Shown in pieces: positions 1 through 64,000 of a stretch of DNA of 64,000 nt (positions are counted from its first letter, which is position 1; the number at the start of each line of letters is the position of its first letter). The notes below the pieces were generated by a model. It was not told where the DNA came from, did not search any database, and saw only the letters and a program-made list of their open reading frames with translations. The stretch covers positions 123,754,001 through 123,818,000 of the forward strand of contig NW_024704742.1 of NCBI RefSeq assembly GCF_018977255.1. The letters are read 5' to 3'. Source of the DNA: Callorhinchus milii (lineage: Eukaryota). The translations under genes and the position numbers were made by a program.

Positions 1-195
1 GTGACGTTTGACATCCAGAAAAAAAAAGCTCACAATGTAAGGAAATGATTACCAAAGAGAAGCAAAATCCACCTTACTGCACTCAGTCCAAATGTAATAA
101 TATTAATCCTGGCAAATATATATTGTAAAGACTGTGCATTTTATGAACAGTGAATCAAACAAATAAACATTATTGGTATTAATATTATTTTTGGA

Positions 196-2350
196 CTGCG
201 ATAATGCATAGATTTGTGACGAATCTAGTTGAATTTTTTTTGAGGAGGTCACTCACATGATAATAAGAGTGTGTCTATGGATGTTGTCTATATGGACTTT
301 CAGAAGGCATTTGATAAGGTTCCGCACAAGACGTTATTAGCAAAAATGAAAGCGCCATGGAATCAGAAGTAATCTTGTTTCAGGGCTTGGGAATTGGTTG
401 GAGGCAGGAAACAGAGAGTAGGGATAAAGGGAACGTTCTTTGATTGTCAGGATGTGACAAGTCCCTTGCAACGTCCTCCCGATGTGAAAGGCTCTATACA
501 AATGTCATTTTGTATTGTTTCTGTATTGTAAGTGATGCTCCCAGGGGATGTGTCCTGGAACCTCAACTTTTCACGATATGTATATAAATGGCCTGAATGA
601 AGAAATAGAGAGTTGTATGTCCAAATTTGCAGCTACCATGAAGTTAGGAGACACAATAAATTGTGTAGATGGGAGCAGAAAGTTACAAAGGGCCAGACAG
701 ATTAAGTGAGTGGGTAAAACTGTGGCAGATGGAGTTCATGTGTGGAAGTTTAAGGTCATCCACTATGGATCCAAGAAAGTCAAATTGGAATATTTTCTTA
801 ACGGTGAGAAACTAAGAACTGTGCAGGCTCAAAGGGATTTGGGAATCCACGCACACAACCATTAAAAACTAGATCACAAATACAAAAAGTAATCAAAAGA
901 CCAATGGGATGTTGGCCTTGACCTCGGGGGGGGGGGGGGGCTGGAATACAACAACAACAAGATTACATTTGTATAGCGCCTTTCACATCGGGAGGACGTC
1001 CCAAGGCGCTGGACAGTGTACAGCATTTCAGACCCGAGCTGGGGTCAGGGGGGGAGAAGGAAGGGGAGGGGAAGGGGGGTGGCTGATGGCATGGTCGAAG
1101 AGGAGGGTTTTGAGGCAGGACTTGAAGGAGGATAAGGAGGGGGCGAGGTGGAGTGATTGGGGGATAGAATTCCAGAGGTTGGGGGCAGAGTGGCTGAAGG
1201 CTCTCCCGCCAATAGTGCCAATAGTGGGGCGGGTGGGTTGGGGGACGTGGAGCAGGCCAGAGCCGGCTGGGCAGAGGGAACGGGTGGGTTGGTAGGGGGT
1301 TAGGAGGTCGCAGATGTAGGGTGGTGCGAGGGCATGTAGAACTTTGAAGGTGAGGACCAGGATTTTGAACTGGATCTTCTGAAGGATAGGGAGCCAATGG
1401 AGTCGGGCGAGAATGGGGGAGATGGGGTCATGGAGTTTGGTTCAGGAGAGGACACGGGCTGCAGAGTTCTGGATTATCTGCAGCCTGTGGAGGGAGGAGT
1501 TGGGAAAGAGGACAAGCAGGGAGTTTGCATAGTTGAGCCTGGAAATGATGAAGGCAATAAGCAAGAATTTCAGCAGGGTGAGGTAGTGGCAGTCAGGTGA
1601 TGTTACGGAGGTGAGGAAAGGCAGAGCAGATCATGGCTTGGATGTGGGGAAGCAAAGACAGTTGAGGGTCGAACAAGACACCTAGGTTCCTCACTGGCTT
1701 GGTGAGTTGAAGTATGCAACCATGCAGGTACAAAGGTGTGGAAAAGATACTTCAGTTATACAGAGTCTTGGTCAGACCCCATCTGGAGTACTGCGTTCGG
1801 ATTTGGGCACCGTTTCTCAGTAAAGCTATGTTGGCACTGGAAGGGGGTATAGCGCAGATTCACCAAATGATACCAGAGCTTAAAGGCTTAAATTATGAGG
1901 CCAGGTCGCATAAACTTGGTTTGTATTCCCTTGAATTTAGAAGGTTGAGGGGTGATCTAATTGAGGTGTTTAAAATAATAGAGATTTTATAGGGTAACTA
2001 CATAACCACTCAAGGATGCTATGCCGTGTGAAAGTTGTTGTACAGAGAAACTATTTCCTCTGGTGGGGGAATCAGAACAAGGGGATATAAATCCTGAAAT
2101 TAGAGCTGGGCCAGTTGGGAGTGAAATTTAGAAACACTTTTTCACACAAAGAGTAATGGAAATCTGGAACTCTCTCCCCAGAAGGTTGTGGATGCTGGTA
2201 CCCATTTAAACTTTCCAGAATGAGGTCGATACATTTTGTTAGGTATCAAGGGATATGGAGCAAAGGCGAGTAAATGGAATTAAGTATCAGATCAGCCATG
2301 ATCTACAGGTTGGAGGGATTGAATGGCCTACTCCTGTTCGTATGTTTCTA
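196..2350 (+). mobile_element. Decayed CR1 LINE (RT region to 3' end), interrupted by an L2 insertion and a short L2 tail near 465-530
   Basis: Encodes VYMDFQKAFDKVPH and [13 protein letters not shown]...LGLYSLEFRRLRGDLIEVFKI. CR1-type 3' end GAATGGCCTACTCCTGTT. Confidence 0.85.
952..1728 (-). mobile_element. 5'-truncated L2 LINE nested in CR1
   Basis: Reverse complement of the L2 3' end (CAACAACAAGATTACATTTGTATAGCGCCTTTCACATCGGGAGGACGTCCCAAGGCGC). Candidate target-site duplication TACAA at 947-951 and 1729-1733. Confidence 0.85.
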
Positions 2351-2389
2351 TAAATGAAAATTCCCCGTAGTTTTACGGTAAATTGTATT

Positions 2390-2670
2390 TTGTAGGCAAA
2401 TTGAGAATCAAACAGCAATGTCCCAGAAACAGCCATGAAGTGACTGACCAATTTATGGGGGACTGATGAGTCATGGGAAATTTGCCATCCACCTGAACGC
2501 AGGACATTGGTTTAACATCTCACCAAAGGAAGATTAAAGTCTTATTCAGCACAGCAATGAAGTCTTAAGCCTAGATTATGTGAGTTCAAAGTCGCGATAT
2601 AGGGTTTGAACACACAACCTTCTGATTCAGAGGTTGGGGTGCTCCAACTGAGCTTGGCTGACACCTAAAG
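2390..2670 (-). mobile_element. Old Deu-type (SacSINE1-like) SINE
   Basis: Reverse tRNA-like head (GGGTTTGAACACACAACCTTCTGATTCAGAG). Related decayed copies at about 4990-5290, 17750-18140 and 27570-27950 (-) and 25500-25680 (+). Confidence 0.55.
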
Positions 2671-3402
2671 GGGAAAGGTTATTTTTTGTCATTAAGCATA
2701 AGGACTTTATGCTCATATAATTTGTTTTAAAAGCACACATTATCAGGTTGCTACAACTATCGCAAGTGGAATTTCATCCCTTGCTTAATAATAAAGATAA
2801 AAGTTTCTGCTGATATTAACACTTTGGCCAAATGGATATTAAAATGGATAGCATAATATGTAGTTTGTTGACCAAAGTTACATTTAAGCATTCTGACCAT
2901 ATAACCGTTAGGTCCTTTCAGCACCTTGTTTTGCCAAGTTTGTTTAGACTGAAGGAATAGCATGGGCTGTGAAATGAGAGAAGACAACTCAGAGGGGACT
3001 TCATAGAGATGTAGAAAATTTTAATTGGAATTGAAAAAGTAAACTCAGATCAATACTTCAGGATCCACCAAGTCAGTAAGTTTAGAGTTGCAGTTTCAGG
3101 ACAGATACCAGCAAGTTTTCTTTAGTCAGAGGATAATTAATAACTGGAACAAGAAGGGTAGTTGAGGTCAGGATACTGGTCTCACTGAAAAAGCAGCTTG
3201 ATAATGCAACAGGAGGACATCACTGTGGGTGATTTAGAGGAAGGAAGTCAGATGGGCCAAAGAGCATCATCATCTATGTAAATCTTGTGATATTGGCAAG
3301 AACACTGGCAACATTGTGCAGCTGGTTTCAAAAAAAGTTTCTGCAGCTCAGCTTAGTTTTAATAACTGATGCCTTCAAAGTAAGGATAAGATAGATTATG
3401 GA

Positions 3403-3459
3403 AAATACAGTTGTTTTTAGGAAAACATGATGGGTATTTTCCTAAAAACAACTGTATTT
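3403..3459. repeat. Perfect 23-bp inverted repeat with an 11-nt loop
   Basis: AAATACAGTTGTTTTTAGGAAAA (3403-3425) and TTTTCCTAAAAACAACTGTATTT (3437-3459) are exact reverse complements. Confidence 0.9.
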
Positions 3460-3482
3460 CCTAAAATCTATCCTCCCCTTTA

Positions 3483-4075
3483 GGGAAGTTATAGTAAACT
3501 TCTATAGAACCTCGGTTAGACCACACGTAGAATACTGTGTGAAGTTCTGGTCCCCACATTTTAGAAGGGACGTAGAGGCACTGGAGAAGGTGCAAAGGAG
3601 ATTCACAAGGATGATCCCAGAACTGAGAGGTTATACCTATCAGGAAAGGCTGAACATACTTGGACTCTTTTCTCTTGAAAAGAGCAGGGTAAGGGGTGAC
3701 TTGATAGAGGTCTTTAAAATGATGAAAGGTATTGATAAAGTAGACATAGGGAAGATGTTTTCACTTGTGGGGGAGACCAAATCCAGGGGCCATCAATATA
3801 AAATGGTCACAAATAGATCAAATAGGGAAGTTAGAAGAAATTTCTTCACACAGAGAGAATGTGAAACATGCTACCACAAGGAGTTGTTGAAGCAAATAGC
3901 AAAGATGTATTTAAGGGGAAGCTAGATAGGTACATGAGGGAGAAAGGAATAGAAGGTATGCTTGAAGGCTTAATTGAGAAACGGCAGGAGAAAGCTCATG
4001 TGGAGCATATACCAGCATAGACCAGTTGGGCCGAATGGCCTGTTTCTGTGCTGTATATTCTAATGTATTCAAATG
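3483..4075 (+). mobile_element. CR1 LINE 3' fragment
   Basis: ORF KFWSPHFRRDVEALEKVQRRFTRMIP...RGDLIEVFK; tail GGGCCGAATGGCCTGTTTCTGTGCTGTA. Confidence 0.9.
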
Positions 4076-5471
4076 TATTTGGACAATGTTGGAGTGTCCT
4101 ACAGTATTCCAACAAAAGACCTGTTGCAAATTAAAGAAATCTGTTTCTTTCCAACTACTTGCTGCAAGAAACTAAATGAGCAAATGCAGTAAGATGTAGA
4201 AACTTAGCAGCAGCAATGTACTTATAGCAACAGATGCATAGGAATGTTTGGAATCTGGATGGATCCCATTGTGCTGGGACATAGTGTAAATTGGTATCAA
4301 AGCTGGAATATAATCAGAAATACAAATCAGCATATAAGCAATACAGTCCAATACTATGTACATTTATAAAGCACCTTTCATGTTGGGAAAATACCTCAAA
4401 ATACTTGATACTGCTGTGGGAATGGGAGCCAAGCATTGTGGGAGGGGAGAGATGATCAAAAGCATGGTTAAAGAGATATGTTTAGAGACTGGCTTATTAC
4501 AAGGTTAGGGAGAGAGATAGTCAAAGTACTCTGGGATGGAGTTCCATAGCAAGGGCACACTGGGTGAACTTATCATCACAAATGGTGGATCAAAGAACTA
4601 GGAAGGGTTTGAAAAAAGGAACAGACAAGATCCTGCCAATTAAACAGATTCAGACCTGTTCAATTTAGAGATTGGATACATTGGGAAATTGAATTGGTAG
4701 TACAGTATATGTGGATTTGTTCTGTCTATATCTTTTACTTGATGGCATGTTCATTAGCACATAAATCTGCTCAGCATTCCATCAAAATATTGCTAAGCAC
4801 CAGCTATATCTAATTTATCAATGGTCTAATTTGGATACCAGAAAAATGAAGGCTTTATTTATGTTGTGTTGCGTTGTTCATCATGCAGCTGGCAAGAATT
4901 TCCTGGTATCTCTATCCACTTAGCAAGAGCTCTGCCAAAGAGCTAGCCAAATGTCTATGTCCAAATAGTTCTTATCTTCAGGGGAGGAGGAGGAAGCTAA
5001 ACGTGGCCTCTCGGGGGCTGAGTTGGTTCCAAGATTACGCTGCTGCCAAAGGAAGATCAGAATCAAGTTGATCCTTTCAAATACTTCCATGAGATCTTTA
5101 ATATCTACCCAAACAGGTAGACAAGAACTCAGTTTAATGTCTCGGCTGAATACTAGCACCTCTATCAATGCAGCACTCGCCCAGTACTGCATTGGATTAT
5201 CTTAAATTCAAAGTCCCAATTTAGAGTTTTAATCCATAACCTTCAGACTCCAAGGGAAAAGTGCTACCAAATTGAGCAAGGCTGAAATCTACCCAGCCAG
5301 GCTGAAATGCTTTTTAAAAATGGATTCTAGACTTTAAATATTTTCAATTTGCCTGTTCAGTGGTATCTGATACAAACTAAATTACAAGCCTAAGCAAAAA
5401 CTTTCAAAACTAATTACCTCAATTAATGTGATTTTATTTATTTTATATTTTAGCTGCACCATCCTGCTGGT

Positions 5472-5512
5472 TGGGCATCTGTTGCTGTAAGTGGGCATCT
5501 GTTGCTGTAAGT
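5472..5512 (+). repeat. 20-bp tandem duplication containing a GTAAGT splice-donor consensus
   Basis: TGGGCATCTGTTGCTGTAAG occurs twice in tandem. Confidence 0.85.
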
Positions 5513-5884
5513 ACATAGCTGCTGTGTTTTCTACATCCAGCACATTTGATAACTTAGTGTATTTGAAACATGACACAAGAGAGGCTCAGATGAAGAAAGC
5601 CCTTTGGCCTACTTGATCTCTTCCTTGCTTCCAGAATACCTATCCTAACATCCTCACAGCAATGCATTAATTAGTTTTTTTTAAGTATGTCCAAGTTCTG
5701 TGTTGTTGTCATCCTCACCTCAATCACCCTCACTGGTAACTGGTTTCAGTCATTAATTACTCTTCGGGTAAATACATATTTTCTGTTGTTTGTACTGAAA
5801 TTGTCCTTTGCAACTTTAAACTTGTGTCCCCTTGTTCTGTTGTGTGCTAGGAACAAAGGGATTAAACAGCTCCTAAATTTAGTA

Positions 5885-6450
5885 ACATAGAAACAGGAAT
5901 AGGCTATTCAGCCCCTCGAGCCTGTTCCACCATTCTATACGGTCATGGCTGATATGTACCTCAAGTTCAATTTCCTGCCTTTGCCCCATATCCCTTAATA
6001 TCCTAATCTAACAAACACCTATCCACCTCAGCCTTGAAGATGTGAATAGATCCAGCATCTTCAGCCTTTTGGGGGAGAGATTTCCAGATTACACTATCCT
6101 TTGGGTGAAAAACTGCCTCCTGATTTCACTCCTAAATGGTTTAGCTCTAATTTTAAGATTGTGCCCCTTTGTTCTGGATTCCCCCACCAGAGGAAATAGT
6201 TTCTCTGTATCTACTCTATCAAATCCCTTTATTATTTTAAAAACCTCAATTTGATCACCCTTCAACCTTCTAAACTCAAAGGAATAGAGACCCAAGTTTA
6301 TTCAACCCTTCCTCATAATTAACCCTTTTAGCCCTGATATAATTCTGGTGAATCTGCTTTGCACCCTCTCCAAAGCCAATATATCTTTCCTGAGATATGG
6401 CGCAGAAAACTGAACACTGTACTCCAGATGGGGTCTAACAAGGCTCTAAG
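5885..6450 (-). mobile_element. CR1 LINE 3' fragment
   Basis: Minus-strand ORF GLYSFEFRRLKGDQIEVFKIIKGFDRV...FFTQRIV. Confidence 0.9.
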
Positions 6451-6919
6451 GGACGTTAATGAAGGTCCAAGCTGATCCAAAAAATACTTCTGAAGGAAGC
6501 CTCTCCTCAGTCGTTAAAACTTTGAACTTTTTATTGCTCATCAGAAATTATTAAACTCATATTTAATGGCTTAGTGGTTAAAGGCACTGCTTTGTACATC
6601 ATTAAACCATGCAGACCAGTGAGTTACAATTCAAATTTGAGTCTGTTCTGAGGTATCTGATCTAAACTGGGCAGCATCTGGGCACTACTAGGTTATTGTA
6701 CTGCCTTGCCAGATTCTGGTGAAAAGATTTAATGTGCTGTATTTTTAAATGATCATACTGGGAAGCATGTTTGTTCCTCTCTCTCTCTCCCCCACCCCCA
6801 AAAAACCTTTCTGGGCCCCCAAAACATTCCAGCGCCTTGGGACATTCTCCTGACGTGAAAGGCGCTTTACAAATGTAATTTTGTTGTTGTTATTGTTTGT
6901 TTGCTGTTGTTCTGCCCTA

Positions 6920-7145
6920 CCCCCTCTGGAACTCCATCCTGGATTCCCTTTGCCTCACCCCTTCCTTTACCTTCTTCAAAGCCCATCTCAAGACCTTCCT
7001 CTTTGACCATGCCTTTGGTGATCCTCCCATACCTAACCCCCCTTGTCCTCCACCCCTCTTGGTTCCAACACCCAGCTCGGGTGCTACCTTTGGGATGTCC
7101 TTCTGCCATGAAAGGTGCTTTATAAATGCAATTTATTGTTGTTCT
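6920..7145 (+). mobile_element. L2 3' fragment, preceded by another L2 tail at about 6828-6900
   Basis: LWNS...FKAHLKTFLF peptide and the shared L2 tail ending in (TTG)n. Confidence 0.75.
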
Positions 7146-7813
7146 CTCCTGTTTTTACCAACATTGCGTGCACTGCCTTACCAAGACGGGCATCCCCCCC
7201 ACCACCATTGCAGACAATGGTTTTACCAACATGGATCGTGCAGGGCCCATTGGGGTACCAGTGACCTTTTTTTTGTGCCTCCTAGACACTACTGTAATCC
7301 ACTTTAGCATCTCTAGATAAGGTGGGTGAAAAATCAGATAGTTCTCTCGATTCTGATCTAGGAACCCTGCAAGAAGGAATATCTCAACATTAGATCAGTA
7401 TGTGATAAAACTTGTCTATAATGTTTCCCATGATCAAAAAACATGTCAGAGTTGTATGAGGTATTTACATGTGCACTGCTTGCAAAAGGAAGCTGTTTAC
7501 CCTGAGATTCCTCTATGAGGTAATTTGCTTGTAAGAAATCACAAATGTCAAGTTACACTTAATGTTAAATGCCTTAAAAATGCTGAGCAATTCACTGAAC
7601 ATTGATGCAGTGTTTTGAATATTAAAAAAAAGGCTTTCAATGCATGTAATTGAGGGAGAAGTGAATAGGGAGTGTAAACTCTGGCATGGATTAGTTTAGT
7701 TCGATAGCCTGTTTGGCGCCTATTCAGTTTATGTAACTCTATACATTAACAAGTTCAACACTGATTAACAGGAAGTGTGCATCACCACATTGTGGGTGAA
7801 TCGACACTGAAAG

Positions 7814-10800
7814 ATGATGAGCCTTATTGATGAAAAGAGAACTGACCTTATACTGGACGCTGTGCTGCACAAAATCTTTGAAAATGAGGCACACTCCTTA
7901 CAAGAAAAGGACTGCGCTCAAAACATATTCCACAATGTTTCAGAAGAGGGAATGGTGGAACTGGCCTGTTATGAAAGAGTAACAGACAAGAATGCACATG
8001 AATTCAGCTGTATCATGAAGTATGAAGAACACAGCCCGGAAGAATTAAACAGTATGCTAAGGAAGGAACCTAAAACATACAAAAGTTGTCAATTATGGTT
8101 GAAATCACATGAGTGTGGAAAAGCTTGCCCTGTCGATGGAACAGTAGATGACATTGCAGTAAATGGCAGGATTAACTGTGGAACAGCTTTTCCTGGAGAG
8201 GAAGTTGTGGTGCGGATAACAAAAAAGCATGAGGATGATCTTTATGGTAAGGTCATTGGAGTCACAAAGCGAGAGATTGGAAAGCTTAAGAACATCATTT
8301 GTTACATTGACTCTGATGACTGTAATTTAATGATTCCAGTAAACATGCGATACAAAATTAAGATTCATAACCCAACCAAAAAGGACCAGCCTAAAAATTG
8401 TGTATGTGTCTGGGACGTAAATCTTTCAAATTCAACTCCAATAGTAAGATTTAAATATGTACAGACAAGGAGCACGGGAAACAATCTTTTTGTTGTTCAA
8501 TGCTTGAAATGGCTTCCACAATGTGATTATCCTCTGGGGATTGTCACAAGAGAGATACTGCCAGGAAATAGTAAACAAAATGGAATGAATATTTTACAAA
8601 TCCAGTATGAGTTAAACGGAAACATATTCTCTTGCACAGAATCCCTTCAGCAGCCTTCACAGAAAGGAAGAAAGGATTATACAAGGGATTGCGTTTTCAC
8701 AATTGATGATAAGGGTTCCAAAGACATCGATGATGCCATCAGTGTCCGTGAGCTAGATGGAAAATATGAAATAGGTATTCATATTGCTGATGTCTCAGCT
8801 TTTTTACAAAAAGATGGTGATGTTGACGTTGAAGCCAAGAATCGTGCAACCTCTTTCTATTCACCTTGCCATAAAGGTGAACCAATTCACATGCTGCCAA
8901 AAGAGCTCAGTGAGGTGCACTGCAGTTTACTGCCAGATTCAGTGAGATGTGCATTTGCAGTTCTGTTTTCTGTAGACAAAAGAAATTTCAAAATAGTTGA
9001 AAAGCCAACAATAGAAAGGACTGTGATCATTTCCAAACGTGCCTTTACATACAAAGAAGCTGCAGAGCTTCTTGCTCAGTCACCCAAGATACTGAATGCC
9101 ACCAGCTTCGAAGGATGTATGAATATCGTAGTCAGCTTTGCAGATCGTCTTAGAGAAGAACGTTTGAAAGAAGGTTGGCATCTAGTCAGTCTCTTTAATA
9201 CAATTCACGATGAACACAGACCACGTGGTATGATTGAGGAGCTTATGATTTTAGCCAACAGAACAGTGGCAGAAATATTGCTGAGAAATGAAACAACCAA
9301 AAATCTCACTCCACTTTGCATTCAACCAAAACCTAAATCTTCAAAGTTGTCTGCTTTCCAAAATGTTGTGAAGCCAATCTTACCAATATCTCCATATCTA
9401 AGATCCTGCATAGAGCATACCATGTCTGGCGGAAAACATCCTTTATGTAGCACCTCACTTAAAGAAGTATTTATTCTGGAACCTGTGTGGAGAAAGCTTA
9501 TTGAGTTCCAACAATGTCATCATTATGATAAAATGAAAACCCTGCTCTTTTGTGAAAAGCTCCACCCCCAGCTGGCAGCTGCCCAAGAGAGTGAGAAATT
9601 CTTTTGGAATACAGCCTACATGGTTCGTGCAGGATTAATCAGACCTGATACAAATCATCATTTCTCCTTAAGAGTCAATGCTTACACAAGGTTCACGTCA
9701 CCAATAAGACGGTATATGGATATTGTGGTACATCGTCTTTTGGAGTCAGTTGTGTTGAACAAGAGTGAAGCTCCTTATACTACTGAAGAGATTGATGATA
9801 TTTGCCGACATTTCAACCTCAAAACTGAGGACAGCAAAAAATATTCCTCACGGACAAAACAACTGGAAGAAGCAGAGGAACTGCAGAAAAATCCTAGACA
9901 GCAACTGGCTGTTCTTTTTAAAATACAGAAAGGAAAGTCAAGTCTGAGTGTTTTGTTTCCAGATCAACAATTTGAAAAAATGAATTCACTTCCACTAAAG
10001 CTTACCGTCTTGGGTTTAGATGAGCAAGCTCAATTTAAGGATGGTTCATTAACCTTGAAATGGCAGAGAAAGATTTTCTGCCCAAATAAGAGTGAAATAT
10101 TTCCTTCTGCTGATACTGTTATGGACACTACTGGGCACACTATTAGCGTACAAGCAAAAACGTGGATTGCATTGCAAAAAGCCATTTGCATTGGTGACCA
10201 CCAAACAGTCAGAGAACTTTTAGACAAAGAGAATTGTTCCCAAAAATGTTTGCGAAGTCACAAACTGGTATCAAAACAGCCTGAAAAGGACACAAATGAT
10301 TATCAATTGCTGTCAATGACAATAAAGAATGGCAGTGTGCTAAAAATGCAGAGAGCACCAAACTTGCATTGTGGCTTCCTGAAACCTAACATCCAGGTGG
10401 TTTACTTGAACAAGCAAGTAGACATTTGCATTGAACACGCTCGAGATCCAGAATTGTGCTTCACAAAGACTGATTGTGGTGAAGTCAAAGGTGCAAATTT
10501 CATCAACATAAAAGATTACATTGAGAGATGGATTCCAATTATTGAAATTGAGGCCGCTGTAAATTCTGTTATGCAAAATGACCCAATGGTGTTCCTCAAT
10601 GTGGAAACATATTGGGTTGAGGGTTCACCTTCATCTGGGAGCTTCAAGATTGACAGTAGCTACACTGACATAGACAAACTAGAGAAAGTAATAACAGCAG
10701 GTGATTTAGTTTGCATCCGACATTCATATGCAATGAACGAATCAAATCACAAATCCACATTACTGGTTGATATTAACCCTAATGAGACAACATGGGTTGC

Positions 10801-10950
10801 ACATTGCGTCATCACTGCTTCTGAAAAGATACCTCCTTACCTAGAAGTGACATTTCAATTACATCACTGTGCATCGGAAGCTCCTCCTCATGTATATGTA
10901 TCGAATCAGCCATCTACAATTGAGATCATGTCCCAAAGAATGGAAGACAG
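7814..10950 (+). CDS. helz2-like: Giant first coding exon (3137 nt) of the HELZ2-like gene, containing the cold-shock-like region and the RNB domain
   Basis: 1051-aa ORF in the track. Donor GACAG|GTATGT at 10950/10951. In-frame TGA at 7808-7810 precedes the ATG. Possible acceptor TTAACAG ending at 7771. Confidence 0.9.
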
Positions 10951-13900
10951 GTATGTATCAGATGATTAATTTTTAAATCAAATGATTTGCTCATTGATAA
11001 TGTACAAATGGATCATTTGATTGCCCCTTCGCACTGTCAGTTCTGCAGATACATTTCGCTAGATAGAGGTTCACTGCAGTGGTAGCCCTGTTCAAGTGAA
11101 TTAACTAACAAACAACAACCTGCAATTATATAGACCTTTCATATAGAGTACGTGTCAAAGCACTCCAGCGTCAGTGTCAGATAACCAGCAAGAAGAGTTG
11201 AGTTTAGCGCAGTCAAAGTTGAAGAGGCTTTCACGGGGAGCTTTTAAAAACAGATTGAGGCCAAGTTTGAGGGATTTAGCAATGGCGTTCCAGAGGGTAG
11301 AGATAGTAGTATTATAAAATGTAGAAAGTCTATTGAGGGTAGAGGGTATAGTGTTTGAAGACTCGGACACCGATGGTGGGGCAGAGTCAAGGAATATGTG
11401 ATAGACCAGAGTTTGTGGGCAAGTAAAGTTTAGTATTTTGAAACTTAAACAATGCTGTAATATCCTTGCAATCACTGAGTAATGGAAACTAAAGTCACTT
11501 TCCAAGTAAGGAAGAAAACACAATCACACAAATTATTTTGTCAAATTAATGCGAAAATAATGTAAACCTATTCTATCATTTATTAGAAGGAAAATTGAGG
11601 CTATCAAGTCACTAGAAAAAAATGAAAACCTGGCCAGACGCATTGCACTTGGAAAAGTTACACCAAACCTAGGTAAACAGCATATTACATTTTATGATTT
11701 TACTCATTTGTTTGTTTGTTTATTTATTTATTTATTTTGGTCAGCTGGGTGTCTGACACATGCAGAAACCCATCACATATTCAAGAGTATCCAAACCAAA
11801 CTGGGAGTTCCAAGCATCTCATCAATTTATGAGAATTCCAGAAATGTTTATTGGAATGGAATGCACACTCTCTCCCTGGAGGAACGTATCCTACTTACTG
11901 AATTCTGGAGAGGCACAGGTTGGCAGGAGCCAAAGCTTGGGGACCCCAGAGTGTGAGCTGGGATACTGCTGGGTTCTAACCAGAAAGTTTTCCATCGAGA
12001 GCATAGTCTGGCAAGCTTTCCAGCTGCTTGCCCAGCTAGAACCACCCTACCCCTTCCGGCTTTGGCTTTCAGGGTTAACATGAGCTGAATGGGAAGAGTC
12101 CTTGCCCACAGTGATTGGTTTGCCCTTCAAGTCCTGCTGATGAGCCAGACTGGCTGTGACATCAGCAGTGTCCTGGAGTGCACCCACATGGCTCAGGAAC
12201 TGGAATAGCGAGACTGCCACAGAAGATGGGCTCGGTTCTGACATTCTGTTGCCAAACTAATTGCTGTCGAAATGTCAATCGGTTTAAACTGTCCTTGAGA
12301 GTTTAAACAAAACTAAACAAAGTTTTTTCTGATAGAATGTTTTTTGAACTAACATACGTGCAAAATAATGTTCATAATAAGCTATAATGTGACAGATATT
12401 GAACAACCTACGGGACATCAAATAAATTCTTGTGAAAAAGGGTTACTGAAACTCAACAAAACCCAAAGCAATGCAGTGAGGACAGCTATGAATTCAGAAT
12501 TTACCGTGATTCAGGCACCGCCAGGTAAGACAAATTACTATATTTTTTTGTCTATCATGCAACAATCATTAAACACAATCATTAGGATGATTCCTTTCAT
12601 TTACAGTAGAATGTAGTGCATGACTGCAATGTCGGTGATTTTTTTTAGTTGTATGCATGCACCTGATATATTAAGGGTCATGATTTTAATGGAGCAGAAC
12701 TAAGAACCATCAGAGGTGGAGAGATAGATTCATTACAGACAAGTACATCATTAGAGAGGAATGCACACATACTACAGAAAGATAGAGAACCTGACACACA
12801 AATACGCACAACAACAACTTGCATTTATGTAGCACCCTCTACGCCGGGCGGCATCTCAGAATGCTTGACAATGGGGAAGGTCTTCAGGCGCGACCTGAAG
12901 ATGGGGAAGGAGGGGCGAGGTGAAGGGGCTGAGGGAGTTCCATATATTGAAGGGACCGGATGTGTTGGAGGAAGGATGTGTTGGAGGAAGGATAACTGGG
13001 GATCGAACCTGACCCCTGAGTTGTGCATGGGTTCAGAGAGTTTTAAGGACAGGTCGGGTAGGTTGAGAAGGTTGGAACCGTGGGACAGAAGATGTCGGCG
13101 AGAGCCAAAGGGTAAGGCTTCCGTCATGTTGACATTTAACTGCAGGAAATTTGCACTCGTCCAGCTCCTGATGTCCGACAGACAAGCTGACAGAACATCA
13201 GGAGACTAGGGGTCGCAGCTGGAGGTGGAAAAGTAGAGTTGAGTGTCATCCGGATACATGCAGAAGTTAATCCTGTGTCTATGGATGATATCACTGAGAG
13301 GGAGCATATAGATGAGGAAGAGAAGGGGGCCAAAGATGGATCCTTGGGGTACCCCGGAGGTGACCCGGTGGAAGCGTGAAGAAAAGCCACTTGCAGAAAT
13401 GTAGTGCTGATGGTCTGTAAGGTAGGACTCGAACCAAGCGAGTGTGGTCCCACTGAGGTGGATGATGGAGGACAGGCAGTGGAGAGGATGGCGTGATCAA
13501 CAATGTTGAACGTGGCGGAGAGGTCCGGGAGGATGAGGAGGCAGAGGGAGCCATTGTCACAGATAGAGAGGGTATTGTTTGTGACCTTCACGAGCACTGT
13601 CTCTGTACTGTGGGGAGGGCGGAAACCGGATTAGAAGGGTTCGAGTAGGGTGTCGAGGGAGAGGTGTGTGCGAAGTTGGTTGGCAACAACGCATTCCAGA
13701 GCTTTGGCAAGGAAGGGCCAGGTTTGACATAGGGTGGTAGTGGCTGAGGTTGGAGGGATCGAGGGTAGGTTTTTTAAGGAGGGGTTGATGACTGGGTTTT
13801 GAGGGATGGTGGGACTGATCCTGAGGAGACAGACTGGTTAATAGCGTCTGCCAGCAGTGGGCAGAGGAGGGGGAGCTGAGTTATCAGCAGTTGGGTGGGG

Positions 13901-16900
13901 AGACTTGGAGAGGCAGAGAAAGAGAGACAGACACACAAACACACACAGACCAAACAATTATCCCTACTGTTTTAGTATCTGCAACACCAATTGGTGCACA
14001 TATTGGGCTGTATTGAACTTTTCACAGGAATACCACAAATTAGTTGATACTTTTATTAGAGAAAATAAACACAGCTGTAATGTTCAGTTGAATTGTGTTA
14101 TTTTTATACAAGTGAAAAGCTTGCTTTTTAATGTAATGCAGTTTTCATGAAAAGTTATTTGGCTTTTTTTTATTTTGGGAAGAAGAGCATCATTTTGTTT
14201 ACATTGTCTTTGCTTTTGTAGTTAGTCTGTTTTTCTACTGCTATCCACTTTTTTGAGGATAGCCTGGCTCAGTTGTTAGCACTCTTGTTTCTGAGTCAAT
14301 ATCAATTCTTTGTGAAACATACAGCAAACCATCTCAGAGACATAGCAAGATTATGAGGCAGTTTAGCATCATGTTATGTAGATAAAAGTTACTTTTTAGT
14401 TTTTTTTCATCGTTTATTTGATCCCTATTTAAGAAATGTGCATTTTTAATTTAACAGGAACAGGGAAAAACACAGCTGGAGCCTATATCATTTTGAATTA
14501 TTTGAAACGCAACAAGCCATGTGGGATTCAATTAACTCAATCCAAACAAGTATTGAAATGTTCTCGACAGATCCTTTACTGCGGGCCATCAAACAAATCT
14601 GTTGATGTTATGGCAGGTGAAATATGAAAGTAATATCTTGTTTGAATGAGCATTATTTTTCTGAAACATGGGTATAACTGGATTAACATTTTGTATTTAC
14701 TTACCATTTAGAGCAACTACTGGAAGCAAAGTGTGATTTGTCCATACTCCGAGTTTATGATGAACGGATTGAACAACTCGCATTCCCATTGGAAGATGTG
14801 TTGATATCCAAAGAAGCAAACAGCAATGCTTACATCAAAGAGAACTTAAAGTAACTTAAGTAATGTACATTGAGTAATCCAAACCATTGACTATTCAACA
14901 GATATTAAAAATCAATAATATTAACCCATCATTATTTCTATTGTTACATAATATAATTTTTTCTAGTCAGCTGGGTGTCACACAGAAATCCGTCATGCTG
15001 CTTAAGAGTATCCAAATCAGACTGAGAGTTTTAAGGGATAATATTTAATAGCATTATTGTGATTGTGATGGAGCTATATATTATGGTTAATGGAACTCTG
15101 CTCCCATTATAAGCATGCATTACTAAGTCTGATAAATTTCCTAAAAGAGGAAAATTCACCCCTTATAAATGCAACACTGAACACCCATTCACTATAATAC
15201 CTAGATAAAACATTCAAAATAATCATGTTTGTGTTTCTTGATAGCAGCAGCAAATTGTTTTCTTTACATATTTTATAGTCTCTTACTATTAATATAACAA
15301 TGTCATAATGAAGGAAAATATGGGACTTTTTTGTTCCCTGCAGAATTACAATGCAGAGAGAAAATATATATCCAGTTACAACAAAATGAAACACGATACA
15401 CTTCAGTAATTTAAAATGCCCTGCCATGCTGACATTGTCCATTTCCCTGTGTATTTTAGCAAGCATCTTCTATGTTAATAATAAACTAAACTAAAATAAA
15501 GGTGATCAACTTTTTAAATGTTAAATTGGCTTATTAAATGTCCAGTTATGTTGTTGTCAATATTACACTGCGCCAATGGAGTACTCCTTTAATAAATAAC
15601 GTTGTTGTGCTTTACAGATGCATTGCCTTGCACTTCAAGATCCGGCAGTCCAGAACAGACTCAGCAGAACAAATAAATCAGCTTTATCAACAATTGAAAA
15701 AGAATGATTATACCAGTCCTGAAGAGAGAAAAGTAGCATACATGAAGTAAGTTAAAAGTTATTTTATTTTAGTCCACATTGTTGATTTCCCATCTCTAGA
15801 TACTAACCATGCATTAATTTCTTAAATCGGGCTCTGCCATACAGTTGGTTTATGGATATTTGCTTGTGCTGAGGGAACAACAAAGCCAGTTATGTCTCTG
15901 ATTGTCTCTGCGATATCTTGAAGTTGGTTCATATGATATGATTCATATCTCAACCTCTTACTACCAACATGAATAACTATAAGTGCCATATGACACACAA
16001 TATCATATGTTACTGAACTTGTACATTCCGTTTCTGTTAAAGAAAGATCCCACCTCCGTCAGCAATTTGTAGCAGCCAAACATACTGACATATGCAAGAA
16101 TCTCATTGTGTATATCTGTAAGCACCTTGTAACTTGAATTGCATTGTGTAAATTTTATTACTTCTCAAGTCAAGAACTAGTTAATAAAAAAATAAGTTAA
16201 AATCGCTTTGCATTCCATAGCAGGACATAGTAGTATAGTTAGCTATTATTACTTCAATTAAAAATGCCAATTTGGAAATCGTAAACTCTGAGGAAACCTC
16301 AGAAACCTTGTTAAATCCTAACTGTGGTGAATACCTATACAATACAAAATGATATTTGTATAGCACCTTTCAGATTAGGTGGATATTATTATTATTATTA
16401 CATCCATGCTCGACTATGCTAATGCCCTGCTTGTTGGCCTTCCCAACTCTTCCCTTCATAAGCTGCAGATCATCCAGAACTCTGTAGCTTATGTCTTCTC
16501 CCCCACCAGGCTCCTTGACCCCAATGCACCCACCCTCGCTCCACCGACGGCCTGAGGGGTAAGGTAGTGGTGAAGTCGGGCAATGTTGTGGAGTTGGGGG
16601 AAGGCAGAGCAGGTCATGGCATGGATGTGGGGTAGAAAGGACGGTTGAGGGTCGAACAAGACAACTAGGTTCCTGACTGGCTTGTTGAGGTGGAGTGTGC
16701 ATCCATGGATGCTGATGTGGCCAGTTCCTGAGGTGCAGAGGCGCTGGCGTGAGCCAATCAAGAGACCCTCGGTCTTGCTGACATTCAACTCTAGAAAGTT
16801 GGCTCTCATCCAGGACTTGATGTCTGACAGGCAGTAGGTCAAGATATTAGTGGCCCTGGAGTCGAGGGTAGAGGCAGAGAGATAGAGTTGGGTGCCATCC

Positions 16901-19900
16901 GTGTACATGTGAAAGTTGACTCCACGTCTGCGGACGATGTCACCAAGAGGGAGCATGTACAGGTTGAAGAGGAGAGGACCGAGGACAGAGCCCTGAGGAA
17001 CACCACACAAGATGGTGTGGGGGCTGGAGTAGAAGCTGTTCATGTTGACAAAGTCGAGCTGGTGTGAGAGATAGGATTTGAACCATTGAAAGACAGAACT
17101 TGGAAGGTTGAGGTGAGAGGAGAGGCAGTGGAGGAGGATAGAGTGGTCCACAGTGTCGAAGGCAGCAGAGAGATCAAGGAGGATGAGGAGAGAGAGGGAG
17201 CCTTGGTCACAGATGGACAGAATATCATTTGTTACCTTGACCAGGGTTGTTTCCGTGCTGTGAGCAGCACATAAACCCGATTGGAGGTGTTCGTAAAGGG
17301 AGTGGCAGGAGAGGAAGGAGTGAAGCTGGGAGGAACAACATCTTTCAAGGACCTTGGAAAGGAAAGTGAGGTTGGAGATGAGGCGGTAGTTTGTGAGCAG
17401 GGATGGGTGCAGGGAAGTTTTTTTTTAGGATAGGGGTGTTTGGGTAGGGAAGGGGTTGCACTGAATATCTGGCTTCATGGAACACATATTTTGTCAATCT
17501 AGAGATAATCTTTTCTTTGGTCTCTGCCAAGTATAATCCAATAATATAACTAAACAGCATTAAAAGCATTCTCCTTTATGAAAAATCAACAGATTCCTGC
17601 ATGCACAAAAATATAGTGTAAGGATAATTAACCTTTAGACTATCACATGCACACATAGACATTGTTAAAATAAACAAGCTTTTGACTACTTGCTACATTC
17701 CCGTTGCAATTAGACATTGAACCAATTAAAATAATCCTAATAATTTTTACCTTTAGTATGGCATCTTATCACACTGAGAGCACATATCAAAGCGCTTCAG
17801 AATGTACTGTGAAATGGAGTGACTGTGTATTTGTAGACAACAGCACAATTGTGTGCAACAATGTCCCACAAACAGCCATTAAACAAATCATCAATTTTAT
17901 TTGGGGGATTGTTGGCCAGGACACAGGGAGAAACTCCCTTCACTTTTTCAATTATGCCATGGGATCTTTAAATCCACCTGGAAAGGCAGATGGGACCCTG
18001 GTTTAATGTCACCTACAAAGGATCTCCGACGCAATGCAACACACCCCACAGCACTGCATTAGATTTTCAGCTTAGACTATGAGTTCAAGACCCGATGAGG
18101 GACTTGAACCCACAACCTTTTGACACTGAGTCAAGCTGACACACAGACTCATTACACCTGAAATTCACAAACAAATTTGATGGAAATAAAAATCACGATG
18201 CAGGAACCCGAAAGGTAAGAAATGCTCCTAAAGCATAAACTATCGGACGAGATTGTGAATTGACATTTGTATCTGCCGCTGAAGATTTCCTTCTAGGTTA
18301 TTTCTTGGTCAAGAAAAGGCCTGAAAAATGATCAGGAAACGAATCTGCTTTTGTTGGCCTTTGGGACTATAACTTTTTTTCAGGTACAGATCGAATTGTG
18401 CAATTTCAGACAGAAATTGCAATTAGTATCGTACTGACTTTCAGTTAGCAAATGCTGTAGTTTAAATACAATACATTTTTCTGAAACTGATCATTTAGAT
18501 AATTTCAAGTGAACGAAAAAGACCAAGGGCCTAAACTGTGGTTCTATACAATTTAAAACAGAGAGTAATAAGGCATTTGTGTAAAGTCCTGCACTGTACA
18601 ATCTTTTTCTGATGTCACAACAACAACAACAAGATTCCATTTATTGAGCGCCTTTCACGTCGGGAGGACGTCCCAAATGTCCATTTGAATTTAAGAAATA
18701 ATTTATCAAATTTTGATCTCAAGTTAACGATTCCATAGGAAGGATTATAATAAGAGGCATGGGGAAAGGGCATGAAAATGGTACTGAAAAGATTGCTTGT
18801 AAAGGAGCCGACACGGACGCAATGAGCCAAATGGTGTTCTTCAGTGCTGTAAATGTTCAGGTTTTATATCTGAAAAATACTATCAGGCTATGTTAATAAC
18901 CCTGGCAATTTTTAGGATTGGTTCATTTAAGGTTTTTATGTAGCCTATTGAAGTACAAATGTTAAGGTTTGATTTGTTTGCTTACAGATACAATCAGCTT
19001 GTCCACGAAGCACAAGTGAACGAAATCAAAAATCACAATATTATCTTATGCACATGCACAACTGCTGCCAGACCATTAATAAAAGAGAATACAAACTTCT
19101 TTCAGTGCATTGTGGATGACAGCGAGGCATGTACAGAGCCAGAGTGTTTGATTCCTATAGTATCCTCAAATGCAAAGCAGGTGTGTACCCCAATAAGCCT
19201 CAATTACATCAAATTTAAAGACCCAAATTCCACCTATTCTAAGCTACAAGTCCATTTTGTCTTAGCCATTCCTCTATCCGTGTTGCTACCTTTTCATTTA
19301 TTCCATGTGTTGTAATTATGTTAAGATGGCTGTGCATCATGAACTGGTTGGTTGTTTTCACGTTATTGATGTCAGAACACTTAAAAGAAAAGTTGTGGGT
19401 AATTGGATTATCAGTTTTGTCACTGAGTCACACACCAGGAAGATCCTAACTGCAACTCTTGGTATGCACAAGTTACTATATTACAGCAGGGGAGTTAGTC
19501 TTTCACAATTAGCTTCAGTATTCCAGGACTAGGGAGAGATTTCTTTCCAAATTTGTTGTTTTAACCACAATACAATGATTTCTAACGAGGCTGGGCAAGT
19601 ACTTTTCTTAGTACATTTTCCTAGAAATACACAACCACAATACTCTGTGAAGGTCTTTCAGACAGCTAGACTATACCAACCTCAAGAGAGGAAGGTTAAG
19701 AAAAGATAATTGAAGAGAGAAGAAATGTATAATGCGCTGCATTTCAGATGAGTTGCATGGCCTCCCAAAAGGAAGGGCCACTGTTAGCATATTTTCTGGA
19801 CAACTGTTGGAATAATGATTATGCATATGTCTAAATGCAGTCACATATCACAAAGGATGGCTATTTACTGTTTTTTTTAATATTCTGAGACTTGATGCAT

Positions 19901-22900
19901 ATATCTTTCATCTTAAATTTTCTACTTTAGAATGTGTCTTACTCAATATTTTAATCATCAGAATTATTAAGACTATTCATATGTTTATTACAAATTTTAT
20001 AGAAGAGCTAAAATTAATATTTTTATGATCAAAGTATAACTTGATAGTTCAGTACCTTGGGACGTCCTCCCGACTTAAAAGACTCCATATGAATGCAATT
20101 TGTTGTAGTTGTGGATAGATTGAATTTAAATTAAGATACATGAAACACGAGAATTTTGTTTTATTGGTTATTTAGTGCAAACATTTTGGGTGATGACATG
20201 ATACTTATGGTTCATTTTACCTGCATTTGGCTCACTGTTTTATTGTAGGTTGTTTTAATTGGGGATCACAAGCAATCGAGACCAGATGTGAAAAGTGAAC
20301 TGGCTAAAAATCTTGGTCTAGGAATGTCAATATTTGAGCGATATGTTTCGGATGCACTGATGCTTAATGTTCAATATCAAATGGTATGTAAAGGATTTAC
20401 TTTTACAATGATAATATTGAGATATCTACATAAAATATCTAATGTCTACTTAAAAACTCACAACAGTAAATATTATGAACAGAAATGCTCTATGGCCATA
20501 AGTAAAATCAGAATGATTCAACAAATTTTATTAAAATTCTGACCTACACATTCTTTGGATTAAGTATTGTGAATAATTTATTCCAAATCTTCAAAACTGC
20601 AGTACAAAGTAAAATCAGATACTGTAATAAAGGTTGTAAAAATATTAGACATACTGAATAAACAGTGTTATTGTACCTTATATTGAAATGTCTCCCAAAG
20701 TCCTCCTGATGCGAAAGGTGCTTTACAAATGTAATTTGTCGCTGTTGTTGTTGTCTCAATGGACTTCACACAGTGAATTATTTTAAGTATAGTGCAGGAA
20801 AAATACTGCAGAAATAACAAGATGAATATTCAATTGATTTTGTGGTCAGTAATTTTGGATGAGTGAAATATTGCCCACTGCATTGAAATTAATTGGGAGC
20901 TTATTATAATGATTGAGCTAACTTTGACAAAGCGCTGACGTGTGTTATATTTCTGGTCATTTGAAAATAAAAAAAAATGGGTAAAAATATCTGTGGAGAT
21001 CTTTAAACAGTATGCTATCTAATAAGTGCAATGATAATAATGAATCATTTATTTGTAGCACCCAGAAATCTGCACCTTTCTATCTGAAGAATTTTATCAT
21101 GGAAAACTTAAGACAGCTGAGTTAGACAAATGGAAACCTGCTCCACGAAAAGACCCACTTGGGAAGGACTGTCTAATTATGTTTCATCAGGCTGAACATT
21201 CTTGTGTAACATTTGAAGAAGGAAACAGAGCATCATGGAGTAACAGTGCAGAAGGAGCAAATGCTGTAAGAGGAGTTAACTCATGAGATTTCTATTAGTA
21301 TTATACAGTGGAAGCTGGACACATTGAGGATGGTTGTTTTGTCCGGCTTAATAGGCGTCCAAGGTTAACCGAAATACCATTCCCGCCCAGCAGAGAAGTG
21401 GCAAAGGCACCGTATAATAAAATGTACCAATGTTGTTTTATTTGCAGCGATATTAACTAACCAAATAGGACACAAAAGTATTTTAACCTAGGAGTTAAAG
21501 TTAAAATACTCTCACAGAATTCAGTAAAATATATTAAGCTTTGTTTACCTGCAAAATACTTTCCTACCCAGCACAAGAACAAGGGTAGAGTTGCCTTACG
21601 GCTCTGAGGTGAATGACAGCCTTGGAGCCGCTTGTGAATGGATGGGATCCACCCATTCACCAGCGGCTCCAGTTTGTGAATGGATGGAGTCAATTGGTAT
21701 TTGACTCCTCCCATTCCCTCCCCTCGTTTTTCCATGTTCCTCTGCCCCTTTACTGATTGACAGCCCAACTCCAGCTGCTTGTGAATGGCTGGAGTCTGCC
21801 GTCAGTCTCAATGTGACTCTTCCCATCTGTATCCCGGAGTTGCTCGTGGCTGAATGGAGCTGCTCGAGACACAGAAGGCCCAAGTGAGAATATACAGTGG
21901 TGTACCAGTGCAGTATGCTGCCTGGATTAACCAGATTTGTGTCCAAATTAACAAAGACATTTAAATCAGGTAAAAATACAAAATGAATCAGGATCGAGTG
22001 TTTTATCTGATTTACCCTTTAAATTTACCATTAAACATTAAATTATTAAAAATGAATTTATAAAAAAAATTAAACTTTAAACTCAATCCATGACTGTTTG
22101 TGGGACACTGCTGTGCACAATAGGCTGCCACACAAATATATACAGTCAATTCACTTTACAGTATATTCTGTGAAGTGCTTTGAGAAGTTTAGAAGATGTG
22201 AAGAGTGCTATATCAAATGCAAGGATTATTATTATTATTACTCTGTCTCCGGGGTTAACCGGAATCCAGCAAAATTCCACTGTATTTTGTTATTCTGTTT
22301 GTATCAAATGTAGATCTCAGTTGAAACATGAGCTGTGTTTCTTACAGTGCTCATCTTCACTTCCCATGGGGTGAAATGGTTCTTACGTCCACCCCCCCTT
22401 TTTTTTACCCTGTTACCGTACTCTGATTCTTCTCCTCCTTCAGATCCTTCTCCTCATTTAAACACTCTAACTAATTTTCCCATCCCTCTCATTTCTTACC
22501 CCCCCCACCCTGGCTTTAAAACTCATCTTATGGCATTTCTTTGATTGCACCTCTGTCAATTCCCGTGGTTCTCTTTCCAAGCTCAGGTTTCCATTATTTA
22601 AAGTGCTTTGAGGCATTCTCCCTACATATAAGGTGCTAAAAAGTCAAATTGTTGTTGTATGAGAGCATGTCAATTGTAGAGAGGACAATGAATTGTGAAA
22701 AAGAGAATAATTTTAAAATGTTGTATTTTCCTTAAGGTTAAATGGGCATTGGATCTCATTCATAAAGGCGTAAAGGAGAGAGATATTGGCATTATTACAC
22801 CCTACCAAGCCCAAGTTAGAAAGCTCAAACAAATCTTGAAGAAGAATAAGCTTAATAATATAAAAGTTTTGCCAATTCTCCACAGCAAAGGTAAGTATGA

Positions 22901-23801
22901 ATGATGAAATTAAAGTATAACGAAGAAAATGCTGTTTTTCTCTTCGTATTTGGTGATAAAGCAACAGTCTTTACACTTCTGATTAATGTTAATGATACTC
23001 TCTAAACCATTATATTTTTTATTCTGTTTCACTGAGGTTAAATACATAGGAACTAAGTTAATATATCTCTCCTTTCAACCGTGATGATTGAGTCTTTATT
23101 AATAATGTTACTCTTCCTCTTTTGCTCTTTTCCCATCCCCTCCCACATCAGGTAGGTTCTACACAATCAGCGCTCCCTCCATTACAGGCTAGTGAGTTTG
23201 ACATCTGTTTAGGGAAACATTGGAAGGTATTCTGGAGGAGAGAATAATGAAGAGTCTAGAGAACGTATAGAAATATAAGAAGTCAGGATAACTTTATACC
23301 CAGGGAGTATTCCATTCTAACAATCTATCTCTGGGATTTCCCATGTGTAGGTGGATTGCATGGAAATCAGTTTGGTTTAGATACCCTGCTGATGGATGGG
23401 TTTCCACATGCGTCAGACACCCGGCTGACAAAAAAATCATAACTTTATGGAAGAGAGACCATGTAAAACAATTCTATTGTAGCTCTTTGAAGAGATAATG
23501 GGATCTCCTGTAGCTCAGTGGTTAGAGCACTCGCTTTGCAAGTGAGAGACCCGAGTTCAATTCCAGGCAGGGCGAAACCTTGGGCAAGTTTCCTTACTCC
23601 ACACGCCTAATAATAATCCCTCCAAAACCAAAACAATAATAAATTGGTCATTTTCAATCTACGACTGTTTGTGGGACATTGCTGTGCGCAATTGGCTGCC
23701 GCGTTCGCCCACAAATATACAGTCAATTCACTTTACAGTGTGTTCTGTGAAGCGCTTTGGGACGTCCTCCCGACGTGAAAAGCGCTATATCAAATGCAAG
23801 G

Positions 23802-23833
<32 letters not shown>

Positions 23834-26086
23834 GCTAAACTAATCCCTTCTGAACAAACTGAAAATATCTGTTAGCATCGGGAAATCTCTTACTTAAACT
23901 TTTTAGACACTATTAGCCTGAACTTCCCCTTTTTACCAACTCTGTAATAATCAAAGCCCATAGGATTTTGGGCTTATCTTGTCACTCCCAAAAAAAACAT
24001 ATATGTGCTGCCCCCCGAGATGCACACACAGAATAATCAGACTAGTTGCCAATCTAGTACTGTATTAAAATCAGGTGGCCTTTTGAAAATAGAAACTGAT
24101 GGATTGAATGTTCATAATCGGTTTTGAATTGTACCAATCATAAGAGTTTTAATTAGATTAATTCACCCAGTGGTCATTTTTTGTGGTGTGAAAGAGAGTG
24201 GTTATGGTCTGGAATGCACTGCCTGAAAAGGGCGGTGGAAACATATCAACTATCAAAACTATCAAAAGGGAATTGGATAGGTACTTGAAGAGGAAAAATT
24301 TGCAATGATATGGGATAGAAAAGGGCAGTGGGACTGATTAGGTAGCTCTTCCAAAGAGCTGGCACAGGCACGATGGACCGAATGGCCTCCTTCTGTATTG
24401 TAATATATGATTCTGTGATTTTATTATCTAAATCCACAATTCAATCTTTCTCTCTATACAAACTTAACTATGCAGTGAAGCACCCTTTCCTGTTCCAACT
24501 TTCATCCCTCTGCTTTTGTCCCATTCCATGATTCTGTGACATTGGATATGTCACTGATTGTACCTGGGCCCAATAAATAAAGCACAGAAATAGGGTGACA
24601 AACGTATCTCATTTGAAGTTATTTTGAGTTTGAATGTTTATATAATGCTGTTAGTCAGATGCCTGCTTTATTTAGAATATGTAACGTTCATATTACATAG
24701 ATTAATCAATTTCCAATGAGTTCAATCAATTTTCAAATGCAGCTGTTGGAGTTTAAATTAACTTATTGTTATTATTGTTACAGGCTATAAATGGGACTAC
24801 GTTATATTGTCAACGGTCCGGTCACTTCCTTTTTCAGAAATAGAAAACAGACCAAGCAAATCATGGTTACAAAACAATCTTGGTAGTTTAACAGACTCAT
24901 ACCAACTCAATGCTGTTCTTACAAAAGCAAAGAACGGCCTGTGTATAATAGGTAAGAAAGTAATCTTACTTTTGATTGTGCTTACGGTCACCTCCCTCCT
25001 CCCTTGACTCGTTGTCAGACTCCGCCACTGTGAAGCGCTCCGGTACGCTAGCCGGTGTGAAGGGCACTATATAAATGCAAGTTGTTATCACAAGAACCGT
25101 ATAAATGGATAGGCCAGGTGATTTAATCCTTCCAGAGTATCTACCCTACTGCCTTCCAGTTTTGCAATAAATCTGTTTCTTGAATTAACTGAGTGTCCTT
25201 ACCACTATAATCCTTCTTACTAGCCTAATCTATTTTATGTAGGATATCCCATGAAGAAGTAAAAGGCAATTAGGAAAGAGCCAATGAAATAAAGACAAAT
25301 ACAAAAGGACACTGGAATTGGGACAAATTGGAGTGTTCTGAGTTGAGAATACAAAGAAATTTACTAACACCTGAGTTTTGATAGAGAATTATTACAATTT
25401 CTCCTTCATGATAGAAAATACTTCCTATTGTAGATCTTGAAATTGACCTTCACAGCCCCTAAGCCTGTGCTGCCTGGCCTGCTGCCTTGGTATATATGAA
25501 AGAAAGCTTGTGAGTTCAAACCCCACATTGGGAATTTGAACTCGTAGCTTAGTTGACACTCCAATGTAATGTTGGGGGAGCATTGCATGGTCTGAGGAGC
25601 CATCGTTTGGATGAGACATTAAGGCTAAGTTCCTGTCTGCCTGCTCAGATGCACATTGAAGAACCCATGTCCTCACGTGGGGCTTGAATCCACTTTTTAA
25701 GTTACTAAAATATTACTTCCTGTTGTATTTTTTTCACTTCCTATGAACTGGTGTCTGACCTCTATTTGATAAGTGTCTACAGTGTCATGATTAAAGTTAG
25801 ATGTGCAGTGTTTGGAAATCACAGGTGAAAATGTTGTTTAGGATTGTGGCAAGAAATTAGCAACACTGATCCGGGCACCCAAAGTTGAGATGATTTAGAA
25901 GACAGCCACAACTACAAATATGTAATTACTTTATATTGTATTTATTCAGGCAACCAGAATTTACTGAGGTGCCATCCTCAGTGGAAGAGACTTCTGGAAT
26001 ATTATGAAACAAGGATTTTGTCTGCAAAACTAAAAAGGCAATACTTTCAATTGCCTGTGCACTTTAACAGAACAAAATTTGTCTGA
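7814..26086 (+). CDS. helz2-like: HELZ2-like protein: RNB (RNase II family) 3'-5' exoribonuclease plus one degenerate UPF1-like SF1B helicase domain; 12 coding exons, about 1590 aa
   Basis: Hand-built join, all GT-AG and phase-compatible: 7814-10950, 11587-11672, 12396-12524, 14458-14616, 14712-14850, 15618-15746, 18988-19180, 20249-20383, 21059-21265, 22737-22890, 24784-24951, 25950-26086 (4773 nt, ends TGA). RNB motifs: FTIDDKGSKDIDDAISV, IGIHIADVS, IEELMILAN, YTRFTSPIRRYMD. SF1B motifs: LNKTQSNAV, QAPPGTGKN, CGPSNKSVD, ILCTC, GDHKQ, TPYQAQV, WDYVILSTVRS, GLCIIGNQNLL. RNB followed by a UPF1-like helicase is the HELZ2 architecture. Confidence 0.88.
11739..12260 (+). repeat. Unclassified interspersed repeat
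   Basis: Start GTCAGCTGGGTGTCTGACACATGCAGAAACCCATC recurs at about 14965, 37150 and 49015 (+) and 23400-23430 (-). The segment GAGCTGAATGGGAAGAGTCCTTGC recurs at about 32742. Confidence 0.65.
12808..13900 (-). mobile_element. Decayed L2 LINE (RT fragment plus tail) in HELZ2-like intron 3
   Basis: Minus-strand peptides LVKVTNN...LLILPDLSATFNIVDH and FDPQLSF; L2 tail at about 12808-12865. Confidence 0.85.
16400..17430 (-). mobile_element. Decayed L2 LINE RT fragment in HELZ2-like intron 6
   Basis: Minus-strand ORF with [21 protein letters not shown]...FHMYTDGTQLY. Confidence 0.9.
21306..22282. mobile_element. Tigger/pogo-like non-autonomous DNA transposon with a SINE fragment inserted at about 22080-22240
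   Basis: Termini TA|CAGTGGAA and TTCCACTG|TA. A homologous copy starts at 50632. Confidence 0.65.
23500..23833 (+). mobile_element. tRNA-derived SINE with an L2-like 3' tail and (TTA)n end
   Basis: A box TAGCTCAGTGG, B box GTTCAATTCC, Deu-type core TGTTTGTGGGACATTGCTGTGCGCAATTGGCTGC, tail GCGCTTTGGGACGTCCTCCCGACGTGAAAAGCGC. Confidence 0.9.
24170..24420 (+). mobile_element. CR1 3' fragment
   Basis: TGGAATGCACTGCCTGAAAAGGGCGGTGG...GGACCGAATGGCCTCCTTCTG tail. Confidence 0.7.
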
Positions 26087-26998
26087 ATCAGGGCCTTAGA
26101 TGCCTTGTAGTAATCAGATTTCGGAATTTAAAATTATGTTTATTTTATTCCAATGTTTAATTCTTTATTGTTGCTTTTGCTGAAAAGTTCTGCAATTCTC
26201 TTTTTAATAAGTTGGGATATTTAAGGAATGTTAAAATATGTAAATATTTCTCAACGTTTAAAGAATTTCTAAGTATTGATTAATTATCTATCTTCTTGTA
26301 CAAAGGAAACAAATTAATATAGCCATGCTTTAAATATAGACAAATTTAAATGTATATTTTAAAAATATCAGCCCATTTGTAATTTAGATTCTCATAACTA
26401 TTTTCCAAAAGAATTGTTTTCATGAAAAATTTGAAATTTATATAAATTGATTCTCTATTGTAATATTTGTATTATGATTGAAATTCAGAGGTTGCCTTGA
26501 TTTATCTATAAATGTTGAGATTAGAAACAATGTCACTTATATCAAAGTCCTGGAGCTCAAACAATGCTTGGTGAATGTTGGGACCATATCTTTACAATAA
26601 CTTGCATTCATATGATGCCCATCACATAGGATAATGTCTTTAATGTGCATTCACAAGATGGGGGTCAAACATCAAGGAGGGAAGGGGTGTCACCCCGGGA
26701 AAAACCTCCAGGAAGTATTTGTTCAATAAGTTTGCTATCTCCTGTTCATTCTCTTTTTCAACCTCCTTTGAGCCCCTGAGAATTTTGACATCTGTTTATT
26801 GTTTATAATATTGAAAGAAATGCCCAGTTAAAGAATCATCACATTAAACCAGTCTTTCTACTAACAAGTTAGTATTTTTCAAAGCTGTTAGGAAACTTTC
26901 CTAAGATTCTTTCAAGGAGTATTTTACTTCTGTTATTTCACATTGTGTGCTTTATTCCTAAATGTGTATTACTTAAATCTATATTAATTCAATAATGT

Positions 26999-27322
26999 GG
27001 AGTCCTGTAGCTCAGTGGTTAGAGTACTCGCTTTGCAAGCGAGAGACCTGAGTTCAATTCCAGGCAGGGCGAAACCTTGGGCAAGTTTCCTTACTCCACA
27101 CGCCTAATAATAATCCCTCCAAAAAACCCAAAACAATAATAAACAATAACAAAATTGATCATTTTCAATCTACGACTGTTTGTGGGACATTGCTGTGCGC
27201 AATTGGCTGCTGCGTTCGCCCACAAATATACAGTCAATTCACTTTAGTGTGTTCTGTGAAGCGCTTTGGGACGTCCTCCCGTCGTGAAAAGCGCTATATC
27301 AAATGCAAGGATTATTATTATT
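26999..27322 (+). mobile_element. tRNA-derived SINE, same family as 23500
   Basis: Near-identical head, core and tail. Confidence 0.9.
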
Positions 27323-28157
27323 ATATATATATTTACATTGACTATTACTTGCTTTCCCAATATAATGTTTGTGTACCAAAGAGACTATTTATTGAAATAT
27401 TAGTTATTGACATTTTTTGGACCAATGTTTGCATTGCATAAGGTTTGCATTATTGGGCCTTATTAAAGACTTCACTCCTTCAAGATTATTTCACCTGAAG
27501 ATCAGCTAAATATATTATATAATACATATTATCTTTACAATTGATTTAGTGGATCATGTAGGTGATGCAAGTCAAAACACTTCACAGGATTTTACTGTGA
27601 AGTGTAGTTGCTGTGTATTTGTAGGCTAGCGGGCAGCCAGTTTGTGCACTGCAAGGTCCCACAAACCACAAACAAAGTGGGTGACCTTTTTTATTTGGGG
27701 TATTGTTGACAAGGACATCGGAAGAAACTCCCTTCTTTTTTCAATAGTACCATGGCATCTTTGAAGTCAAGTTGCATTAGCAAATGGCACTTGCTTAACA
27801 TCTCATCTGAAGACAGCATCTCTGACAATGAGCACACCCAGCCATCACTATGCAAAAGTGTCAGCCTAGACTGTGAGGTTAATGTCCTTCCTGAATCTCT
27901 TGAACTTTGACTCAGCCGTCTGAGTTCAACCAACTGAGCCAGGTGGACACATTTCATAAGCATTGTCATCTTATGTAAATTATGTATATACTCATTTAAA
28001 GAAAAGTTCAGAAAGTCTTTCTAAATTATGACAACTGGTGGCAACTAATCTGAGTTAGCTAAACTATTTACACGTTTTTTACATGTCTCCTCTTGACCGG
28101 TTTTGAACATGCCATCTCCGTTCTCCAAACGCTTCAAATGCTGTCACTGCCCCAGGA

Positions 28158-28400
28158 GAGCTCACACTGGCTGTGTTGGGGAGCTCTCACTTGCTGCGTC
28201 AGGATGGGGGCTCACACTGGCTGCGTTGGGCAGGGGGCTCACACTGGTTGTGTCGAGGAGAGGGGAGGTCACACTGGCTGTGTTGGGGGAGGGGGCTCAC
28301 ACTGGTTGTGCCGAGGAGAGAGGGCGACACACTGATAAGTGTCGGGGAGAGGGGGCTCACACTGGCTCTGTCGGGGGTGGGGGAGGGGAGCTCACACTCC
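28158..28400. repeat. G-rich minisatellite, about 9 units of roughly 23-34 bp
   Basis: Core GGGGCTCACACTGGYTGTGT repeated with variable purine spacers. Confidence 0.85.
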
Positions 28401-28649
28401 AAGTGCTCTGACTCGCTACCCTGCAGGAGGGCGCAATATAAACGCAGGTTATCCTTACTCCACACACACACACGCCTCTGTAAGCAGTAAGTAGAAACCC
28501 AGTTATTAGTTGATTGGTGGATCGCTTTTCCGAGGGGAATAATCCCCTCAAAAAAATTAATAATATGGTCACTCATACCATGACTGTCTGTGGGACATTG
28601 TTGTGTGCAATTGGCTGCTGCATTTTGCCCACAAAATATACAATTACTA

Positions 28650-29290
28650 CAACAGCAAATTACACTTATGTAGCACCCCAGGTCCTGGAAAGTCAGGGGT
28701 ATTGGACCAGAGCTGGGAGTTGGGATCAGGAAATGTGGGGGGCAGGGGGGGTGGGAGGGCGGTCGAAGGCATGGTCAAAGAGCAAGGTCTTAAGACTGGA
28801 TTTGAAGGAGGCAACAGAGGGGGTGAGGCGGAAGGATTGCAGGAGAGTTCCAGAGTGTGGGGGCAGAGATACCGCCAATGGTGGGGCAGGAAGTGCGGAG
28901 GTCTTGAAGCAGGCTGGTGTCCACTGAGAGAGGGAGCGGACAGGCTGATATGGGGTTAGGTGGTCACAGTGGTAGGGGGGGGGGAGCAAAACCATGGAGG
29001 GCTTTGAAGGTGAGAACGAGATTCTCTGAGGGATGGGGAAGAAAGGGGGTGATAGGTTCCCGGAGCCTGGTGCGGGTGAGGACACGAGCTGCAGAGTTCC
29101 GAATAATCCGCATCTTGTGGAGGGAAGAGTTGGGAAGTCTAGCGAGCAGGCAGTTGGCGAGGTCGAGCCGGGACATGATGAAAGCACGGATCCGGGTCTT
29201 GGCGGGCAACTTTGCGGAGGTGGGGAAAGGCGGAACGGGTCACGGCTTTGAAGGGTAGCTGAGGGTCGAAAAGGGCACCGAGTTTCCGTG
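28650..29290 (-). mobile_element. L2 3' fragment
   Basis: Minus-strand peptide AFIMSRLDLANCLLARLP...NSAARVLTRTR...FKALHGFAP. Confidence 0.85.
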
Positions 29291-29369
29291 TTGGCTCAGC
29301 TCACTTTACACTTGGAAGACGTGATAAGGCGCTGTCTCAAATGCAATATTATTATTACATATAAATAAA

Positions 29370-29730
29370 GCCCTCCAATGGCCTCGCCCCACCCAACCTC
29401 CGCGACCTCCTAACCCCCTACCAACCCGCCCGCTCCCTCCGCTCAGCCGGCTCCGGCCGGCTCCACGTCCCCCGACCCACCCGCCCCACCATTGGCGGGA
29501 GAGCCTTCAGCCACTCTGCCCCCAACCTCTGGAACTCCATCCCCCAGTCACTCCGCCTCGCCCCCTCCTCAGCCTCCATCAAGTCCCGCCTCAAGACCCT
29601 CCTCTTCGACCATACCATCGGCCACCCCAGCTCGGGTCTGAAATGCTGTACACCGTCCAGCGCCTGGGGACGTCCTCCCGACGTGAAAGGCGCCATACAC
29701 ATGTCATCTTGTTGTTGTTGTTGTTATTAT
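29370..29730 (+). mobile_element. L2 3' fragment ending about 220 bp upstream of the DHX29 ATG
   Basis: AAAGCCCTCCAATGGCCTCGCCCC...CTCTGGAACTCCATCCCC...CAGCGCCTGGGGACGTCCTCCCGACGTGAAAGGCGC then (TTG)n. Confidence 0.88.
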
Positions 29731-29739
29731 TAAGTAGTC

Positions 29740-30135
29740 GCTGCTGCTGCTGCTGCTGCTGTTGTGGCGGTGGTGGTGGTGGGGGCGCTCGCGCTCCAAC
29801 TGTCAACCGCCGTCCTCGGGTCCGCTGTCGTCACTTCCGGCAGCTCGACCTCGCCGCTCTCCGCCGGCGCGAGGGCGGCGCCTGCGCCCTGCGGTCTAAC
29901 AGCCGCCGGTTCAGTGCGAGGAGGAGGGCTGCCGCTGCCGCTGCCGCACATGGGGGGTAAGAAGAAAAGGAAATCCGAGCCTCTGCCGCCGCCGGGGCCC
30001 AGCGGTCAGGCTCCGGAAGGGGCCCAGCAACCGTCGGATGGCAAAAAGCAAACGCCGCGGCCTCCTGTCGCCAGAGTGGCCGCTAAAGAGAGCAAAGGTA
30101 AAGCGAGTGGTGAGTCCCCGCGGAGGGAGGGTTGG
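29740..30135 (+). promoter_or_regulatory. CpG-rich promoter/5' region of DHX29 with an ETS-half-CRE composite site
   Basis: GC/CpG-rich stretch around the ATG. CGTCACTTCCGG at 29829-29840 (reverse complement CCGGAAGTGACG) is an ETS/GABPA core overlapping a half-CRE, typical of housekeeping promoters. Confidence 0.65.
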
Positions 30136-33100
30136 GAGGGCCGCCCCCTCACACACACACACACACAGGGTATCCTGTCCGGTGTGACAGGGTGAGGAGA
30201 TAATATTCATTTAAACGATAGATGAATATGTTGGGCATCCACAAAACCCAAATAAGAACCCGCGCTGGGAATTGCATAGGGTCTCATAGGGCATACATCA
30301 GGCACTGTGTGTGTGTGTGTGTGTGTGGACCAATAATCGTCTTTGCATTTTGCATCTGATAATAAAAAAATATACGAACAGTACAATAAGATGCGGTTTT
30401 TACACTCCTTCCCCACACACTGTGCTGCTTTTTGCATAATAATCCTTGCATTTGATACAGCCCCTCATCTCGTCTTCGAGGCATCTAAAAGCGCCTCACG
30501 GGATATACTGTAAAGTGAAGGGATTTGTATTTTTTGTGGGTGAAACGCGGCAGCCAATTGCGCACAGCGGTATCCCACAAAAGGTTGTGGATTGAACTGA
30601 CCAAATTATTATTTTTTTCCGAAGGGATTATTACCCTGGAAAGCTGTCCGCCAATTAACTAACAACCATGTTCCTATTTATTTTCCACGGTGAATCGAGG
30701 TGTGTGGAGTAAGGAAACTTGCCTCAGGTTTTGGCAATAGTAGTGCCAGGTGAATGCTTTCTGGGTTGCATTTAATAATGCAGCTTTTCTGTGCTTTCTT
30801 TAGGTCCAAAGACTTACAGCTTTGGTGCGACATCCAGAAATGAAGCAAGCGGAAATTTGGACAAATCCGCCATCAAGGTGATTTCAGGCAAAGATGCAAA
30901 AACTCATGCTTGCTGTTTAATTTTTTCGTGTATTACATACAATAAAACTCACATTGGCTTATCTTTATAAATCGTATATTCACCCAAGTCCCATCAGTTT
31001 ACTATCAGAACGACTTAGATTTCTTTACACTACATGTATTACCTCCTAACTCATCATACCGCTCCCTTACCCTCCATTACTCTCATGCTTACTGGAGGCC
31101 TTACCCATTGACGCAAGGGTGACAATAAGGACAAAGGATACTGCTGAATTGAATCACGAGAAACATAGTCTTCATCCATTGAGGTGTGCGCAGAAGAACT
31201 TCATTTCCTGCGATTCCAAAGTTTTAAGTGGGCATGCGGTGAAGGGTGAATACTCAACTAGTTGTGGGAAATGTAGTCTTACCTGTCACCACATGGGCAC
31301 TTACGAGCTGCATTAAATTACACATGTGCAGTGTGGATTATTGAAAATAAATTGGTGACTTCAATCCACGACTGTTTGTGGGACACTGCTCCACGCAATT
31401 GGCTACCGTGTTTCGCCCACAGAACTACAATCAATTCACTTTACAGTATATTCTGTGAAGCACTTTGAAACGTCTCGAAGATGTGATAAGACACTATATC
31501 AAAATGCGAGGATTATTATTATTAAATCGGATTTTCTATGACTTCTACAGTTTGTCGGACTTCGTGTAAGTCGTATTTAACGTTATGGTCCTGACTAATC
31601 CAACTTATTTGAGTTTTACTGTATTGGGCTTGCACTGGTGTAGAGGGGGCAACCAGCTCCAAAGTTAGCAATAATTCAAGGGTACATACAAAACTTGACT
31701 AGTTCATTGACTCTTTCTGGGGAAGTCCTTTGAACTTCTAAAGGTATGACTAAAATTGGAAATCTGTTGCAAACCATCATTTGAGGGTGGTGGGGGGTTG
31801 GGGGTCAGAAGTGAACTACATTGTCTTTGGCTAAGTTTTGGCAGTTGAGAGTTATTAGAGCTATACATGAAATTTTTTCTATGTTTTGGATGTGCATTTT
31901 CGTCTGTGAAACTATATCCTTGTAGAATAAAACTTCTTCAACACATTAACCATGTGTAATAGTCTCTCCCAAAATAATATTCTTTTTCCATACATTTCAT
32001 ATTTTTAGCACCATAAAATGTGCAGATCGTGGGCCTGTAATACAATGCAATTTGTTTATACAGTGCCTTTTTACTAACTACTAATATACAGTCAATTCAC
32101 TTTGCAGTATATTCTGTGAAGCGCTTTGAGACGCCTCAAAGACGTGATAAAGAGCTATGTCGAATTGAAGGATTATTATTACTAATATATTATGCACTAT
32201 ATGTAATATGTCTCTTTTGGATGGAAGAATGTAATGTAAATAATTGTTCATTTTCTGTTTTTTTTTTCAAAAGGTGCTCATTGAACCTGAGTTGGAGCAA
32301 AGAATTATAAGATTAATCAATCAATTTAAAAAGGAACAATGCTGGTCTGGGACAATTTCTGGCAGGCTAACAGCTAAAAAACTACAGGTAACATAATTTG
32401 TCTTCCTTTTTCTAGTATTGCAAGGGCTTCAAGCACTTTAATCAAAAGGATTGTACCTAGTTTCCCAATAACATATAATTTGAGTATGATGCACATCATG
32501 TGTATCAAATGTAAGGATTATTCTTACTTCACATATAGTTTAGATATTATAGTTGTGTTTTCTTTGAATTGATGTTAGCTTGACTATCGTACTCCTATTC
32601 AGATATATTTCAATAACCTTTGGTCTACAACCCAGAAAAAATGCTGTTACTTTTTAATCAGTAATTCTTTCCTCCTCACCTAAAGGAGAGCAAATATTTT
32701 AATTTCCAGTACTTGATATACAAAGCAGAAAAAAATTACAGGAGCTGAATGGGAAGAATCCTTGCTACCAGTGACTGGTCTGTCCTTCCAAGTCCATGCG
32801 CCAATGTGCCATGCTGGTTGGGCTGTCATCAGCAGTGCCCTGGTTGATGACAGGAAATGGGCTACCGAGACCATCACAGATGGTTGGCTCTCTACAAAAC
32901 TTGATAGGCATAGAAGAAGATTGATGGTGGATTTTGAGGAGATGTGGATTAGCAGCAAATGTGTTGAAGCCAATGTTAATTGCATTTCATATGATCTTCT
33001 TAAAGCTGTTTCAGCTGTGCTCTTTGGCTTTGTCGTGCAAACCTTCAGATATAGTGGCTTTGAATAGTGTTGTCATTGTTTATGTCTATAAACATTGCCT

Positions 33101-36100
33101 GAAGTGTGTAATTCATCCAAATAGTTTTTACTAAGGTGACTTAAAAAAAACTTTAAATTATTAAGTTTTTAAAATATGTAAATTTAGTTTAATTAACTGA
33201 GCATTGTTCTGTTTAGGATCTCTATGGTGCTTTGCAAAATTTTTCATTTAAGACTGAGCACATCGAAGAAGCGATGAAAAATACTGTTATCTATGGTGGG
33301 GATCTTCATTCTGCTTTGGATTGGTTGTGTTTAAATCTTCCTGATGGTAAGTTGAGTAGATGGTGAGTTAGTTTATCTGAATTCGATACTACCTCAGTAA
33401 TATTCTCCAGAGGTCCCTTGCTTCTCAAGTCTGGTTCATTCTGGGCTTTGTTTCAGCTGTTAACATTTTGGATGTTTCTATGCTTTTAAAAAGGGCAGTT
33501 TTTTTTTCCAGAATTTCCCTTTCCCTGAAGGAATGTTCCTCTTAATTGGCACATCATGTGAGGCACGTTTAAATATATCTCTATCCTTCATACACCTATC
33601 TACTTTCCTCTTGAAACCCACAAGGGACTCTGCTTCTACCACCATACTTGGCAGAGAATTCCACATCCTAACACCTCTGAGGGATAAAAATTCTCTGAAT
33701 ACATCGTGCAGACAGCCTGGTCTCCAACACATGATCAAAAAGACAAGAGGAAGAAATGATAGAATTGCATCTTTTTTGAGTCAAATTGAAAACTAATTCA
33801 GATTAATTTTCACAAAGTATTTCATGCATCTTGAAATAAAAATATATGATTGGAAGGAGCAGTGATTGAAGCAAAGATTCCCTTTATTTGGAGAACCAAA
33901 TTGTCCATTCAACCTAAATATATTTGGCAAAACAGTACAAAATAAATATTTGATCATTACTTAATGCGTTTGCTTGAACTGAGTTTTAACAGACTTAGAA
34001 TAATTTAAATTGGGTGGTATTCTAGTGAAATTGGAATAGAATGGATCTAGAATAACTTGTAATAATTCTTATTCAAGATTTATTGCCTGATGGATTCAGT
34101 CTGAAGCTACAAGAAGACGAAGAGGAGAAGACAAAGGCCAAGTCTAAGACCATGCAGAAGTCTCCTGTGGAACCTGCTATAAAATCTCAAGTGTCTGAGG
34201 CCACAGCACACAAAGACAAGCCTCAGGCACAGGTGAAGTCGATATTGAGTTTTAGACTGGTCTTATTTTGTTCACAAGAGCAAAGATACTGAAGTCTATG
34301 TTAACTTTAAGCATATATTTTTAAAATGAAAATCCTAGAATGAATCAATTAATTGGTGTGTGCTGGGGGGTGGGGGCACAGGAAGGAAGAGACATGGACT
34401 CTTAATACAAGTGTTTGATCAGTGGATCTCTCAATTTTGTCTTCAAGGTAGCTGCATGGAAGTGTCTACTTCAGGAAGAATTTGCCATGTGCCCTTGGTT
34501 AGGGAAGGGGAAAATAGCTGGACTTCACACTCCCTAATTGTTATCTAACCTTCCATGCTATAGGAAACTTAATTGGGCTGCATGACTTCTACAGTTGAAA
34601 GACTTGAGGACACTCATTCTGAATACTAGCACGTCAATAATAATCACTTGAGGTGATGCCTGGCATGTGGTTGGGGCTTGTGTTACCATACTCAAAGTCA
34701 GATTTCTTCAGGGGAAGAAAATATTAGTGAGAGAATGAAAAACTGCTTGATCAATATATTGAATGGAATTTTTAAACTTTCTGTTGGATCTTAGTTATAA
34801 GTGTGTATTTAAGAATTTATTTTGCATTCCATTGAAGTAGGACATTTAATATTATGCAGCTGATGATTCCTCAAATGACAAAATTTCTCATTTTGACATC
34901 TGAAAAGTTTATAAAGTTGCAAAACTTCTATTTTTGATAGACAAAGGGAGTTGGTGTGAAGCAGTGGATTTTGCGTTATGCTGAAGAAGTAAGTTATGAT
35001 GATGATGAGCCGCTGGTGGCTGATGTTCAATTATCGGAAGAAAAATCTGAAGAGGAAGAACACTTTGACCCAGTAAGTATGGAAGTTATTCTTTATTCCA
35101 ATGTAAAGAATTGGAAGTAATGACTTTACTCCAAAGTCATCCTGGAAGCAAACAGCAATCCAAAGATGCTGTTTTCCACCGTCCATCACGTTCTCCGTGC
35201 ACCCCACAAGTCCCCTCTATCCTAACAACAAATGCCAAGTGTGAAGAGTTCCTAGACTTCTTTGTCTCAAAGATTGAAAACATCTGCTTGGCTGCATCCC
35301 CCTTCCACCCTACCCTGACCATCCACACTGCCTTCTCCCTCCGCCACGGCTTCTACCATTTCCCCTTCCTTACACCTTTGTCCCCATTTCTCACCACGAT
35401 GAAGTTCACAACCTGCTGCCTCGAGCCCTTCCCCGCCCAGCTGCTGGTCACTCAACTCCAGCAATCTTGTCTCAATTCCGTCTCAGGGGTTGGGAAGAGT
35501 TGTGCACTGAAGAACTAGAATCTGCTTCTGTGCATTCTTGGCATTTGCAATTGGAGATGCTTAAGCACTGCAAGGCGTTTCCTACATGTGTTAGACTTCT
35601 GACTCAAAATATTTTGCTGTTGTTAGCTTAATCATTTTAAAACAATGTCTAACATTCTGGAAAAAAACAATATCATTAGTTTTATGTTTTGAAGTATAGT
35701 TTAACCCTTGTAAATGTTGGGACGTCCTCCTGACTTGAAAGGCGCTTTATAAATGGAATCTTGTTGTTGTTGTTGTTGTTGTTCAATTCTGGCAGAATTT
35801 CAGTTTCTAAACTGAGTCCAGAATTGTATTAGGAGATGAGGGAATTTGCCGAGTTTAAAAAATGTCTTTAAAAAAACCTGATTTTGTGAACAAATTAATT
35901 TGTTTCATTTTGATAAAATGGGAGGAACTTAAGAGGATGGAATGGTAAAACGAGGAAACTTTGGCCAGTGCGCTATCTTTGGTGATCTTTAGTCTGTAGG
36001 CTGTAAAATTAACTAATAATAATCCTTGGATTTGATATAGCGCTTTTCACGTCTTCTCGACGTCTCAAAGTGTTTCACAGAATATGCTGTAAAATGAATT

Positions 36101-36272
36101 GACCGTATATTTGTCGGCGAACGCGGGAGCCAAATATGGCAGCGTCCCACAAACAGTTGTGGATTGAAAATGGCCAATTTATTTTTTTTGTTTTGGAGGG
36201 ATTATTATTAGGCGTGTGGAGTAAGGAAACTTGCCCAAGTTTTCGCACTGCCTGGTGTACTGATGTACTGAA

Positions 36273-36309
<37 letters not shown>

Positions 36310-39300
36310 TATTTTGGTCTTGGGTTTCACCTCTATTTTCACGCTGTAAATACTCATAAATGCACATCTGTAAAAGGGACGGGAAGAGCACGCCTATACT
36401 CTTCCCACCCCTTTTACAGATGTGATTTATTTGCTGTTTATTTGTGGAAAAAAACTGTTTCTGTAAATTGTTTTTAGATAGATGTTAATCTCATTTTTCA
36501 CATTTCTTGAACAGAATGAACTTTACCTGGAGCTGGTAGCAAAACTCCAGGATGTCAAAGAACGGGCTTTAACCTTTAAGCAAAATAACAACAGACAAGC
36601 TCAAAGAGAAGCAGGGGACAGGATAAAAATACTTCAACGGGGTAAGTACATAATTCTGGTTTATTTGTCCAATGGTCCTGCCATCAAATTATTCTTTTAA
36701 AGTTTTTTTTCAAATCAAAGATTTAACATTAAAGCGGTGATGGATTTGATTGGAGAATTTTTTCATTTAAATTTCAGGTGTCTTAATTTTTAAAAATTTC
36801 GCCACTGTCACAATGTTGCTCCTCTTACTGGGATGCAGTGCCACTGGTGTTGGTTATTCTCTTCTGCCCTGCCCAAGTGGCCATTGCTCACGTGTGAACC
36901 TTTTGTAGTAAGTGTCAGCAGGCTATTTGACTGCAGAGGCGGTTTGGATTCTATTTTTGTTCAATCCTGAATTTTGCACTGTCACACTGAAATCTAAACT
37001 GATAGAAGAGATAAATTTGTCAGGTCCAGGGACGTAGTCATTTGAAATAACAAAAACATCAGGGAATTTGTTGATGTGAATTCACTTAATTCTGCATCTT
37101 GCTGAATTTATAAACATAACCAATTGCATTATGTGCTACTTTCGTTTGGTTAGCCAAGTGTCTTGACACATGCGGAAACCCATCACCATGCTTATGAGTA
37201 TTCAACCTAGACTAGGAGTTCCATATATGCCAATGCTACTGTATGCTTCAATTGACATTACAGAATAAGATTTAAGGAAATTCTAACTGTCGCACTGTAA
37301 TTTTAATCCAAGTAGCAAAATAGCAAAATAATAGATGCTACAGCCTTGCCCAGGCTGGCAAAGCTATTGGCAAAACTCCTTCGGCCTGCACTCACAATGA
37401 GGACTCTTCCTGAAGGTAGAGATTCTTCTAACTTCATGAACCACTATAAAATACTGACCAAAATCTGAGCATTCAGAGTGAAGATAGTTTCAGTTCCGAT
37501 TTATAATAATAATGGCCTTGTTATTTCAAATGTTGTAGATTAATCTTGTACAATTGAGATTAAGGCATTGATAAAGATGAATAACTAAGTGATTACTTTA
37601 TGTCCCTTTTTCTTAATAAAAAGTAATAGCAGTCCTGCCAAGTCTGCTCCATTTTTAGTAACCTAAATAAAACCTTGTTTTTAAATTTCTTGTAAAGAGA
37701 TGAAACAATTGGAGACCCATCCTGCCTTTGAGCGGTCAACTAAGATTCAAGAAGTAAAGATACCTAACAAAAGTTCAACTTCCCAGCCGCTAGACAGTAA
37801 GAGTGAAGATTCCCTCAATTTACGTATGTTGGAAGATTGTGGGGCAAAAGTAAAAGAGGAAGGTGAGTTACTGATCAATGTAATACTGTGCAGTAAAGTT
37901 CAGTCGGGCCCATAAGATTTAACATAATTTTCATAAACTTGTTGCAGGCAAACTTGTATAATCGTATAAAATTCAATTTAATCAATAATCTACACTGCTG
38001 CATGCGTAATTCAATTAAGCCAATAAATGCCCATGCAAGCTGCATCCCCACGATGATCCCACCCCTGTCCTCTACCCTCCATTACTCCCGCTCGGTTCTC
38101 CTCTCCCACCACCCTCCCCGACTCCTAATCCTGCTCGACCTCCCACAGCCTCCCTCTGCTCCAGCCTGCGAATACTCCGTCGGGCCCTCCATGGCAGACG
38201 CCGCTGGCTGTCCAACAGCAGCGACTCTGACTGTCCTAACCCCCATTCTTGCTGCAAGGCTCATCGTTCCCTGACCACGGGGGCCAACATCTCTTCCCTG
38301 AACCACATCCCCACCCTCCCTGTCAGTCTTCCCTCTCCCCCCGTCGCCCCCACATTCTGCCACCCAGAGTCCCCTCCACATTGGCCTACAAAATGTCCGC
38401 TCCCAACAAAACACTCACTATCCAAGACTTCATTGTCGACGAAAACATCGACATTCTCGCCCTCACTGAAATCTGGATCACTCCAAGTGACACCTTCCCC
38501 CTGATAGAGGCCACAGCACCTGGGTACACCTTCCATCATAACTGCCGTGGTGGCGATGTGGCTCTCATCTCCCGGTCCCCGCTCGGCCTATCTCCTTACT
38601 CCTCTGGAACCTTCACCTCCTTTGAACACCTTACCCTTTATAACCCCTCCAACCTCTCCCTCAAAATTATCCTCATCTTTCGCCCCCCCAAGGCTTCTCC
38701 TGCATTCATCCCTGAAATCTCCACCCTCCTAGCTTCCCTCTCCCTCTGCCCCAAACGCCTTCTCATCCTAGGTGATTTCAACCTTCACTTCACCCCCTCC
38801 CGCTCTACCTCTGCTGACTTCTCCTCTCTTATCTCCTTCCTCAACCTCTCCCTCCACATCTACTGCCACCCATGTCCGCGGTCACCCCCTCGACCTGCTG
38901 ATCACTTGGGGCCTCACTGTCTCGTACCTCACCATCACTGACAAAGCGATCTCGGACCACTACTTCATCTCCCTAAACCCCTCAATCCCTCTCCCCACCA
39001 CCATCCAACCCACCTCCATCTCCTACCGCCACTGGAAAAAAAATCTCTCTTTTTCCCCCCCCTCCTTGGCTGCCTTGGAGTCATCTGAACTCCTCCCGCA
39101 ATGACCTTATCCTCCTCGATTACTCTTCTTCACAGCTTCCTCTCCTCCACTCTCGATTCCCTTGCTCCCCTCTCTTCCCGAACTGTCTCCTGTTCATGTA
39201 AATCACCATGGTACACCAGCCACCTCCGCTCCTTAAAGCACAGGTGTGTGCCGCTGAAGGCACCTGGCTTAAATCAAACTTAATGGTCCGATGGCAGATC

Positions 39301-42300
39301 TGGCTGGACTTTATCAAATCTTACCGATCTGCCCTCGCCTCTGCTAAATCGTTGTTCTACTCCAAGACAATCTTGGAGGCCAAGGACAACCCCAGACTCC
39401 TCTTCAGCTACAACCAGCTCCTCCGCCCACCCTCTCACGACTCGCCCATCCTCACCTCAAATGCCAACTGTGAAGCAATGCTGGACTTCCTCGAATCCAA
39501 AGTTGAGATGATCCGCTCAGCTGCCTCTGCCGTTCCGTCTGCTACACCCTCCCCATCTCCCCCTCCCACCCCGGCCCAAAGCCATCCCTCCCTCCACACC
39601 TTCAAACCTGTCTCCCATTCCTCTCTCAACCACCACTATAACTCGCATGAAACCATCCACATGCTCCCTCGACCCCATCTCTATCTCTCTCCTTACCTCC
39701 CAGCTCCGTCTCCTTGCCCCTTTACTCACAGACATATGAAATCTCTCCCTGTCCACTGGTACTGTTCCCACCCCATTAAAAAATGCCGTCATCACTCCTA
39801 TCCTTAAAAAACCCTCCCTGGACCTATCTCTACTCTCAAACTACCGCTCCATCTTGAAACTCCCCTTCCTCTCCAAGTTCCTGTAACGATTGTAGCTTCC
39901 AAGCTTCGCTCCTTCCTCTCCTGCCACTCACTTCAGAAACTCCTACAATCGGGTTTCCATGCAGTCCACAGCACAGAAACAGCTTTGGTCAAAGTGACAA
40001 ATGACATTCTGTCCATCTGCAACCAGGGCTCCCTCTGGCTCCTCATCCTCCTTGACCTCTCTGCTGCCTTCGACGCTGTCGACCACTCTGTCCTCATCCA
40101 CCGCCTCTCCTCTCACCTCAATCTTCACGGTTCTGTCCTGGACTGGTTCAGATCATACCTCTCACACTGCCTCCACTTCTCCACAAACGGTTTCTCCTCT
40201 AGCCCCTGCACCGTCTCGTGCGGCATTCCTCAGAGCTCTGTCCTTGATCCCCACCTCTTCATTATCGATAAGCTCTTTCTTGGTGACATCATCTGCAGAC
40301 ATGGGGTCAATTTCCACATGTATGCGGGTGACACCCAACTGTACCTCTCTGCCTCCACCCTTTACTCCAGGACCACTGCTGTCCTGACCGAATGTCAGAC
40401 ATCAAGTCCTGGATGAGATCTAACTTTCTTCAGTTGAACGTCAACAAGACCGAGGCTCTCCTGATTGGCTCCCGTCAGTGCCTCCTCACCTCAGGCGCTG
40501 AGAGCATCACCATCCATGGTTGCACACTCCACCTTGCTAAGCCAGTCCGGAACTTTGGGGTCTTGTTTGACCCTCAACTATCCTTCCTACTTCACATCTG
40601 TGCCATGATCTGCTCTGCCTTCCCCCACCTCCGCAACATCGCCCGGCTCTTCCACTGTCTTTCCGAAACCCTTATACATACTTTCATTACATCGAGGCTT
40701 GACTATGCAAACTCCCTGCTTGTTGGCCTCCCCAACATCTTCCTCCATGGGCTGCAGATCATCCAGAACTCTGCAGCCCGTGTCTGCTCTCGCACCAGGC
40801 TCCGTGACCCTATCACCCCCATCCTCCCTGACTCTGGCTTCCCATCACACAGAAGATACAGCTGAAGATCCTGGTCCTCACCTTCAAAGCACTTCATGGT
40901 CTTGATCCCCCCTACCTCTGAGACCTCCTAACACCCTACCAGCCTGCTTCCTCCCTTCCGCTCAGCGGGCTCCGGCCTGCTTCACGACCCCCGCCTCGCT
41001 CGCTCCACTATTGGTGGGCAAGCTTTCTGCCACTCTGCCCCCATCCTCTGGGACTCCATCCCACAGTCCCTTCCCCTCCCTTGCCTCACAAGACCCTCCT
41101 CTTCGACCGTGCTTTCAATCTCCTGCTTCTCCCCTGCCCTCCACCCTCCTCCACCCTGTCTGTCCAGCACCTGAAAGGCGCTATACAAATGTAATTTTGT
41201 TGTGTGTTGTTGTTTGTCATTTCGGTAAGTGCTCATGCGGTTTATGGATCAAGACTACGTTTCCCATGATTCAATTCGGCCAGTAAGTGAGGGAGTAATG
41301 GAGTATAGGGGAGCGACGTTCCAAATTTGGAGATGATAAATACGACTAGTGCAAAGAAATCAAAGTAGTTTTGAGAGGAAAATAAATGCGATTCGAGTGG
41401 CTGCCACTAATATGAATGTGTTGTGCCTCATTTATAAGAGCATAAGAATTAGGAGCAGGAGTAGGCCATTCGGCCCCTCGAGTCTGCCCCGCCATTCAAT
41501 AAGATCATGGCTGATCTTCAGACCTAACTCTAATTACCTGCCCTATCCCCATATCCTCTAATCTCTCTATTTTTAAAAAATCTATCAGTCTCAACCTTGA
41601 AGATGTTCAAGGACTGAGCATCTACAGCCTTCTGGGGTAGTGAATTCCATAAATTCACTACCCTCTGAGTGAAGAAATGTTTCCTCAACTCTGTTCTAAA
41701 AGGCTGACCCTTAATTTTAAGACTGTGACCCCTGGTTATAGATTCTCCTATCAGGGGAAACAGTCCCTCAGTGTCTACATTATCCAGCCCTTTAAGAATC
41801 TTATATGTTTCAATAAGATCTCCCCTAATTCTTCTGTACTCTAGAGAATATAGCCCTAGTTTATTCAGCCTATCCTCATAGGTCAGTTCCCTCATCCCAC
41901 GAACTAACCGAGTGAATCTACGCTGCACCCCCTTTAGGGCAAGTATGTCCTTTTTNAAATAAGGAGACCAAAACTGGAAGTACTACAGTATCACTTCTAG
42001 ATTGAAATTACCCTCATCAGACAGTCAGAGGTATAGTGCCCGCCTGCACCAAACTATTTAAGATAACTTCCCATAATTTAGTGCATACAGAGACTTGGCT
42101 ATGTGGCATATTGACATAAATGCACAAACTCAATGGCGCATAAAATGCTTGTGAAAATATTAATAGATTAATAAGGAATTCGGAGACTGGCTTTCAAGAT
42201 GGCTAGGACAGTTAATTTTAAATATATAAAATAAGAGTGGAAGACTGACAGGCTGGTAGCAAAGATTCTGAATAGATTTGAATGGCTTAGTTATACTGCA

Positions 42301-45300
42301 GGGATGCAACTCACTTTCTTCTAAACCCAATTAAATTCATGTTAAGCTGTCCACCAAATATGAATTTAATTACTTTTGCGATTGCATGGGTTTTGTTCTA
42401 CATTAAATTTCAATTCCATACAAAATGGATGAATGAGGTGTTAATTTACTTCTGTGGCTTGTACATTGCACACTGCTGAATATTTTATCAAGGCAATATT
42501 CTTATGTGTATATTGCAGCAAAAAATGCACCAAAGGATGTGAGGAACTTCGACTATAATGCACGAAGTTGGACAGGCAAATCTCCCAAGCAGTTTTTGAT
42601 TGACTGGTGTCGGAAGAATTACCCCATCAGTCCAGCTCCTAGCTATCGCAAAATCCCTGCCGGTCGATTCTGGAAGAGTAGGTTTGTGTGTTTATTGTAC
42701 TTTTTTCGCTTCATAAAATAAGTTAACTATATCTTCTCTACATTGTATTGGCAAGAATTAGAAATGTTTGAATTAGAGTATTCTGAGACATTTACATGAA
42801 ATGGTCACAGATTGAGAAATTTTGTGTTAACTTTCCTGTAGCTTAGTGGTTAGAGCTCTCGCCTAGCAATGGGGAGGACCTGGGTTCGATTCCCAGGCAG
42901 GGGGAAACGTTGGATAAATTTCTTTACTCCACGTGCCTCTGTTTATCCAGCAGTAAGTAGGAACCCAGTTGTTAGTCGATTGGTGGATCGCTTTTTCGGA
43001 GGTTTGTGGGACATTGCTGTGTGCAATTGTCTGCTGCATTTCTCCCATAAAATATACAGTCAATTCACTTTACAGTATATTCTGTGATTATACAAGGATT
43101 ATTAGTAGTATTATTTGACTGACCCATTGAGCCTGCCACCTTTTTTAAAGATTAGAATTGCTTTATCTTTCTAATGGCATTGATGTCCCTATTTTCCATA
43201 TCCCTGAACATGTTTGCTTATCTATCAGTTAATTGATTATGCATCTGTAACCTTCTGGGATATTACTGTTATTTAAAATGACTTCACAAGATTTTTACTG
43301 GGAAGTTTAGTGACACTGTATTGTAGGTGAATGCGGTAGCCAATTTGCACATAGTGATGTCCCCAAAGAGCCATGGAAATGAATGAACAATTTTATCGGG
43401 AGGGATGTTAGCCAAGAGGCTCTGAGCTGACGTCTTGACTTCATTATCTTTGCTTAAATATTTTTTCGATTCCTATTAACCGGCTCAACTTTAATTTCAA
43501 GATTGTTATCTGATTCTGGATTTCCCTACTGGAGGCAGGATGAGCTTTCATTTATTTTTTTCAGTAAGATTTTATTAGAATGCTGTTCATGCACACAAGA
43601 TGGTATAAAGTGATTGCAACATCCATTGGTATACATTCAAGTTGACTGAAGTGGTTTATCAGTCTATCGCCCATTGAAGTGATGTACTTAAAATAATTGC
43701 AAACTACATTTACATGGGCACTTCTCAATTAGTTAATGTCAATGGTATACAGCATAGAAGACAGTGGATGAACTTTATATAATCTTTAAATAATAATGGT
43801 AACTGAGGAGGATGACACTTAGAATTCTATGTTCGGACATTGGCTGATAGGTTTGAAGACATGTTTATACCTGAGTCTCATTGGGTCAAACATAAACAAA
43901 ATGTCTTTGATTCTTTGAGAGGAAGAGTAAATGTGGAGCATAGCATCCATGGAATTACATCAATATAGTTGTACTTCAATAGAATCCTGTAGCATACTGA
44001 TTAGAGCACTCGCTTAGCAATCAAGATGACCAGGGTTCGATTCCAAGGCAGGCGAAAACTTAGGCAAGTTTCCTTACTCCACACACCTTTGTTTACCTAG
44101 CAGTAAGTAGAAACCCGGTTGTTAGTCGATTGGCGGATCGCTTTCCAGGGGTAATAATCCCTTCTAAAAAAAACAATAATTTGGTCACTCAATCCATGAA
44201 TGTTTGTGGAATACTACTCTGTGCAATTGGCTGCTGTGTTTCGCCCACAAAATACACAGTCACTACACTTTACGATGTATTCTATGAAGTGCTTTGAGAT
44301 GTCTCAACGATGTGATGAGAAGCTATATCAAATGCATTTTTATTATATACCAAAAGATTGCAATGCTCTTGGGTGGTTACTGTTTATATATTTTGTTAGT
44401 AACAAAATTCCTTTGGGAATTGGTTAACCTGTCTGGATGTGATTATTGTGCTAATAGTGATAAAATCATACATGATTAGGCTAGTAGATTTTGGCATCAT
44501 TTGTTGCTGATCATTTTTAATGTTGTTCTTTTTAAAGTGTGCGGGTACACAGGGAGAAGGATGGAATACTAGAGGTGTGCCCCACAATTCTCACTGAGGA
44601 CAGTATGCAGGCCCAACATCTGGCATCTACACTGGCTTTATGGCATCTAGTAAGAGGCCAGGTAAGGTCCAGAACATTTAAGAATCATTAATTTCCCAAT
44701 CTATACACTATGTACTTTGTTACATGCAGAATGAAAATCCACTTACAGTGCAGTCCTGTTATATCGTGCTTCATTAGAGCACAAATTCACTTACAATGCG
44801 ATGGACTGTAGCACTTGAGAGCCAAGTGTGTGCACTTGGATCCCATGTGCCGGCTGGCTGTTCAAGTTAAAATGGCCACTGAAGTAATATGGATGACAAC
44901 TTAATGACCTGAAAGTCAGCCATTTCAGCTTCCCATGCTCAAAATGGCTGATTTCCGGATGATCACATCACCCTGCAAAAAACAGGATTTGACATTGATG
45001 GTGATCTCAGGAGGTGTCTTAGGCTTTTAGCTGGCTGACTGGTATGCTGGCTGATGTGCTAAAATGTCCTTGATTTTACGATTCCTTACGAACAGTGCTG
45101 AACCAATGCAATATAATCTACATTTATATGGAACCTTTCATGTCGGGAGAATGTCTCAAAACGTTTGACAGTGCTAGAGATGGCTACTGAGGGTGCAGGG
45201 AGGAGAAAGATGACCAAAAGAGTGGTCAAAGAAGTAAGTTTTGAGATATCTATTTAACTGCTTCAAATTTTAACATTTTTATTTTTAAATCTTTAGGCAA

Positions 45301-48300
45301 TTCATCAGTTACTGCCCCCTACATATCGTACTGTCTGGCTTGAATGGAGTGATGCTGAAAAGCAAAAAGCTGAAAAAAGGCAAACTGAAAAAAATAAGCC
45401 CCGCGAACAGTTTATCACCAGGCTGCTAAATACACTGAAACAGCAGCAACCATCCCGACAAACCTCATCAACAGTGGAAGATCCAGAGGATTCGTGGGAA
45501 AACCTGGTGTCTGATGACTTTGAAAACATCTCAATTAACAAGGACAAGTCAGACAATTTGAAAATATCGAGGAATATTTATAAAAACCTGCAGCGTTCTT
45601 CACAATTTCGGGAACTTTTAAACGAAAGAGAATTGTTACCAGTGTTTCAACACAAAACAAGAATTCTGGAAACTCTGCGGCGACATCGGGTGGTGGTTGT
45701 GGCCGGTGAGACAGGCAGTGGGAAGAGTACTCAAATACCTCAGTTCCTGTTGGAAGACTTGCTGTCAAGCGATTCTCCAAAATGTAATATCATTTGTACC
45801 CAGCCTCGAAGGATTTCAGCAGCGAGCCTCGCAACACGAGTCTGTGACGAACTTGGTTGTCTAGAAGGCCCTGGAGGAAAAGTAAGATAAGTTGTATTTC
45901 TTTCGGAAGAAATAAATTTTATGTATTAACTTGACCTTTCTATGCAGAAATGTTTGATCATAAGCAAGTCTGTTAATTTATTTAAGTTTCTCAATGCAAA
46001 TAAATAAGCAATGAAAGATTCAATATCTTTGCAAAAGCAGCAATGGACCTATCAGTCACACAATGCAGTTATGATATTTGGACATAACTGCAGTGTTTTC
46101 TGTTCCCCATTTGCTGGTCAAGTAATGGAGACCCAAGTGCAAAACTGTTGGATTAGGAGATGAAAATGTGATTTGGAAGATGTGCTTTAATGACTATATA
46201 AATTATAGTCTGGGTGTAAATTGGATGAAGCTTTATCTTCTTGGAAGTTTTACCTATGGTAGCCTCTCTTTTTTTTCGAGTTATGTGATTAGTTAAAATG
46301 TCGTGATTAGCAAATTGTATGGAATTTTTGCGAGAAACTGCCCTTGTGGACCAAATCCTTAGTTTCATTTAGATTTACAACTAGAAAAATCTTTCATAAT
46401 CTCTGTGCTAGAATTCATGTTGAATTGAAGGGGTAAATTTAGATCTTGAAGATGCTCTTATAATTCTGGATAACAATTATTTTCAGAACTCACTTTGTGG
46501 CTACCAAATCAGAATGGAATCAAAAGTTGGCGAATCATGCAGGCTTTTATACTGTACCACCGGTATTCTCCTGCGCAAACTACAACAGGATCAGCTTCTT
46601 TCCACTGTGTCCCATGTAATTGTGGATGAGGTAAAGAAAGACCCATTTTCAAATAAATTTTGATTAAATATAATTTTAGATTTAAAGTACAGACAAATAC
46701 TGTTGTTTGTTGGCTTGTGTGTGCAATCCCCACTGTGAAGTGCATTTATCCCCAAAACAAATGTAACATATTCCTTGAATTGCAATTATTTTTCAGGGCA
46801 CAATTATGGATTATAACGTTGCTAATACCTTGGGTAGAAGAGATATTAAGTATGTTTAAAGGAAGAGTGCCCCATCCCACCCTATTTGGACACTGAATTT
46901 TAATTTTGTTCTTTGGCAAAATATTGTCTGGTTCAAGTCTTAAATAAATGTGGGTAAATGTTTCCAGTATCAAGTCAGTTATTTCAAGTTGCCTTTAATA
47001 TGGATGAATGACATGATTGTCTTTTTTTATTATAGGTTCACGAGAGAAGTGTTCATTCAGATTTTCTTTTAATAATCTTGAAGGAAATAATGCAAAAGCG
47101 TTTGGATCTGAACCTGGTTCTAATGAGTGCAACTGTTGACAGTGGTAAATTTGCTAATTATTTTGCACACTGTCCTATTATCTCAATTCCTGGGAGACTT
47201 TATCCTGTTGAGGTAACTACAAAAAAAACTCAATACATTGTTTGTAGATTGTTGTGTTAATTTTAAAGGTACCATTTGCTTCCACCATGCTGCAGTCTAT
47301 TTATGTTTATGTATTAATATGTGTCACGTCAAAGCAGCCAGTTATCCCAATTTTAATGTTAATGAACTTTTTTGTTTGATGTCCTTGTGCAGGCTTTCTT
47401 AGCAATATCTGTGATGGCCAGTGCACACGGGGGTATTCAACTTTATGTTTTATTAATGTGGATATCAGATGGAGAAAAAAAAATTATAAACCTGATACAG
47501 TAGTTTTATTTGCTAGCCTTTTCCTGATGTTGAATGAAAATATTTATTTTTAGCAAACTAATGTGCTTTTTTTAAAAAAAAGGTATTTTATTAACCTCTT
47601 TGTTTGTGTTTTTATATTGTATTTTAAAACACAAGTTGATATTAATCCTGACAAGTTGATGATGGTGCTTAAAAAGTACTTTTAATTAAAAATCTCTTAA
47701 ACTTATCCAGTATAATGTCTCAAAATGTTCCACAAATGTTCTAAAAGTGAGAGGAATGAGATCTTTATTTGTGTTGAAAAAGGCATTCGATATTTAAGTA
47801 CAAGTTCAGAAATACAGTACCTTGAATAAATAGGGGAAGCACCATATTCTCTTACACCCCACCCCCCACCTGTATTTGATTTGGAAATAATTTGTTCAGC
47901 TTACTAGTTTCCTGTTCCTTATGCTATGTGTAGTATCAAATGCAGTTTGACGAAGTAATTGATGATATTGCATTCTGTCTTTGTTGTGTAATGTTTCATT
48001 TTAAATTTCTATTAAATTCAGGTATTTCATCTGGAAGATGTGGTAGAAGCAACGGGTTACACTTTGGAACAAGACTCCGAATATTGCCAAAGATTCTTGG
48101 AGGAGGAGGAAGAAGAAATTAAAGTATCAGTCGGTGGCAAAGGAGGAAAGACTTTTCAGCATCAGGTTGTTCATAGACATTTCTGTAATGGTGCTATGCA
48201 GTGTTTGTCATTAGAAATCATAATAATGATCGTTCATGAAAGTGATCCTGATTGTAAGAGAGCTCAGAGGAATTAATATTGAGCTGTATCAACTGTATAT

Positions 48301-51300
48301 ACTCCTTCAAGTAGTCAGGTTTAGAAACCTCTGGCTGTTTTTCCTGATGTTTTAAAAGAGACTGAATAAAAATAATTTAAACATTTAGATTAGCAAGCAT
48401 CAATTCATAAGCAAATGCTAACAATTGGAACAAACCAAGACTGATCGTCCCATGGCACTTAAATCAGTTTTTTTTAAATCTACTTTCCGCCAAAATAATT
48501 AGGAGTCCAACCCTGTTATAAGGTGGTAGTTGGAGTACTTAAAATTTCCAACCACTGTATAACTAGGAGTAATGGAGGGGACACTGGTCAGTTCACAGGT
48601 AATGCTTGCAGACAACCTGCTGAACATTTTATATAGCCTACACGCTCAGTGCACCTGAGTGACGGTGGCAACCAGTCAACCCAGAAGTTAGCCTTTTTTT
48701 TTACCACCGGAAGCAGTCCAGAGAGCACTCGCCTTTATAATGGGTTTTACTATAATTGTGCTGAAATGTTACATTACAGTTTGCCTTTGACATTTAAGCA
48801 TTATAATAACGAAGAGGCATATTAGCATGTTACTGATAATTCTGTGAAAATGTTGAGTGTGGGGGCTAGGTGGCCTCTTTGTGATTACTCTTTGACAAGA
48901 TACTTTTTCTTTGTGAGGATGCACACCTTTCAAGTTTCACCAGACTGCTCTCAAGGGCACGTGGGCTGCCTTCTAGATTGAGTTAGGCAAGCAATTACTA
49001 AACAGTTTTTTTTTGGACAGCCAGGAGTCACACATGCGGAAACGCACGGCAATGCTTCAGAGTATCGAAACCAGACTAGGGTCTACATATGTATGCCACC
49101 TACGCGTGGAAATTTTCCTGTGTCTGGAATGAAATATGCACTCTCATCCTGGAAAGACATGCCCTGTTTTACCTAATTTTGGAGAGTATTGGGTTCAAAT
49201 GGACGATCCAGTTACAGTATTAAAAAGACGCTGATATCGTTCAACAAATAACTTACAATGCTCCAAACAATTGTTTTATGGGTGTTTGTGGGACATTGCT
49301 GTGCTCAACAGGCTGCTGCATTTTGCCCACAAAATACATAGTCAATCCTCCTTATGGTGCATCTTGTTAAGTGGTTTGAGATGTATTGACAATGTGATAA
49401 GGCACCATATCAAATGCAAGGATTATTATTAATAGTCCAAAAAAAGTAAATAGACAATAATGGATGAATTTTAACTTCAATAGGTTTCAACGGGAGTTAG
49501 CTGAGGTATAAACTGACAAAGATGTAGGTGTGATTGTTGATTGATTAAATCTGAAGTATTTATGAAATGCACAGTAGGTTGATCAGCATCTGAAAGCTGA
49601 AGCTACATTAACATTATGGATGAGACTCTTCATTAGAAATAATACATTTGGGATAGAAAAGGCTTTGAATAAATCAGATACGATTGACTTGTGTGCATTT
49701 TCACGATTATGCTTTTATTTCACTAGCATTCTAGTGTATTTTTAATCTTTGAAATGAGGTGATCATCTTTGCTTTTTTTTTCCTTTCTACTCCCCTGCCT
49801 CAATGCCCATTTTCTAACATTAATTTGTCCATTTTAGGAATCTTTATTTAAAAGTGCTGCAATTGGGCCTAACTTTGGAGCTTACCTTGAAGACTATAGC
49901 ATGCGTACTCGTCATGCTACTGTTTACATGAATCCCAATAAAATAAACATGGAACTTATCTTAGAGGTGCTCCACTTCTTGGGTAAGTTTTTTTTCCCCC
50001 CCCCCACTTAACTTACAGTATTCCTTTTCATTCTTCCTTATCCTATGTTTGTTAACTTTCATATGCTAAAATTGGGGTACTTTCATGTGCCGGAATGTAA
50101 ATGTACATGAAATGTAGATGGAAATTTTGGCAACATTTTTGTTTTTTGCCAATTAAATTATGTACAGCTAAAACTTTCAGAGAAGCATATTTTTTTAAAT
50201 ATGATTTTTGATTTCCATAATTTCTTGCTTTTCTTTCAGATATAAACGCTCAGTACAGTGCACTCAGTGGTGCTGTGCTGATATTTTTACCGGGTTTAGC
50301 TCACATTCAACAGCTTCATGATCATTTAACTGCAGACAAAAGGTTCCAAGACAGGAGGAGGTAAAATAACTTCAATGTAAATTCCAGAAATATTTCAGTT
50401 GCATTCATGATTAACCTGAATTTTCCAAATCATTACCATTTGCATGACTTATTAATGTCCATATATACCACTGTACTGCAGGTTTGACGAGTGATATTCT
50501 GAGATATTGTCATTAATATATACACCCTCTCTTTAAATTGATTTATCATCTCAATGTCTTTTTTTAAACTCTGTATGTTCAATGTTTCAAGTCCCAATGT
50601 TTCCTTGGACTCAGATTTTCAAAGGCAAATACAGTGGAAGCTGGTTAAGCCGGACACGTCGGGGATGGACATTTTGACCGATTTAAGAGGTGTCTGGAGT
50701 TAGCCGAAATACCATTCCTGCCCAGCAGAGGCGCTGCGGTTGCACCATATAATATGTCATGTTTCACGTGAAGCAATGTTAACTAACCAGTTAAAGTTAA
50801 AATACTCTCACAGAATTCAGTAAAATGTGTTTACCTGTGTTTGGCTGCAAAATACAGTCCAGTACTTTCCTGCCCAGCAGGGGGCGGAGCTTCCTCCCAT
50901 TGCCATTCCCAGCGGACTGGAAGGGGATCAGTTAGCGGGACCTGCAGCCGCTTGTCAATGGATGGGCTCCAGCCACTCACAAGCAGTTCAGCTGTCAATC
51001 AATCGCGATGTTCCCTCCTGTGTTCCTCCGCCCCCTCACTGATTGACAGCCCAACTCCAGCTGCTTGTGAATGGCTGGATTCCGCTGCCAATCATAATTT
51101 GACTCCTCCCATCTACATCACTGAGTCGCTCGTGGCTGAATGGGGAGACGGAAGGCCCGAGTGAGTACATCCAGTGGTGACCAGGGCGGCATTTTTCCTG
51201 CAATAACCGGATTTTTGTCCGAAATAGCAGCCATATTTAAAATAGGTAAGAATACAAATGACTCGAGGGAGGCTATCTGGCAAAAGTGGATTGTACTGTA

Positions 51301-54300
51301 CTTTGGTAATACATCAAGAACTCTAACTTGTCAATGATTTTTTTTCCCTCTATCCCCTCTCCCTCACAATTGCTCTGATGCTTTTATCAAGTTGGTTCTC
51401 TTTTTAAGTTAGAATAATTGTGGAAGTGTTTCGTGTTGCTTTATTTGTAGATACAAAGTGATTGCTCTGCACTCCATCCTTTCATCACAAGATCAGGCTG
51501 CAGCATTCACAGTCCCTCCACCAGGAGTCAGAAAGGTAAGGTTTTACAGGTTTGAAGATTCTGAATGTTTTCACCCCAGAGTAACACTGTAATAGTTTGC
51601 CTTTAATGAATGAACTGTGTATCATTCATTATTTTTTCAGTTGAAACCCAATAAGATTGCATACTGAGAAGCATTATGGAAATTCTTCATTTTTAACAGT
51701 TTACCAACTAAGTATTTTTATTTAAATTTTCAGATTGTTTTAGCAACAAACATTGCAGAAACTGGAATCACCATTCCTGATGTTGTCTTTGTCATTGATT
51801 CTGGGAAAACTAAGGAGAACAGGTTTGTTTACCCCAAGTGACACCTTCCCCCTCACGGAGGCCACACCACCCGGCTACACCTCCCACCACATCCCTCGCC
51901 CCAACCGCCGTGGCTGTGATGTAGCCCTTATCTCAAGGACACCACTTGCCCTATCTCCCTACTCCTCTGGCTCTTTCCCCTCTTTTGAGCACCTCACCCT
52001 CTCCCACCCCTCCTATCTCTCACTCAAAATCCTCCTCTACTGGCCCCCTAAAGCCTCTCCCACCTTCATCTCCGATATTTCTACCTTACTAACATCTCTC
52101 TGCCTCTGCTCTGATCGCCTCATCATCCTGGGCGACTTCAACCTGCACTTCACCCCCTCCTGCTCCATCTCCTCGGACTTCTCCTCCCTGCTCTCCTCGC
52201 TCAACCTCTCCCTCCACATCAACTCCGCCACTCACAGTCACGGCCACCCACTCGCTTTGGTGATCACCCGGGGCCTCAGTGTCTCGGATGTCACAATTAC
52301 CAACAAGGCCATCTCCGATCACCACTTCATCTGCTTCACTACCTCCACGCCCCTCCCCACCTCCACCAGACCCACCACCATCTTCTACCGCCCCGGAAGA
52401 AGTTACCCCCACAATCCTTAACCGCTGCCTTGGAGTCCTCTGAACTCCTCTCCCTCTGGCCATCATCCCTCACTGACCCCCCCCCCCCCCCCGCGCAGGT
52501 CATCTCCTCCAACCTTCACTGCGAGGAGATGCTGGATTTCCTTGAATCCAAAATCAAGGGAATCCGCTCCGCGCTCACTGCCCCTCCAACTTCCACTCGC
52601 CCCTCACCCCTTCCCTCCCATACTCCGACTCCTACCCATCCTCGCCTACACACCTTCGAACCCATTTCCCCACCCTCTGTCACCAACCTCATCCTGTCCC
52701 TGAAACCCACCACCTGCTCCCTTGACCCCATCCCCACTCCACTCCTTATCTCCCAGCTCCACGTCCTTGCCCCACTTCTCACAGACATCATCAACCTGTC
52801 CCTCTCCTCTGGCTCTGCTCCCATTCCCATAAACACTGCCACCATCACTCCCACTTTGAAAAATCCCTCCCTTGATGCTATCAAGCTACCGGCCCATCTC
52901 CAACCTCCCCTTCCTGTCCAAGGTCCTTGAAAGAGTCGTGGCCTCCCAGCTGCACTCTTTCCTCTCCGCCTATTCATTATTCGAACCCCTCCAGTCAGGT
53001 TTCTGTGCTGCCCATAGCACAGAAACCGCCCTGGTCAAGGTCACTATTGACATCTTGACCATCTGGGACCAGGGCTCCCTCTGCCTCCTCATCCTCCTCG
53101 ACCTATTGGCCGCATTTGATACGGTCGACCACGCTATCCTCCTCCACCGCTTGTCCTCCCTCCTCAACCTGCAAGGCCCTGTCCTTGAGTGGTTTAGGTC
53201 GTACCTCTCCCACCGTCTTCATTTTGTTTCCACAAACGGCTTTTCCTCCAGCCCCTGCACTGTCTCGTGCGGTGTCCCTCAGGGCTCTGTCCTCGGTCCC
53301 CTCCTCTTCACCCTCTATATGCTCCCCCTTGGTGACATCATCCGCAGACATGGGGTTAATTTCCACATGTATGTGGATGACACCCAACTCTACCTTTCCT
53401 CCTCTGCCCTCAACTCCACGACCACCGATGTCCTGACAGCTGCCTGTCCGACATCGAGTCCTGGACGAGAGACAACTTTCTTCAGCTCAACATACGCAAA
53501 ACTGAGGTCCTCCTGATTGGCTCGCGTCAGCGCCTCCGCACCTCAGGCGCTGACAGCATCAGCATCCAAGGCTGCACTCTCCACCTCTCAAAGCCAGTCA
53601 GGAACCTTGGTGTTCTGTTCGACCCTGAGCTGTCCTTTCTTCCTCATATCCGCGCCACAACTGGCACCGCCTTCCATCACCTCCGGAATATCGCCAGACT
53701 ATGGCACTACCTCACCCCTCACGCTGCTGAAACTCTGGTCCACGCCTTTATCACCTCAAGGCTGGACTGTGGGAACTCTCTCCTCGCCGGCCTTCCCGGC
53801 ACCTCCCTCCACAAGCTGCAGGTCATTCAGAACTCTGCAGCTCGTGTACTGTCCCGCACCAGGCTTCGCGACCACATCACTCCCACCCTCGCTCGCCTCC
53901 ACTGGCTCCCCATCCCCCAGAGGATCAAATTCAAGATCCTCTTCCTCACCTACAAGGCCATTCACGGCCTCGCTCCCTCCTACCTCTCCGACCTACTATC
54001 CCCCTACTTACCTGCCCATACCCTCCGTTCCTCTGGTTCCGGTCTGCTCCACACCCCCCGCCCCAACCGCCCTACCATTGGTGGTCGGGCCTTCAGCCTC
54101 TCAGCCCCTAGGCTCTGGAACTCTATCCCCCAGTGCCTTCGCCTTGCTTCCTCCCTTTCCTCCTTCAAGGCCGGTCTCAAGACCTTTCTCTTTGACCGTG
54201 CCTTCAGCTGCCCTCTCAACTCTCTACCCCCTCCTCGCTCCTTCCCTTCCCTTCCCTCCCCTCACCCTGACAATTTCCCCCCTGCTCGGGTCCCGACCCA

Positions 54301-57300
54301 ACTGTCCAGCGCCTTGGGACGTCCTCCCGACATGAAAGGCGCTCTATAAATGAAATCTTGTTGTTGTTAACAATGCTTTTTAAAGTAGCCAATAGAGTTT
54401 GAATCCTTCTGCGTCATGGGATTTGTGGTATTAAATTTGGTTATTTGCACTTCTATGCAAATGTATTATGAGTATGAAGTTGTAATAAGACTTCACAGCA
54501 TTTTCAAGTGAGTGGAAGCTTTTGAATTTAGAAAAATGCATTATTACTAGTCCTCTGCAACTCCTTCCCGCAATCCCTCTGCCTCGCCCCCTCCCTTGCC
54601 TCCTTCAAGACCCATCTCAAGACCCTCCTCTTCGACCGTGCTTTCGATCTCCCTGTTTCCCCCACCCCCCGCACTCCCCAACCTCAGCTCGGGTCCGAAA
54701 CTCTGTCTGTCCAGCGCCTTGGGACATCCACGTGAAAGGAGCTATACAAATGTAATTTTGTTGTTGTTTAGTGACCCTAATGCATAGGTCATGGATTAGT
54801 AGAATATCAGACAATGTTTTTCCAGACAAAATTGTGAGTGGGAAAGTCACTCATGCCCATTCCTATGCATCTTCTGGTAGTGGCTTCAAATCATAATTGG
54901 AAACAAATTGAAAATTACTTACCACCTCCTTCCCCTTCTGCACCAAATTCCCACTCTCACCAAATTCCTGTAATAGAATTCTCACTCTGTTCCCACCTCA
55001 TTCCGTTCTCAGCTCGCTCTGCTGAGCTCTGCTCCAAACCAACATTGACTTGGGATCTGAGAACAAGTGACTGAATGGTGCAGTGAGACCTGAGAGAGTA
55101 TGTAGAAGATTTCTCAAACTCAAAACAAATTGTGTTACTATCTCATTATTAAGTAATTTTGACTTCTTAAGTAATTTGTTCTATGAATATTCTATTTAAA
55201 TAAAGGGGGAAGGAAAATACTGTGTTGGTGAAAAATATTCCTTTCGTATGAAATTCCTCTACTTAATTGGGATAATGACCAGTTACATAAACACAGTGTT
55301 TTAGAATAGACTACTATTTGCAACTTTGACCTGATGAATTCAGAATTGTGCAATATATGTGTACTTATAATTTTGACATTGATTTTAGTGAACATTAATT
55401 GAATTCACAATTTCTTGCAAAAATTGTAAAGTTGTATGGTTTTACTTGAACTGCGGGTGTGTGCACATGCTTTGTACACATATCCAGTTGACACTCGCTG
55501 TAAAGCAGGTGGTTAGAGTCAGAAACCCCAAACTGTCTTAGAGTGACTCAAGAAGTGACATCAGTGGTGATCTGATTGCCCAGAAGTGTGGGGAAAACAA
55601 AATATCCAATTAATGTCATCAGGTCTCCGTTCACATCACTTTTTGTGTGCTGCACATGTGGAAGAAGTCACAGCAGTGATCAAGAAGCTGGTGAATTGGA
55701 GGCAAGTCAGATGGCCTCCTGCATCAGTATTGAATGAGGCCTGTGCCCAATTCGCATTATAAATTAACCAGTACTATAACGGGTTGCACTATATTTGTAT
55801 TTTAGGTATCGTGAAAGTAGTCAAATGAGCTCCTTGGTGGAGACATTTGTCAGCAAAGCTAATGCTCTTCAACGACAAGGCCGAGCTGGACGTGTGCAAG
55901 AGGGATTCTGTTTCCGTTTGTACACAAAGGAAAGGTGAGGGGTAGCTTCTGAGTTGTAATTTTTTTTTATTCTTTTGTAATTAGATTTACTTCCATGAGT
56001 AATTTTAATATTAGTTATTGGGTGGAGCTTTCTTGACTTTTATTCTTGGTGCTTTATTTTAAGGAATAACTTTATATGCTTTATTCCTGCAGGTTTCACA
56101 GCTTCATTGATTACTCAGTCCCAGAAATCTTACGAGTGCCTCTGGAAGAACTTTGCCTTCATATTATGGTAATATTTACATATAAATAGCTTAACAAATG
56201 TTTAGCAACTGAAAAGACTCATTACTACGTTAATTGACTGTACATTACAGTGCAGTAGATTTGAATAATTGGTATACAGAACAAAGAATTGTGATTGAAA
56301 ACTCGCTGTATTGGAGTGATTTTGAACATTTAAAATTAATGTTGATTTTCTTTGAAGGAATTACTTGTTTGCTCAATTTATGACAAAAATGTGGCATGAA
56401 ATAAAAAGTGTTCTTTGCATTAAAATCAAAAGTAGGTCTTTTCAAATATTCTTTACCTGCCAGAAATGTATGCCCCCTCTTCCCCCTTGTTTTTGGCTTT
56501 TGTATCCGATCCAACTCATGTTGTCTTTATACCCAGTAGGATTTTTAGCTTATTTATTTGTTTTAATTGTAGAAGTGTAATCATGGATCTCCAGAAGAGT
56601 TTCTATCCAAAGCCTTGGATCCACCGCAAGCCCAGTCCATCGGTAATGCAATGAATCTGTTGAAGAAGATTGGGGCCTGTGAGATCAACGAAGCCAAACT
56701 GACCCCATTGGGCTTGCACCTCGCTGCCCTTCCAGTTAATGTGAAAATTGGGAAAATGCTTATTTTTGGTGCTATCTTTGGCTGCTTGGATCCTGTGGTA
56801 AGTGCTATAGATTGAAACCATTAAGATTTACACTATTTGAATTTTTTTCAATATTTCTACCTGTCTATTAGTGTTTGAGCACAATGAATGTTGTATTATC
56901 TTTATTGTATTCCGAATATAAAAGTAATGAAGTTCTGCTTCAGTTTCGATAGAATACTGCTCAGGTCTCATTTGGAGTCTTTTAAGGTTCTGTTTCCAAT
57001 CTTAAAAGGATATCAGCCTTGAAGGGTACCCAGCAACTGTTTACTAAATAAATATATGGGCTAAAAGTGCTTAGCTATGAGGAATGGCTGCTTAGACAGA
57101 TTATATTCCTTAGAGCAGAGGACGTTAGGTGGTGTTTTGATTGAGCTTTTTAAGATAATGAAAAAATTGATAGGTTAGATAGTGGATTACTCCTCCCTTT
57201 GGTAGGGGGATCCATTACATAGGGACAAAACCTTAACATCAGAACAAGACAGTTGCAACAGAGATAAGGAAGCATTTTTTCAGAGGATTATGAAGATGTG

Positions 57301-60300
57301 GACTGCTGCTCTAGAAGGCTATAGAGGTTGAATCAATTGGAATAGTAGAGTTATTGAAGGCTAAGGTGAATGGGCAGGGTATTGAGATTAGAAGATCTAC
57401 CTAGATCTCATAAACTGGTGAAACAAACACAATGTGGTGGACGGTCCTGTTTTCCTATGTTTTATTGCGATTTATAGTCATCTTTTTTTTTACATTTATT
57501 TGATCACAAACTTCACTGGTACTGCACTCAAATATTGCTTGTAATTGCTGAATGTCCTCCTATTGTTGGATAACTGTTCATGATTATTCTCATATCGGAG
57601 ATTAATTTGAATGCTTTACTGTTCTGTTTGTAGGCCACCATCGCTGCAGCCATGACTGAAAAATCTCCATTTGTTACTCCATTAAGTAGAAAAGATGAAG
57701 CAAACCTTGCAAAGGCATCCATGGCAATAGCAAACTCAGATCACCTGACACTTTACAATGCATATTTGGGGTATGTTACAATAACAACAGCTTGCATTTA
57801 TCTAGAGTCCTTCACGTGGGGTCGTGTCCCGGGGCGCTTGTTACAGCTGTTTTGTCCCAACACAATAAAGTGTCATTTGCAAATACTTCAGAATATGTTG
57901 ATTTAGTAACCTATTCAATAATAACAGTGAAATCAATTACTCTTGATATATCTAACTCATATGTGTTTAAATTTCATATTTCTAAGTTGGAAGAATGCTC
58001 GACATACTAGTTATCGTACTGAGATGGCTTACTGTAAGCAGCACTTTCTGAGTCGAACTGCACTTCTAACAATGCAGGTTTGTTCTTTTTCTGTTAACAT
58101 TATCCTTTTAAAGTAAAGAAATAAAAGTTTGCAAAATTGTTTGTTGTTACCTATTATTTAAATTGCAGTTTGTTGGAAAACATTTTAATAGGTTATCGGA
58201 GTATAAAAAGAATGTCTTTTTTGAGAATTTCAGTGATAAAGTGGTAAATATAATTTTAATAATCTAATATTGTGGCTTATTTTGTTTTTCATGAAAAATC
58301 AACTTGCAGGATATTAAACAAGAACTTATCAGGCTAGTTGAGATTGCAGGTTTTGTGGCACCAGGAGCCAGAGGGGCAAAGCATCATAGTTGGGATAGAG
58401 AGTCATCAGTTGGAGTTCCTAAAAAGAACTTGTCACAACAGGAGATCTCACTTCTTAAAGCTGTATTGGCAGCAGGATTATATGATAATGTTGGGAAAAT
58501 CAAATACACCCCATCAGTGGACATTACTGACAAGATTGCATGTTCTGTCGAAACTGCACAAGGCAAAGCACACCTCCATCCTTCATCTGTGAACAAGGAC
58601 CTGCAGTCCAATGGCTGGCTATTGTTTCAGGAAAAGGTATTTGTGCAATCATCAGTGTAACTATTTTGTATGTGTACCTATGTATAGTTTAGGAGGCCAC
58701 TGTGAAAGTTTGAACACTTATAGCTAAAAAAACACAGTATAATACATCCTGGTGGAGATTTTCTGAATATTTATGTCTAACATTTGTAAGCTGCTGATCA
58801 TGGTTGTTGTGTGTTGAGCATACTTAAATGGGATAGCTAATGAATGTGAAAAGAAAAAACTTTTCCTGGAAATTTGTAATAAAATACATAATGTTAAAAT
58901 TAATCAGGATCTGAAAGCGAAACAAGTTAACAATCACTTAATTAGAATTGCAAATGAGTGAGACTTTATTTGCAAATCTTGTCTGTTCATAATTGTATTC
59001 CTACAGTTGCACAGATATATTTTGGAGAATGCTTGTTGTTTATTACTCACTGGTAATCTATCCCACCTTCTTTACCATAATGATGATAAAGAAGGTGCCT
59101 TAGGACATCCCAGCACCTTGCGATGTCCTCCTGACTTGAAAGGTGCTATACAAATTAATTTTGTTGTTGTTGATGAGAAGAATATAAATTGTATTATCCA
59201 ATCCCAAATTAGGTTAACTTTGAAAGAGTTTCATTGTAAGCTTTGTAGACCAGGTGTATCCCCTTTTTATTAAGTGACAGTGTACAACTGGAGCACTGAG
59301 CGTCCAGAAGTAACCCATAAAATCATGTGGTGTAAATATTGGCAGGATTATATAGTACAAGATTACCATCTCAGGACTCTTTATCAATTCACAATGCGGC
59401 AAGTAGGAATCTATTTAATAACAATCCTTTCATTTGGTTTTAGTGGCATGTATACAGAGAAGTGAATCATGTATTTGGGATATCAATAAGATAGTGAAGA
59501 CTTGAGTTTTAATTTTTAACATGCTCATATTTTTGACCAAAAATTAGTGTATAGTGCTGACTTTCTTTTGTTATTAGGTAAAGTATGGAAAGATATATCT
59601 GCGAGAGACCACTGAGATCTCATCTTTTCCAATCTTGTTGTTCGGAGGCGATATACTAGTCCAGCACCATAAAAGATTGCTCTTGGTAGATGGCTGGATA
59701 AAATTCCAGGTAAGAATTCATTTCTTTACTGCACTGGTGCACTCGCCGGTACCTCCCTCCACAAGCTGCAGGTCATTCAGAACTCTGCAGCTTGTGTAGT
59801 GTCCCGCACCAGGCTTTGCGACCACATCACTCCCACCCTCGCTCGCCTCCACTGGCTCCCCATCCCCCAGAGGATCGAATTCAAGATCCTCATCCTCACC
59901 TACAAGGCCATTCACGGCCTCGCTCCCTCCTACCTCTCCGACCTACTATCCCCCTACTTACCTGCCCGTACCCTCCGTTCCTCTGGCTCCGGTCTGCTCC
60001 ACATCCCCCGCCCCAACCGCCCTACCATCGGTGGTCGGGCCTTCAGCCTCTCAGCTCCCAGGCTCTGGAACTCCATCCCCCAGTGCCTTCGCCTTGCTTC
60101 CTCCCTTTCCTCCTTTAAGGCCGGTCTCAAGACCTTTCTCTTTTACCGTGCCTTCAGCTCCCCTCTCGACTCTCTAACCCCTCCTCGCTCCCTCCCTTCC
60201 CTCCCCTCACCATTTCCCCCCTGCTCGGGTCCTGACCCAACTGTCCAGCGCCTTGGGACGTCCTCCCGACGTAAAAGGCGCTCTATAAATGAAATCTTGT

Positions 60301-63300
60301 TGTTGTCTTGTTGTGAAGCTCTTTTAATTTAATTTAAATAATAATAAGCCTTGCATTTGATATAGTGCCTTATCACGTTGTGGAGTCCTGTAGCTCAGAG
60401 GTTAGAGCACTCGCCTTGCAACCGAGACGCCTGGGTTCAATTCCAGGCAGGACGAAACCTTGGGCAAGTTTCCTTATTCCACACGCCTAATAATAATCCC
60501 TCCAAAACACAAAAACAGTAATAAATTGGTCATTTTCAATCCACGACTGTTTGTGGGACACTGCTGTGCGCAATTGGCTGCCGTGTTTCACCCACAAATA
60601 TTCGGTCAATTCACTTTACAGTCTATTCTGTGAAGCGCTTTGAGATGTCGATAAGACTTGAAAAGCGCTATATCAAATGCAAGGATTATTATTATTATTG
60701 CGACGTCTTAAAGCGATTAACAGAATATATTGTAAAGTGAATTGACTGTGTATTTTGGGGCAAAGCACAGCAGCCAATTGGACACAGCACAGCTAATTTG
60801 GACCCTTTAGCAACATGTTCTTTTTTGGGTTCACTGCATTACTGTAACTTATTGCACAAGACCAACAATGGAGAACTTTTTCTGAGGAGAATATTGCAGA
60901 CCTATTGTGAGTTTGCATGGGTCTTTTTTTTTAAAGAATTTTGTGATATTCATATGATTTTCAGTGTGGATGAAGCATTGATAAAAACAGTTATAATATG
61001 GGCAGCTGAAAGGGATAGAAAAGGCAGAGTAATAAATATTAATAGAGCACCACATACTCAGTCTTTGTTCTTGCCTAATTTTGTGGGACCGCACTCGCAT
61101 GGTTCGAGTCCTACTTAACCAACCGCCTCCATTTCATCTCGGCAAATGGTTTCTCCTCCCTCACCCGCATGATCACTTGGGGGTACCCCGGGGCTCCATC
61201 CTTGGTTTTCTTCTTTTCCTTACCTGTATGCTCCCTCTGGGTGACGTCATCCGCAGACACGGGGTAAACTTCCACATGTGTGCGGATGACCACACAAATG
61301 TACTTTAACTCCTCCAGTACCAACTCCAGGTCCACCGATGTTCTATCAGCTTGTCTGGCAGACATCTGGCCCTGGATGAGTGCAACCTTCCTGCAGCTGA
61401 ATGTGGACAAGACGGAAGCCATACTCCTTGCCTCCCGTCAACATCTTCACTCCTGTGAATCTAAACTCCTCAACCTCCCTGGGCTCTCCCTCACACTCAC
61501 TGAACCAGTGCACAATCTAGGCGTCCAGTTTGACTCCCAGTTGTCCTTCCTCTTCCACTCCCGGTCCCTGACCAGAACCGCCTTCTTCCACCTCCGCCAC
61601 ATTGCCCACTTCCGACAGTACCTTACCCCAAATGTAGCCGAAACCCTTATGCATGCACGTGTCATGACCTGCCTGGATTACTCAAACGGACTCCTCGCCG
61701 GTCTCCCCAGCTCCGCTATTCAGAAGACCCAGTTCATTCAGAACTCTGCCGCCCGCATAATGACCCAGACCAAACTCCATACCCACATCCCATTAGTTCT
61801 AGCCAGGATCCACTGGCTCCTCATCACCAAACGGATCGACTTCAAGATCCTCACACTCATGTTCAAATCCCTTCACTCTCTGGCACCTCCCTACCTCTCT
61901 GACCTCCTCACTCTCCAATCCACCACCTGGTGCCTCTGCTCGACTGGCACTGGCCTCCTTTTCATCCCTCGCACCCTCTGCCCCATTATCGGAGGTCGTG
62001 CTTTCAGCCCCAAAACTCTGAAATACTCCCTCATTCCCTCCGCCGTGTCCCCTCCCCTTTTTCACGTCCTGCCTGTAAAACTTTCTCTTTGACCGTGCTT
62101 ATGGCCACCCTCCCCACCGTCTCAGAGTCAGGCTCTGCCACTGTTAAGCGCTCTGAGATGCTACCCTTCGTGGAGGGTCCTATATAAGTGCAAGTTATTG
62201 TCGTAATTAGTATGATTGTGCATGCAAATCGTTTGAGAGAAGCATTGGATAAATGGCATCAATTAAAATAGTGCACTAGAATGTTTCTAACCGTTTTAAG
62301 AAATATAAAAGAAGAGTGATGGAAGCAAATAGGCCTTAAATATTTTGTTTATAAAAAAAATCAAGAAACGTGCAACTTGCATTCAATTTTTGATTGTACG
62401 GTCCCTCCGCCTCGCCCCCTCCCTTGCCTCCTACTCCTAGCCTTCCCGCCCTCCACCGCTCCTGATCCCAACCACCAGCTCGGGTTCGGATCCCTGACTA
62501 CCCAGCGCCTTGGGATGACCTCCTGAAGTGTAAGGTGCTATACAAATGTAATTTGTTGTTGTATTTCCTGTTTTATAAATTCCTGTTTTGATTAGGCTCC
62601 TGTAAGGACTGGAATCATTTTTAAGGAGCTGAGAGCCTTAATTGACTCTGTTCTCACGAAGAAACTTGAAGATCCAAAATTGTTTCTTGAAGGTACTTTT
62701 TGTTTCTTTATTGCTATTCGTTGAGAATCACTGACTCTAGCTGTGTAAGCATGCTTATATTGTGTAGATTGAATTTCAGTGATTTCTAATGGATTATATC
62801 TGAAGAAAATATATGGGGAAGGGGAACGTAAATGAGACTAAAAGGATTGCTTTTAAAAGAGTTAACACAGAGGCAATGTCCTCCACATTGCCCACCCTAG
62901 CATCGGCAAGCAGACTTTCAACCTTTCTGCCCACACTTTCTGGAACTCCATTCCGAAATCTCTGAGACACTGGTTCAAGATATGTCTTAACACTTACTTC
63001 ATTGACTGCACTATCGAGAGGGCTATCATAGTAGTGGCTGCAAAACAATTACTATTTAGCTGTTTAATATATTAAGCAATTATTTTAATATATTGGAATA
63101 AATGATCAGTTAAACTTTTCATTACAATCTAAATTTAATCCAGAAATCGCTGTTTCTGTACTTTTAGAATCCAGTTGCTGGTGTGCAGTTTGAATTCCTA
63201 TGCAACATTTTCATTAGACTCTGTAAAATCTTTTGAGATTTTCTCTTCCTTTTACAGTTACCATCTTTGTAAATCTAGATGTATTCAGTTATAGATCTCA

Positions 63301-63718
63301 GCCAAATATTAATGAGATTGCAAGTTACATGAACATTGGCATCATTAAGCTGGTAAACCCATTTATCATTTGCAATCTACAGAAGCAGATTATATATACA
63401 GAAACCTTTTTACTGGAGTATTTTAATGCAGTGCATATTCATGGCCCCATTGCAATAGAGAGAACAAACAAACTCAATATAATGCACAGTCTGTGTGGCA
63501 GTGTTGCTATTGTCTGCAGTAAATGAAAAGGCTCAATGTGAAAATGCAAGCAATAGTATGTGGATAGGTCAGTACACTTTTTATATCTAGTTATATACAT
63601 AGGTTATCGACCTTACAAATGCTTTACTCGATCTATTAATTTATTGTTATCTCTCCTTTCAGATGACCAAATAATACAGACCATTGTGCAACTGATCCAA
63701 ACTGAGCACACTAATTGA
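29950..63718 (+). CDS. DHX29: ATP-dependent RNA helicase DHX29 (DExH box, translation initiation); 27 coding exons, about 1367 aa
   Basis: Exons: 29950-30109, 30804-30877, 32274-32387, 33217-33346, 34078-34232, 34941-35072, 36515-36641, 37698-37862, 42519-42681, 44538-44661, 45297-45881, 46487-46630, 47036-47212, 48022-48165, 49838-49982, 50240-50360, 51451-51535, 51734-51822, 55806-55934, 56093-56168, 56573-56797, 57634-57770, 57987-58077, 58310-58636, 59578-59709, 62596-62692, 63663-63718 (4104 nt). DHX29-type segments: MGGK start, [46 protein letters not shown]. Intact helicase motifs: [46 protein letters not shown]. Confidence 0.95.
30436..30736 (-). mobile_element. SINE of the 23500 family, 5'-truncated
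   Basis: Reverse complement of the tail and core (AATCCTTGCATTTGATA...GCAGCCAATTGCGCACAGC...GTGTGGAGTAAGGAAACTTGCC). Confidence 0.8.
35150..35465 (+). mobile_element. L2 internal fragment
   Basis: [22 protein letters not shown]...TTCCLEPFP, homologous to the 39400-39700 region. Confidence 0.7.
36015..36255 (-). mobile_element. SINE of the 23500 family, followed by (CA)16 at about 36275-36306
   Basis: Reverse complement of the tail and core. Confidence 0.8.
38040..41215 (+). mobile_element. Near full-length, frameshifted L2 LINE ORF2 (APE endonuclease + RT) in DHX29 intron 8
   Basis: Endonuclease motifs [33 protein letters not shown] motifs [30 protein letters not shown]2 tail present. Confidence 0.92.
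41435..41985 (-). mobile_element. CR1 LINE 3' fragment
   Basis: Minus-strand [47 protein letters not shown]...[14 protein letters not shown]. Confidence 0.92.
42834..43113 (+). mobile_element. tRNA-derived SINE, older subfamily
   Basis: CCTGTAGCTTAGTGGTTAGAGC head, GGTTCGATTCCC B box, shared core. Confidence 0.8.
43982..44347 (+). mobile_element. tRNA-derived SINE, older subfamily
   Basis: Same head, core and tail as the other copies, more diverged. Confidence 0.8.
50632..51300. mobile_element. Second copy of the Tigger/pogo-like element
   Basis: Starts TA|CAGTGGAAGCTGG. Shares GTTAAAGTTAAAATACTCTCACAGAATTCAGTAAAAT and CTGATTGACAGCCCAACTCCAGCTGCTTGTGAATGGCTGGA with the 21306 copy. Right end uncertain. 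Confidence 0.65.
51830..54368 (+). mobile_element. Young L2 LINE (partial endonuclease, internal deletion, RT, 3' tail) in DHX29 intron 18
   Basis: [47 protein letters not shown], (TTG)n tail. Confidence 0.93.
54555..54770 (+). mobile_element. L2 3' fragment
   Basis: CTCAAGACCCTCCTCTTCGACCGTGC followed by the L2 tail. Confidence 0.8.
56990..57460 (+). mobile_element. Old CR1 fragment
   Basis: Degenerate similarity to the CR1 3' region (AGCTATGAGGA..., TTTAAGATAATGAAA, tail CCTGTTTTCCTATG). Confidence 0.6.
59745..60313 (+). mobile_element. Young L2 3' fragment
   Basis: Nearly identical to about 53795-54365; open frame [29 protein letters not shown]. Confidence 0.92.
60382..60699 (+). mobile_element. 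Full-length tRNA-derived SINE nested inside an antisense SINE (about 60340-60381 and 60700-60795)
   Basis: Complete head-to-(TTA)n copy. The flanks join into the reverse complement of a SINE tail and core. Confidence 0.85.
61080..62205 (+). mobile_element. L2 LINE RT/3' fragment of a different subfamily
   Basis: [45 protein letters not shown]2-type tail. Confidence 0.88.
62400..62562 (+). mobile_element. L2 3' tail fragment just upstream of the DHX29 exon 26 acceptor
   Basis: CCAGCGCCTTGGGATGACCTCCTGAAGTGTAAGGTGCTATACAAATGTAATTTGTTGTTG. Confidence 0.75.
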
Positions 63719-63879
63719 AAATTTCCTGCCATGCAACATTTCTGTAGAAATGGCAAATAATGTATGCTGGTTATTTTTAAATGTGCATTGGGCACAGAGT
63801 TATACTTGGTTAATTGATGAATGGAATATTGTGATTTTGTTTCTTAGTTATTTTAAAAACAAAATGATGCCTGATTATC

Positions 63880-63885
63880 AATAAA
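63880..63885 (+). terminator. Candidate DHX29 polyadenylation signal
   Basis: AATAAA about 160 nt after the stop codon, followed by GT-rich sequence. Confidence 0.5.
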
Positions 63886-64000
63886 TGTGTTCTTGATCAT
63901 CTAATTGTGGGCATTTATCTGTTACCCATGTACCGAAACAATGAATGTTCATAAAGGTATATGGTGAAGGCGCGCCTATGTAATCTATCAACTTTACTAT

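Follow-up and report, generated by a model that had tools for sequence, protein, structure and literature searches.

A HELZ2-like gene of Callorhinchus milii that may join an RNB nuclease to a natural UPF1-like pseudohelicase

Introduction

HELZ2 (PRIC285/PDIP1) is an RNB exoribonuclease that is induced by interferon and carries two UPF1-like helicases. In the human protein both are active, helicase 2 being the stronger (PMC10516660, PMC9839780). The human enzyme needs no ATP to digest single strands, but it gets through duplexes only when its helicases are active (PMC10516660). Which domain recognizes the target RNA remains unclear according to PMC9839780. In UPF1, the substitutions R703A, R865A and E637A abolish hydrolysis (PMC9914065, PMC6888360), and an engineered ATPase-dead form stays clamped on nucleic acid (bioRxiv 2022.07.08.499162).

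Only a few pseudohelicases have been described, most of them ancient. The C-terminal cassette of Brr2 and RecC/AddB have kept the helicase fold under selection and lost catalysis, and are ancient and widespread; RecC/AddB-type domains serve nuclease machines. Utp25, which derives from a DEAD-box protein and is likewise ancient and widespread, keeps the fold, has lost catalysis and is retained by selection (PMC9539457). Vertebrate Dicer is an antiviral nuclease whose helicase lost the use of ATP in a lineage with other active helicases (PMC10159624); its ATPase motifs are well conserved and its inactivity is disputed (PMC11658451). No UPF1-like pseudohelicase fused to a nuclease was found in the open-licence literature.

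Gene C lies in the window analyzed here, a stretch of 64,000 nucleotides from the chimaera Callorhinchus milii. Like HELZ2, it has an OB_HELZ2 fold, an RNB domain with four catalytic Asp and a C-terminal UPF1-like domain, in that order. In contrast to HELZ2, it lacks the zinc-finger region and helicase 1 and belongs to a separate lineage together with its paralog B, and its helicase 2 carries five ATP-site changes where both human helicases are active. Its best sequence and fold matches are UPF1; unlike in engineered dead UPF1, the loss is natural, multi-site and fused to a nuclease, and one RNA contact is lost as well. Unlike Utp25, gene C is UPF1-like, young and known from one species, and unlike in Dicer the motifs themselves have changed.

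Gene structure and transcription

Gene C consists of 12 coding exons on the + strand (7814-26086, Table 1), all in frame, with AG/GT ends throughout and one terminal stop. The product of 1590 aa combines an RNB nuclease with a single UPF1-like helicase domain (Pfam order PF25049 at aa 72-154, PF00773 at aa 286-647, PF13086/PF13087 at aa 1093-1548), and the spliced translation matches the C. milii RefSeq HELZ2-like protein XP_042187754.1 (record P0121) letter for letter. A sequence-only reading had placed the gene at 12396..26086, with eleven small in-frame exons free of stops. The end, the splicing and the frame stand, but the true start is the ATG at 7814, the RNB-bearing exon of 3137 nt lies outside that span, and only 10 of the small exons lie inside it, the eleventh being 11587-11672. 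Because an in-frame TGA precedes the ATG, read-through from any upstream coding exon is impossible. Sequencing error is unlikely, since an older independent protein record (P0001) is identical to the product over its last 545 residues and a contig of run X4 spans exactly the exon 20249-20383 and shows 0 differences, also in the QYQM codons.

Table 1. Features of gene C, in window positions
Feature	Position	Strand	Remarks
5' untranslated part of large exon	7772..7813	+	splice acceptor AG 7770-7771
Exon 1 (large, 3137 nt)	7814..10950	+	aa 1-1046: OB_HELZ2, RNB, post-RNB region
OB_HELZ2 fold	8027-8275	+	in large exon
RNB domain	8669-9754	+	in large exon
Gene-conversion tract with B, RNB core	8669..9433	+	dS 0.03; 388-nt identical run
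RNB catalytic motif FTIDDKGSKDIDDA	8696..8737	+	four Asp (298, 304, 306, 307); B identical
C-specific Arg>Cys, aa 502, RNB	9317..9319	+	Arg or Lys in 79/79 others
RNB motif FTSPIRRY	9692..9715	+	
Second gene-conversion tract with B	10394..10693	+	dS 0.016
Exon 2 (linker, coding)	11587..11672	+	
Exon 3	12396..12524	+	Q-motif Gln 12464-12466 kept; motif I begins, Gly>Ala 12515-12517
Exon 4	14458..14616	+	Walker A Lys 14466-14468 kept; Thr>Asn 14469-14471; GPSNKSVD (Ia) as in B
Exon 5	14712..14850	+	RVY arginine kept
Exon 6	15618..15746	+	helical insertion
Exon 7	18988..19180	+	LCTC (Ib) and Walker B Asp kept; catalytic Glu>Asp 19118-19120
Exon 8	20249..20383	+	motif III Gln and IIIa Tyr kept; Arg>Gln 20378-20380
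Exon 9	21059..21265	+	RecA2 starts; Pro>Leu, 4-residue deletion; least confident part of the model
Exon 10	22737..22890	+	TPYQAQ (IV) kept; motif V Thr>Pro 22872-22874, Gln>Lys 22887-22889
Exon 11	24784..24951	+	motif V Glu>Lys 24789-24791; motif VI Arg>Lys 24924-24926
Exon 12 (last)	25950..26086	+	contains stop codon

Contig ends hint at spliced transcripts: two contigs, from runs guessed to be RNA, end at splice sites of gene C. The contig of run X1, whose RNA status is likewise a guess, aligns from exactly 7772 and carries 92 further letters that do not align there. In the contig alignments from 4 of the 13 runs no exon-exon joint occurs; repeats dominate, and contig depth cannot rank genes. 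The first exon and promoter were sought and not located. Motif scans find ISRE-like sites near B and near the canonical paralog A, in each case beside a likely first exon, and no clear interferon element for gene C, whose one weak site is a strict match 12 kb upstream of a kind that 13 of 300 shuffles give. No AATAAA is present on the + strand from the stop to 27138.

Origin from the neighboring paralog

Gene C is a tandem duplicate of only the 3' part of B, a full-length HELZ2 paralog (G000:C1:123,722,264-123,744,624) that ends 17 kb upstream and whose helicase motifs are all canonical. The exon layout of gene C is that of A and B. B's N-terminal region and helicase 1 are missing: the large exon starts just past the end of B's helicase 1, and no exons matching the zinc-finger region or helicase 1 occur between B's end and 7814. 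In two trees B and C pair as sisters with support of 100. Their clade branches between the HELZ2 proteins of invertebrates and those of jawed vertebrates, and all sampled jawed-vertebrate sequences lie outside it. The canonical ortholog in C. milii is gene A, on C18, and a single clade of A, B and C is rejected (AU p 2e-46, with a long-branch caveat). By descent, gene C is a member of the HELZ2 family. Its assignment as a canonical HELZ2 was rejected on the missing zinc-finger region and helicase 1 and on its not being orthologous to jawed-vertebrate HELZ2.

Orthologs of B and C were sought by word-indexed search (best 120 each, length-limited) and a full HMMER scan (best 150). Among the matches listed, none outside C. 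milii exceeds 35% identity over the large exon or from RNB to the end, or 43% over the helicase region. Another chimaera does not appear among them by name, and gene C is known from one species only. The shark matches placed in the trees group with A.

The helicase exons of B and C are 74% identical, with no identical run over 28 nt, so gene C is not a mis-assembled copy of B. The near-identity of the RNB core is weak evidence of selection on its nuclease, because gene conversion explains it, and the C-specific Arg502>Cys likewise speaks against a nuclease kept by selection. The RNase II/RNB hallmarks, four catalytic Asp and the TSPIRR motif, are present, in agreement with the sequence-only reading of an intact nuclease. 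The Ser and Arg of FTSPIRRY presumably correspond to S1920 and R1923 of human HELZ2, whose loss abolishes RNase activity. Conserved columns of the large exon agree with the consensus at 88/99 positions in C and 90/99 in B.

The ATP site

The ATP-site residues considered, drawn from PMC9914065 and PMC6888360 with columns mapped by alignment to UPF1, are K498, T499, D636, E637, Q665, R703, E833 and R865 in UPF1 numbering. Five of these eight side chains are altered in gene C (T499>N, E637>D, R703>Q, E833>K, R865>K), which bears out the earlier impression of a dead-looking ATPase. All the deviant motifs on which it was based recur in the gene model (APPGTGKN 12515-14471, VDDSE 19112-19126, QYQM 20372-20383, SKGYKWD 22884-24797, NAVLTKAK 24909-24932), as do those described as retained (LNKTQ, PSNKSVD, LCTC, GDHKQ, TPYQAQ). 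Such substitutions are not the norm in helicase 2 of HELZ2: E637>D, R703>Q and R865>K occur in 0/265 other HELZ2-family proteins, where these columns are invariant E, R and R (265/265). With all eight columns covered in 267 family proteins (seven partly covered ones, one of them deviant, being left out), 262 are unchanged, 2 have one change, one from Amphiura has three (K>S, T>M, E>D) and the remaining 2 are gene C itself.

The adenine pocket (Q-motif Gln and IIIa Tyr) is kept, as are the P-loop PPGTGK, the Asp of Walker B and the Gln of motif III. The five changes make it highly probable that the domain no longer hydrolyzes ATP; the UPF1 data for R703 and R865 concern Ala substitutions, whereas gene C has Gln and Lys there.

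Selection on the helicase domain

Changes affect 5/8 ATP-site columns vs. 9/101 of all other near-invariant columns (Fisher p 0.0008, a value inflated because the finding was chosen for its odd-looking ATP motifs). The earlier proposal that loss is concentrated on ATP residues is upheld, and purifying selection acts on the remainder. At non-ATP near-invariant columns 7/91 have changed, where 31-50 (about 41) would be expected under neutrality. Because of this contrast, 5/8 vs. 7/91, the motor is very likely dead and the domain under purifying selection. No stop is seen and about 24 would be expected if neutral. Pairwise dN/dS between B and C is 0.41 (bootstrap 0.31-0.54), and on the C branch it is ~0.12 at non-ATP invariant sites, both below 1. 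Of the three conditions named as refuting the sequence-only reading, the two that sequence data could address, dN/dS near 1 and substitutions standard for helicase 2, both came out in its favor. Given a roughly equal share of the synonymous divergence (0.6) between B and C, the domain statistically remains under purifying selection.

The two lobes differ, with 5/45 of the same 91 columns changed in RecA2 and 2/46 in RecA1, and pairwise dN/dS of 0.52 and 0.34, respectively. Outside the ATP site, 33/34 polar invariants are kept, 15 of these with synonymous changes, so that 1/34 polar and 6/57 non-polar invariants have changed; retained polar invariants are no proof of RNA binding, because many are structural. 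ATP-adjacent columns are changed at 2/10 vs. 3.6-4.8 expected, which is not significant (p 0.07-0.24). No C-specific acceleration of helicase 2 relative to the large exon is detected (polarized changes 51:21 vs. 28:18, p 0.32).

RNA-contact motifs and fold

Motifs Ia, Ib, TEPE, IV and the LGSLTD segment are retained. The motif V Thr, presumably an RNA-backbone contact, is replaced by Pro, with Thr/Ser in 264/265 other proteins. An nsp13 preprint supports the RNA-contact assignments of motifs Ia, IV and V. An RNA-binding surface kept intact, as originally proposed, holds for Ia, Ib and IV, but the surface is not fully kept because of the motif V change and a 4-residue deletion in RecA2, neither of which the sequence-only reading had noticed. 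The loss of the motif V Thr and the greater erosion of RecA2 than RecA1 speak against a grip on RNA.

The predicted structure, modeled on an alignment of active helicases, is a two-RecA UPF1-like fold (pLDDT 80.4, TM up to 0.77 to UPF1), with UPF1 as best Foldseek matches (E ~1e-30). With the fold apparently kept, the catalytic motifs lost and selection continuing, the domain would qualify as a pseudohelicase.

Proposed role and alternatives

Gene C is predicted to encode an RNB 3'-5' exoribonuclease fused to a UPF1-like domain that would not hydrolyze ATP. The most likely mechanism would be a passive grip of the dead domain on single-stranded RNA, holding the substrate for the nuclease without ATP, in line with the persistent binding of ATPase-dead UPF1. 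The RNA clamp, sensor or decoy and the antiviral role suggested by the sequence-only reading are hypothetical. If the enzyme behaves like human HELZ2 with dead helicases, it would remove or shorten 3' ends that lack structure and come to a halt a few bases before a duplex. It probably trims loose RNA ends and cannot unwind folded RNA, while ATP-driven degradation of structured RNA would fall to A and B. Gene conversion holds the nuclease core near-identical to B's. The reading as a 3'-5' exonuclease that is independent of ATP, limited to single strands and equipped with a passive grip on RNA has about an even chance of being right. A broader reading is more tentative, at somewhat under even: a natural UPF1-like pseudohelicase with an active RNase, serving as an ATP-independent RNA clamp-and-trim enzyme or as a brake on its active neighbor, in a second, ancient HELZ2 lineage of vertebrates that has so far come to light only in a chimaera, with conversion keeping the nuclease cores matched.

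As gene C is truncated and stands next to its tandem parent B, which is intact and looks active, loss by redundancy followed by retention of the fold alone is a serious rival. The ATPase would have been lost by redundancy with A and B, both intact, leaving a passenger domain with no function of its own, and the number of ATP-site changes fits neutral expectation (5 seen, 2.7-4.3 expected). Erosion also extends beyond the ATP site (motif V Thr>Pro, the deletion, the faster RecA2). On this account the domain stays open merely to avoid nonsense-mediated decay at stops, and folded merely because a misfolded domain would destabilize the nuclease. This agrees less well with the non-ATP polar invariants, whose retention is no poorer than that of the non-polar ones and includes motif Ia, which selection on fold alone should partly release; moreover, no truncation has occurred in the domain during ~0.3 synonymous substitutions per site. 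The account as a whole is rather unlikely. A recent pseudogene, uniform late relaxation or an assembly artefact is largely refuted and very improbable. The 5' end is truncated, the promoter was not found and transcription is only hinted at, but the reading frame is open throughout, at least 5/8 ATP-site changes under uniform relaxation has p 0.0014, and neither the agreement of two protein records and run contigs on the helicase residues nor the divergence of the helicase exons from B fits an artefact.

Two further accounts give the dead domain a role of its own. It might bind RNAs or partners of A and B, dampening or redirecting them, or bait viral antagonists; the kept surface motifs, the adjacent active parent, the locking of ATPase-dead UPF1 on RNA (bioRxiv 2022.07.08.499162) and the finding that helicase 2 is the domain of human HELZ2 most needed for LINE-1 restriction (PMC9839780) favor this, but gene C lacks a clear interferon element in the motif scans, and such a regulator or decoy seems improbable. 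Slightly less probable still is a nucleotide-gated switch that binds nucleotide without turnover or with slow turnover. The kept adenine pocket, PPGTGK, the Walker B Asp and the Gln of motif III would suit it, as would the few ATP-adjacent changes. Several substitutions, too, are conservative or place an additional Lys close to the phosphates, and UPF1 E833K bound an ATP analogue well in simulation (PMC6888360). However, the ATP-adjacent retention is not significant and involves structural Gly and Pro residues, and R703A and R865A abolish ATP binding in UPF1 (PMC9914065, PMC6888360).

The reach of these observations is one species and its sequences. Gene C would be a pseudoenzyme caught early, with its parent gene next door. 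As a pair, B and C are naturally matched, with a near-identical nuclease core and two intact motors vs. one dead motor, in which the contribution of the HELZ2 helicase-2 fold apart from ATP hydrolysis is directly testable.

Gene C and Its Paralogs

Gene C, the HELZ2-like gene of the window, consists of 12 coding exons with AG/GT splice ends, runs from an ATG at 7814 to a stop at 26086, and encodes 1590 amino acids with no internal stop. The spliced protein, already annotated as HELZ2-like, is identical to record P0121 (XP_042187754.1, Callorhinchus milii) and shares its last 545 residues with an older record, P0001. Pfam places OB_HELZ2 at aa 72-154, RNB at aa 286-647 and a single UPF1-type AAA_11/AAA_12 pair at aa 1093-1548. 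An in-frame stop lies 5' of the ATG; a transcript with the acceptor at 7772 therefore encodes a truly truncated protein.

The C. milii genome contains three HELZ2-type large exons. Gene A (C18) is full length and clusters with shark HELZ2. Gene B (C1:123,722,264-123,744,624), on the same strand as C, is also full length and intact; both of its helicases keep canonical motifs (in helicase 2, GPPGTGKT, IVDESG, QYRM, SQGCEW and NVAITRA), and it ends 17 kb before C starts. C aligns exon for exon to B, beginning just past helicase 1, and arose by duplication from it; helicase-1 or N-terminal exons were sought in the B-C interval and none is present. By descent C is a HELZ2-family member, though no canonical HELZ2, and the motif test does not class it as an active SF1B helicase.

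Two trees, one of 28 rows (LG+G4) and one of 16 (LG+C20 mixture), each a quick search on rows selected from 46 prepared, join B and C with support 100. The pair falls outside all sampled jawed-vertebrate HELZ2, a placement that attraction of its long stem to the invertebrate root may affect, and a single A+B+C clade is rejected by test. Gene B (L010-L007) has only about 35% identity to any other listed HELZ2. It is possibly an ancient second vertebrate HELZ2 lineage, lost or unannotated elsewhere.

The ATP Site

The sequence-only reading held that the ATP motifs deviate, and every change it described recurs in spliced C where it had been placed; five of eight ATP-site side chains are altered. 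The survey used fetched proteins with RNB followed by helicase 2 (all eight columns covered in 267 of 274), leaving 265 after removal of C's two records, a bird- and teleost-rich set collected by similarity. Walker B Glu, IIIa Arg, motif V Gln and motif VI Arg each occur in 265/265, motif V Glu in 264/265, and Thr or Ser at the Walker A position in 264/265; in C these positions carry Asp, Gln, Lys, Lys, Lys and Asn, respectively, substitutions that are not standard in HELZ2 helicase 2. Aligned to UPF1, the changed sites are T499, E637, R703, E833 and R865, while equivalents of K498, D636, Q665 and Y702 are retained. UPF1 neither binds nor hydrolyses ATP once R703 or R865 is substituted, and E637A causes a strong ATPase defect (PMC9914065, PMC6888360). 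ATP hydrolysis by C is very probably lost or badly impaired. Among other records, P0010 (Amphiura HELZ2-like) has three changes in helicase-2 motifs and P0481, partially covered, two; either convergence or poor gene models could explain these.

Selection and Retained Surface

Between B and C, helicase 2 has a longest identical run of at most 28 nt, dS of 0.60 and dN of 0.25; the ratio that the earlier reading had proposed to compute is 0.41 (bootstrap 0.31-0.54), not near 1. At columns conserved at >=95% across 261 homologs, after 2 with short coverage were left out, and with B matching the consensus, C is changed at 5/8 ATP-site side chains, 2/10 adjacent positions and 7/91 others. A neutral codon model with 0.2-0.4 substitutions/site on the C branch predicts 2.7-4.3, 3.6-5.7 and 31-50 changes, assuming equal synonymous rates on both branches and B as ancestor proxy, at a locus picked for its odd motifs. 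The ATP site thus drifted about as if neutral, with the remaining domain held at dN/dS of about 0.1-0.2. Thresholds of 98% (4/7 vs 4/58 others) and 90% (5/8 vs 12/117) agree.

Of the polar non-ATP invariants, 33/34 are unchanged, 15 of these with synonymous differences; 6/57 non-polar ones are changed. Motif Ia matches that of B in every residue, and Ib, IV, TEPE and LGSLTD are retained. Against the proposal that the RNA-binding surface is kept, motif V carries Pro in place of Thr, four residues are missing from RecA2, and erosion of RecA2 exceeds that of RecA1. An AlphaFold model of the domain (20-row alignment; pLDDT 80.4, pTM 0.75; best structure matches UPF1) shows a sequence predicted to be compatible with the UPF1 fold, no more.

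Nuclease and Gene Conversion

The four catalytic Asp and FTSPIRRY of the RNB domain are intact and identical to B; Arg502>Cys is a change in C alone. Against B, dS is 0.03 over the RNB core (aa 286-540) and 0.016 over aa 861-960, rising to 0.3-0.7 in flanks, and a 388-nt run over the nuclease core is identical. This near-identity has the pattern of recent gene conversion, confined to the large exon. Conversion keeps the nuclease of C matched to that of B, which makes its conservation weaker as proof of function.

Features of the B/C locus
Feature	Location	Strand	Basis or relation
Gene-conversion tract, RNB core	window 8669-9433	+	dS vs B
Second gene-conversion tract	window 10394-10693	+	dS vs B
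MTR4/MTREX gene	L012:7852-8211	-	flank of B/C pair
DHX29 gene	window from about 29900	+	flank of B/C pair

Possible Mode of Action

PMC10516660 describes human HELZ2 as digesting single strands without ATP and halting about five bases into the 16-base tail of a duplex, passage requiring ATP and active helicases. Of the two helicases, the second is the more active ATPase and, in PMC9839780, matters most against LINE-1. ATPase-dead UPF1 remains on nucleic acid (bioRxiv 2022.07.08.499162). From ATP-free digestion and this persistent binding, we give about even chances that C is an ATP-independent exonuclease limited to single strands, whose dead helicase domain would grip RNA. In its working it would resemble a pseudohelicase joined to an RNB nuclease. 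The finding, in one species, is real and statistically supported as to gene structure, duplication, loss of ATP residues, pattern of selection and gene conversion; inactivity, the RNA grip, the range of substrates and any immune role are inferred.

That the helicase is simply a folded passenger domain is a lesser but serious prospect; C as a regulator or decoy is unlikely, and a nucleotide-binding switch slightly more so. A pseudogene or artefact is very improbable: neutrality predicts 8-24 stops where C has none, and if constraint had been relaxed late and uniformly, the excess at the ATP site would have p 0.0014. Open-licence literature yielded nothing on HELZ2 in Callorhinchus, HELZ2 as a pseudoenzyme or HELZ2 duplicates with an inactive helicase domain, and on pseudohelicases only Utp25 (PMC9539457).

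Expression and Surroundings

Four sequencing runs were examined. One contig of X1, a run without RNA record, begins exactly at acceptor 7772 (0 mismatches, 92 unaligned letters), and a 201-letter contig of X4, likewise without RNA record, lies exactly on exon 20249-20383 (0 mismatches, ends unaligned). Coming from two studies, they fit spliced C transcripts; no exon-exon joint of C is displayed in the four runs' alignments. The predicted UniRef model P0124 continues through exon 2 and on into the intron to a stop (exon and intron part together, window 11587-11959), giving an RNB-only protein. ISRE-like elements, each followed by what could be a short first exon with its splice donor, lie upstream of B (G000:C1:123,718,770-123,718,950) and of A (C18:11,389,100-11,389,420), suggesting that A and B may be interferon-inducible. 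C has only a weak ISRE-like site, 12 kb upstream, and its 5' exon could be that of B.

The B/C pair is flanked by the MTR4 and DHX29 genes, which are head-to-head neighbours in human; in C. milii they have one CpG island each, about 75 kb apart. A 1.1-kb inverted segment links window 3482-4568 to G000:C1:123,720,415-123,721,490 in B's 5' intron; its non-LINE half (95% identity, sole close copy among 40 scored hits) suggests recent local exchange. Between B and C, a near-perfect tandem repeat (G000:C1:123,748,223-123,751,522, L007; 1420 nt at 99.7%) reflects either recent duplication or a fault in the assembly. Broken pieces of LINE-type reverse transcriptases and short repeats of high copy number are numerous in the window's introns and at 38000-63000, all ordinary.
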